Source of the DNA: Lytechinus pictus
Taxonomy: Eukaryota
NCBI RefSeq assembly: GCF_037042905.1
Contig: NW_026974141.1
Coordinates: 13,082,001-13,146,000 of the forward strand
DNA length: 64,000 nucleotides
Reading direction: 5' to 3'
A program made the translations under genes and the position numbers. Every line of letters begins with the position of its first letter. Within the stretch, counting starts at the first letter, position 1. Under the pieces are notes generated by a model. The model was not told the DNA's origin. It saw only the letters and a list, made by a program, of their open reading frames with translations, and searched no databases. This document shows positions 1 through 64,000 of this stretch, piece by piece.

Positions 1-406
1 CTAATCTATAGTACACATACATGTACATGTAAGCATTACATTCGCTGAAAACTCTTAAAAGGCAACCAAAAAAATCCATGAAATGTTTGAGAGGACACTT
101 CCTGGCAGAGATTTGAGAAATATTTTCACCATTTAAGATCAGTTCTTCAAAACCATCATTAGGATAATGAATCAATATGAAAGTGAGACTTTTACTTTCA
201 GATTAAGTATTCTGATCATGAGGTTACAATCAAAACAAACTTTTTTTAATCTAAATATGTTAGCAGCAAAATATTCCACATCAAAAGTCAATCATGGGAT
301 AAAAAATTACAATGTGTGTCCATGTTGTCCAGTATTGTCTGTGATATTTTGGGGTGTTTTTTAATTTGCGGTGGAGAGGTTATTTCGACATTGACCTGCA
401 AATTTG

Positions 407-560
407 TATTTGAATAAATCAAAATAACTTTTCCTCATGCTTATCTACTCATTCGAGTATTTGAATAAATCAAAATAACTTTTCGTCATGCTCATCTACT
501 CATTCGAGTATTTGAATAAATCAAAATAACTTTTCGTCATGCTGATCTACTCATTCGAGT
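407..560. repeat. Tandem repeat, 3 x 51 bp
   Basis: Unit TATTTGAATAAATCAAAATAACTTTTCGTCATGCTCATCTACTCATTCGAG at 407, 458 and 509 with 1-2 substitutions. Confidence 0.9.
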
Positions 561-1229
561 ACAAATTTACAATAGCAGCAGAGGAAACAATTCCATCCAG
601 CAGTGAGCAAGGCAGATCCTTTCAAATAAAACGAATAGTACAAGACTTCCAGCATTTTCTCACTACAAATAAGTTGTATTGTACAAATGCACATAAACAA
701 ATTAACAGCTAACATTAACAGATATACATGTATCAATAACATCTATAAATAGCACGTAGTAGACCCCAACCCCTTTTCTCTTACAACCGCGACTGTTAAG
801 TCATTCAATGTGTACAAATGACCTCCTCTCCATTAAAAGTACAATGTAAATTGTAATTAGTATCAATAAAAACATCAGCTAACTCTCAATACTTCAATAT
901 TATCGAGTATAATCACATAATTAATTTTGTTATGGGCTCATTAAAATCGCATCCGAGTGCTACATCATCACTGTCTTTATACATGTATCATTATGTTTTA
1001 CAGACATTTTCTGGTACTTTTTCACTACAAAAACCAACTGCAGTTTATTCAAATAATGTGGATAAAGAAGGCAAACAGTTTTAAATTAGAGTAAAAGAAG
1101 GACTTGCTGAAAGATAATGTTCTAAAGAATGACACATACATGTATAAACTTGATAGTCCACTAGAAACATTTTCTCATGGCTCATTTTATGATTAATTTT
1201 ATTTCTAACAATTATCATTACCGCAATCC

Positions 1230-1770
1230 CACCACCATCATAAGTCAACCATCAACAGCTGCAGCAGCAGCACCATCATCACCACCACCATCACCACCAC
1301 TACCACTGCTATCATCATCACCATCATCTTCATCACTCCAAGGCAGCATTCTAATCTCCTGTCCCTTTCTCATTTTTATTTTTACCCCACCCCCCCAAAA
1401 AAAAAATAATAATAATAATAAATTTATAAAAAAATATTTAAAAAATTGCGAGCTGTCTTTTAGGAATATGATGATGGTGATGATGATGATGATGATGGAC
1501 TAATAGTAATGATGGTGGTGCAGAAGTGTGGTAGTTGTTGTGGTGACGATGATGATAGTGGTGGTGGTGGTGGTGGTGGTGTAGTGGTAGTGGTGATGAT
1601 GATGATAATAATGATGACGGTGGTGGTGGTGGTGGAGGTGGAGTTGATAAAGGTGGTGGTGGTCACAGGTGTGATAATGCTACTGATGATAGTGATGGTG
1701 AGGATGATGATGGTGGTGGTGGTGATGAAGATGAATGGTGATGATGATTGATGATAACAATGATGATATG
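1230..1770. repeat. Low-complexity trinucleotide tracts: (CAT/CAC)n followed by (GAT/GGT)n
   Basis: Seen directly; explains the spurious poly-S/T/P/V/M ORFs in the track. Confidence 0.85.
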
Positions 1771-2036
1771 AAGGAGATGGAGCAGTCAAAAGTGGCGGGT
1801 CATATCAAACTAACCTTTTCTTCACTGGTAACAACTAAAAAAAAGCCCACAGGCACTAGCAAATGATGTTTCCAACTCATCGTGCGCATTGATGTATCAG
1901 ACATCGATCCACACACAACTATAAAGATTGAAGAAAACAACCAAAACATAACAAAACAAAAACATTAAAGAAATATCCAATGTGATCTCAATTGATACTT
2001 ATCAATTATTTGAGAAAATACGACATTAACACTTAC

Positions 2037-2131
2037 CAAACAACGTGGAGCACAATAAATACAACGGCAGGGACAACAAGATCATCGCTGCCCACCGTCC
2101 AGCGGCGACCCAACGCTATCAACCCCGGCAT
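2037..2131 (-). CDS. DAGLA: Diacylglycerol lipase alpha-like, first coding exon (gene continues beyond left edge)
   Basis: Minus strand reads MPGLIALGRRWTVGSDDLVVPAVVFIVLHVV(W), then donor TG|GTAAGT at 2036. Matches the DAGL N-terminus (human DAGLA MPGIVVFRRRWSVGSDDLVLPAIFLFLLHTTW). 95-nt phase-2 exon. Confidence 0.85.
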
Positions 2132-2809
2132 TTCAGGGACGAAAGATCAGCACACCTCCGCAGGTACCTGTCAAACTTCAATCTCGTAAGTGACAAATCC
2201 TTGAAAGAGGAAGTGAATATCGTACTCCAAATCGTTTGAGGAGAAACCGGTTATAATCCACATAAGATATCCTTAATTCGGAGTATAGCTAGACAAAGGC
2301 GAAAGTCTGTGAGAAACGATGACAATTCCATTTCTAACTCCAACATAATTTGGAAATGAGAGTCGGAAAAACTCGATGCATTGGTGTTGCACCGTCAAAA
2401 TGTTATTACCCCTGGCCCTCGATCAGTTCTATGTTCCACGATATCGCTCTTGTTTACAAACCGTTTGTCCATGTTTGTCAGTGAGAAAGCACTCCCTCTC
2501 TCGGAAGAAGCATGAAAGGTTTGGGGGGTTCTTGAATTTCTGTTTATGAATGAAAATTTGCAATTTCAGTATAACCTTTTCACATTCTTTAAACCCCAGA
2601 CGCTTGAAAAGAAATGATAAAAAATTATATTCATTACATGCAAATGTATTATGTGGTAGATATAGGTCTACCAGTAACTGTTATGGAATGTGTGGACTGC
2701 CGAAACTTCAACTTTGGGTATATAGTCAAGCCCCCTCCCCTAATTTTGAAAAAGTCTAAGAGGTCTTTTGTAAACTAATTTTGCACGACTTTTATTGAAG
2801 CGTTGAATT

Positions 2810-3000
2810 TTCTCTTCTTCTCATTCTCCAACTCCTTCTTATCTTCCTTTTCATTCTCTTCCTCCCCTCCTCCTCTTCCTTCTTCTCCATCTTCGTCTTC
2901 TTCTTCCTCCTTTTCTTCTTCTTCTTCTTCTCCTTCTTCTTCTTCTGCTGCTGCTTCTCCCTTATCATCTTCATCTTCTTCTTTTACTTCTTATTTCTTC
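2810..3000. repeat. (CTT/CCT)n low-complexity tract
   Basis: Seen directly. Confidence 0.85.
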
Positions 3001-3768
3001 CCCTCTGTTTTCCTCTCCTCTGTAACTTACTTTTACCATTGTCTTGTATGTATATTATTTCTTCTACATTTATTGTGTTTGGAATTTAATGATGAATATA
3101 TTCCGCATATATTCTTCTTCTTCTTCGTAAAACGTAATCTTTCAAGGAGTCGTCCGAGCTTTAAAAAATATTTATATTTAAATAAATAGAGGAAAATTTA
3201 AGGACCTGAAAATCCATGAAAAATTGAAGTGATTGATTTATAAAGTATAGTAATATATTGTGGAAACAGTTATTAGGCACGCCGTCATGAACATTCATTA
3301 GGTGGGATATTGATGTCCGCACTTTCTATTTTTTAAGTTATATAATAATTATTACATTTCCCAAAATAAGGACATGGCGCCGGCAGCATGGTAATCACAC
3401 CACTGCAAACCTCTTTTATTTATTTATTTATTTTATTTATTTCTGATATTTTGACAGGGTAGCCCATTCACCAATAAGTAGTGGTCTTCCATGAGGCCCT
3501 GAATAACAATAAACATATTTACAAAATGCATAACGTATGTACAGAATGTTACATCATTAAGATTCACATTAGGATTTGAATGTAAAACGAAACATTAACA
3601 AACTTAGCAGCAAACAAAACGCAGACGGGCACTCGTTTGACGTATAATAAAATATCAATAAATCAAATTAATTAAGAAGGACATCTTGAAAATACTGATA
3701 ATATACACCAAATCATCAAGGTCATGCTAACACAAAATAAGCACAACAGTGGATGTTCCGCAAGTTAT

Positions 3769-6700
3769 TTATAAATTACAAGTTCTTTTAAACATTCGCT
3801 TAAATGAAATGACAGAAGGAGCTGTTCTAATTGAATTATCAAGCTTATTCCATTTAAATATTGAAGATACGATTGGACTACACTTATAACAATCAGTGCG
3901 AAACTTGGGCACGCGTAAATATCCACTGTCTCTCTGTCTGGTATGATGTTCATGTACATCATTTGGATTGGTTAAGTTTACCTGAAGGTAAGAAGGTGCT
4001 AAATATGGACACATTTAAATACCATCAAAACGCGACTGAGCTCAAATCGTTTGTCTAGTGTCATCCATTTAAGACTTGTGGACAAATCAGCCGACGGTGT
4101 GTCGTATGTCTTGTTCAATATAATTCTTGCAGCCCTCTTCTGAATTTTTTGCAGCTTAATTGTATGGGATTGAAATCTATTCGACCATACAGCAGAACAG
4201 TAATCAAATCTTGGCAACACTAAACTGTTATAAAGCAACTTTAAGGACTGCACAGGCAAAGAACTTTTCGCTCTCTTTATTATGCCAATGCTTTTCTGAG
4301 TAAGTTTACATACATTTTCTATTTGTTTTGACCATTTCAGTTCTTCATCTATCAAAACTCCTAAGCATTTGGTGAATTGAACTCTATTTATCAAATCACC
4401 GTTTAACAAAATCGTGAAAGAATCTATTTTCCTGAGATTAGCACGAGAACCTATTATCATGACACAAGTTTTTTCAGTGTTGAGGACGAGCTGATTATCT
4501 TTAATCCATGCCATGACCTTGTTTAATGCAACAGTTAATTTTTCTTCCAAAACTGTCGCATCATTCGCACTGACGGTAAGTGTCGTGTCGTCAGCGTACA
4601 TATCTATAATACCTTCATGAATACATTCAGGTAAACTATTAACATATATTGAAAATAAAAGGGGACCTAGAATTGACCCTTGTGGCACGCCTAATTTGAC
4701 GATTGAAGGGTGCGATTTGGCTCCTTTAAATTGTGTCACTTGTTGTCGATCAAATAAATATGATTTGAACCAAGTGATAGTCCTCTTACTACAACCAATG
4801 CAAGTTAATTTCTTTAAAAGCAGCTCATGGTCCACGGTATCAAAGGCCTTCCGAAGATCTATGAACGCAACTCCAGAAATTAAATTGTTATCAATGTTTA
4901 ACGACCACTGATTTACAAGTTTTGCAAGGGCAGTAGTTGTTGAATGCATAGGCCGAAAACCAGATTGATTTGGGTGTAATAAATCATTCACGTCCAAGAA
5001 TTCACTTAGCTGTTGGTGAACAGCCCTTTCTAAAATTTTACTCACGATTGGTAATATAGAAATTGGGCGGTAATTATTCAACGAAGACATATCACCAGAT
5101 TTAAATATTGGTACTACCCGAGCCTTTTTCCATTCACGAGGAACAACTCCAGTAGTAAGGGATTTGTTAATAATATCACAAAGGGACTCTGCGATAACAT
5201 TTTTTGTCATCTTTAAAAGTTTGCAGCTGACATGATCTTCCCCAGTTGATTTATCTATACTCAGATTATCAATCTGTTTCAAAACAAAATCTCTAGTAAT
5301 CAACTCTAGCTCAAATTGAGAGTGAATTGAACCAACATTTGTATCATCTTCTACTTGAACTCTCTGTTGAGACGTATCCCTTTGCAGGTCCTTAGTAATA
5401 TTAGTAGCATTTGAAATGAAAAATTCATTAAATGCTTCAGCAATATTTGCATTGCCCGACACATCTGTTCCATCTACGTTTATGGTGTTGGGAGAAATAG
5501 GTAATGACTTGGGCACAAGTTCTCTCAAACATCTCCACATTTTCTTACTATTGTTTTGATTTTGTGAAATCTGGTTAGCATTATATTCTTTTTTACTTTT
5601 TCTCATGAGATGAATAACTTTATTTTTCAGAAATTTGTATGTGTCCCAAATATCATTATTTTTGTTAACTTTAGCTGTTTTTAGAACCTTATCACGTTCC
5701 TTCATTAGCTTGACGACCTCGTCAGATATCCAAGGACAAGCTTTTTTTCTTATCCGCTTTTTACAAAAGGGAATGTGCCTGTTGATTACATCATTGAAAA
5801 AAGTCAACCATACATCCCAAGCAACATCAACATCATCTATATCTTTTACGACCTGCCAAGGAATATTTCTCAATTCACTATAAAATGTTTCCTCATCAAG
5901 ATTTTTAAATGAACGAAATTCTGCAAATTCGGAATCTTTATACATCTTAGCACTGAAATCGCGAATTGTATACACCAAATAATGATCACTTATACTAGTT
6001 TCAAATATTCCCCATTCACTGTATAGTTCTTTGTCTGATACAAATATCAAATCAATTAAAGTGGCAGAGGTATTTGTGACTCTTGTAGCAGTATCAATTA
6101 GCTGACTCAGCCCGTACATATTTGTATAAAACATTATTTTTTCCCCATTCACATCATTTTGTTGTGGCATACAATCACAGTTGAAATCACCCAAAATCAT
6201 ACTGCTCATATCTTCCAAGAGAGCAGCATCCAAGTTTCTGTCTAATTCTTCAAAGAAATCAACATGAGAATTCGGAGGTCTATAAAACTCCCCAACCAGA
6301 ATTGGAGACTTGTTTGGATAATGCAATTCAAACCAAATACATTCTAAATTTGGTGAAATCAGATCATCCCTTCTTTTGTAATTGAACTTCTTCGATATGT
6401 ATACAGCCACACCACCTCCGTGTCTCGTACGATCTCTACGTAATAAGACATAATCATCAATACGCAATTCAGAATCATCAATCATTGAGTCGCAAAGTGT
6501 CTCATTCAATCCGACAACATCAAATGATGAATTTCTCAGAAGTAATCTAAGTTCATCAATTTTAGCAATTAAACTGTGAATATTCAAATGAGCAAATTTT
6601 AAGCCTCTGTTTCTAAACCTAGGAACTGAACCATTTACTAATTGATTAATTTTACCCTTTCTCAGTTGATGTGATGGTTCCTGAAAATCATTTTCAAAAC

Positions 6701-6911
6701 TACCAGTAGGCCTACTGGATGTATCAAGGTGATTAAAAGTCTCATTACCAACTTGTGAAGAGTTACGAGAAAATGATGGTGATATTGAATAAGATTCGTC
6801 ACGGCTTTCACAAGATTCACCACAGTTAGAGACAGAGTTTAGCTGCATGTTGCTTTGACGAAACGTAGATACTCGTGCCACTCCTGTTGATCTTTCGTCT
6901 GTGGAAGCCAA
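3769..6911 (-). CDS. LINE ORF2: APE endonuclease + reverse transcriptase, single frameshift near 4000
   Basis: APE motifs HLNIHSL, GLNET, YRPPNS, ILGDFN, IDLIF, SDH; RT motifs YRPISILP, DLRKAFD, GVPQGSILGP, YADD. ORF 3999-6911 stops at FKCVHI*, but the typical C-terminus (LAPSYL...WNKL...FKR) continues in ORF 3769-4014, indicating a 1-nt deletion. Confidence 0.92.
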
Positions 6912-8266
6912 GGATGGACCGGTGTTGATTTCAGCCTCCCTCTGGGTGGAATCACCTCGAAATCCTGCGTTGAAGATCCCATCAGAGCTTCAGCGTAGGT
7001 CATATTCTGATCAAGTGGAGCTTGCCCTCGAAGTCGCTCGATGAAGCGTCGAAAATTTGAGGCTAGAACAGCTTGTCCTGCCTTATTTATATGTACTCCA
7101 TCCTTACCAAGGTGCCTGTCACCGATGTTGTTGTTGTCGATGAAACCCCATCCCCTTTCACGTGAAGCTCTCTTTAGTCGCTCATTTACCACATCAACCC
7201 GGCGTCTCTGATGAGCTGATTCCCACCTGCGGTGAATTATACTGGACAAGCCAACTTCACAGCCATTCGCTGAGATAGCGTCTGCTAAGGATACGATGTT
7301 TTCAGCGATCTGTGGACTTCCATTATCCTTCGATAAGTCATTCGACCCAATATGAAGAATGACGTCACCCTTCCTCTTAACACCCTCAGTTACATTCGAG
7401 GAGATGTTAGCCACCTTTGCCCCTGGATTTGGATGGCAGACAACATTCCGCTTTCGGCTGAGGAGTCGGCTCACGATGTGTTTTATCATCGAGTCACCTT
7501 CTATGACGACATCGGGGAGTTCAGACAAGCGGCCTCGGCGATCTCTTTGTTGATAATCAGTGATCTCTTCACTCATCGTCTTCGAAGTCGAAGGTTTGGT
7601 ATCAGCACATTCGATGACATCATTTAGCTGCTCTGACAAGAAGCGTCGACGATGACCTTCACGGTAATCTCTAATCTGGTCGCTTGTCGACATCGAAGTC
7701 GAGGATTTGGCCTCAGTGTTCTCGACGAGAGAATCGGGGGACTTAGACAAGTGGCGTTGGCGATGTCGATTTCGGTAGTCATTGATCTGGTCACTCACCG
7801 AGGGATATGACGAAGTACAAGCTTCCGCGTCAGTATGATGTTCCGCAAGGACATCAAATCGATTCTTTGTAGGGATGGAAGGCTTGTAAATCCTCACCGG
7901 ATTGATTCTCGATACAGTTCCAGCGATTTCATGAAGAGTTTTTTTCGCCTTTCCTACTTGCCCTTCGTTCTCGAACTTAGCTTCAAGAATGGTTATCCTT
8001 TCGGCCAACTCATTCACGGAAGACAAAACTAGATTGAACAGCTCATAAATGTCAGATTGTTCGGTGTTAGTTTCCTGATCTATTTTGTTTTCATTCCTTA
8101 TTTCATTGATCTGAGATTGTAGGATAGTGTCATTTACTTCTTTATCAATAGCACTCTGGAGTCGTTTAACCAACGTATCTTTTACACCAGATTTATTCAG
8201 CCCGCGTTTTTGCAATTCTGCTTTCAGTTCTTTAAGTCGGAGAGTTTTCACATTAACTGCGGCCAT
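6839..8266 (-). CDS. LINE ORF1: SAP domain, coiled coil, 3 x 37-aa repeats, SGNH/GDSL esterase domain
   Basis: N-terminal LRLKELKAELQKRGLNKSGVKDTLVKRL (SAP); GDSM, PGA, HIGSND and DGVH blocks of an SGNH hydrolase, as known for CR1/L2 ORF1 esterases. Confidence 0.88.
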   Translation of the reverse strand: MAAVNVKTLRLKELKAELQKRGLNKSGVKDTLVKRLQSAIDKEVNDTILQSQINEIRNENKIDQETNTEQSDIYELFNLVLSSVNELAERITILEAKFENEGQVGKAKKTLHEIAGTVSRINPVRIYKPSIPTKNRFDVLAEHHTDAEACTSSYPSVSDQINDYRNRHRQRHLSKSPDSLVENTEAKSSTSMSTSDQIRDYREGHRRRFLSEQLNDVIECADTKPSTSKTMSEEITDYQQRDRRGRLSELPDVVIEGDSMIKHIVSRLLSRKRNVVCHPNPGAKVANISSNVTEGVKRKGDVILHIGSNDLSKDNGSPQIAENIVSLADAISANGCEVGLSSIIHRRWESAHQRRRVDVVNERLKRASRERGWGFIDNNNIGDRHLGKDGVHINKAGQAVLASNFRRFIERLRGQAPLDQNMTYAEALMGSSTQDFEVIPPRGRLKSTPVHPWLPQTKDQQEWHEYLRFVKATCS

Positions 8267-9259
8267 TGTGACGTCATCTATATTGCACAGACCATCATCG
8301 CGTCACGTCAGGGATATGTCACACGCGCGTTGATCACTCGCGTTGTTACCAAGTTCATTGCGCGTGTATTGTTTATGTGCGCTAAAATGTTCAAATAACT
8401 CCAAAATAATGAATTAAAATTTACCAAAATAACGGTTTAAAATGGCCCAAAACATTGAAAGTCAATAAGATACGAGAAAATAAGTAGCACAAGGCTCACC
8501 ACTGTCGATTTCCTGTCAGCGTGGTATGTAAAAGTTCCTTTAAATCCAAGTTATTGCTGCAAAAATTGCAATTTTTCCGGAGCAGTTAAAAACACGTCCT
8601 TCCTGCTCAATTATTTTCGTCCAAGTGCACTTTTGCTATTGGCAGCTGTTCACAACATCGTTATTTGTGTTATTTTGTCATGTTTATATCATCTGGCATC
8701 TGTAGATAATCGTTATATTACTGTATCGAACAGTAATATAATAATGTAGTATGATTATAATGTATAATGTACTCTGATTTATGTATCATGTAATAATGTA
8801 AATTTAACCTGCCGGCCAACCTAATAGGTTGCCGGGCCTGGTTCTTGTTATTCTTGATCTTTAATAAAGACACGATATACTACTACTAATTTTTTTCATA
8901 CATTATAGGGTGTTTTTTTTTTTTTTTTTTTTTTTTGGGGGGGGGGGTATGTGTCCCTTGTCACAAGATAAGTTACAGTAATTAATAAATAGACCAATGC
9001 AGTAAGTCAGTAATTTTTCAATCCATTTTTTTTTATTCTAGGTGGTCATAATTTGAATGAAAATAAATTTTCAAAGCAAGTTACTGTTCGTGCATACAAG
9101 TTACTGTTTCACCGAAACAATGTAAATAGCTTTAAAATGTCATAACTTTGTTATTCCTTATCCGATTTTTAGGAAATTTGCAGTGTTTTGTTTGTCCGAT
9201 TTTTCTTTCTGCCGTATTATGTTGAGCCTGGAGTACCCCTATAAAGCTTTAAAGGGGAC

Positions 9260-9832
9260 TGTGGCTGCCTCTATACAAGAGGAGTTTCCAATAATATACG
9301 ACGAATGACAGGACGAGTTTCATATACGATTTACAAAAACTCTTTAATAATAGATGATTGTCGATTTTGATCAGAAGAATTATTTTGTAGATTAAGCGTT
9401 GCAGATAACATTCTGAAAATTATAGAACAGATATACAAGAATCATAAATACACAGACATATTATCTTCTCGTTTACACATTAGATTCATATTTACATAAT
9501 TTAGTTAATCATCATCATTCACATTAAAACAACATCGATTCATCATTATTCTCATAATAAATATTTGGTAATAACAGAGTGCAATTAATAATCCAATAAA
9601 AGTAATCGAACTTACCAAATATGGCTTTCTGTTTCTTTCTGTATACTTGACACAGCCTTTTTCCTTTTAACGTTAATACTGAAACCATGACAAATATTAA
9701 TAACACGCGCGCAACTATTATGATTATTATTATTATTATGCGCAAATATACATGGCAACCATGACGCAGCAATCAAGATTAAAATGACACTGATTACGTA
9801 ACAATTAATGCGCGCATTGCGTCGCAGCAACA
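9260..9832 (-). repeat. 3' LTR of BEL element (573 bp)
   Basis: No difference from 16185-16757 found by eye; preceded on the minus strand by purine-rich AAAGGAGCCA (PPT-like, 9833-9842). Confidence 0.95.
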
Positions 9833-10546
9833 TGGCTCCTTTAACTGATTATCCAAAACAGTTACTTATATATATATATATACTTATAAACTTCAATTAG
9901 AAATATCTATAGCGCTTGCATAAAAATAACAATACTATAAACCACTTTTAAAAATATCAATAAACAATAAAGTATTCATGCTTTAGTATTATGCTTGCAT
10001 GCTCTCATCACAGTTTGATAAGTGAATAATTCTAATAGTTCGAAGTTTCAAACGTTCGAAAGCACATTCAGGTCAAAACTATACGATAAAATCATAAAAT
10101 GATAAATAAAAGAATGCATAATACAATATTTTGAACGATATCTCAAAATATAGCAAGCCTTTTTTTCTTTTCAAATGCATTTCCTTGATCCAATTTGATT
10201 CTTGAAACATCAAGAATATAATATATTAAATTTGTATATGTATCATGCCAAATAATGCACGTTGCAATATAAGCAATGTTTCGCTTATTTGGTTGAACAA
10301 ACCAAAATGAAATATCACATATTCAAAAAGCACAGAAACAATTTTCCAAGCTATCAATAACTTTGCATATCAATCTGCTAATTGCCTATTGATATAAAAA
10401 TAAACGATAATAATATAACAGTATAATTGTTCTTGTGTTTGGCTCCTTGCGGGGGAATCCCTAAATGTCTTTCGCGTAGATTATACTAGCCCATGTAAAA
10501 AGCAGTCTCTTTCTGTTATAGTGTCAGTATCACATTAAGAACAAAT

Positions 10547-13500
10547 CTAGTCATCTGCCAGGATCAAAACGAGCTTATGTATGGGTCTTTCCAAAAATCT
10601 AGGCTCATGCTTACGTTTACCGTCTTTTCGAAGATCGCGATCAGCCATGATCAGTTTCACTTTACGAACTCGACCGTCATCACATTTGTAGGCTTCTGTC
10701 ACTCTTCCTAGTGGCCACTGACTTCGAGTATCGCTGCAGTCTTTTACAATGACGATGTCGCCTATCGCGAGGTCACGCTTTGGATGGACCCACTTCTGTC
10801 TTGTTTGGATGTCTTGGAGATATTCACGCTTCCATCTACTCCAGAATTCGTTCGCTAGATACTGCACACGACGCCACCACTTCCGAGCATATACGTCTTC
10901 TCGCTGAAACTTGCCTGGGGGAGGCATCACAACTTTTGCCTTCATGGTTAGCAGATGGTTCGGGGTCAACGGTTCAGGGGCATCTCCTGCACATAGATTA
11001 GCTGTAGACAGTGGTCTGGAATTGACAACTGACTCTACTTCAGTAAGGAACGTCTGGAAGGATTCATCATCTAGTTGTGACCCTGAACTAATGAGGAGGG
11101 GTTCAAGGACTCTGCGTACTGTACCAATCTGGCTCTCCCAAACTCCTCCCATGTGAGATGCACTCGGCGTGTTCATCTGGAAGGGTATCCAATCAACTCC
11201 ATTCTCAAGTAGATACGTCTGGATAGATTCCTGGTCCAACTCTCTCATTGCTTCCCGCAACTCGTTTCTAGCGCCAACGAAAGCCGTCCCTCTATCAGAT
11301 CTGATCTGTCTGACTGGTCCACGACGAGTGAGGAACCGCCGGAGGCAGTTGATGAAGCTACTGCTTGTGAGACTATTTGCTGCTTCTAGATGAATGGCTC
11401 TTGATGCCATACAAGTGAAAAGTACTCCATATCTTTTCACAATACTTCTTTTTTCTTTGATGTTGAAAGGTCCAAAGTAGTCCACAGCACAGTATGTGAA
11501 TGGGGGTGCCGGTTCTAGGCGATCTTTTGGCAGATCTGCCATCTTCTGTTGCTGCAATGGTCCTCTCATTTTTCTGCACAAGACGCACTTTGATATGATA
11601 CTGGAAACTGCAGAAGAACCACCAATCACCCAGTATCCATTTTGTCTCAGTTGATTATGTGTGATTCCTCTTCCCATGTGGTTAACCTGCTCATGCTTGT
11701 GTCTTATGAGCAATGTCGTCATATGAGAATTTCTCGGCATGATGACGGGATGCTTGATTTCGTCAGGTACGGCAGCTTTGTCGATTCTTCCACCAACTCG
11801 CATGATACCATCACTGCCAATGTATGGATCTAGACGATATAGAGAACTGATTGGCTTGATTTCACTGTTTCTCTTCCTTGCTGTCTGTCTGTCATTTTGC
11901 TCACCAGAGCCTAAGTTGCGAAGTACCATCAATTCGTCACGAAAATGTTTTATCTGCAAGTTTCGGATTATTTCAGTTTCTGCTGCATCGACTTCTGCAA
12001 CTGTCAAGATAACACGTTGGAGTGGACGGTTCAATTTAGGGCTTGTCTTCCTCTTCACTTCTCTCTTTCGTAGTTTACTTTTGAACATCATACATAGTGC
12101 TACCACTCTCTTGGCACGTTGCCAGCTTGAGATATGCTGGAGGCGACTAATCTCGAAGTGGTTGGCTCTAGCAGTCATTGTAGACAAGGTCGACACATGT
12201 CTAACTTCTGGGTCATCTTTCTCACAGCTGGCTTTATACTGCTCTGTAGGAATCTTGAATTCTCCTTTCTCATGAAGAAACTTCGGTCCAACCAGCCAGC
12301 GGCTACTTTCAACGAGCTCCTTTGCTGTCATCCCTCGAGACGCCTCATCAGCAGGGTTGTCTTCTGTGTTCACATAGAACCATCTTTTGGGGTTTGTTTC
12401 GTCATGTATCTGTTGCACCCTATTTGCCACGAAGACATGGAATCTCCTTGCTTCGTTACGAATGTAACCCAAGACTACTTGACTATCTGTCCAGAAGAAT
12501 TCTTGAGGTTTAGCCACTGTCAATTCTTTCCTTAGAAATGTACTCATCTTTGCTGATACAGTGGCAGCCGTCAGTTCGAGTCTGGGAATAGTCATCTGTC
12601 TGAGTGGGGTTACTCTTGATTTGGCTGTCACGAGAGAGCAACACACTTTGTCCTCTTCATTCACCAGGCGAATATAAGAGCACTGTCCGTAACCATCAAA
12701 ACTTGCATCTGAAAAGTGATGTAACTCCGTACGCTTTACTTTGCCGAAGTTTGGAGGCTTGTAGCATCTTGGGACGTTTAGTTTCTCGAGTTCACTTATT
12801 TCAGATCTCCATTTCTCCCACTGTGGTCTGACGTCATCGGGTAAGGGGCTGTCCCAATCAAGTTTCCTTCTGCAGAGGTCCTGGAGAATCTGTTTTCCTC
12901 TCAGAGTCACTGGACTTGCAAGGCCGATAGGGTCATAAATTGAGCCAACAGTGGATAGAACTCCCCGTCTAGTAAGAGGGCGATCTTTAAGCTCAATTCG
13001 GAACTGCAATGTATCACTTTCCACGCACCAGAATACACCTAATGCTCTCTCTATTGGTAGTGGATCAACTTCTAGGTCCAAGTCAGCAATACCCTTAGCT
13101 CTGTCTTCGATAGGAAAACTCTGCAGAACCTCCTTATTGTTAGACATTATCTTGTGTAATCTCAGTCCAGCTTTACTGCAGATTGCTTGACTTGCTTTCA
13201 TGACACTCACGGCTTCATCTGGGGTTGCGACTGACTTAAGTCCGTCGTCGACATAGAAGTCATCTCGAATATATGAAGCTGCATTGGACCCAAACTCAGC
13301 TTCGCCATCATCTGCTGCTTTCTTGAAGCCATAGTTAGCACATCCAGGTGAGCTAGTAGCGCCGAATAGGTGAACCTTCATCCTGTATTCGATCACGTTT
13401 TTGTTTGGGTCACCATCTTCCCACCACAAGAAACGGAGAAGGTCCCGATCTTCCTCCGACACGAAGAATTGGTGAAACATTCCTTTGATGTCTCCAACGA

Positions 13501-16135
13501 CAGCAACTTCTTCTTGGCGGAACCTGCACAGTACTCCAACTAAGCCATTAGTCAAGTCTGGTCCTTGTAGGAGGTTGTCATTGAGTGAGATTCCTTCACA
13601 CTTTGCTGAGCAATCAAAGACCACACGTATTTTCCCTGGCTTTTTGGGATGATAGACACCAGTATGGGGTACATAGTTTACATTTCCTTGTTTGTAGCTA
13701 GAGGGAGCCCTTTCAGCACATGTTTCAAGCACATCTTTCATGAATTCTATGTAGTCTTCCATAAACTTTGGGTTCCTTCTAAACCTGGCATTTAGTTGTT
13801 TCCATCGGTTCTCTGCTACTTTGCGATTGTATGGTAGCGATGTGTTAGGCGTCTTGAGGGGGAGGGGCATCTCATAATGTCCGTCTGGTCGTTTCCTTAT
13901 TCCTTTCTCCATGATTCGCAGGAACTTCTTGTCCTCCATTGAGATAGACTGCCCTCCCATGTTTTCATCAGCAAAGTCCTTCTCGAGAATCGCAATGACT
14001 TTCTGCGGGCAGAGGATTTCTTTCGCTGTTGACGGGACTGCAAACTTCTCGCTCTCACAACTTGTAGCTTTGTTGCAAACAACAGCACCTGAACTTTCAG
14101 ATGTCAGGCAGACTTTTCCAATAATTCCCCAACCTAGGAGAGATTTTTGAGCATAGGGATCATCCTCCCCTCCAGTGATTACTTGTCGAGGCCGGATAGC
14201 TCTTGGGCAATCATTTCCGATCAAGAGTGACACATCAATGTTTCTATCATAGGGTATCATTTCATCCGCAACTTGACGAAGATGAGGCCAGTGATTTACC
14301 ACCTCCTTCTTGGGTATTTGTGACCTGCTGGCTGGTATTTCCTGTCTTGCAAAGGCCACTGGTAGTTGAATTACATGCTCCTTATTATAGTCTTGTATCT
14401 CCAGACCCTTGATTTTCTTACTTCCGATGTTAGAACTTCCATGCATTGTTGTCAGCTGCAGATTTGTTGAAGCTCCCTTTACGCCGAGTTTGTCACGCAG
14501 TTTCTCTGACATGAAGCTTACATTTGACTGATCATCAAGCACTGCATACACAAGGCACTCTTTACTTGGATTTTCTTGATGTCTCACCCAGACTGGTACA
14601 ATCATACTATGATCTCTGCCGTTTTGATCCTGGATTGAGCATACTGTAGTACAGTTGGCAAACCCTGCATGCTCAGTCTTCTTGGTAGCATAGTGTAGAC
14701 AGGACAGATGGCTACCCCCACATTCCTTGCACGATCGTCGATCTTGGCACTCCTTGATACGATGACTATCTGTCATCCCACATCCCATGCACAGTCTCCG
14801 CTTGAAGAAAAATGCCTTCCGGTCATACATAGGCTTGGTGACGAAATCATCACATTCATCTAGGGTATGGTCTTCCTTACACCAAGGACAGTTTGCATAG
14901 CTTCCATTTTTCGACCATTCCGATTTTACCCTCCTTCCATCTGTAGCGAAGGTTCTTGCTTTAGGACCCAATGCTCCAAGACTTCTCGAGGTTTCTCTGA
15001 GGCCTGCAAGTTCAGGGATGTTGGCCTTGTTAGCTGCCCTTCTCACAAACTCTTCAAACTTTGAGAATGATGGATATTCTTGTTGGTCGATGTTTTCTCT
15101 CTGACGGTCAATCTCATCTCTCCATCTTCCTTCGAGATATACAGGCAATTTCTCTAGAAGTTTGGCATTCTCCTGTGGATAATCTAAGATTCCAAGAGAT
15201 TTTACTGATTGCTTTGCTGCCTTTACTTTTCCTAGGAAATCTGCGAGCTCCATCAAACCGTTTGAATCCTTCGGTCCTATCTTTGGCCAGGCGGCAAGTT
15301 TATTCATGTAGGCTGTGCTAACGATGCTTGGATTTCCATATCTCTCACTTATGAGACTCATCGCTCTTTCATAGCCATCTTCACTTCCTATCAGCATGAA
15401 ATGCTGGACGACATCCTTTGGTTTTCCTGTTACATAATTATTCAGGTACATCAACTTGGTGGTAGATCCCATTGGCTTGCTATCTATCATACTTATGAAT
15501 GCATGCTTCCACATTGGGTAGGTCATGGGGTCTCCATTAAAGATGGGAATGTCTATCTTAGGTAGCTGAAGAGATGCCGACATTTCCTGATTAGCGGCAC
15601 ATTGTTGGAGACTTACGTTGCCGAGCTGAGTAACACATCTTTCCAGTGATTTGGCAATCTGCTCCCATCCTGACTGTTGGGTAGAAGGTACTTGGAAATT
15701 CTGCGGCGACTGCCCCGCTACAAGATTTGGAGGAGGCGTTACATCTGCCTCGCATGACTTCAGAAATCTATCCATATCAGCTTCTTTATTGACATCAAGT
15801 CCTTCCAATAGGGATGATTTCTCCAATCCAAATTCTTCCAGCACTTCTAACTTAGCTTCGTTTTCTGCGAGTTCTATCTCGCAGACTAATGCATCTTGCA
15901 TCTCTTCGTATGCTTCTTGTGCCATCTTGGCTTTTCTTTCCATTTCCTTTACTTTCTTTTCCTTTTCTTTGAAAGACAATTTTGCTTGCATGGCGGCGGC
16001 CTTCTTTTTTAACTCCAACATTTCCAGCTCTACAGAGACCGCTAGACTTACTCCGGTCCTCGTGGAACTGCACTTTGACTTGAGAGATCCGCATTCTTCC
16101 TTATCATGCTTATCTTTTCTCTCCATCATGTCCAT
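10547..16135 (-). CDS. BEL/Pao gag-pol polyprotein (Gag with three Cys/His knuckles, aspartic protease, RT, RNase H, integrase)
   Basis: LPKIDIPIFNGDP (Gag DUF1759-like); CPWCKEDHTLDEC, CMGCGMTDSHRIKEC, CKECGGSHLSCLH; LDDQSNVSF protease; FYVDD RT; HHFSDAS RNase H; HEQVNH..CVLC and DYFGP/SDRG/WE integrase; domain order PR-RT-RH-IN. Confidence 0.96.
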   Translation of the reverse strand: MDMMERKDKHDKEECGSLKSKCSSTRTGVSLAVSVELEMLELKKKAAAMQAKLSFKEKEKKVKEMERKAKMAQEAYEEMQDALVCEIELAENEAKLEVLEEFGLEKSSLLEGLDVNKEADMDRFLKSCEADVTPPPNLVAGQSPQNFQVPSTQQSGWEQIAKSLERCVTQLGNVSLQQCAANQEMSASLQLPKIDIPIFNGDPMTYPMWKHAFISMIDSKPMGSTTKLMYLNNYVTGKPKDVVQHFMLIGSEDGYERAMSLISERYGNPSIVSTAYMNKLAAWPKIGPKDSNGLMELADFLGKVKAAKQSVKSLGILDYPQENAKLLEKLPVYLEGRWRDEIDRQRENIDQQEYPSFSKFEEFVRRAANKANIPELAGLRETSRSLGALGPKARTFATDGRRVKSEWSKNGSYANCPWCKEDHTLDECDDFVTKPMYDRKAFFFKRRLCMGCGMTDSHRIKECQDRRSCKECGGSHLSCLHYATKKTEHAGFANCTTVCSIQDQNGRDHSMIVPVWVRHQENPSKECLVYAVLDDQSNVSFMSEKLRDKLGVKGASTNLQLTTMHGSSNIGSKKIKGLEIQDYNKEHVIQLPVAFARQEIPASRSQIPKKEVVNHWPHLRQVADEMIPYDRNIDVSLLIGNDCPRAIRPRQVITGGEDDPYAQKSLLGWGIIGKVCLTSESSGAVVCNKATSCESEKFAVPSTAKEILCPQKVIAILEKDFADENMGGQSISMEDKKFLRIMEKGIRKRPDGHYEMPLPLKTPNTSLPYNRKVAENRWKQLNARFRRNPKFMEDYIEFMKDVLETCAERAPSSYKQGNVNYVPHTGVYHPKKPGKIRVVFDCSAKCEGISLNDNLLQGPDLTNGLVGVLCRFRQEEVAVVGDIKGMFHQFFVSEEDRDLLRFLWWEDGDPNKNVIEYRMKVHLFGATSSPGCANYGFKKAADDGEAEFGSNAASYIRDDFYVDDGLKSVATPDEAVSVMKASQAICSKAGLRLHKIMSNNKEVLQSFPIEDRAKGIADLDLEVDPLPIERALGVFWCVESDTLQFRIELKDRPLTRRGVLSTVGSIYDPIGLASPVTLRGKQILQDLCRRKLDWDSPLPDDVRPQWEKWRSEISELEKLNVPRCYKPPNFGKVKRTELHHFSDASFDGYGQCSYIRLVNEEDKVCCSLVTAKSRVTPLRQMTIPRLELTAATVSAKMSTFLRKELTVAKPQEFFWTDSQVVLGYIRNEARRFHVFVANRVQQIHDETNPKRWFYVNTEDNPADEASRGMTAKELVESSRWLVGPKFLHEKGEFKIPTEQYKASCEKDDPEVRHVSTLSTMTARANHFEISRLQHISSWQRAKRVVALCMMFKSKLRKREVKRKTSPKLNRPLQRVILTVAEVDAAETEIIRNLQIKHFRDELMVLRNLGSGEQNDRQTARKRNSEIKPISSLYRLDPYIGSDGIMRVGGRIDKAAVPDEIKHPVIMPRNSHMTTLLIRHKHEQVNHMGRGITHNQLRQNGYWVIGGSSAVSSIISKCVLCRKMRGPLQQQKMADLPKDRLEPAPPFTYCAVDYFGPFNIKEKRSIVKRYGVLFTCMASRAIHLEAANSLTSSSFINCLRRFLTRRGPVRQIRSDRGTAFVGARNELREAMRELDQESIQTYLLENGVDWIPFQMNTPSASHMGGVWESQIGTVRRVLEPLLISSGSQLDDESFQTFLTEVESVVNSRPLSTANLCAGDAPEPLTPNHLLTMKAKVVMPPPGKFQREDVYARKWWRRVQYLANEFWSRWKREYLQDIQTRQKWVHPKRDLAIGDIVIVKDCSDTRSQWPLGRVTEAYKCDDGRVRKVKLIMADRDLRKDGKRKHEPRFLERPIHKLVLILADD

Positions 16136-16184
16136 TGTCAGCTTTTTGAATGTTATTCAGCTTGATGCTTAATTTGAATGTTAT

Positions 16185-16757
16185 TGTGGCTGCCTCTATA
16201 CAAGAGGAGTTTCCAATAATATACGACGAATGACAGGACGAGTTTCATATACGATTTACAAAAACTCTTTAATAATAGATGATTGTCGATTTTGATCAGA
16301 AGAATTATTTTGTAGATTAAGCGTTGCAGATAACATTCTGAAAATTATAGAACAGATATACAAGAATCATAAATACACAGACATATTATCTTCTCGTTTA
16401 CACATTAGATTCATATTTACATAATTTAGTTAATCATCATCATTCACATTAAAACAACATCGATTCATCATTATTCTCATAATAAATATTTGGTAATAAC
16501 AGAGTGCAATTAATAATCCAATAAAAGTAATCGAACTTACCAAATATGGCTTTCTGTTTCTTTCTGTATACTTGACACAGCCTTTTTCCTTTTAACGTTA
16601 ATACTGAAACCATGACAAATATTAATAACACGCGCGCAACTATTATGATTATTATTATTATTATGCGCAAATATACATGGCAACCATGACGCAGCAATCA
16701 AGATTAAAATGACACTGATTACGTAACAATTAATGCGCGCATTGCGTCGCAGCAACA
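16185..16757 (-). repeat. 5' LTR of BEL element (573 bp) with predicted internal intron 16338-16540
   Basis: Minus strand: Inr-like TCAGT (about 16607-16603), donor TTTG|GTAAGT at 16541/16540, acceptor TTTTCAG|AATG at 16338/16337, ATTAAA polyA-like signal at 16273-16268. Confidence 0.9.
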
Positions 16758-17724
16758 GGGACTGTTCATCCTGAAGTTCGTTTCAATAAAGCCAGAAAGA
16801 AAGTATAGGCCTAGATGATAAACATTAGTCACGGCTTGCCGAAAATAAAGAAAGAAAAAAATAAGAAAGTTATGAAACTGTAAACGAAAGTTTTGATTTT
16901 GTGGGAATTGTGCGAATTAACAGTGTTTGAAATAAATATTGATTCATGAGCTCCCCCTCTCTGTCTTTGATATTGGATGTATTTGAAACAAAACCATTGT
17001 AGCGATTATCTGTATTCAAAAGAAAATAACATCGTATATTTTGAGAGTTATAATATTATGTAGCACAAACGGAGTGTCAAAAGTTCAGTAGATTATTTTT
17101 AATTTTTAAAGTTTTCGATAAACTCCACTTTTGTACTATTATCAACATTTTGTGTATTTTTTCGTGTTTATGCTGTAGGGGGCTATTTATGTTCCTGTCA
17201 ACTATAATGTTTTGCAGGGCGCGATTATGGAGAAATTCATAATGACGTCTTTATGACACTGAGAGCTGGGGCATTTCAGTTCACTTAATGTGATTTGTCT
17301 TAATATGATCCAATTTTTACTGTGAAAAGAAAAAAAACGATAACAGTATGAGGCTAGGCCACATACAGCTATTAATAATTAAAAGAAATCTTAATAACCA
17401 ATCAATCAATCAGTCAATATTGAAAGAAAGAAATAATTCCATAAGTACATAAGTAAATCAACCAACCAACCAATCAATCAATCAATCAATCAGTCCAATT
17501 ATTATACCATAAAAATCAATTAACAATTAACAATTAACAACCCATTTAACAAATCTCAAAATGTTATATTCCTCTTGTTTATAGGTTAAGGACTTTAGAC
17601 TGAACATTTTATATTTAATTATATTTATCTTTTGGTTATTTTCTTTTATTATAAGTTTTAATGAAAATCGTAGCGAATAGAAAAATGTTGAAATGTTGAA
17701 AAATGTTCTTTCTTTGCTTTCATA

Positions 17725-17865
17725 CAACAGCGCCATCTCTGAACTTCGGATCGACCGGAAATATTGCAACGAAAACACGTCAACAAACTCAATCAAACAG
17801 CTGAATTTTTCGACATTTCAGCCTAATATCGATGGGTTTTGGTCACTTGGAAGCATGAAGTGAGT
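17725..17865 (+). promoter_or_regulatory. Candidate EXT2 promoter and non-coding exon 1
   Basis: CpG-containing island in AT-rich DNA with AGCGCCATCT and CCGGAA motifs, then donor GAA|GTGAGT at about 17860; EXT2 first coding exon starts with an acceptor at 24890, so an upstream exon is needed. Confidence 0.45.
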
Positions 17866-18051
17866 ACAAGTATCATTAAAATTACACATTGATAGGCATA
17901 TTTCTGTGAATAATTGACTAAATAGGCCATGGCCAGTCGGCAAACCGATTTCTGACAATAACTCTGTGCGGGTTCAGTCCCAAGTGTGAAATTTGGTGTG
18001 GTGTTGGTTTTGCTTTTGTGCAAGTTATTTTATTTTTTTTAGATGCATACG

Positions 18052-18948
18052 CACTCCTAGTACCAATGAGGTCCAACATTACATGTATGGACCTCATAGG
18101 CGACATCAGTAGTATTTTTGGTTAGAAATCTCTGAGAACAGGATATTTATATATTATATCACAAGTACAAGCTAGGGCCTATAGGCCTATTCCTTTCTCT
18201 TGTCTTATTTAAATTATAATTTTATATAGTGTAAATGCATCGTTAGCAACAACAAAAAATGAAAGAAATGAAGGGGAACTTACATTTTCACGGCTTTTTC
18301 CTGATTTTCTGGGCAGCTGCTCTTCTCTTCTGACTCGCGATCGAAGCTGATATGAAGATCACGTGATTCGCGTTCTCGTCAGCTGATCGGTTGGTTATTC
18401 TTTTCGTCAGACGTTAATAATATATATTTTATAATGCTAGCATTCATCGCTAATTTAGGTGAAAGAGATTGAAGTTAAACAGCGCCAGGTCGGAATCATA
18501 ATTATTTTGGAAGAGTTTATTTATACACTCGATCTCATACCTGACGTAGACGGCGCTATTCAACAAATGCACAATCTTCAATATAAAAAATAAAACAGAA
18601 AGAACGCCTTGAACACAGGCCAAAATGCCTAACGATTTCTCCGCGGCATTAACAACTATCGTAAAGGGCGCTCCATTTATCAATAAAGATGGATGCTAAG
18701 CTGTCTATGGCGACAAAATTTGCCGCAAATATTTACGAAGAATTGTGAGAAATGGTCTGAAAATGCAACAAAAGAACCGGTGAGTACCGATTAAACATTA
18801 TCAATTTATTTAATAGAACATATTTAATGACTACAATGTAACAATTTCTAGATAATATTGCTTAGTTCTAAGCTAGGGCGGCCCAAATGCGCGTGAGTGG
18901 AGTCCCAGTTTATTAGCACGGTTAAGTATTGGGGTGTCACCTAGAGTG
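18052..18948 (+). mobile_element. Non-autonomous DNA transposon, CACTC...GAGTG ends, copy 1
   Basis: 8-bp TSD TGCATACG at 18044-18051 and 18949-18956; near-identical to copy 2. Confidence 0.85.
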
Positions 18949-19549
18949 TGCATACGTAGGGCCTAGCCACTCCTAGTACCAATGAGGTCCAACATTACAT
19001 GTATGGACCTCATAGGCGACATCACTAGTATTTTTGGTTAGAAATCTCTGAGAACAGGATATTTCTATATTATATCACAAGCACTCTGGGGCTACACCGC
19101 TATTCCAACGCGTGTTGGAAAAGTCGACGCCAGACGGGTACGTTTTGGCCTTGAATTTCCAGCAAATTCATATAAATTACGGCCTAAATTTAGGTCTAAC
19201 TTATTCATTATATACTAATTTCTTAATTATAATGTAAAATGGGTACTCACGGGTTCTTTTCTTTACAAATTTTGTGTTTTCATCGCCTCTTCTGGCCAAC
19301 TCTTGCGATGGCTGTTGTCGCCATAGGATCCTGTACATGCAAATCCAGGGCGAGTTGTCACATGACGCTCGCGAGTCTCTAGGGGTAATGGCCTTTAATC
19401 AAGGCGTTCTTTTTGCTATAATTTTATAATGACGCTTAAATATCGAAATCAATGTAGACGAGTCTGTGCAGGGGCATAACGGGTATATAAGAGGGGGCAT
19501 AGCACATGTCGCGTGTGGAAGATAATAGTTACGTAATGTAAGTCCCGAG

Positions 19550-19741
19550 CACTAGCGTACCTAGGGGGCAGTCTGCCCCCCCCCCCCCCCCCCGATGAGT
19601 CACAAACCCATGCAAATGACGTATCTCTGCCCCCCCTGACGAGCTTGAAGACCTTTTTTTTTTTTTTTTTTTTTTTTTTGCTTGTCTAATTTTTTGGCGG
19701 CCGATTTTGCCCCCCTGTGGAAAATCCTAGGTACGCCACTG
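19550..19741. mobile_element. hAT-like MITE (CAGTGGCGTACCTAGG-type TIR)
   Basis: Terminal inverted repeats; second copy at 56366-56627. Confidence 0.7.
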
Positions 19742-20079
19742 CCCGCACTACATGCATGTTGGTAGCACTGGGACCTCTGGATATTAACTAATCCAATTTA
19801 ATTACAGATGGCAGATTTTTTTATTATCTGAGTAGATCCCCCCCCCCCGGATTATTTGTTCTCACATGACTTTCCTTCCATTTTACATTTCCTTTCGTTC
19901 TTTCTTTCTTTCATTTTTTCTTTCTTTCTTTCTTCCTTCCTTTGCTCTTATCATGTTTTTTTTTCAGGTGAAATCCACTCGGGGGATGGCCAGCCATGCC
20001 CCCATCTGTTTACGCCTCTGAGATGTAGGCTATACTCATGATCTTAATCTTCGATTTTCCAAAGTAGGGGGGGTGCATT

Positions 20080-21030
20080 TTTTCAAGTAAAATTTGACAA
20101 CCCCCCAAAAAAAGGTTATCACAGAAAAATGGTCATTTTGTCTCGCGTAAGATTTGACAAGTAAAACAAAAAAGATAGTTACTAAAAATAAAAGACTGTC
20201 ATTTTGTCCGTGTAATATTTGGCAAGCCTCCCCCCCCCAAGGTTAACATATCGGAGGCGCGATAGCTCAGTCGGTAGAGCGGGGGTTTCGGATTCCGGTG
20301 ACCCAGGTTCGATTACCAAGTGGTGCGCTAGTGCCCTTTGATAAGGCATTTATCCTCATTACCAGGTCCCTCGGAGAGAACCTTAAGCCGTCGGTCCCCT
20401 GGTTGCTTGCTCACAGGCATTCGTGCTTGTTTAGCAGTCAGGTAAAAAATCTCGATATAACATAACATTAAAAAAAAGTGAAGGTCATTTTGTCCTGCGT
20501 GAAATTTTAAAAGTAATAAAAAGATGGTCACTAAAATTGAAGTTCATTTTGTTTGTGAAATATTTGGCAAGCCCCCCCCCAAAAAAAAAAAGGTTTTAAC
20601 TAAAAATGATTGAAGGCCATTTTGTTCCTCTTAAAATTTGTCAAGTATAAAAAAAAATCACTAAAAAATGAAGGTCATTTGTCCCACGTAAAATTTGACA
20701 AGCCCCCCCCTAAAAAAAAAAAATGAAAGGTAACTGATAATGATTGAAGATCATTTTTTTCTTGCGTAAAATTTTACAAAAAAAGTGTGTCACTATTTGG
20801 CGAGCCCCCTACCCCCCCCCCCAAAAAAAAGGTTTAACTAATAATGATTGAAGGTCATTTTCTCTCTCGTAAAATTTGACAAATAAAAAAAAAGTTGTCA
20901 CTAAAAAAAGAAGGCCATCTTGCCGCGCGTTATATTTGGCAAGCCCCCACCCCCCCCCCCCCCGAAAAAAGTTTGTCATTAAATATAGAAAGTCATGTTG
21001 TTCAAAGTAAAATAAATTTGAGAAGCAAAA
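20080..21030. repeat. Degenerate ~60-bp minisatellite interrupted by a SINE
   Basis: Recurrent AAATTTGACAAG-C(n)-A(n)-GGT...GAAGGTCATTTTGT units. Confidence 0.75.
20253..20470 (+). mobile_element. tRNA-derived SINE
   Basis: A box TAGCTCAGTCGG, B box GGTTCGATTAC, non-tRNA body, AT-rich tail. Confidence 0.8.
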
Positions 21031-23331
21031 AAGAAAAGGACAAAAAAGAGCAAAGAATATGAACAAAATATCCCCATTACAAATATTGCTGTGATTCTCA
21101 TAAGGAGGTGGGGGGGGGGGGGGGGACATAACTTTGTACGAACGACATATTTTTTTTTACATCCAAAATATTGACTATGAATCTCAAAAGGTGGAACGGG
21201 CCAGAAATGCTCAACCACCCCCCCCCCTCCGATCTGCCACTGATTCCAATCGATAATGACTTTTCCCTGCAATACTGATGCTTGAAATCAAGATACTGAA
21301 GATTGATATATTGTAATATAAATTATGAACGTCTGACAAAAAGATAACCAACCGATCACCTGACCGATCAGCTGACCAGTACGTGAATCACATCGGAGTT
21401 GATCAGTCCCCACAGCGTTTGGAACGCTCACCAAGAATTCAAGAAAAAAGACTGAAAATGTAAGTTTAACCTCAATCCATTAACTTTTAACCATTGTAAT
21501 AGATTATTTAAGATGTTAAGAACTAATTTATACCAAAATTTTTACCATCCAATTTGTATTAAGGCGTACATTTGCCAAAGTCCTTGTGTGCAAATAGAAA
21601 CGGCAATGTCTAACCGGTTTTATCACTTATGTCGCCTATGAGGTCCATACATGTAATGTTGGACCTCATTGGTACTAGGAGTGATCACAAGTACAAGCTA
21701 TATTCCTTTCTCTTATTTAAATTATAATTTTATAGTGTAAATGCATCGTTACTGACGTTAGCAACAACAAAAAATGAAAGAAATGAAGGGGAACTTACAT
21801 TTTCACAGCTTTTTCCTGATTTTCTGGGCAGTTGCTCTTCACTTCTGACTCGCGATCGAAGCTGATATGAAGATCACGTGATTCGCGTTCTCGTCAGCTG
21901 ATCGGTTGATTATTCTTTTTGTCAGACGAAATAATATATATTTTATAATGCTAGCATTCATCGCTAATTTAGGTGAAAGAGATTGAAGTTAAACAGCGCC
22001 AGGTCGGAATCATAATTATTTTGGAAGAGTGTATTTATACACTCGATCTCATACCTGACGTAGACGGCGCTATTCAACAAATGCACAATCTTCAATATAA
22101 AAAATAAAACAGAAAGAACGCCTTGAACACAGGCCAAAATGCCTAACGATTTCTCCGCGGCATTAACAACTATCGTAAAGGGCGCTCCATTTATTAATAA
22201 AGATGGACGTATAGCTGTCTATGGCGACAAAATTTGCCGCAAATATTTACGAAGAATTGTGAGAAATGGTCTGAAAATGCAACAAAAGAACCGGTGAGTA
22301 CCGATTAAACATTATCAATTTATTTAATAGAACATATTTTATGACTAGAGTTCAACAATTTCTAGATAATATTGCTTAGTTCTAAGCTAGGGCGGCCCAA
22401 ATGCGCGTGAGTGGAGTCCCAGTTTATTAACGCGGGTAAGTATTGGGGTGTCACCTAGAGTGGGCCTAGCCTACTGCAAGAAAGAATGAATAAAAGAATA
22501 AGTGAAAGTATGGGAGGAAGATGAGTGGAAAACGAAGTGAAGAACAAAAAATGAAGCAATGCAGGATAGAAAAAAGACACAGAGAAAAAAGGAACAAACA
22601 GAAGAAAAAAGGGAAAAAGAAAGGAAAGAAAAAGAGAATTAATAATTGAATTATACTATAACTGAGTATAAGAGCATTTCATTGGTGTGAAATTTGAATT
22701 TTGACAGTTTTATGGAGGTTCACAGAGCCAAACTTTTGTAAAGCCCCCTAAGCTTAGAGGTACTACTGGTATTAGTGTAGAACCATTAGCTGCGGGCATG
22801 TGGCCAGCTAGCTACATGTATAGTAGGCCTCACTCATTCAATGAACAAGGTTATGATATAACCTTGTTCTCAGAAACATCTCCATGTGTGGCAAAATAAG
22901 GTTGACAATGTTTGGCTTATTTTCTCTTTTTCTTTTGGACAAACGCTTGATTTTTTTTACACTGTCAGTTTCCATTACAGCTTTTCATTATATAACTTGG
23001 CTCTTAAGTAAATTTGATTCTTTAAATTATTTCTTCTTTATTGAAAATAGAGCTTGAAAAATGAAAATTTTCTTGCCATATTACTTTCCACCAATAGAGG
23101 GCGTGCACAAAAATATGCCCAAAATTCAAGTTTTTGAGCGCTCTGGTCAATACAAAAATTATTCTAAGTTACTAATAAAAAATTGAATTGCAACTGTATG
23201 GAAATTAATAATTTTGGTCACAAAAGTGATATTTTAATGATTTTTTAAAGTGTGTGCTCTATACAGCATTGGCATACCATAGTCCTACCCGTAGATTCCC
23301 CACAGGCACGATGGTAGCAGTGAGCCAGTGG

Positions 23332-24301
23332 TAGGCCTGGGACTTTCGGGTATTTTTGTCTTCGGGTACCCGTGGTAATTTTCGGGCGGGTAATCATGTC
23401 GCATGAAATATGACTGGTGGAAAAACCCCAGGGTGACGTTATCCAGCCACTGGGCCGCAAGCAAACTTATGAATGAAAATATAGTAAGCATGTGCAGTGC
23501 AAGCCTCCCGTGCCCCACGCAGTAATCCGCAATACTCTGTCACCTCGTAACAAAATCGACCTAGAATTCCACTTTCCTATATTTCATATTAATTATGAAA
23601 GGTATTGTCGGAGGATCTGTTTTCTTACCGATACCACACAGGTAAGCAAATTTTTATTACTTCTTGCTTTTCCGTCAAAATCTTACAAAGTAGCGTCGAT
23701 ATTACATCGTGTTCGTGAGTTTGTAGAATCTATCGCTACATGCACAAAGTCAATTGATTTCCGGGTAGTTTCGGAGCACCGAATGCGCCAGCCAATCACG
23801 ATTGTCTTACCATAAGGTATATTGCTAATCAGAATAGCAATCCATCATGTGATCGAAAAGGGGGCCGTTAGCTAGCTCTGCGCACTTGCAGAGCTAGCTA
23901 ACGGCCCCTTTTTCGATCCCATGATGGATTGCGATTCTGATTAGCTATAAACCTTATTTTCGGTTTATGATGAACTGAAAATGGTAACACGAACGTGGTT
24001 GGCTGGCGCTTCGTATGCTCAGTCCAGCTGCAAAAGAAACATGGCGACGATCGAACGATCTCATTCACAACATCACTTGAAAAACTTGTATATTTATGGA
24101 TATTTTGAGGGTAATTGGTGAGATTCAAAATGATACTTGTGTACTTTTGTGATGAGTTACAATCATGTCTTACACTACGCAATACAAATACATATACGTT
24201 ATACTTGTAAGCAATTTTCGGGTATCGGGTATTGATTTTTCTACCCGGTACCTGTGGCTTCCGGGCGGGACCCGGGTACCCGGGTTTTAGTCCCAGCCCT
24301 A
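23332..24301. mobile_element. hAT-like non-autonomous element with large internal palindrome
   Basis: TAGGCCTGGGAC...GTCCCAGCCCTA ends, CGGGTA subterminal repeats, hairpin centred near 23885; no clear TSD. Confidence 0.6.
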
Positions 24302-24956
24302 ATATATAGCTAACTGAACTGGCTGCACTGCTAGCATAACCTTGCAGTTTGCTACTGACTTTGTGCCTGTGTGTCAGTCAAAGAAAATAGCGCAATCAAA
24401 TTGGCTTGCAATTTGAGTCATAGAAACTTTTTCTTTTCTTTTTGAATGATGGAAGTTTCTAGTTTTAGAGTTTGTTGCTAGAATAGAGATTTCACTCAGA
24501 CTTAGGAAACTTCAATTTATTACAGGGGCGATTTTTCAGTATATGTGGGTTTTTTTCCGCCCTCATCTTTTTTTACCATGGCGGTTTAAGAGGTTTAGGG
24601 GGTGAATCGCCCGTCGCCACCATGTATTTTTTTCCTTGCTCTGCATCAAGAAAATCCATTAGTTTGCTGAAACTCTTGGCCCGGGAGCTCTCTGGGTTAG
24701 TGACTGCACAGACCACAGTCAATGAAAAATTGGAAATGATTCTTTCATTTTTCTGCCATTATCAAAACGTTCTCTTCAGGACGAGGGTTGGATCTAGAGT
24801 CTTAGTCTAGATTTAGGTTATCATGATAAACTAGTAGCCCATCTTTTCAGTAATGGAGTTATTATTCTATTTATCTTGCATTGTCTACAGGAAAATGATA
24901 GTGGGGTAACAACTGTCTTTCCTCGTTGGTACGTGAGCTGACCAAATTACATCGGC

Positions 24957-27900
24957 ATGATGAAGAAAGCAAGGGGGCCGAAACTCAGGCCCAAGTACCA
25001 CTCCTTCTACCTGGCTCTTTTCTCCATCATCCTCGCTGGCATCATCGTGACTGGCATCTTCCAGTTCTGGCCCCATTCCATCGAGTTGGAGAGGCAGCCG
25101 CGGTATCACATCGAAAGCTATCAAAACCTACAGGAGGTCAAGGTCTCGGAGGGGTCACCTCTGGGGGCAAAGACCGTGCAGGAGTGCCACTACCATGATT
25201 GTTTCGATGTCTATCGGTGCGGTTCGGACACCAACAGAATCAGTGTTTACATTTACCCCATGAGGAAGTATGTGGACGAGAGCGGGGTGCCGATTACGGG
25301 GCAGATCTCGAGGGAGTTTTATGAAGTTCTCAATGCTATTGCGAACAGTCCGTTTTATACGTCCAATGCGGACCAGGCGTGTCTGCTGGTGCCGTCCATT
25401 GATTTGTTGAATCAGAACACAATGAGGGTGAAGGAGATGGGACAAGTCTTGAATCGACTCCCAAGGTAGGTCACCCATTTTAAATATAATAATCATGATA
25501 ATAATAATGGTCAGTTTTTGTATAGCGCATAACACATAACAAATAGTCTCTATGCGCTTGAGAAAACAAAGGAGAGGAAGAGAAGTGTTGATGCGTTCAT
25601 TTTGTTGAGGCTAGGTACAATTTAAAATAAGTATGTTTTAAGAGCTGTTTTGAATTTTTTGACTGAATCAATCTTTTTCAGGTGGTTAGGTGGTTAAGAG
25701 CAACCCTCGTGTTGAAAATTTGTTAAGCTTCCGAAATGCCCCCATGAATCATGAGCAAAATACAACAGATTTGTAAACAAATACAAAATCACTGTCTAAA
25801 TCTAATTTATCAAAATGCAAATGTCACATACAGACCTGCCAACCAGTACGTTTTAGCCGTATTTAGTACGTTTTTGCAACCAAAATACGGCAGTACGTTT
25901 TTTCTTTAAAAAATATGTTTTTTGTATTAAAAAATCGTAATTTATTGAGAAAAATCATCTCTATTTCATAAAACGTACACAAATATGGTTATTAGATCAA
26001 TGTAATTTCAGGTAACTTGTTTTTTTTTTCAATCATTTTGTAAAAACCAGGGTGAGATATACACAAGTTTCAATGTTTTTTTTTTTCATCTGCAAGAGCA
26101 GTGCGCATTTTAGCTTGCATGCAGCTTGAGCTCCGTGATGGGCGAGTGCGCCAAGCATTTTATTATGAAATACACTTTTTTGGGGGAAAATACAGTTTTT
26201 TGTATCACAGAATACAGTTTTTCATTCCCAGAGGTTGGCAGGTCTGCACATATTGTTTTAAGTTTAACAATAAGTTTTAAAACAAAAAGGGATGTAAAGA
26301 CAGAGTTCTGAATTAACCCATTGAAAATTTGTATCAGGATTTTATCTAAAATGTGAAAGCCTTTTATGACCCCCCCCCCCAAAAAAAAAAATCCACTTTT
26401 AATAAATGGATTGGAAAGAAAAAGAAGATGATTAAAATATGAGGATTTTCTCTAACAGTTAAAAGAGGTCTCTTGTGATCAAAAACCCTTTTGATAATGG
26501 ATAGAAAATGAAAATACATGTAGATAATTGGATATAGATAAATGATTTTGAAATCATTGATTATCCATTTTAACTTGACAAAGATACCCTCACCCTTCTT
26601 GCTATCTTCTTCAGATGGAACGGAGGCACCAACCACCTCCTCATCAACATGCTCCCAGGCACCATACCCGACTTCAACACAGCCCTGGACGTCCCCAGGG
26701 GTAACGCCATCCTGGCTGGTGGGGGATTCTCCTCCTGGACGTACAGGCCCGGCTACGATGTCAGCATCCCGGTCTTCAGCACGGCCATGTCCACTGTCAA
26801 AATGAGCGAGAGGCCGTTCGAGTGAGTCACTGATAAATTTATCATCTTTTATGAAATTCACTTATTTTGTCCAATAAGAACATGATCTAAGCATGTACAA
26901 AATAAGTAGATGTTTACCTAGATCCAAATGGAACAATGGAGTTCAATCAATTTTTTTTCTTATTTTTTAGGAGAGAGCAGAATTCCAAAGTTGCCAATGA
27001 GCTCTATGTAATACACTGAATTCTCATCGAATGGCACTATTTATCTGAATAAGTAATAGAAGAGAAGGGTATGCTATAGGGGCAATGTTTCTGAGGTGCA
27101 TGTCCCTCAAACTGTGGCCCATGAATAAAATAATGTAATATGTATTCATTGTCACATATATAATGGAAGCCTGATCAGAAAATATATTAACCATTCAATA
27201 AATACTATCAATTTCTGCTTGCATCAATTTAAGCTACATGTATGTAGAATAGGGGTTGCAATGTCATGCATTTTTGTATGCATGGCTAAAATTTCCAAGA
27301 GAAGCCTTGTTCCCATTTTATAGCAATAGCTGTCTAAACAATATTTTGCATTCTCTTTACATCACCCCGAACCCAGTTGTTGACCATAGTTTGCACCAAA
27401 CTAGATTTTTAGGTCTTCGAAGCCTTAAGAGTTGATCTGGTGCAATTTTGTGTAGACACGATTTTGTAATTTATAGCTTTTGTTGTAATTTACCCAAATA
27501 AAAGCTTAATATTTTTTTACACTCATCCCTTTGACACCCCAGCACCGTGCGTCCTTACCTAGCCGTCTCCACGCAAGCCGGGATCCATGATGACTACCGA
27601 ACCCAGCTTCTAACCATAGCTAGCACCAACCCAGACTTCCAGGTCTTGGACGAGTGCAAGACTGAAGAAGGGCTGCCAGATCCCTTCAAGAGATGCCAGG
27701 ACAACAAAGCTTTCAGCTATCCTCATATATTACAGGTAAATAAGTTAGCAAATCTACTTTTAAGTTTTGCAACCCTTGGAATGCATTACTTGTTTTCCAG
27801 TGTTCATGTCGATGAAATCGACCTTGAAATTTGGATTTGTACCCAATGCTGCTAAAAATAAGGGAATCCACCCAAAAAGATAATGATAGAAGCAAAGGAA

Positions 27901-30900
27901 TCAATATGCTAGAACCCCCTTCCCATCTCAAAGAGAAAAGTAAAAGAATTTTATAAAAATAGCAATCCATCAAATAAAAATTGGTAAATGCTGCAATATG
28001 TGTCTCGTGAAATCTCCCTCTACTGTCACTTGAAAATCAAATTCACTGAAGAACTTAATATACTCTTTTTTTCTCTCTAGGATGCTACATTTTGTATAGT
28101 GCTACGTCGGACACGCCTTGGACAAGCTGCCCTCAGTGATGCACTCCAAGCTGGATGTATACCGGTCATCATCAGTGACGCCTACATCTTACCTTTCTCT
28201 GAAGTTATTGATTGGAAAAGGTACAAAATATGATTATCAGAACAAAAGCTCATTCCCTAATAATTTGAAATTGTCATGAGGAATTCATTCAAAAATTAAT
28301 ACAAGTTGTGGTAACAATCTAAAAATGGGATTAAATAGAATTTGATAAGTTGGCCACCCGAGTGTTTATGTACAAAATATTTGCCAAAATAAGTGATTCT
28401 GGTAGATAGTGTGTAATGGAAGTGCCGTGGTGTAGTGGTTCTGACTCTTGCCTTGTAATCGGAGGGTCGTGTGTTCAAATCCCACCATGGCCTTGCGTCC
28501 TTTGGCAAGGCGTCAATCCACAATTGGCCTCTCTCCACCCAGGTGTTAAATGGGTACCCGGTAGGCTGCGAAAGCTTATGTAGTATGTCTAGCAATTGAG
28601 TCTTTGAAACTCTCGTTGGAATGCTCCCCAGGGAGTGGAGAAGTGGCATGCGTTGTATGCGGGCATGCAAGGGGTAATAATTTATCTGTAAAAGCGCTCC
28701 GAGACGTCGTTCAGATGTGTTAAGCGCTATGTAAATGCGGAATATTATTATTATTATTAATTGCAGAGAAATGGACAAAAATAAGCATGGCATACCAGCC
28801 ATGTGCAGGTCTTTTCCCATGCAATAAATTCTCAGTCCCACAAATGGTTTTCTGTGCTGGTGATCTTCAGTGTGAACAATCATCTGGGTCCCTTAACACA
28901 AAGGTTAGCGATTGATCGTACGCTTGATTTTCACGATTGATTGTGCATTGTAGCCAGTGCAATCAATCGTAGAAAAATGTGTCTACGATCATTGCTAAGC
29001 TTTGTTTTACAGGCCCCAGATTAGAGTTCCTGATTTCGCATTGTTCGGTTCATGTTAACGAGATAGATCTCGATCTACCCTGAAAGGGCAACAATTAAAC
29101 TTGATTTTAAAAGACTTTCTTATAGCACCATTGTTTGCTGCCACTACATGTAAATGTCTTTAAATTATTTTTTGTCATTTAGTCATAGTAGTTGCTTCAG
29201 CAAACATTATGATTATTCTAATATAATTTATAAAATAATCTTAAAGTACAAGTTCAGGTAAGGTAAAAATGGATTTTCACTCTTTCACAGGGCATCACTG
29301 GTTGTCCGAGAAGACCGCATCCCTGACCTTCCCGACATCTTGCACTCCATCGAGCTTGAGCACATCCACCAGATGAGACGGCAGGTCCGGTTTCTATGGA
29401 AACGGTACTTCAGCAGCATGGCTAACATCACCCTGACAACGCTGCAGATCATCAATGATCGTGTCTTCCCGTACAAGGCTAAGGATTACGATTGGTGGAA
29501 TGAGCCGACTCCAAGGGTAAGAATAAAATTCTTTTTCTTTAATCTTTTTTTTTTATTAAAAAAAATGAAACTCTTTACATGAGTTAGCTTGTATGAAAAA
29601 AAAACTGAAAAAAAGAAGGATGGATCAATTAAAGTTTGAGGATAATTGGACCAACAATGAGAAAGTCACAAGCTTTTGATTATTGAGAACGCTAATGCTA
29701 TCATGGCCAGGAGATCTTCCCAGTGGGAATGCGACTTAAGATGTGCGATGTCATACATGAACAACTGTCCACTTTGGACACTGAAAATATTTGCTTTACA
29801 TCATTTCTATTTTTCATTGGAAATTCTTTGTCAGTGATATATTTTGTGGAACCTGTTTTACACTCTTTCTAAGTGATGTGAAAACAATATTAAAGCTCAC
29901 AGTGAATGTTTTCACCATTATAAGATCCCTTTAAGGATGTTTTTTTTTATTTACTTGATATGTACTTCTTGGTAAAAGCTTAAGCTTCATGTCAACAATC
30001 GTTCTTGGATGAATTCTACAGTCAACACATGCTATTTGCATATATGGCTCCTTTTGAACACCAAAGCTTAATGAAACAATTTTAATTTCATTTCTGTTCA
30101 GAGAGGTGCCCAGAACCCGCTGTTCTTGCCTATCATCCCTCCCAAGTCACATGGCTTCACTGCCGTGGTACTCACCTATGACAGGGAGCAGAGTCTCTTC
30201 GAGATCATCAAGCAAATCTCGCAGACGCCGAGTCTCTCCAAGGTTCTGGTTGTCTGGAACCATCAAGAAAAGACACCACCACCTGGTGAGTTTGTGANNN
30301 NNNNNNNNNNNNNNNNNNNNNNNNNNNNNNNNNNNNNNNNNNNNNNNNNNNNNNNNNNNNNNNNNNNNNNNNNNNNNNNNNNNNNNNNNNNNNNNNNNNN
30401 NNNNNNNNNNNNNNNNNNNNNNNNNNNNNNNNNNNNNNNNNNNNNNNNNNNNNNNNNNNNNNNNCCTTTAAAGAAAATGAGAGGATGCATGGAGAGATGA
30501 GGTTATTTTTGAGATCATCAATCAAATTCACAGCCACCAAGTGTGTCACCGTTCTGGTTGTCTGGAACCACAAAGAAAAGATGCGACCACTAGGTGAATA
30601 TATGATTATGATTTTGATAATTGTTTAGATTTCTGCGGTCTCATGTGATTCTCCTGAGGTGGGTTTACGTGTACAGGTAATCTTATTAATAACCAACAAG
30701 GAATGAAATAATAATATGATTATTAAAAACTTCATGATAATAAATCTATAAAGTAAATTTCTTTCTGTTTTCACTGTGGTGAAGTGCTACGTTTTGTTCA
30801 TCTTTCTTTCAGCTGATCGATGGCCCAAGATCAACAAACCCTTGAAGGTCGTTCAGACCAAAGAAAACAAACTAAGCAATCGATTCTATCCTTACGATGA

Positions 30901-33900
30901 GATTGAGACAGAGTGCATCCTTGCTATCGATGATGACATCATCATGTTGACACCGGATGAGCTGGAGTTTGGTTATGGGGTAAGAATTGATTGAGTCTAT
31001 CAAAATCATTAATTTTTCATTGTTGGTATATTTCTATGTGATTGTATCCTTGCCATCGATTTTTATCTGGGACAATGAATGATTTGAAACCTTATTTGAT
31101 CAGCTTTTATTCAAATCGTTGACGTTATTATGTTTTTTTTCATTGCTGCATTTTCCATTTTAAAGTTGTATTAGGATTAAACAGAGATTGATCAAGAATA
31201 TCTTTAGGAAATAAAATTTGCCAGTTTTTGTGGAATAAAAGTGATCACTAACTTTCCATTTCATTGCCAATTTTAGAAATATTACAGTAGTGATTACATA
31301 TTTTCAAGTTTTTGTTCAACGTGACTAGTCTTGCTCTCATTTCAAATTTTCTTCATTGATTGTGTTTACACTTGGGACAAATGATCCTTGAATAATCCAC
31401 ATGATGAGGTCAAAGGTCGTCTAGGGGTCAAAAGATCGTATTGATTGCAAAATCAGGCAAATCTCATGGAACCACCTTGGTTGTTTTTAGCATTGAAAAG
31501 ATAATAGTGTTGGTTTATTAGGGTCAATGTGTAATTTGTTTGACTTTTATGGCCATGCATCTAAAAAAAAATTTGGCCAAAACAGCAACATTTTTTCCCC
31601 ATTTGGTTTAAAAAGTACTGGACTTTGGTTCATTGCAAAATCAGTGAATTGCCCTTTATTTGGTCTGTGCTTGCATGGCATGTAGTTTTCATTCATTTTG
31701 GAATAGAAGTTACGTTTAATCTTAAGAAGAGCTTGAATTAGGTATTATTTGTCATTATGGTGAGTTTGTCTTATTTATGTAAAGTCATGATATGATATTT
31801 TCAATGTTTATTGTGGAGGAGCCGTGGTGTAGTGGTTCTGACTCTCGCCTTGTAAACAGAGGGTCGTGTGTTCGAATCCCACCGCGGTCTGGCGTCCTTT
31901 GGCAAGGCGTTAATCCACACTTTGCCACTCTCGACCCAGGTGCTAAATGGGTACCCGGTAGGATGTGAAAGTCATTGTAGCTTGTCCAGTACTGTGTGCG
32001 CCTCACCGGCGACTGACTGGAATACTCCCCAGGGAGTGGAGGATGTGCACACATTGTGTGCGGGAATGACTGATTGAATCCGATGACCGGGGTAATAATA
32101 TCTGTAAAGCGCTTAGACACGTCGTTCCGATGTATTAAGCGCTATATAAAAAACGTATTATTATTATTATTGCAGGTTTGGAGAGAGTTCCCTGATCGTC
32201 TTGTAGGTTTTCCAAGCCGCCTTCATCTTTGGGACGAGGCTCATGGTAAATGGAAGTATGAAAGTGAATGGATGAATGACCACTCTATGGTTCTCACAGG
32301 GGCTGCATTCTATCATAAGGTAAGCAAAACATGACTCTTCTATNNNNNNNNNNNNNNNNNNNNNNNNNNNNNNNNNNNNNNNNNNNNNNNNNNNNNNNNN
32401 NNNNNNNNNNNNNNNNNNNNNNNNNNNNNNNNNNNNNNNNNNNNNNNNNNNNNNNNNNNNNNNNNNNNNNNNNNNNNNNNNNNNNNNNNNNNNNNNNNNN
32501 NNNNNNNNNNNNNNNNNNNNNNNNNNNNNNNNNNNNNNNNNNNNNNNNNNNNNNNNNNNNNNNNNNNNNNNNNNNNNNNNNNNNNNNNNNNNNNNNNNNN
32601 NNNNNNNNNNNNNNNNNNNNNNNNNNNNNNNNNNNNNNNNNNNNNNNNNNNNNNNNNNNNNNNNNNNNNNNNNNNNNNNNNNNNNNNNNNNNNNNNNNNN
32701 NNNNNNNNNNNNNNNNNNNNNNNNNNNNNNNNNNNNNNNNNNNNNNNNNNNNNNNNNNNNNNNNNNNNNNNNNNNNNNNNNNNNNNNNNNNNNNNNNNNN
32801 NNNNNNNNNNNNNNNNNNNNNNNNNNNNNNNNNNNNNNNNNNNNNNNNNNNNNNNNNNNNNNNNNNNNNNNNNNNNNNNNNNNNNNNNNNNNNNNNNNNN
32901 NNNNNNNNNNNNNNNNNNNNNNNNNNNNNNNNNNNNNNNNNNNNNNNNNNNNNNNNNNNNNNNNNNNNNNNNNNNNNNNNNNNNNNNNNNNNNNNNNNNN
33001 NNNNNNNNNNNNNNNNNNNNNNNNNNNNNNNNNNNNNNNNNNNNNNNNNNNNNNNNNNNNNNNNNNNNNNNNNNNNNNNNNNNNNNNNNNNNNNNNNNNN
33101 NNNNNNNNNNNNNNNNNNNNNNNNNNNNNNNNNNNNNNNNNNNNNNNNNNNNNNNNNNNNNNNNNNNNNNNNNNNNNNNNNNNNNNNNNNNNNNNNNNNN
33201 NNNNNNNNNNNNNNNNNNNNNNNNNNNNNNNNNNNNNNNNNNNNNNNNNNNNNNGGTTGGTTTTCCAAGCCAACTTCATCTTTGGGTTGAGGCTCATGGC
33301 AAATGAATGTATGAAGTTGAATGGATGAATGACGGTTCTAACAGGTGCTACATTCTACCATAGGGTATTACAAACATGACACTTCATATCTTTTATAATA
33401 ATCAGAAGTAAAGATTAATGCCAGTTGTAACAGTCTAAAAATGAGTTTGAGCAAAATCCAACAAAATACTCACCCAAGTGTTTGTATGGATATCCCCCAA
33501 AATGTGCCAATTGATTGTATTATGGTATAAAATGTGTTCGTACTAAGAAATGGCAAAATAAGCATTGCATTCCAACCAGATGTTGGGTCTTTTTTTTCTT
33601 CAAATGCTTACCTGTCCATACAAATTGAAGAAAAAAAGAAAAAATAATTTAGTTTGATTATAATCCATTTTACAAGTTACACCACTTCTGCCTCCTAATT
33701 CACATTACTCAGTCATTTTGAGACAGTTTTTCACAATTTTATTTCATAACTTCGAAATTAAGTTAATCTGTGAACTTTTAAAAATTTGTTAATTTTGGAG
33801 ACCCGCTACTTTTTTTCCCCTCACAGTATTTCAGCTATGCCTACACACACAAGATGTCACCGCACATCAAGACATGGGTGGATGCCCATATGAACTGTGA

Positions 33901-35075
33901 AGATATCGCTATGAACTTCCTCATTGCTAACATCACCGGAAAAGCACCCATGAAGGTAATGTATTCTTGTATTCTCGTATTTAAGAATGCATGGTCCGTA
34001 TTCTGAACATCGGTTTAACTTAAACTGTGGTCTACAGTTTTTAATTAGCAATGGAGACTCAAGTGTGACACATTTTGCCTAGAGTTACTGATCCAGTTTA
34101 TAAGTATATTTGGCTCTCTGAATAAATCATTTATAATTATTTGGAAGTAATCAGAGAAATATTTCTCTTCACCATTGAAGCATGAAGAAATAACGGTGTA
34201 AACAAAGGTAAATTTTTTTAATAACAAACTAGATTAGATGATAGCATCAAAGATGGTGAGGTACTTATACCAAATTATGGAATAATCCGTAAAGATAGAA
34301 ATAGAATAGGAGATGGAGTTGCAATTTATATCCATGAAACTTTGAAATTTAAGCTATTGGAACATGATTCTTTTTCCTCGATAGAAGCAATAGCGATTAT
34401 TACCCATATGAACAAATGTTATCTTTTGTTGGTGGATTTAACTATTCAATATTAATTGGTGATGCAAATTTCGATCTAAAACGCCCACAGACTGAATTCC
34501 AATAAATGGCTTCCAATAAAAAATGCAAATGATTTTTGAAATGTATTTATACTATTCCCAAAGAGACTTTTTAATCCAATCATTCACTTTTTTTGGTAAG
34601 CAAGATTGCAGTTTGGGACACAATGGCATGGGTTTGTTTTTATGATGCTGTTCTTAAGTCATGCATGAAATCAAAGACTGTTCTTATGCAAAGTGATGCA
34701 TCATTACGTAGCTGATTTAGTGTCAAAGCATGCGTTCGGGTTGATGAGGGGCAAGTCGTGCGTAATGTATGGACAGCTTAAAGAAACACCACCCAGGACC
34801 AGTTTTGGTGTAATGAGGTCTAAACTCTGATTTAATTATCACTCCATGTTTAGGTTACTCCCAGGAAGAAGTTCAAGTGTCCAGAGTGCACCAGCGTCGA
34901 GATGATCTCGGCCGATCTTAATCACATGGTGGAGAGGTCCGAGTGTATCATGGAGTTTGAAAAAGAGTATGGCATGATGCCTCTGAAGACTGTCCAGTTC
35001 AGAGCCGACCCGGTACTCTACAAGGACAACGTCCCTGAAGAACTGAAGCGATATCATACTATTGGGAGTTTGTAG
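24957..35075 (+). CDS. EXT2: Exostosin-2 (heparan sulfate polymerase subunit), 706 aa, 10 coding exons
   Basis: Exons 24957-25465, 26615-26821, 27543-27735, 28081-28220, 29291-29516, 30102-30285, 30813-30979, 32176-32319, 33827-33955, 34854-35075; all GT-AG, phases consistent, total 2121 nt. N-terminal TM ([23 protein letters not shown]), [62 protein letters not shown]...IGSL* all match EXT2. Confidence 0.97.
25831..26246. mobile_element. MITE with CAGACCTGCCAACC TIR and 6-bp TSD
   Basis: TSD CACATA; near-identical copy at 36986-37374. Confidence 0.85.
28418..28760 (+). mobile_element. tRNA-derived SINE
   Basis: TGGTGTAGTGG A box, GTTCAAATCC B box, (ATT)n tail; same family as 31815-32172. 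Confidence 0.85.
28884..29019. mobile_element. Small MITE (PIF/Harbinger-like)
   Basis: Inverted ends GGGTCCCTTAACACAAAG / CTTTGTTTTACAGGCCCC; relative at about 36914-37440. Confidence 0.6.
30490..30598 (+). pseudogene. Degenerate copy of the 3' part of EXT2 coding exon 6, including donor
   Basis: GAGATCATCAA...GTTCTGGTTGTCTGGAACCA.AAAGAAAAG..GGTGA repeats 30201-30290; separated from it by an N gap. Confidence 0.8.
31815..32172 (+). mobile_element. tRNA-derived SINE abutting an EXT2 splice acceptor
   Basis: A and B boxes; (ATT)n tail ends 3 nt before the exon at 32176; candidate TSD TTATTG. Confidence 0.88.
33255..33388 (+). pseudogene. Degenerate copy of EXT2 coding exon 8
   Basis: GGTTTTCCAAGCC..CTTCATCTTTGGG..GAGGCTCATGG..ATGGATGAATGAC repeats 32206-32340 with a stop and a deletion; next to an N gap. 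Confidence 0.85.
34225..34480 (+). mobile_element. Decayed LINE endonuclease fragment in EXT2 last intron
   Basis: Translates [41 protein letters not shown], homologous to the APE region of the LINE ORF2. Confidence 0.7.
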
Positions 35076-35139
35076 GTGTGAAAGTGTAATAGGAAGAATT
35101 GAAACATTGCTATACTCCAGGAGACAGTATCCCTATACA

Positions 35140-35656
35140 ATGGCTTGATGCCTTAGAAGGCGGTTCATTTCAGAGCAGATCTAGTCACCTTTAAGGACAA
35201 TGTCCCTGAAGAGGTACCATACCATTGGGAGTCTGTAGGTAGGCCTATATAACATATATCTGCTGATGCCGTTAAAGACTGTCCACTTCAGGGCCGACCC
35301 GGTCCTCTATAAAGACAACGTCCCTGAAAAACTGAAGCAGCATCATACTCTTGGGAGCTTGTAGGTGTGAAAAATATTGCAGCATTTCAAGGATCACCCT
35401 TTGATGCAATTCAAGACTGTCTGTTTCAGGGCCATTCCTGTTCTCTATAAGGACAACGTACCTGAAGAAATGAAGCGGTGTCGGACATGAAGCTGCAGTC
35501 CAGAAATCCCCCTAGCAGTAGAAAGACATTATTCCTGAAGGAATAAAACATTGCTATACTACACGGAACAGTATTCCTGGATTTCGCTTTATGCCTTCAG
35601 AACACTCTAAAATTCCCGAAGAACTGAAAGTGATATCACGCCATTGGGAATTGTAG
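35140..35656 (+). repeat. About four degenerate tandem copies of the last ~100 nt of the EXT2 CDS in the 3' UTR
   Basis: TGATGCC...AAGACTGTCC..TTCAG.GCCGACCC...AAGGACAACGTCCCTGAAGAA...ATTGGGAG..TGTAG near 35145, 35264, 35402 and 35590. Confidence 0.88.
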
Positions 35657-35715
35657 TCAGTACATCAGTGGATTCATGCAGGGTCATTTGTATTTTGCAA
35701 GTACAAGTTCATCCC

Positions 35716-35905
35716 AGGTGGGAATTTCATAAAGCTGTTTGTAAGTTAAGAGTGACTTTAAGAAGGACTGGTGATCCTTTTTTGTGGTAAATGATATTCA
35801 CCATTAAAATGTTCATTGGTGATTATTTAGCACGTAAGAAAGGTTCACCAGTCATTCTTAAAATCACTCTTAACTTATAAACAGCTTTATCAAACACCCA
35901 ACAGG
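35716..35905. mobile_element. MITE family (GGGTGTTTCATAAAGCTGTT TIR); other copies at about 38822-38985, 51682-51857, 60530-60702
   Basis: Shared inverted termini and GACTGGTGA core in four places. Confidence 0.7.
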
Positions 35906-36341
35906 TTTATAAGCTTGTCAACCTTCACCAACAGATGCGCAATGCAGAAATTTGTCATCAAACTAAATTGATCACTAGTGTAGATGACACCGTCAAATAT
36001 TATCAATCTGGTGCTTGCCTCTTTTTGTGCCCCAATTATCTTCAAACCTGCAAAACATTAACTATATTTGGTGAAGGATAATATTTATTTACATGTATAT
36101 GTATAATTACGGTTTATTTAAAATGTTTTGTCAATCATTGGACATAAAGGGAAACTAATATGTCGTGATGTAAATAGAATTGACAATTGATGCTTCCACT
36201 GACTATCCTTTTTTTGTAATGATGGCTAATGCTAATGCCAAAGTATTACACTATGGGAAGTATTAGGAGAAAAATAAATTATGGAGATAAGGTATCAGTG
36301 CATCGTGCAGGTCTCATGAGCAGTGTCATTCATAGAAAGCC

Positions 36342-36693
36342 TAGCAAGTATAACGTGGAGGTTTACGGTTCACCATGTGTAATATGAAGAAGGGAAGGAA
36401 ATACAGGCAGAAAGGTTGAAATTGAAAGACGAGATGGGATGAAAAGAGGAAATTAGAAGGATTCTTTCTTGAAAGTGAGTGAAGTCCTGAAAAGGACTGT
36501 AAACCAGATGAGATGAGCTGAATATGGCTTGAGTAGCGATGGTTTGAGTAGTAGCAGGATGAAGTGAAGAGAGGTTACTTGACGTTTCGGGCAGGTTGAC
36601 TGTCCGTCCTCATATTACACATGGTGAACCGTAAACCTTCTCCACGTTATAAACTCCACCAAGCAAACCTACAAAGATCATCCTTAGCAAGTA
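36342..36693. mobile_element. Penelope-like retroelement remnant (inverted pLTR arrangement)
   Basis: ~40-bp inverted repeat (36349-36386 / 36611-36651), GACGTTTCGG motif, flanking direct repeat TAGCAAGTAT. Confidence 0.55.
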
Positions 36694-36985
36694 TGTTAAT
36701 CATAGTGAGCAGAAGAGTCTTGAAAACCTTTTTTTGAATTTTGTTGGTAGAAACTAAAAAACGGTATCCCAAAGAACATTGGGTTTATCCTACACAGGAA
36801 TCATGTTCTGACAGTATTTGAATAATGCATGTATAAACAATGAAGAAATGTATGGTCTTTTGTACCATTATGATGAATAGAAGTAGAATATTTTTTTTAT
36901 ATTATAGAGATAAGGGGCCCATAACACAAAACTTAGCAATGATCGTTGAACATTTTTCTACGATTGATTCCATTGACTACACTGT

Positions 36986-37374
36986 CAGACCTGCCAACCA
37001 GTACGTTTTAGCCGTATTTAGTACGTTTTTTTTATTATTTTTTTTACTAAATCGTAATTTATTGAGAAAAATAATCTCTATATGTCTCTATTTCATAAAA
37101 CGTACACAAATATGGTTATTAGATCAATGTAATTTCAGGTAACTTGTTTTTTTTTTCAATCATTTTGTTAAAACCAGGGTGACGATATACACATGTTTTA
37201 ATGTTTTTTTTTTTCATCTGCAAGAGCAGTGCGTATTTTAGCTTGCATGCAGCTTGAGTGCCGCGATGAGCGAGTGTGCCAAGCATTTTATTATGAAATA
37301 CACTTTTTTGGGGAAAAATACATTTTTTTAAATCACAGAATACAGTTTTTCATTCCCAGAGGTTGGCAGGTCTG
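36986..37374. mobile_element. MITE with CAGACCTGCCAACC TIR nested in another MITE
   Basis: 6-bp TSD CACTGT. Confidence 0.85.
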
Positions 37375-37586
37375 CACTGTACAATCAATCGTGAAAATCA
37401 AGCGTACGATTACTCGCTAACCTTTGTGTTACGGAACCCTGATCAGTACATAATAACATAAAGAACCAATCTATTGTTGGATTGCCGGTATTTTTATGTC
37501 TATGGCAGACTATGTACAAAATGTAAAGATCGTATCTCATCATGTTACATCCCAGATGATTGAAGAGACACATTTTTCTTACATTG

Positions 37587-38022
37587 AGGCTGTTCTCACT
37601 ACGTTCCTAAAACTAGTTTACTGGAAACTAGTTTAACGCGTAGTGAGAACGGTCGAAGCGATCTTCCAAACCAGTTTGGAAAACCACCTCGCGATGTAGT
37701 TTTCAAGATCGCTTTGCCTCGTTAAACTGGTTTTAGCGCAAGTGAGGACACAACCGTTCTTCGGGAAGCGATCTTCGCACATTTTGAGCGCGCTACTCCA
37801 CACGACAGGTGTAGAATGCCTATGCTGCGGTTTCGAATTTCGCGCGAAACGTGTCACCCCACTGAGAGCGTTTCCATAGTAACAAGAGCGCTTTACGTGA
37901 AGTGATTTTGAAAACCACTTTCGTGTGATCAAGTGGGAACGCTAGCAAAGCGATCTTCCAAAGTGGTTTCCTGAATCGGTTTCCAGTAAACTAGTTTTAG
38001 AAAGCGTAATGAGAACGGCCTC
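37587..38022. mobile_element. MITE (PIF/Harbinger-like); inverted relative at about 54272-54750
   Basis: GGCTGTTCTCACTACG...CGTAATGAGAACGGCC inverted termini. Confidence 0.75.
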
Positions 38023-39803
38023 ATAGAATGGTTAAAAAAAGGAAAGGAGGATTACAGCTTTAGCACACAAACACCAAAATATTGGTAATGAAATTCCATA
38101 ACCTACAAGTGTTTTTTCTCAAAGGCTGGAGGGTGTAACATATATTTATAGATGCAATGGATCATAACTTTTTGTACTTAGTTTGTGTTAGGCTTACAAT
38201 TTTACTTGTGTAATTGATCGTATTTGTTTGTGTTACAAGGCCTATTTATTGTCATGCATTTTGGCTCTCTACTGGAAGAGTTACTGCATCACCTTGGTCT
38301 TAAACTTTTGCAAATTAATATTTTCATGTAAGCTAAGTATTTATGGAGAGAGGTTTAGCAAATTAAGGCCAGTCGGAAATGAGCAATGATGAAATTACAC
38401 TATCTCAGATCTGATATAACTGAATGCTTACTTTGAAGGGGGTGGAAGCCCTTACAAGAATTATATAATAAAAGGAATGAAAGATATTTAACCCTATGTT
38501 TCTGTTTAACAACTCATCCAATATTTGCTTCGCATTTTCATTTTGGAAGCTTGCAGGATCAAGATATACCCATTATTCTGGAAATGCATCACAATTTCAT
38601 GATATATACAGTTACATTAGTTAAATATTAAGGTGCACACTGCACAAGGTGTAGAGGAAAATGAAGGTGTAATGTAATCTGGAGACTTAACAATGAAAAT
38701 ACGAACGATGAATGCTTTGTTTTATAATAAAATTTGTATTTATTACTTTCCATGATTGTGTATTCTATTGCTTTGGCTTACATTCCAGGGGACAACAGTA
38801 ACAGTTTTGTGATATATGCACCAGTGGGTGTTTCATAAAGCTGTTCTTAAGTTACGATTGAATTTACGAATGACTGGTGACCCTTTCTTGTGGTAAATGA
38901 TACATACCTAATTAACAGACTTCACACCTAAGAACATGTTCCAGTCGTTCAAAACTCAATGAACTGTTCAATGAAACACCCACCTGCATTAAGCTAAACT
39001 TAAGCCCCCAATGTCTTTCCAGAGATCAAGATGGGACTAATTGTCACAAAAGCAGCAAAGGGTCCCCAAAGCACAATTGCTTTAGTGACTTTTCAAGATT
39101 TCATGTACTGTAGTTGTTTTTACTTTGATAGATAATCACAACAAAGAGAGAGGGGGGGGGGGGAGCAGGAGTGGTGATAGTTGGAGAGAGAGAGAAAAAA
39201 GAAGAGAAAGGGGAGGTGGAAGAGTGAAATATTGGGCAGTGTATGGTATCCCGGACTACCCCCTCTCCAAGTCAGTTTGATGAAAACCAGAACCTTCCCA
39301 CCTTAATGACTCATTTTCTTCTCTTGTCCTAAATAATATCATATTTGTGTGTTATTAAGCTTCCATACTAAGTCCAACATTCATTAGCTCGTGCAGCAAA
39401 TGTAAATTTCATCTGTTTTGATATAACCCCAAGGTGCCTGTCCTACAAAAGGCAAGAACTAGGGTTATAGCTTGGGTCACTTCCAATTATCTTCGAGGGC
39501 ATGCCAGTTCCACCTTTGCTGTGGTTGCCTATGAGTAAATCAAGATTTCATGAGTTCTCAGAGAAAGTATACATGTAATATAAATATTCAAAATCAACCA
39601 TGTTCTTTTGAATCGTGAAGCACCTGTCTGCCATTAACGTGAAGGTCAAAGGTCATGACCCTAGTTCACTTTCACAGTTCCAAACAGCTTCTGGAGGGGC
39701 ACATCTGATTCTAAATCAAGATTTCAATTTCTAGCATCAATTTCAATCCAATACTGTAGGTCCTTTGAAATCATGGAGCACATGGTTGTCAAAAGGTCAA
39801 ATG

Positions 39804-42800
39804 TCATGACCCCAGGTCACTTCCCAAAGTTCCAAACATCTTCTGGAGGGGCATGCCCGGGTCACCCTTGGTGTACATCCGCACCCTCTCCCCAATCTGC
39901 TCCATCTTCAAATCCGTAGTCAGTATCCTTGTGAAAGACGGGTTGGAGAGCGGAGAGTCGATGTAAACCGTTTGATCTGGGATGTTGTGCAGGAGTGCTA
40001 GAAGAAGGACCTGAGCTACGGCGGTGTGCTGGCAGTAGAGGGGAGCGATGCGGTACTTCTTGGTGAGGTTCAGCTGCCGCATGACACCGTAACCCATCAC
40101 GTTTTCGTCTGCAAGGTGAATGGAAATGAAATGGTTATATTACAAGTTTTTAATGGAGCATTGCAAGTCAATTTTAGATTCCCAAATTAATCTTAACTCT
40201 GGCTTCTAATTGCAATTTCGTACTTGATTGCTGGCCCCATCTTACAAAGAGTTGCAATCAGGGGTGTGAGTGGTCACAAATAAAAAGATCTGAAAAAAGC
40301 TGAAGAGTGTTGAAAAAGTCTGAAATAGAAAGAGCTCCCATACTTTTTGTACAGAGGAAGGCCAAAAATAAGCTGAAATTAAGCTGAAAATCAAAACAAA
40401 AAAATCTGAAATCAGATAAAAATCTTAACTCTCACACCCCTGGTTGCTATTGATCCGATCAATCGTAACTATGGAAAGCCAGCAACATCGACATCTAAAA
40501 TATTTTACAGATATTATGTATATTCATACGTTCACTGTTTTCTTGACAATTCAGTATGCTTCTCTTTGTTTTCAAAGGACATTGATCAAATTTTCTACAG
40601 AAAAAATCATGACATTGATGGATTTCAATATACTTCGAGTTTGATCTGATCAATTGTAACTCTTTGTAAAACGGGGCCCTGGTCTGATTCTTTCAACAAG
40701 AAGTGAAAATCAATGTTCCCGCAAATGATAAACCAATTTTAAATCAACATCAATGAAATATCAAGCCATTTGGAGACTTAAGAATGACTGTAATAAAATG
40801 TGAATTATTACAATAGGCCTTTTACAAAGTCGCCTCAAAACTTACTTGTTTGAGCGATTTTATGATTGAGACAGTCTACATAATAGCTTTAATCCTCTCT
40901 CTTCTTTGTCTATTTTCCTATTAAGCGCATAGAGACGCCCATGGGTAGTGATATGCGCTATTCAAGCAACGTCGTATTATTATTATTATTTTAGGGAAAT
41001 GTAAACATACATAATTAAGCCAGGTAAGGCTGTCAGGATCATTGAAAGAAAACCATGGACTATTCAGAAACATTACACAAAATGACACGATTCATGCCAA
41101 ATTTGATGCGAGTAGATTTATCATGTTATGTTTTGCTACTTAAATATGGTTGTAGCTGAAATGCAAAAAATGGAATGAGGTCACACTTAAGTATGCTATT
41201 GACCAGCAATTTATTAGGAAAATTGCCAATTCGTCTACTGCCAACTTATCCACTCAACACATAGTCTACTTCATTTAATCTAATGCCATTCCATCTAACA
41301 TTTCGTCTTACAACCAATTGGTCACCATTTCGTCTAAGACCATTTTGCCTCATATCCAGTTGGTCTAATATCCATTTCCTTTTCATTCATTTCGCCCAAT
41401 TAACACCTAGTCCATTTAGACCAAATGGTATATGGAATAAATGGCAATTGGACCAACTGCTTATTAGACGAAGTGGTGAGTGGACGAATTGGTAATTAGA
41501 ACCTGTGGATATTGGATGAACTGATGGTAGACCAAATGATAGTAGACGAGTTGGCAATTGGACGAATAGGAAATAAACCATTTATTAGACATTGAAATGT
41601 CTAATAAATGAGCTTGGTGAAAAAAACACACACTCAAATAATAATAATAATAGGCATTTATATAGCGCCATCTATCTAGAAATATTCTATTCCGAGGCGC
41701 ACAAGAAAAGAAAGAAAGAAAGTTTGGATGAGTGTCAAAGTGCCAATAACTAATGCTGTTAGAAAAGATAAGACTTCAGTTTAGATTTGAAGGTCTCCAG
41801 TGATGGTATCATTCTTAAATATAACGGCAAATTATTCCAGAGATAAGGTGCTGAGGCAGAGAAAGCTCGCACACCATATGCTACACGTGTCTTGGGAGTC
41901 TTAAGAAGTTGCTGGTGTGATGATCTTAGGCTACGAGCTGTAACAAATAACACTGTAAAAGAACTTACTTTCACTGAGGGCATAAGAGTGGCCAGCAGGA
42001 GGATCTATGTTTGCCCAGCGATACAAGAACTTCATCCTCTGTAGATCAAATAGGTCTTCGTCGAAGTATGCCACCTTACTGAAAGGCATCTCTGTGATCC
42101 TTCTGACAATCTTGGTTGATTGAGCTTCTGGAAGAAGTGACACGCCCACTCCTGTTACAAAGATACAAAGAGAGCAGGAAAGATATTACATCACTTATCA
42201 TGCTTTCTAAACCGTTAATCATATTTGTTAATAGAATCTCTGGGCCCCATCTTACAAAAAATTAGGATTGATCCAATCAATCGTAACTTTATGGATATCC
42301 ATCAGTGTCATTTTTTTTTCTACAGGAAATTTGCAAAATGTCCTTTGTAAACAAAGGCGAACACACCAAATTGTCAAGAAAACAGTTAATTTATGAATAT
42401 ACATATCTGGAAAACATTTTGAACTAACATATATATATTTTAGATGTTGATGTTGCTGTATGCTGGCCGTCCATAGTTGTGGTTGATCGGATCAATCGCA
42501 ACTCTTTGTAAGACGGGGCCCCGGTCTGTACACTGTACTGGCATTTTACCAAGAGACAAGTATACTCCAAGTCTCTAAATAGGCAAATATCCATTATTCC
42601 TAAGGATACCTATGGAAGTTTTCTGAATTCATTCAAATTGTAACTTAACGTTTTAGTTCTACATTCTTCCTCTTCAATAAAATTGGTTCACTTTCCTCCA
42701 GCACATATCTCAAGCAACTCCTCCAAATTCTTTACACAAGGGGCAGTGACCAACTTCATAGAGTATTCCATGCTTTCTGTACTAAAGAAATTCCTAACAT

Positions 42801-43372
42801 GTTCTTCTGGTTCTCCGGGTATTTTCAGTTTTTACTGTATTCTCAAGTGTGACCACTACCACTAGTCAGTACTTCTAGAATTGTTTAGCTACATTATTAC
42901 CTTTATAACATCCAGATCTCCATGCTTCCTGGAAACCAAGCTGGCTGCACTTCTCTGCTTCAGAGGCGTCAACCTCGATACCAACATTCCTGTCTCCTAG
43001 ATGTTCCATGGCTGCCATCCATAGAGCTTCTTCAACTCCTTTAATTTTATCCTTGGCCTGTTCTCCTGCATGGCAAAACCCTATGAACCCCAGTCTGTCC
43101 GTCCACCTCACAGCACCTATCGTCCCGACTATGTCCCCTGCATTGTCCAAGGCGACGAAGAAACCCTCTGGGTCGACTCTGTGGAACAGTTTCAAGTCCT
43201 CATTTGTGAGTCTGCTGCCCTCTGTTGTCTGACTGTTGGCAAGGCTGGCAGATTCCTTTTCATGGAGTTGGCGAACTTTGAACCCATCATGATTGGTTGA
43301 TGAAAGACACCTCTTGGCCAGTCGGGCTACATTCTTCTGATGCCTGGTGAGAACCCTTTGTAAACACGCCAT
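39804..43372 (-). CDS. GNAT-fold acetyltransferase-like protein (YitH/HlmA-like, two-domain), 319 aa
   Basis: Exons 43372-42901, 42151-41969, 40108-39804 (960 nt, GT-AG, phases consistent). DPEGFFVA..GTIGAV..GFIG, HLGDRNVGI, YRIAPLY, VYIDSP.SN, RMYTKG motifs of the YitH-like family; upstream non-coding exon donor at 44287. Confidence 0.8.
40232..40680. mobile_element. MITE (GGCCCCATCTTACAAAGAG TIR) with nested hAT-like MITE 40259-40442; second copy about 42241-42523
   Basis: Inverted termini; nested CAGGGGTGTGAG...CTCACACCCCTG with imperfect 8-bp TSD GTTGCAAT/GTTGCTAT. Confidence 0.75.
41640..41940 (-). mobile_element. 5'-truncated L2-type LINE 3' end
   Basis: RSLRSS..LKTPKTR..YG.RAFS.SAP.LWNNLP..LR....LETFKSKLKSYLF* then 3' UTR and (TAT)n tail. 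Confidence 0.8.
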
Positions 43373-44429
43373 CTAAAAACAAAAGAAAAACATTTTAAAC
43401 TGATTTATTATAACAAAAAAAATGTCATGATAATTGTATGGGCAGATCGAGAAACCTTTCATTTTCTTTTCCTATTTTTTTTACATTTCCTTCACATTTT
43501 CTTTCCAAAAATCCCCCTTTTTTATTTTCTTTCTTAATTTTTATTTTCTTACTCATTGGTCTATTTTCATTTTTTTTCTTTAGATTTAACTAGACTCAGA
43601 ATCTTATTTTCTCTCCATCTAATCATTTCGATTGTCATTGACTTTTATTCCTTCTATTTTCCCATTATTTTCCATTTTCTCTCCATTATTTTCTCATTTC
43701 CTTCTTTTCTCTTTCTCTCGTTTTCAAAGTATCTTTCTCTGTAATAAGTAAATCTTTAACTCTAATTTATTTTTTCATTTTATTTGTTTGAATATCGGAT
43801 CCCTTCTCTCAATTTTGAAATTTTTGTATCAACTATCAATTAATCAACTTAAGTATCAATCATTTCCATTTTTATTTAATTTTCTTTCCCTTTTTAAATT
43901 TAATTCAGGCAGCTTGATATTTGACATCACATCCATCTGGATAGAATTTATGAGCAATATCTAATTTGTGGACCAGCATAACATGCAAATAAAGCTGGTT
44001 AGACTTTCAAAATGAGATATAAAATATGATTATGAATGATCATGATGCAAGACTGGGATTGGGAACGGAAGGAGCCGGTCCGTAGTCGGGTTGCTCTGCC
44101 GCTGCTGCCGCGTTCCAGTCCGTCCCCGCGAGTCTCGTCCAGAGCAAGGCAAGGACAAATAAATGGTTGTTATGAATTTATGGAAGTGATGGAACCGAAC
44201 CAGCCCTGGCCTGAATAGGCCTGAAAATACTACTCATGAAGGATATTTACAAACACACATAATCTGGTATATCGTTATGGTACTTACCGCAAGATCTAAT
44301 TAAAATCTTCGTTCCCAGACCCAGTTTTCTGTCAACATTGGTCAGCAACACACATGCTGCAAAATTATAAGGCATATTTTCAAGATGTGGATTAGCGCCA
44401 GCTTGCGGCGGGTGCTCAGCACTGATATA

Positions 44430-45766
44430 CAGTGCGTATAAAAAAAACGGGACAGATTTGAAAAGTCTATAAAATTTTTGTTTCAAATTATGATCTCTAT
44501 ATTTTGGTGTCAATAGGTGCTCTGAAGTATTATCCTTCAAATGCCATTAAAATAATTTAGTTTCGTTCATGCTTGAGCGAACACGGAATGTTTTTGTCTG
44601 GGATTAAAAAGGAGGCTTGCGCCAAAATGGCATAAAATGATAAATATGATGGTTGGACTTCTTGCTAATCAGCAGACTTCCTCTTAACCTTTTCATTATC
44701 TTTGCCATAATTTTCGAATTATGCAGTCAAAATTCATTTCCAAATCTACTTATTTGCTTGAATTGTTCTGTGTTCCTTTTTAATATGTTCTCTTTTAGCT
44801 TTTAATATTCCTTCTTTATAGGCAAGAACATAAAAAAAAAACCGGAGTATGGGAGAGCGTGTTTTTTTCTTCAAATCTTTTGATTGTGTGCTACAAAGGT
44901 TATGGTTCCTTTGAACAGTGGCATACTGATGGTGGGGGCTTGGGGTGCCCCCCCCCCCCAAAAAAAAAAAATAATAATAATAATAATGACCAAGAAAAAA
45001 AAGTGGAAAGGAAAATAACAAAAAACATAAAAAGTGAAATATGATATCATTTTCTGAATATTATGTCAAAATCACAAAATTTTGTATTTTAATAAAAAAG
45101 TGGAAATTTTTGCTTGATGGCTTCACAACTTTTTAATACATTTTGCTCCTTCAAAATTGACTCAATTCATCATTGCCGTTGAAAGACATGAATCCTTTCC
45201 TGTTTGTCCTGTCAAGCACATAATCTTGGTGAAGAATTCAATAACCCCTTGAAAATAGGATTCGTGTCTTTTATATACCATAACATAATTTGTTTCACAT
45301 AATAACGGGGATTGAATAATTACAAATTCTCCCAATTAATAATGCAAATATTCTTACTTGGGTTGACAAAAAGTGTTTTTTTCTTACTTATGAAGGAAAG
45401 TTCAAAGGTAAAAGAAGTTTAAAGGAAACACAAAATAATTCAGTTAAATAAATGAATTTGTAAACGAAATTTGACAGCATAATTTGAAAATTTTGGCAAA
45501 GACAATGAAAAGATTAAGAAGAAGTCTGCTGATTAGCCAAAAGTCTAATCATCAAATTTCTAATTTCTGCCATTTTGGCGCAAGCCTCTTTTTGAACCCC
45601 CGACAAAAACGTCCCATGTTCGCTCAAGCATGGAAAAATTTATTTTTTAAATGGCATTTCAAAGATAACATCTCAAAGCATCTATTAACATCAAAATATA
45701 GATATAATGATTTGAAACATATTTTTAATAGACGTTTCAAAACTGTCCCGTTTTTTATACGCACTG
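44430..45766. mobile_element. Tc1/mariner-type non-autonomous element with long TIRs
   Basis: TA|CAGTGCGTATAAAAAAAACGGGACAG ... CTGTCCCGTTTTTTATACGCACTG|TA; imperfect inverted similarity extends a few hundred bp. Confidence 0.85.
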
Positions 45767-46894
45767 TAGTGTACAGATCAGTGGGTGTTACCGAAGGTTG
45801 GACTTGGAACTATTGCTGCTATAACACCCCATCCGGGACCCCATCCTATAGTATATGCGGAATATATTCATCATTCAATTTCAAACACAATAAATGTATA
45901 CAAGAAATAGTATACATAATATAACTTTATTTTGTACAAGAAAATGGTGAAAGTAAGTTAGAGGGAGAAGGAAACGAGAGGAAGAAGAATAAGGAGAAAG
46001 GAGGAAAAAGAAGAATATGAATATTCATTGAATGTCTCCATGTAAAATCATTGGGAACGAAATAGTTCCTAGCTGCAGTTTGTCAAAAGACCAAGAAGTA
46101 ATTAGGCCCCAACTTAAAAAAGTATTTTTTTAATTCCATATATTCCAAACTTAGTAAAATGTTGACTGCAAAAAGTGAAAAGGTATATTCGATCAAAATG
46201 ATAATGTTGAAAATACATGCACGTAGGACTCCTATATATTTAAATGACAAGTCCATCCCAACCAAAAGGTTGATTTGAATAAAAAGAGAAAAATCCAGCT
46301 AGCATGACTGAAAATGTCATCAAAATCGGATGTAAAAGAACAAAGTTAGGACATTTTTAATTTTCGCTTAATTTCACAAAACAGTTATCCTGGCCGCTAT
46401 GCAAATGAGGAGACTGATGACATCACTCACTCGTTTATTTTGTTTATTTTGTATAAGACATATATAGGGCCTATTCTAATTATTTCCTCATTGTCCTCAG
46501 CAGTGAAACAAAGTTTTATCATCCCTTAACATGTGGTATACATCACTATATAACATTGTATGGTTCAGTTAAGATGATCCTTAATGTCAAATTGGTCTCT
46601 GTCCTCATGTCCCCTTTTTTGTCCCTTTTGTACATAAATGTGTCCCTCTTCTCTCCCCGCCTCTCTCCTTAGTTATCATATTATATATTATATTGCCATT
46701 TCTTTGTTGTTTATCCAATGTTCTTTGAATTCATAATGAGGAACCTCAATTTACAAGCATTGCTTCACTTAGGTCTCCTCGTCTTCCTTTAAAATGATTT
46801 CATTTCTGTCTTAAGCTGTATAATGTATTTAAAAACAATGTTTTCTGCATACTCTGTATTATGTATACCTGTATGTTTTATCATGTACTCTGCT

Positions 46895-47008
46895 CAGTGG
46901 CGGACCGTGACCCGGAGGAGGCAAAGCATTGGAGGGGCACAGCATTGTTCACAAACAATTCAGTGCCCCTCCAATGCTTTGTCTCCTCCGGGTCACGGTC
47001 CGCTACTG
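46895..47008. mobile_element. Hairpin mini-MITE
   Basis: ~46-bp near-perfect inverted repeat CAGTGGCGGACCGTGACCCGGAGGAG... Confidence 0.7.
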
Positions 47009-48489
47009 GTCTCTGCTCATTGTTTCATACACACTTATATGTTTGTCATGTATTCAAACTCAAAGTTGGAAGACAAATAAAATGAACTTATGAACTTATG
47101 AACTTATGGTAAAGATTGAAATATTGTATAACAAACAAAGAAATAGTGAGTAAAGGACATCATCGACTCTCAAGTTTGCATGGTTGTGCATATATCACTA
47201 TATTGTGAAAATAAACGAAACTTTAAGATGTCAGTTTATTTTTTACATCCGATTTTGATGAAATTTTTAGCATTATGCTTGTTTAATTGTAGTAATTCAA
47301 ATCAACATTTTTCTGGGGTGGACTTGACCTTGAAATAAAAATAAACTGTGAAAAAAGGTTGACCGCGCAGAACAGTTTTGAAAATGGGAGGGGGGGGGGG
47401 GGCCGCGACCTCAGTATCAGATGGTATACTTTTTATGTTTTGTAAATGTCGGGGGGGGGGGGGGTGGCAGAAGCCCCCAGCCCTAGCTGTTCTACAATCC
47501 CTGTGATTCTTCTTCTTCTTCTTATTCTTCCTCCGCTTTTTTCGGAGATCAGCACCAAGATGCAGTAAGGCGTAATCCATTCGTCCATCCAGTACATTGC
47601 ATTTGGAGGTTAATTTACATAATCAATTCATTGAGGACAGGAAAGGGCATGAGGGCATGAGGGCATATAAGAATTCCTAAAAATCATTCATTTTATTATA
47701 TATAGAATCATAGTATGCTGTATACTCAAATCCCCAATTCCCCGAAGTTTAGTGTAGGCCTAATTTCCACAAATTGTCATTTTTTTCATTAACAAACTTT
47801 GGACAATAATAATCACAAGCAACGGCTGCAGAATTAGGCCCAATGAGGCAATGACCACAAATCATTGAATCAGATCATTTTGCCTCCGACGAAGATTCTG
47901 CTAGGATCGAAAGCTTAGGCCCCTTTTGACTTTCTCTTTTAAAAGATATATATAGACTATTATAGAGACAAAATGAAAAAAATGCGGCAAATGATTTTAT
48001 ACACTTCTTTTGAACTTTATTATTTTGTTTTCGTTAGATTTTCTGGAATTTTCAAATTCCTCCTCGACTAAACAGAATTTAACCCCGCCTACCCCTCTAC
48101 CAAATCACATCTATCTCCTTAATTGCCCCTATATACTAAAATTGAGTACAGTATTTGGAAATGATCTATATTTATTACCCCGGAACCGGAAAATCAAAAC
48201 ATAAGACTCATCAACCTTTTTGGAATAGTCGACTTTACGACGAGGGGTATTCTAAAACATTTAAATTATATAGATCATATTCATTTCGATATAGAGACCA
48301 TTATTTCAAAAATTCATTGTCGAATTCAAGAAAAATAAAATAAACTGTCATATTTTTTTAATAAGTGGAATAAGTCCGTGGTTATTTGAAATATTAACCA
48401 TACATTTTTCCTTTATTGTTAATTAAATTGAGGAATCCATTCTACGTCATCATTATATTACGACGACTGCTGAAAAATACTACGGAGAA

Positions 48490-51400
48490 ATGGAAGGTGG
48501 TCCCACAAAATCCGATATTCAGATGATTTTCAAGCGTCTACGTTCGATTACAACGAATAAAGTAAGTATTTGTGATGTTTCGAGACGATATGATTTAGTT
48601 TCTATGATTTCTCTGTTGCACATTTAATGAATTTACAATCAGAAAACGTAGCATATTTTCTCGTTCATGTTGTGTTGTGTGCGTCCCATTGACATTGCAT
48701 TCTGCAGTCTGATGACATGACAGACTGAGCTGAGATGATATTGAGAGGGGGAGAGAGAGAGAGCATAAATGTGCCGGTGGAAAACGAGAAGATTTTGGGT
48801 AGATTCTAGGCCTTAAACGTTAAAAAACTGTTGACATAACTCAGCTCATCGTGAATATATATTACATCTAGAGATCTGACTTAATCGCCTTCAGCTTGAC
48901 TTTGGACAAATTCAATGAAATTGTTGTGTGTTTTGGGAGTGACTTGATTTGTAAAATACTAAAAGTGCTTGTAAATGTCAGTTTGACAAGTTCAGCTTTT
49001 TGCACCTTGGCTTCATCAGCCTCGGCCTCGGGAAGTGTGCCGCGCTGCGCTGTGAGGAGAGTAATGCACCTAAAGTTAGACGCATCCCTCGACCCCTGGG
49101 AATGCTGCATCACTTGTCAAATGTGAGTCGGCAAGACAGAGTTCCATATGCCATGTATGCACCCCCACTAAAACTGAAAATAAAAACATGGAGAAGGTTC
49201 AGAATAATATATCTAGCCCTAATAGTAATATAGAACATATATGATGGGGGAGTGGAAATACACACCAAAATATGGCTTTATTCCGTCAAATTTCGAGCAG
49301 GATCTAGTATGTGTAATTGTCCATAGACATCGGTTTATTTAGTCAGTAAAGGGTCTGTGAGTCGTAGACTAGGCGAATTATCAGCTGATAATCGTTAGTA
49401 TAGCGGGAAGAGGTCTTGACTGATAAAACAAGGTGAGTTCGAGTCCCAACTAAGGTAAGCAAGAGTGAAAAAATGATAGAAAAATCTGAAGTGAACGAAC
49501 TGGAAGTCTCAACAATCTTTTGTTATATTTGGTGGGGGTCGCATATATGGAACTCTTTCCTGTGAGTCAGATTTTATTGTACCATGACGCACATGTGTGT
49601 CTTAACAATCATGCACCTTTAGTTTACTTACATGTATAATGACCCTGCCAAGGAATAAAAAGTTACACACCACAAAAGCCACCAGTTCAAGAGTTTGACG
49701 AACCATGACCATCTCCCTAACGCACCTTCGTCAGAGTAAAACGTCAGAGTCGGAAGAGTAATGTCTCGCTCTCGTGCGTGCAAGTGATCACCCAGTAAAA
49801 AATGTGAGCTTTGAGAAGGAACAATGCATAGAGGCCATGGCTAGACACATCGCATGAGAAACTTGTTTCATCCATTTGGGCCAAAACATGTATAAAATAC
49901 AAGAAAATGTGTAGATCTAGTAAATTCCGATACACGCCGAAAGGAGATCTATGAAAAGCTGAAGTGCATTAAGATCTAAGGAGTTTGCATACTGTTTAAA
50001 TAACTGTTTTGTGAAAAATAAGCGAAACTTTAAAATGTCATAACTTTCTTATTTTACATCCGAATTTTGATGAAATTTTCAGCATTTTTCTAGTTTGATT
50101 TTTCTTTGTTTATTCAAATAAACATTTTCCTGGGGAGGACTTGACCTTTAAAGGCCTGGTGACGTGATTTATATGGCGTATCCTGCGGAAATATACCCGT
50201 TTGTATCACTGAAGCATCATGACGCACCCATGTAAAATGACTGACATTGATGCACCCCAATCCTCAAACTGTGACAGACCAAATGTTTCCATGAAGGGTA
50301 CCCTGTATCACTAATTTGTTGGTAAATGACCCGACCATGTCGCACCGTTCCCGTGGCTCGAGGGGTGCGTCTTACAATTGATAGGTGCATAATTACTAGT
50401 AACTAATAGTCAATAGCATAAAAGATTAAGTTACTTTCCTGATGCCTACGACCTGGCATTTTTTTTTGTATCAATGGCACATCACAAAATATTGCTACAT
50501 CACGTATGCAATTTAGTACAAGATCTGGAGCACAATTTCCCGCAGGTGGTAAAATGAAACTTGTTTGAAAATAAATGTTTTGACAAAATGATGATTGAAA
50601 TCTGGCTTTCCTTTGTAAAATGCTAGACCAAATTTTTTAAATAGATTTTTTGATGGTCCGTCGCCATTTTGGCTTGAAACTCTAAATCTACATGATCTAA
50701 TGGAAACTGATTGCGCGATCGTTAGGTGGATCGCCAACCAGATGAAATGAAATCTATGCAGTGTTTCAATTGTCAATTTAGATTTCTTAAGCCTACACAT
50801 GCACAATAGAAACACCAAAATGTAGTTACATGCATTTAATTGCATTGTTTGTTTTTTTATTTGAAAAATATTAGATGTATATTTTTAATTGAGAACTCAA
50901 ATTTTGGCACCCTTCATCCTCAATTCTAATTTTCTTTTATTCATGGCACCAATTTCTGTGTCACTGCCATTGGCAAGTGCGCTTCTGTGTCACAATGAAT
51001 GCCAAAATTTTGGTTCAGTCACTTCAGTTTCACAGTGAGTGCCAAATTTATGTTGGAGTAATTGTTTAGGTATAAGCCAACTATCAGATATTTCTTTAAT
51101 ACATTTGACTGTATCTCAATTATTTTATAGGGACGGTGATTTTACGTTAAAAAATGGTCTGTTCCGTTTCCGAAAACGTGTAATTCATTTCAAACTCGAT
51201 CTAGATTGGAAATTCTATTTTGTCATGGAAAATTCATATGCCAAAACATGAATTCTATATAACAAAGGTAAATTCTATGAATTGTGACACAAAAGGTAAA
51301 GAACCCAAATGGATTCCTACTTTGATTTACAAGTACACATGTAGGCCTAAATGCAAAATCACTGTCCCTAATTATTAATCTCATTTGTGATAACGATTTC

Positions 51401-54400
51401 AAAATGAGATAATCAAATAAACCAACCATCCAAGTGTCTTTATTTAAAAAATGTGTCACAGGATTCTGAAAGAATGAAATACATGTAAGTGTTACGACTG
51501 TCATTTATCAATAACTTTATTGTTTTTTTGTTGCAGACATGCTTTGACTGCAGTTGTAAAAACCCAACCTGGGCTAGTGTCACATATGGTGTATTCCTCT
51601 GTATAGATTGTTCAGCCACCCACAGATCACTCGGTGTTCATTTAACATTTATCAGGTAATGTATGTGTACGCAATTAATTTCCTGGGGGCCGTTTCATTA
51701 AGCTGTTCGTATTAAGAACAACTTTAAGAACGACTGGTGATCCTTTCTTACGCGCTAAACCATCGCCAATGAATGTACCATTTACCACAAGAAAGGATCA
51801 CCAGTCGTTCTTAAAGTCACTCTTAACTTACGAACAGCTTTAGAAACACCCGCCTGGTATGGTATCTCAATTTGCTCCACAGTTTTCTACAACTGCAGCA
51901 ATTTTTTTTACATGTAGGACAGAACAGAACATAGTTGATTTTCATAACCAAAAATGCTAATCAAATTTAAGGAGTAAGAATATTCCCTGATGTGAGAGCT
52001 ACTTGTAAATTGACACATTTTTTGTGTGTTGCCTTTAAATTTTTTTTTTTACATAGGACTGTGACAGAATATGGTTGATTTTTGTTCTCATAACCAGAAA
52101 TATTAATCAAATTTAAGGAGTGACATTGTTCCCTGATGTGAGAGCTACATGTACTTGTATGAGCAAATTGACACAAATTTATTTTGTATTGCATTTTTTT
52201 TACATAGGACTTTACGGAATGAAGTTGAAAGATTTTCTTTCAAAACCAGAAGTGCTAATCAAATTTGAGGAGTAACATTGTTTGTTCTTTGATGTGAAAG
52301 TACTTGTATGAATTTTTTTAAACATAATTGAAAATTTTCTCTCATAACCAGAAATGCTAATGCTCCTGATGTGAGAGCTACTTATATGAGTAAATTGACA
52401 CAATTAAAAAAAAAATAGTTGTATTAATTGCTAGTAGTATTGTAAGACTTGTAACATTTGTAAATAATTGGTATAATGATTTCTATTTCTATTAGGATGT
52501 CAAAAAATAATTTTTGTTTGCTCTTTTGGTTTAATTAGCACAGTGATTCATAATACTACATGTACAGTGTATACTTGTTTGCGTGCTACTTTGTTTGCTA
52601 TTTGGGTTTATTTTTGCTCCCATTATACTGTATGATGGTTTGTGGTTTACTGGTGAAATATCATGGTAGCTGTGATATGTGTAAAATGATTTTTTCTGAC
52701 TGTGATAGCCTAAAAAATTATTTTCTATGAATATACATTTTCTTACCAATGTGATTAGAATACATACATACATGTATGAATGCCCCTACATGAAAATGTA
52801 AACCTTATTTTATTTCTGTTTGTGTTATGATTAAGTTTTTATGGGGTGGGGGGCTGCCAATGTTTATCCCATACATGTACATGTACATGTATGTGATGAC
52901 AGTGAATAGCTTTTGTCTACATTTTTAACAACTCATCTTTAGTACATGAATCTGTTTAAATGTAATGTCACACAAAGAACGAATGTCCTGTTACTGCTAA
53001 AATAATCCCCCAAAATGTTTGTTTTGCTTTCATTTTTGCTGTAGATCAACTCAATTAGATACGTCATGGACATGGCCTCAGTTACGTGCAATGCAAGTTG
53101 GAGGCAATGCAAATGCAGTAAGTTATTCTATTCAACCTAGGCTTCGATTTGCTGTCAACCATAGGTTTATCAATGTGTTTTTATTTGTATCATTATGTGT
53201 TTTTTGGGGGTGCTTTCAGTTGTGTTTTCTATACATGAAAAATGGAAAGTAGAAGATAATTTTAATCGCATTGATTTATATAAGCCTTGTTAAATCATTG
53301 ATTTTCATCAGAGGATCCAGTGTTTCAAAGATGTTTAGAATAAACTCATGTTTGTGTTCAAATGATTCTTTGTTGTAAAAATAAAAATATTTATGCAAAA
53401 ATGAAACATAAATAAATGCATGGTAGCTAGAAATGCTTGAATGTATAAAAATATCATTCATCATTCTCTGACGCCATTATAGATTGGACACGCATTGCAT
53501 ACACTCCAAGTTGACTTATACGTCATGACCATATGTCAAACTGCGCAGTTCATTGGCATGAGGGAGTCTCGGCACCGATCGACTGATTAAAAATCTCTCT
53601 CTATGGGTACCCCATAGTAGCTGTGTATATTTGAGTTTGATATTGATTTGATATTTATTTAGGACTCTAGTATGGAATAATCACTGGGTCTGGATGATTG
53701 ACAGATTGTTAATTTAGGTTTATATATATAGCTCTACATTTACATAATGCATGATTCATGACACATACATGTTATTCTACTTTTGGTTGAAGCTTGAATT
53801 CATCTGGTATGAATATTCATCTCTATGTGTATCAATAATTTATGCATACACTGTATATTCATGACACTTGCATTCTCTATTCTCTGTTTTCATAGGTCGC
53901 TTACTTCAGACAGCATGGAGCTTCGACCAATGACGCTCAAGCTAAGTACAATAGCAGAGCAGCCACGCTCTACAAGTCAAAGATCAAGGAACTCGTAGCA
54001 GCCGCCATTAGAAAATATGGCAAAGAGGTAAGTTTCGAAATGGCATGAAGCATGCAAAGTAGGAAAAAAAATTATCTTGCATGTTGTAGCACCATTATGG
54101 GGAATCCCATACTATTTGTCATTCATATTCATACTTTAAATATTAATGTGTGAGATTTTATCCATTGGTTTTATTTATGGGTTTGTTTGGGGAAGGCACT
54201 GTACACTGTTTAAGATGTCCACTAATCGGGAAAGCTATGCTTCTGCCTTATGTCTGCATGCACACATTATGACCCTGTTCTCATTATATTACCTAAAACT
54301 ATATAGTTTCTTGGAAACTGGTTCAGGAAACCAGTTTGGAAGATCGCTTTGCTAGCATTCTCATTTAATCACCCGAAAGTGGTCACTTCACTTCATTCAA

Positions 54401-57400
54401 AGCGGTCTTGCTGCTACGGGAACACTCTTGGTGTGGTGACTTGTTTCATGCAATATTTGAAACTGCAGCATAGATATTCTGCACACAGTGTGTTGAGTAG
54501 CACGCTCAAAATGTGCGAAGATTGCTTCCTGGAGAACGGTTGTGTCCTCATGTACGCTACAACCAGTTTTAGCAAGGCAAAGCGATCTTGAAAACTGCAT
54601 CGCAAGGTGGTTTTCCAAACAGGTTTGGATGATCGCTTCCAAGATCGCTTTGAGCGTTCTCATTACGCGTTAAACCAGTTTCCACTAAACTAGTTTTCAC
54701 TAAACTAGTTCCTAGTGAACTAGTTTTAGGAAGTTAATGAGAATGGGGTTTATAATACAGTCACATCAATGAAACCGACTCCAAATCAATCAACGATATG
54801 CCATTTAGAAATAATGCAGTAGCTTTGATCGGTATGGAATTGGTATCATTGGTGTGAATGTAGTATTACTCTCCGTGTTATTGAAAGATAACTTGTCATG
54901 GTTTATTTATAATTATATATGTAGATCTGCCTGTGCGGGGGGTATGAATAGGTCCTTGAGTGCACCGGTTCCATGACATTTGCTCCGGTGACAATAGCTT
55001 CACTCTAAATTCCACACACTAATCGAATGACCAGCTTCAACCCTTGGTTTAACACTATACCCAACCCTAAATCTGCTACGCTCTAAATTCCACACATTAA
55101 TGGAATGACCAACTTCAACCCTGGGTTTAACACTATACCCTACCCTAAACCTAACATAAAACCCTATTGCAACCCTAACCCTACATCTTAGACAAAATTA
55201 AACCCGGAGCAATTGTCGTATGAGCAGATGTCGTGTCACCAGTGCACCTACTATGTTGGGAGCTGGTGTTCTTGAAACTGCCTTCTGCCTTGAACTTTGA
55301 TATGGAGTGGATTATTATTTGCTGAAATCTGATATCATGAAAAGCACTGGAAGTGTATATGCAATATCTTCAGGGCTAAGCCAATTATACTTCCCAACAG
55401 GGAATAATTTGCTTTGCAAAATAGCATTTTTGGTCATAAGAGAAAAGCTCTCAACTTAGGAATGTACAGTCCTATGTAAAAATATGCTATACAAAAGACT
55501 TGATGCATAGCAGTCTTTTTAAAATGTGGAGCAAATTGTGATGCGATACCAGGAAAATCATTCCCTGCCCAACGACATATATTCCCTTCCTGTGCCTTCT
55601 TCAGGGGTTTTCTTATTAGGGGAAGTGAAGTACATTATACAGTGTTCTGGCTAGAGACCTTGTAGTGGTGGTTGCAATTCCATGGGCATGGCAATATATT
55701 TTTTTAGGTTGAGTTTAAGTGAATGAACATCATGTAATAGCTATCTGAAATATGGAAATCTTTAAAAATTAGAAGAAAAAAAATTAACAAATGTAAAGAG
55801 AATGCTTGTAAATTATGCAAGTAAAACAAGGAAGGATGGAACAGTAAAGACAGAAATTAACGCAAGTACAATTTGTTGTCTTCCCGCAGAAAGGCCGTTA
55901 ACGTATTTTGGCGCCAAAAAATCTTCTTTTTTTTTAATTGCTGAAATGGAAAAAGCATGTCATGAACTTTCTTCTGGTACCATTCTCGAACCTAAATGCG
56001 ACGTCATTATGACTTAATAAGCAAGAACATTCCCACGTGCTTTTAATAGACGCGTCCTTAGTCTGGGATCAAGACGCTTCCCGTTCAACGTGCGTGCGCG
56101 CATTGACCGTTTTGCGCTAGCAGCCTTTCTGCGGTCACTGGATCAGCGGATTGCATATTTTTCTTCCCGGAAAAAGGGCGTAAGGTATTCCTTAAGATTA
56201 GAATGCATTTTGAGTGTTTTAAATTAAAAAAAAATATCAATGAAGAAAACAACTTGCTTTGTCAGAAAGTATGAGAATTAGGACAGAATATAATACACTA
56301 GCTGCTAAAAGCACAAAAAGAAGGTCAAAATATAATTTGCGTTTTCTTGAAAATGTACTTTTCGCCACTAGCGTACCTACGGGGGGGGGGGGGGCAGACT
56401 GCCCCCCCTGACGAGTCACAACCAATGCAAGGGACATATCCCTGTCCCCCTGACGAGTTACAACTGACTCCCTGGCTCGCTCCTTTGAACTTGAAGACCT
56501 TTTTTTTTTGCTTGTCAAATTTTTTCCTGGTACGAAATCCTTTATTTGTGGTTGAAGACCTGGTTTTTTTTTTTTTTTTTTTGCGGACGAATTTGCCCCC
56601 CTGTGAAAAATCCTAGGTACGCCACTGCTTTTCGCGCATGTGCACGTTAACAGCCTATCTGCGGGAAGGCGACAAATTCCTCTATGCAAGGAGTTGTGTT
56701 TGAAACTTTTTTTTTCATATGATACATTGATAATACACAAGCATGATAAGAATAACATTAGACAGGAATAAAAGACATAGGCCTGTGATTCGCTCCATCT
56801 TTTATTCTGTAGATGGATAGGAGTAAGAAAGAAGATGTATTGAAACGGGTAAGTATATGATGGTATTGGATTGATCCTACTGCTACTATGGTGTTAAGGG
56901 GTAGAGCCAAGTAGGACAAGGCAGGGGCCGCGGAAGCGGGGGGGGGGGGGGGCTGGGGGGGCTTCAGACCCCCTACTTTTTTCCAAAACTATGTACAAAA
57001 ACGTAAAAATAACCATACGATTGTGATTTTTTGCATGGTCAGCCCCCCCACTTTTGGCTCAGCCCCCCCCACTTTGAAAACCGTTCCGCGGCCCCTGCAA
57101 GGCTTAAACCAGGTCAAAAGGCTGAGAAATGAAATGTGCTGTGGCTGTATAGTGTAGTTGATGGGAGACTAATCCCTTTCGCAGAGCGAAATAATAGCAG
57201 GGCCCGCTGGGAGAACAGTTTTCGGAACTGAAGTGGCTACCCTGGGTAAATATACTGTTAATATTATTATTATTATTAATCCATCTGCGTCTCTGCTTGC
57301 ACAGTCATCTGCTGACCTTATGGTCGAACTTGCTAAAGTAAAACTAAGCGATGTACTTGCATATGAGCCCTCGTACTAGGTCTAAAGGCAATTTCTGTCA

Positions 57401-60400
57401 TTGAGTTGAGTGCCCATATCATCTCCTGAGTGCTTTTCCAACCTTTGCCACACTTTCCAACAGAACGAATTAAACCTATTGTCTCCTGCAAATGGTAGGT
57501 TTTTGTCAAGTAAGATTGAAGTAGGAAAGGGTTTTTCCTCCAAGATTTCCTGAAAGAGGGGAATTGAAAAGAAAGACTATCGTTATCCAGACCTTTAAAA
57601 AGTAAAAGAATTTTGGTTTTAGGTAACTAATTACCGGTATTTATATTAAAGCAAGGGCAATTTCTTGATGTTAAATATTATAAACAGAAAGGTATAATAA
57701 AACCACCATTCCTAAGGTGTTTCTTTACAAAAGGATCAACTCCATTTGGTTTCTTTTGTAGTTGCTAGTAAATAATTAACTATACAAGCAAAATGGGTCA
57801 TCTGTAGCTAAGGGTTGGTTGTTGTCTCTACATGTACATGTAAGTCTAAAGCAAAAATAGGAAATTATTTTATTTTGCTTCTAAGTGTAATTGCTTGCAA
57901 GCATTATTCTAGCTTTTTTTCTTTTTTTTAAACCAATTTTTAAAAAGCTCTTTCGGTGGTTTTAATTTAAAGTGTGGTTTCCATGGGACTGCAAAAGGTT
58001 TTGGAAGGATGTGAATATTAAATAATAGCGAAGTCCATTACTTGCATTGCACGGGGAAAAAGTGTGTCAAAAGTGTGCAAAACATGCTTCTGAACCTGTG
58101 CGTAATTTTGCTGCATAAAATACAAATGTTGGTCTTTGCCATATTTTTACAATCGTACCCTTTGCAGAATGTTGGTGAGCCCGCACCGACTTTAATCTTG
58201 AACATTCATGGCTAGCTTTCTGTTCCTTTGTTGAGTTGTTGTTGTTGATGTTATGCTGATATTTGCTGCGTTTTTAGGATTCTTTCAAGGCTTTACAACA
58301 TGTACGGGTTGAATCCAAGGTTCTGTATCATAAAACCTGTAAAAAAGTTTGCTAATAGCCAATCAGATGCTCCGATTTCAGTAGATTTTTAAAGTAATTG
58401 TATTGCAAGTTTGCTGAAATGTGACCCTCTGTTGTGTTTTTTTTTTCATGAAGCATTTTATCAGTTGCAAGTTACAAACTACACATTATTTGGGGCTGAA
58501 ATTATTGCATTTTATTATTTTAGCGTAGAGCAATAGAAACAGTCTATAAAGTATGACTGTCTCTATTAATGGAGACTACATGTACTTATATCCATATACT
58601 AAACTGCACTACCAGTACATTTATGCTTTACATGTAGATTGATATTGCAGTCTATATGTAAGAATTAGACGTGGCATTTTTAGTAACTTGGACTTGGCAG
58701 TATTGTATTTCAAAACTTGATACACTTGACTTTGCTCTTGATTTTGTTTATGTTAAAGGCATTGGTAGTTAGTGATCAATGCAGCTGTGATTGAATAAAC
58801 CTTACTGAATGCATCATAGCTGGGTAGACCAGTGAGCTAGAGAATAGATTATAATGATCCATATTTGTTGCTGTTTAATTTCATCTTGCAAAGTGAATGC
58901 AGTCATGAGTCATCCATTGGCACATCAATATTAATGTGGAAATTCATTCATTGTTATGTGGGCCAACTAATTGATGGAAGCCTGTTGTGATCATGTTTTA
59001 TTCGACTTGACACTGTCTATTAGCATTTATCTTTCAGTGTTGCATTTTTTTATTTTGCAGTTTATCTGTCAGAAATGAATAGAGATTAATCATTAAAAGA
59101 ATGCCAAGAAAATAACAAATTTGCTTGGAAATTGCCATATACATGCATTTCAAGTTTATGATACAGTGTCAATTAAAAAATTTTAGCGATAATTTTCTTC
59201 TGTTCTTTTACATTAAATCCTGTTTGACAATTTATGATGTGCTTGAGACATATCCTGTATCTAAATCAAGTCCTTGCAGGTTATCATTACCGTGGGAATC
59301 TGATTCACTCAGTAAATTCAGTGCACAACTTATGTACATTCTCCACTCCCTAGGGAGTATTCCAGCCAGCCGCCATGTGAGGCAATCTACGGTGACTTTC
59401 ATACCCTCCACTCCCCGGGGAAGTATTCCAGCCAGTCACACAAGGCATTCACAATGTTGGGCTAATGCAATGACTTTTACACCCTCCACTCCATGGGGGA
59501 GTATTCCAGCCAGTCATGCTGGGCAATCGACAGTGACTTTCACACCCTCCACTCCGTGGGGAAGTATTCCTAGCCAGTTACCATATGAGACACTCGATGC
59601 TGGGCAATCTACAGTGACTTTCACATCTTTAATACCATGTTTGCCTTCTTTTGTTCTCACCCAACAGCTTCATCTTGAGGACTTTGTTCAGTCGCCTCAG
59701 CAGAAGGAAGTAGATTTCTTTGAGGAGCATGCCGATGAAGCGCCCTCTAACATCACACCCATCCCTGCAGGTACAAGCAATGGCAGGTTATCAAGCAATC
59801 CAGAACCGGTCAAAGTTCCTGCACCATCAGCCTCTCCAAAACCAGGTGAGACATCATTGCTTTATTGTCTCGCTCACCGGAGGTGAAGGCGAGACTTACG
59901 GATCCAAATGTCGTCCGTCCGTCACAAACCTAATGACACATAACTCCACAACTGTAAGTCGCTTTTCAACCAAACTTGAATGGTAGATGGACTTGGGGGA
60001 CCTGCATGTTATTGCTGCAGTCGGAGGTCACATGGTAAGGTCAAAGGTCATTTTCAGGTCAACGTTAAAGTTTACATGCAAGACTCTTATGACACCTAAC
60101 TCCGCAACAGTAAGTCGCTTTTCAACCAAACTCTGATGGTAGATGGACTTGGGGACCTGCATGTTATGCTGCAGTCGGAGGTCACATGGTAAGGTCAAAG
60201 GTCATTTCAGGTCAACATTAAAGTTTACGTGCAAGGCTCTTATGACAAGTGTTATTCCATCCCAGTCATTTCACAATGAAGTTTCGATACAATTCTGTTG
60301 CGTGCCCTCGCAAATCACGATATTTCTGGTTATTTTTATAAGTGGGCGAGACACAAAATTGCTTTTGCCTTGTTGAATGATTAATGGCTGAATTCTAATC

Positions 60401-63400
60401 TTATGCCTAAATTAGCATAATTAATATTATATATAATATAGTATAAATTTTAATGAATTTTTAACAATTCAATATACAATTTTGAAGATTGTGTTGGTGA
60501 GTGTGGCTAATGCAATTTCAAAATAGCCGTAGTGGGTGTTTTATAAAGCTATTCGTAAGTTCTGACTTGAAGCACAACTGGTGAATCTTTCTTGCGCTAA
60601 ATGATCCTTATGTGGCTAACTTAGCATGTAAGCGAAAACAAGTTCCAGTCGTGGGTAAAGTCATATGGAACTTTATGAACAGCATTATGAAACACCCACC
60701 AGGTTATAATGGGTTAAGGGGAAGTTGTACCTAAAAATGAGTATGTAAAAAAAAAAATCAACATATGATGAATGATTATTTTAAAAAGTAGATGCTGGTG
60801 TATTTGTTTTAAAAGGGGCAGTCCTTTACGAAAAGACAATCGGTGTAAAAGCAGAATAATTTAGATTTCAACAAATCAATATACTCTGAACACAGAGAAA
60901 TTTTATATTTAAAACTATTTGTTATATATATGTATATATATATAGATTCTATTAATTTTTTTCTTACTAAATGCCTTGTGGAGTCGACACCATTAATGTT
61001 TTCTTGATGTTTCAATACATCCTTTTATGTTGCAATAAACCCTGTTGCATATCAATGTACCCTTCTCAGCCCCCGAAGAATCAGTAGGTGCACCTAACGT
61101 TGAAGCCGCTCTCAGTACGTCGCCCTCTCAGGTCAAAGTAGAACCAAGGAAACCCACTATAGGACAGAGGAAACCTGCAAGCGCAAAGAAAGGGGTAAGA
61201 TAACGCTAATCTTGATCATCCAGCAATATTCTTAGTATAGCTATAGGCACCATCTCAGGGAGAAATGACTGGCTGTGATTGTTAAAGGCCCCATATTTTA
61301 ATACAATAATTTTGTTCATCCAGGGAAATCTTGTTATAAAACAAAACTGAATAATCAAACTCAGGTCCATAGAAAACTAGAAAAAAAAACAATTTAGTAG
61401 ATACTAGTACTTTAACATATATATCTGCACCCACATAAAAAGCAGTGAGATCTTAATTTAAGCAAGAAGATTGAGAAATCCTTTTTACAGTTCCATTTGA
61501 TTGATTTTAAAATTTAAGAAAATTTGAAAGTTCTGCTCTATAGGGTTTCAATTTTTTATCCAGTTTTGAATTTTAATGTATTTTTTTTCCATAAAATCTG
61601 TGAAACGGATAATAGTGTTAAAATATTCCTTCATTGTCAATTTTTTATCCAACAGCTTGGAGTGAGGAAAGGCAAAGGACTTGGAGCTCAGAAGGTCAAA
61701 GCAAACTTTGATGATATAGAATCTCAGGCTCAGCAACAGGATAAGATGAGGGAGGAGAACGCTAAGATGGTGGAGCTTCAGAAAGCCAAGACAAAAGAAG
61801 AGGAAGAAGCCAGGATGTAAGTCCTGCTCTTAAACTTTGTCTTTCAAAACATTTTGGCCGGAATTTACAAAGGTGGTTTTGAAAACCCACGGTTGAATAA
61901 GATGAGGGAGAGTGGACTCATTAATTCAAAACAGTGGACTCATGAATAAATTAGAGTGGATAACCACGGCAACAGGCGTCAATTTGGCGCACTGTGACAA
62001 AAGCGTGCATCAGCATTGGACATTTTTTTAATATACGCGGTAAATAGGCGTAATTCATACAGGAAATCTGCATAAACCATGGACTCAACCGTGGCTTTTC
62101 AAAACCACCTTTGTGAATTCCGGCCTCGGTATTCCTCAACATTGATATTGTATGAACCCAACTATATTAGAAAAGATGAGATTCATTAGTGATATAAAAA
62201 CATAAAACTTAAATGATTTTAAAATGTCTTGGGTTGTCCTCGGAGTTTCCATGTAAAGATCCAAATGAAAGGTCATCTGATATTCTTTTAATAATAATAA
62301 TGATATAATATAGGGTATTTATATTGCGCACATATCCACCTTGTTAGGTGCTCAAGGCGCTCCTATATTACCCGGCTAAGCTAGGCGTTCATAGCGCACA
62401 CAGCTTTTTATACTTCCTACCGGTACCCATTTACCTCACCTGGGTTGAGTGCAGCACACTGTGGATCAGTTTCTTGCTGAAGGAAATTACGCCATGGCTG
62501 GGATTCGAACCCACGACCCTCTGTTTCAAAGTCCGAAGACTAATCCACTGGGCCACAACGCTCCACTCCACTTTTAGCCTTTTCTGGTGACAATTTTCCA
62601 AAATCATTTCAACGAACTCCAACTGATGCTCTCTATGCAAATAATACAGCTGACAGTTTCTTGTAGTTCTTCCAGCAATGCAAATTTCTAATGTACGCCA
62701 CATAAATGAAAATCTCATTGATTCTACATGTGAGCGACATTTTTAACGGTAATCTCACACAAATATATTTTTTAAATCTTTTGGTGGGGGGGGGGGGGAT
62801 TTAAGTCTTCTCTTAATTAATTTTGCTCAAATGTATGTCATCTACATGTATGTTTGAGGTTTACAGTTTGATATCAGTGTTATCAGGAGGTCATCATTTG
62901 TATTTCAATGAAATTAAATGAAATCAACAAAGTTGTTGAATATTCAAAATGTGACCTCTCCTACTTTTGGAACATTCTTAGAATATTAGATATGCGGGCT
63001 TTTCTGTCGTGTCAATAGTAAATTGAATATCATTTAATTTGTGTGACTAGCCCTGCATCAGGTCAGTAATTTCAAAAATGTTTACATCAATCTGAATTCC
63101 ACCTTTTCGTTCCTTCTCTTTTTTTCTTTCCTGTTAATTTACTTCTTTTTTTTCATTTCAAAGGGGATCCACACTTTACAAGCATTGCTTTTAGTGGACC
63201 CCCTCATTTCCATTTATGCTCAATTTTATACTGGTTTTTTTTTTTTTACGAGATGTTCATCTGTAAAATTGTATCCGATTTATATTACTTTGTATTATGT
63301 TTGAATGGAAATAAAATAAAGAATTGTATTGAATTGAATCAATGAAAGAGCATATCCTTGATAGATGAATTCACCTGTTAATCTCTACTTAAGCCTCTCT

Positions 63401-63550
63401 TTGTTTTGATTATGTATTCAGGGCATCCATGCGTCTTGCCTACAAAGACATGTCAGTCGAGATGAAGAAACAGGAGGAAAAATTGAAGAAAGAAAATCCA
63501 AACAAAGCCAAACAAATGGAACGCCTTGGAATGGGTTATACTGGTAGAGG
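48490..63550 (+). CDS. ARFGAP2: ADP-ribosylation factor GTPase-activating protein 2/3 (partial, 8 coding exons; continues beyond window)
   Basis: Exons 48490-48561, 51537-51655, 53045-53117, 53896-54027, 59668-59845, 61070-61194, 61656-61816, 63422-63550. [64 protein letters not shown] zinc-finger GAP domain; [14 protein letters not shown] and ERLGMG motifs of ArfGAP2/3. Confidence 0.93.
54967..55240. mobile_element. MITE with internal AACCCT-like repeats
   Basis: 8-bp TSD AGTGCACC; imperfect TIRs; internal ~65-bp duplication. Confidence 0.7.
56366..56627. mobile_element. hAT-like MITE
   Basis: 8-bp TSD CTTTTCGC; same family as 19550-19741. Confidence 0.8.
56922..57097. mobile_element. MITE with 5-bp TSD
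   Basis: CAGGGGCCGCGGAA...TTCCGCGGCCCCTG, TSD CAAGG. Confidence 0.75.
59335..59630. repeat. ~60-bp tandem repeat derived from a SINE body segment
   Basis: CTCCACTCC...GGGAGTATTCCAGCCAG x4 is the reverse complement of the SINE segment CTGGAATACTCCCCAGGGAGTGGAG (32017-32041). Confidence 0.75.
59862..60374 (+). mobile_element. Helentron-associated (DINE-1/HINE-like) non-autonomous element
   Basis: TGTCTCGCTCAC subterminal repeat with nearby GGCGAGAC, (TCCG)n microsatellite, two ~160-bp internal tandem repeats, 3' GTGGGCGAGACA followed by a short tail ending in TT. Confidence 0.6.
61856..62125. mobile_element. MITE
   Basis: GGCCGGAATTTACAAAGGTGGTTTTGAAAA...TTTTCAAAACCACCTTTGTGAATTCCGGCC. Confidence 0.8.
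62290..62564 (-). mobile_element. tRNA-derived SINE
   Basis: Minus strand TGGCCCAGTGG A box, GGTTCGAATCC B box, (TAT)n tail; a fragment of a related body lies at about 63930-63990 on the plus strand. Confidence 0.85.
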
Positions 63551-64000
63551 GTAAGTGTTCTTTGCAATTTACAATTCATTTTTCTGCCTAGCTAAACATC
63601 AGTTTGTAGTTGATGTTATGTCATGTATTGTGGGAAAAATGCTGAGGAAATATAAACTGTTTTCTTGTAAGTGTTAGAATTTAATCAGAAATTCCAAGGA
63701 AAGATTTGAATATATTGATCATAATTGAGTTTGTATGAAGATTGTAAATGAAGACATTGCAGCTCAATCTACACATATTATTTTTTAATTCATGATGAGT
63801 AATACCTTTTTTTTCGATGTGTTGGAAACTCTCATCATTTCCCTTATGTAACACACATTGCTGTTCTTGATTTTTTCTTTCTGTGCATACATTTACATAT
63901 ACCTCTGTTTTATATTTTGTCTGACATACATATCCACATTGTACTGCACTTAACCCAGGTGAGATGAATGGGGTACCTGACAGGAATTTATTCCTTGAAA

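Follow-up and report, generated by a model that had tools for sequence, protein, structure and literature searches.

The self-complementary segment with which the retrotransposon Tf1 primes its reverse transcription is 11 nt long. For Tf1 and its relatives it is established that a 5' segment of the mRNA pairs with the primer site and that a cut by RNase H makes the primer (PMC4600332). Self-priming has also been predicted for two plant lineages, Tcn1 (gypsy) and TAR (copia) (PMC6317226), and it is documented only for lineages of the gypsy and copia superfamilies. The priming of reverse transcription in BEL/Pao elements has received scant treatment in the literature: Achilles, a BEL/Pao element of the olive fruit fly, has a primer site for tRNA-Tyr (PMC4580426), and primer sites are unmentioned in the BEL/Pao survey and in the paper describing Sinbad.

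The 64,000-nt stretch of Lytechinus pictus DNA analysed here (the window) carries on its minus strand an intact copy of a BEL/Pao LTR retrotransposon. Judging from its sequence and that of its relatives, we think it likely that this element self-primes its minus-strand synthesis with a primer built by splicing, rather than with a tRNA. Its features are:

16757..16185 (16185..16757), minus strand: 5' LTR, 573 nt, starting TGTTGCTGC and ending GGCAGCCACA
9832..9260, minus strand: 3' LTR, with its copy of the intron at 9615-9413
16762-16758 and 9259-9255, minus strand: target-site duplication GTCCC (5 bp), flanking both LTRs
16541..16545, minus strand: putative exon 1 end, ATTTG (last 5 nt), the complement of the distal primer position CAAAT at 16176-16172
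16541 (last exon base) and 16540 (first intron base), minus strand: consensus donor, CATATTTG/GTAAGT
16338..16540, minus strand: putative spliceosomal intron of 203 nt within the LTR, with GTAAGT, a pyrimidine-rich tract and CAG
16338 (last intron base) and 16337 (first exon base), minus strand: consensus acceptor, TTTTCAG/AATGTTAT
16330..16337, minus strand: putative exon 2 start, AATGTTAT (first 8 nt), the complement of ATAACATT at 16184-16177
16268..16273 (3' LTR copy at 9343-9348), minus strand: ATTAAA, a candidate poly(A) signal located downstream of the acceptor
16184-16172, minus strand: primer-binding position, ATAACATTCAAAT, directly adjoining the end of the 5' LTR
16157-16145, minus strand: second copy of the primer motif, AATAACATTCAAA; it lies within the leader, 28 nt downstream from the first copy
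16135..10547, minus strand: gag-pol, a single intact translated ORF of 1862 aa
9833..9844, minus strand: polypurine-tract region, TTAAAGGAGCCA, abutting the 3' LTR

The two LTRs are identical at 573/573 positions and run from TGT to ACA. Pfam domains in the gag-pol protein are Peptidase_A17 (7.5e-50), DUF1759, DUF5641 and Integrase_H2C2. A Pao-type protease and BEL/Pao domains in one polyprotein, together with TG..CA LTRs and a short target duplication, place the element in BEL/Pao, as the initial annotation had proposed, and not among the Ty3/gypsy chromoviruses. A protein search returned thousands of BEL/Pao homologues, and the closest named protein, from Lytechinus pictus, is 96% identical. 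Superfamily and gag-pol layout are those of Achilles (PMC4580426). However, the TGG-type site for a tRNA 3' end that characterizes Achilles-type elements is found in none of the elements studied here; in the window element, TGG is absent from the whole 49-nt leader that separates the 5' LTR from the gag ATG (16135), and there is no TGG-initiated site near the LTR of the kind that defines the tRNA-primed class.

When ATTTG is joined to AATGTTAT, as removal of the intron would do, the result is ATTTGAATGTTAT, which is exactly reverse-complementary to all 13 nt of 16184-16172; for the unspliced LTR, complementarity to the primer position is limited to 9 nt (GAATGTTAT). As a chance control, 572 other 20-mers of the window element were used as mock primer sites, with any GT..AG pair in the LTR allowed. 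None of the 572 reached 13 nt (the maximum was 11) and none reached 9 contiguous nt (the maximum was 8). These observations bear out the sequence claims of the initial annotation, all of which were correct: the LTR bounds, the 13-nt primer position, the donor and acceptor bases, the 203-nt intron and its presence in the 3' LTR as well, the missing TGG, the 49 nt from LTR to ATG, and the exact 13-nt match of the spliced junction as against 9 nt for unspliced RNA. Only a further suggestion, that CTGC/GCAG pairing extends the duplex, has fared less well: the pairing occurs in the window copy but is unsupported by the relatives, which read CTTT (L066) or CTCA (L071 and L072).

The second copy of the motif, AATAACATTCAAA, on which the initial annotation had not remarked, matches 12 nt of the spliced junction, and AAGCTGA trails both copies in the window leader. 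It is present in all copies of the window family, two of which have a C>A change, and absent from other families. In the minimum-energy fold of the spliced window leader, the junction is paired with this second copy and not with the LTR-adjacent one, a prediction that is not decisive.

Elsewhere in the genome there are about 28 further LTR copies, 85-100% identical to the window LTR, among them full copies on other chromosomes with 99.7-100% identity. Because the LTRs are identical, the ORF is intact and the full copies are this similar, we conclude that the family has moved very recently, and with exactly this leader and primer position. The window element can be described as a young, apparently competent sea urchin BEL/Pao retrotransposon. 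The donor GT is present in 28/28 family LTR copies, and the acceptor AG and the ATTTG end of exon 1 in 27/28 each. The first 8 nt of exon 2 are invariant in all 28, as are its first 13 nt, and all 10 aligned 5' copies with a leader (10/10) share one and the same 13-nt primer position. Covariation is not visible inside the window family, whose 28 LTR copies are too similar and near-invariant at these sites; in this alignment, invariance shows constraint, not covariation. Compared by region within the family, conservation of the intron is not distinguishable from that of the exons. At the 3' flanks of the LTR copies (L006, L008, L009, L010, L016, L018 and L019), A comes next in 7 of 14 3'-LTR or solo copies and AT in 6, a bias that may reflect target-site preference.

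The Gag region of the window element, followed by its RT region, served as the query in a protein search for relatives, and the homologues came from starfish, other urchins, mussels, corals, a sea anemone and a fish. Their DNA was obtained by look-up or by searching the window's own genome, from which the P0006 family was recovered. The LTR of each relative was set by its two repeats and the target duplication, and GT..AG removals within the LTR were then tested against the bases that follow it. Thirteen elements were analysable. In 11 of them, from four urchin species, a starfish, a mussel, a sea anemone and a cichlid and including L066, the LTR contains a GT-AG intron whose junction is complementary over 10-13 nt to the post-LTR bases. 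The junctions, marked by a slash, are:

window element: ATTTG/AATGTTAT, match 13 nt, intron 203 nt
L066: CAAT/AATTGTCAT, match 13 nt, intron 126 nt
Diadema antillarum: TTTG/ATTGTTAT, match 12 nt, intron 1155 nt
S. purpuratus: TTCG/ATTGTTAT, match 12 nt, intron 625 nt
L. variegatus and L. pictus family A: TTCG/ATTGTTAT, match 12 nt, intron 741-744 nt
L. pictus family B: TTCG/ATTGTTAT, match 12 nt, intron 1111 nt
L079, L. pictus: TTG/TATATTAT, match 11 nt, intron 676 nt
cichlid fish: TGAG/TTCTCAC, match 11 nt, intron 213 nt
starfish Patiria: AGGAG/TTTTCAC, match 12 nt, intron 242 nt
mussel Mytilus: AGAG/TTCTTAC, match 11 nt, intron 169 nt
sea anemone Actinostola: CAAG/TTTTAC, match 10 nt, intron 147 nt

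Across these elements the contiguous (unspliced) match is 6-9 nt, and the full match requires that 126-1155 nt be removed. The match is composed of 3-5 nt from the end of the upstream exon and 6-9 nt from the start of the downstream one. The duplex stops at the LTR edge, as had been claimed for the window element, in 11/11 elements, and the next position is mismatched every time. Primer positions of the relatives start ATAAC, ATGAC, ATAAT, GTGAG, GTGAA, GTAAG or GTAAA, with no TGG. At exon position -4, the four non-urchin elements have T, G, A and C, which face A, C, T and G, respectively. Four different primer positions coexist in the L. pictus genome, each matching its own LTR, and this argues against a single host RNA primer shared by all. 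For family B, the donor was missing from the flank in hand, and an exon ending ..TTCG before a GT was predicted further upstream; the sequence fetched after the prediction reads AGGCCCAATTCG/GTAAGAAC, confirming it.

Mock primer sites reach the observed match length in 0-1.6% of trials per element. When the pairings between exon-1 ends and primer positions were shuffled among the nine distinct junction types, the summed match had a P of about 1e-5, and under the same shuffling the observed match of the exon-2 half was never reached. The initial annotation had called for a check of compensatory covariation in related BEL elements, in which changes at the exon1/exon2 junction would be matched at the primer site; such covariation is thus seen across 11 elements. 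From these comparisons we are highly confident that the complementarity between junction and primer position is real and conserved.

Some elements depart from the simplest pattern. Exon 1 of the non-urchin elements has the same AG ending as their intron, and splicing adds just 2-3 nt to the unspliced match. L069, with a 207-nt LTR, has an AG-adjacent match of 9 nt and TTAAGT in place of a GT donor. In L080 (G000:C8:16215690-16219169), the upstream part of the LTR contains a tandem repeat with units of ~25-30 nt (GGTGTA.GGTA..) and several GT sites, and its donor is ambiguous because the candidate GTs lie inside the repeat. Other ends of the elements are well conserved. The relatives also have 5-bp target duplications, and the 3' LTR is preceded by ..GGAGCCA (..GAGCCA/TGT) in all elements seen, including those of the cnidarian and the mollusc. 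The LTRs of the urchin group (the window element, L066, L067, L068, L071, L072, L075, L079 and L080) all end GGCAG[C/T]CACA. This end is probably the one recognized by the integrase, and GGAGCCA is probably the polypurine tract.

The borders of the putative introns fit the animal consensus: donors are GTAAGT, GTAAGA, GTAATT or similar, and acceptors consist of a pyrimidine tract followed by CAG or TAG. Their position is fixed while their length ranges ninefold, from 126 to 1155 nt, and in all these respects (GT..AG, consensus donor, pyrimidine tract with YAG, fixed position) they have the sequence of spliceosomal introns. RNA-seq coverage of 15900-16800 amounted to two reads in total in three rRNA-depleted runs from the species (0, 0 and one pair), none of them across the intron; the single pair is unspliced over the LTR/leader border, outside the intron. 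One contig set, whose nature as RNA or DNA is uncertain, is unspliced at the window LTR. AATAAA or ATTAAA occurs downstream of the acceptor in all elements, and the intron would therefore lie within R if transcription starts upstream of the donor.

The sequence just upstream of the donor is also conserved. An A is found 5-7 nt before the donor in the 11 elements, preceded by C in 9/11 and often part of CCAAT, and the complementarity begins 1-2 nt past this A in every element. Motifs resembling CCAAT or an initiator end at the donor: GGCCCAATTCG, CTCCAATTG, GGCCAATGAG and GGCCCAAAGAG (L068, L071, L085, L079, L070 and L094), and GCCATATTTG at 16541-16550 of the window. Among urchin families whose Gag proteins are just 40-50% identical, conservation extends over about 30 nt upstream of the donor, a stretch that could be either core promoter or exon 1.

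One genomic copy records the removal of the intron. A solo LTR at G000:C6:10466201-10466579 (L031 6202-6580) reads ..GCCATATTTGAATGTTATCTGC.. unbroken, with exactly 203 nt gone. It is a 5'-truncated member of the window family, 81-82% identical, with no internal element sequence beside it, and it is the sole intron-less copy found in the genome. It has indels in common with the intron-bearing copies L027 and L028 and nests in their subfamily. Because of these common indels, and because the intron is present in all other families, the copy represents a precise loss, and on this phylogenetic reasoning the intron has been removed precisely at least once. Such a loss is the trace that would be expected of reverse-transcribed spliced RNA.

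How does this arrangement compare with those already described? Tf1, Tf2 and Tj1 of the Tf1-sushi group are like the window element in having no tRNA site and in that the RNA of their own LTR complements the post-LTR bases (PMC4600332). In that group, too, the duplex ends at the LTR edge, an internal cut is required, and whatever lies 5' of the cut is regained from the 3' LTR (PMC4600332). The self-complementarity that defines these elements is present here (13 nt in the window element; 10-13 nt in the 11 elements), but it is not contiguous in the DNA, as is the segment that forms the start of the mRNA in those elements, since just 6-9 nt are contiguous. They are gypsy elements, whereas the window element is BEL/Pao, and its complement is absent from DNA and unspliced RNA and would appear only after splicing. 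It therefore stands outside the Tf1 group (wrong superfamily, non-contiguous match), and by analogy its mode of action is most likely Tf1-like. In Tcn1 and TAR, self-priming was likewise deduced from the complementarity between LTR and primer position (PMC6317226), but in those plant elements, which belong to other superfamilies, the match is contiguous and there is no intron.

Splicing of element RNA is familiar in other settings. Retroviral leaders have splice donors in or near R. In Ogre the host splices the element RNA, removing an intron between ORFs (PMC6317226). In both cases, however, the purpose of splicing is protein expression and the spliced RNA does not act as the replication primer, whereas in the window element the two splice sites are located in the LTR and it is the primer position that the junction matches.

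Several other explanations must be weighed against a splicing-built primer. Self-priming of the plain Tf1 type would do without splicing: RNA would start at or next to the 'acceptor' CAG, which is initiator-like, its first 6-9 nt would pair, and the exon-1 match would be fortuitous. The primers of known self-priming elements do come from the 5' end of the mRNA (PMC4600332), a contiguous match of 8-9 nt is rare by itself (0-1% of mock sites), and L069 has a contiguous match only, with no donor. This would nonetheless leave unexplained why the exon-1 end covaries with the distal primer position, why consensus donors and pyrimidine tracts are conserved and why exactly 203 nt were lost, and in L066 the AG lies wholly outside the match; we consider it unlikely. 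The covariation of both halves would be accounted for equally well if two LTR segments paired side by side in unspliced RNA, with the 126-1155 nt between them looped out and no role for the spliceosome, and differential splicing of the two LTR copies would then be unneeded. Yet such bipartite pairing does not explain why GTAAGT-type donors, pyrimidine tracts and CAG stand exactly at the two borders in 11/11 elements, nor why the loop has gone to the base from one genomic copy, and we judge it quite improbable.

The complementarity could also be real but have a role outside priming, such as a fold by which translation or packaging could discriminate between spliced and unspliced RNA; the actual primer would then be a host RNA. 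The predicted fold of the window-family leader, which favours the second motif copy, is in keeping with such a role. Against it stand the coincidence of the duplex end with the LTR edge, where the 3' end of a primer is required, and the mismatch that follows in 11/11 elements, as well as the lack of TGG at the edge in any element and the differences in primer position among families of one host; this explanation, too, seems to us quite improbable. Half-tRNA priming, as in copia, Ty5 and the plant elements Bianca and Osser, shares with the window element a primer site without TGG (PMC6317226), but there the site corresponds to an internal tRNA segment common to all hosts' copies, whereas here it covaries with each element's own LTR, which argues against a half-tRNA or host small-RNA primer. 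ARAGORN, run on the sequence gathered, found one tRNA-Gly, with no match to the primer position. Finally, the initial annotation arose from visual inspection of one element, and short matches are inflated where sequence is AT-rich, so that the resemblance might have been a product of post-hoc searching. The mock-site controls, the permutation test, the family B prediction and the recurrence in four phyla leave almost no room for this, and chance is effectively refuted by the comparative data.

Returning to the splicing-built primer, we infer present-day splicing, cleavage and priming from the anatomy of the element, the conservation and covariation across phyla and the one precise loss, and we propose the following course. 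Removal of the LTR intron would join the exon ends into a sequence of 10-13 nt (13 nt in the window element) complementary to the post-LTR bases, and this junction would anneal to the primer position, either within one molecule or with a second, spliced transcript supplying the junction to an unspliced partner. The RNA would then be cut at the end of the duplex, which in the window element is after ..GTTAT (16330/16329), in the manner of RNase H in Tf1; the sole hint of such a cut in the sequence is the constant coincidence of the duplex end with the LTR edge, with a mismatch next to it. The primer RNA, ending ..AAUGUUAU, would become joined to strong-stop DNA at the LTR edge (16185/16184).

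The new 3' end of the primer would be extended through U5, and the strong-stop DNA would reach 16329 only; it would not contain the junction because the cut falls 3' of it. The upstream part of the LTR, including the intron, would be copied from the 3' LTR, and progeny would thereby retain the intron, an intron-less LTR being expected when the 3' copy is spliced too. The location of the candidate poly(A) signals downstream of the acceptor agrees with this course. Plus-strand copying of the primer might keep junction and primer position matched. It counts against a strictly in-cis version of this scheme that it requires the intron of the 5' LTR to be removed and that of the 3' LTR to be left unspliced.

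A more specific version would relieve this difficulty, and we put it forward tentatively, as possible but doubtful. The conserved A would be the transcription start, followed by a mini-exon of 5-7 nt, and the capped 5'-terminal 12-15 nt of the spliced RNA would serve as primer, throughout one entire clade of BEL/Pao that ranges from cnidarians to fish. Splicing near the cap would then take place at the 5' LTR and not at the 3' LTR, which would explain how the intron is retained through replication. As in Tf1, the primer would come from the 5' end of the RNA, but it would exist only after splicing.

The initial annotation had been aware of no description of self-priming in BEL/Pao or of self-priming dependent on splicing, and our search of the open-access literature for BEL/Pao self-priming, LTR introns or spliced primers likewise found nothing relevant; within that literature, a self-primer built by splicing seems to be undescribed. 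If the proposal is correct, BEL/Pao would be the third superfamily with self-priming, and this would be the first case in which host RNA processing, here splicing, creates a primer sequence. Nuclear splicing would be coupled to replication competence, and the retention of the intron by the LTR despite the use of spliced RNA would be explained. For annotators, it would supply a simple primer-site rule for a large, widespread group of retrotransposons in animals that tRNA-based tools will report as having no site.

We also note several minor observations. A genome search with the 12-mer TTTGAATGTTAT gave 685 matches, as against 521 for the reversed control, and is too common to be informative; junction matches with 2 mismatches on C15 and C16 proved to be unrelated sequence. 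A degenerate copy on C7, L032, was left out on account of its missing ORF and rearranged LTR end. No ORF of >150 aa is found over 10 kb of it, ATACATTCAAAT occupies its primer position, and at 9334-9473 (G000:C7:29699333-29699472) a duplication of its LTR end forms an inverted repeat of 57 nt that is 81% complementary. More than 40 tRNA gene matches are found in a 35-kb tandem array at G000:C4:9700711-9735957. Within the window itself, positions 32001-34000 have a G+C content of 0.206, compared with 0.32-0.46 in the rest of the window.
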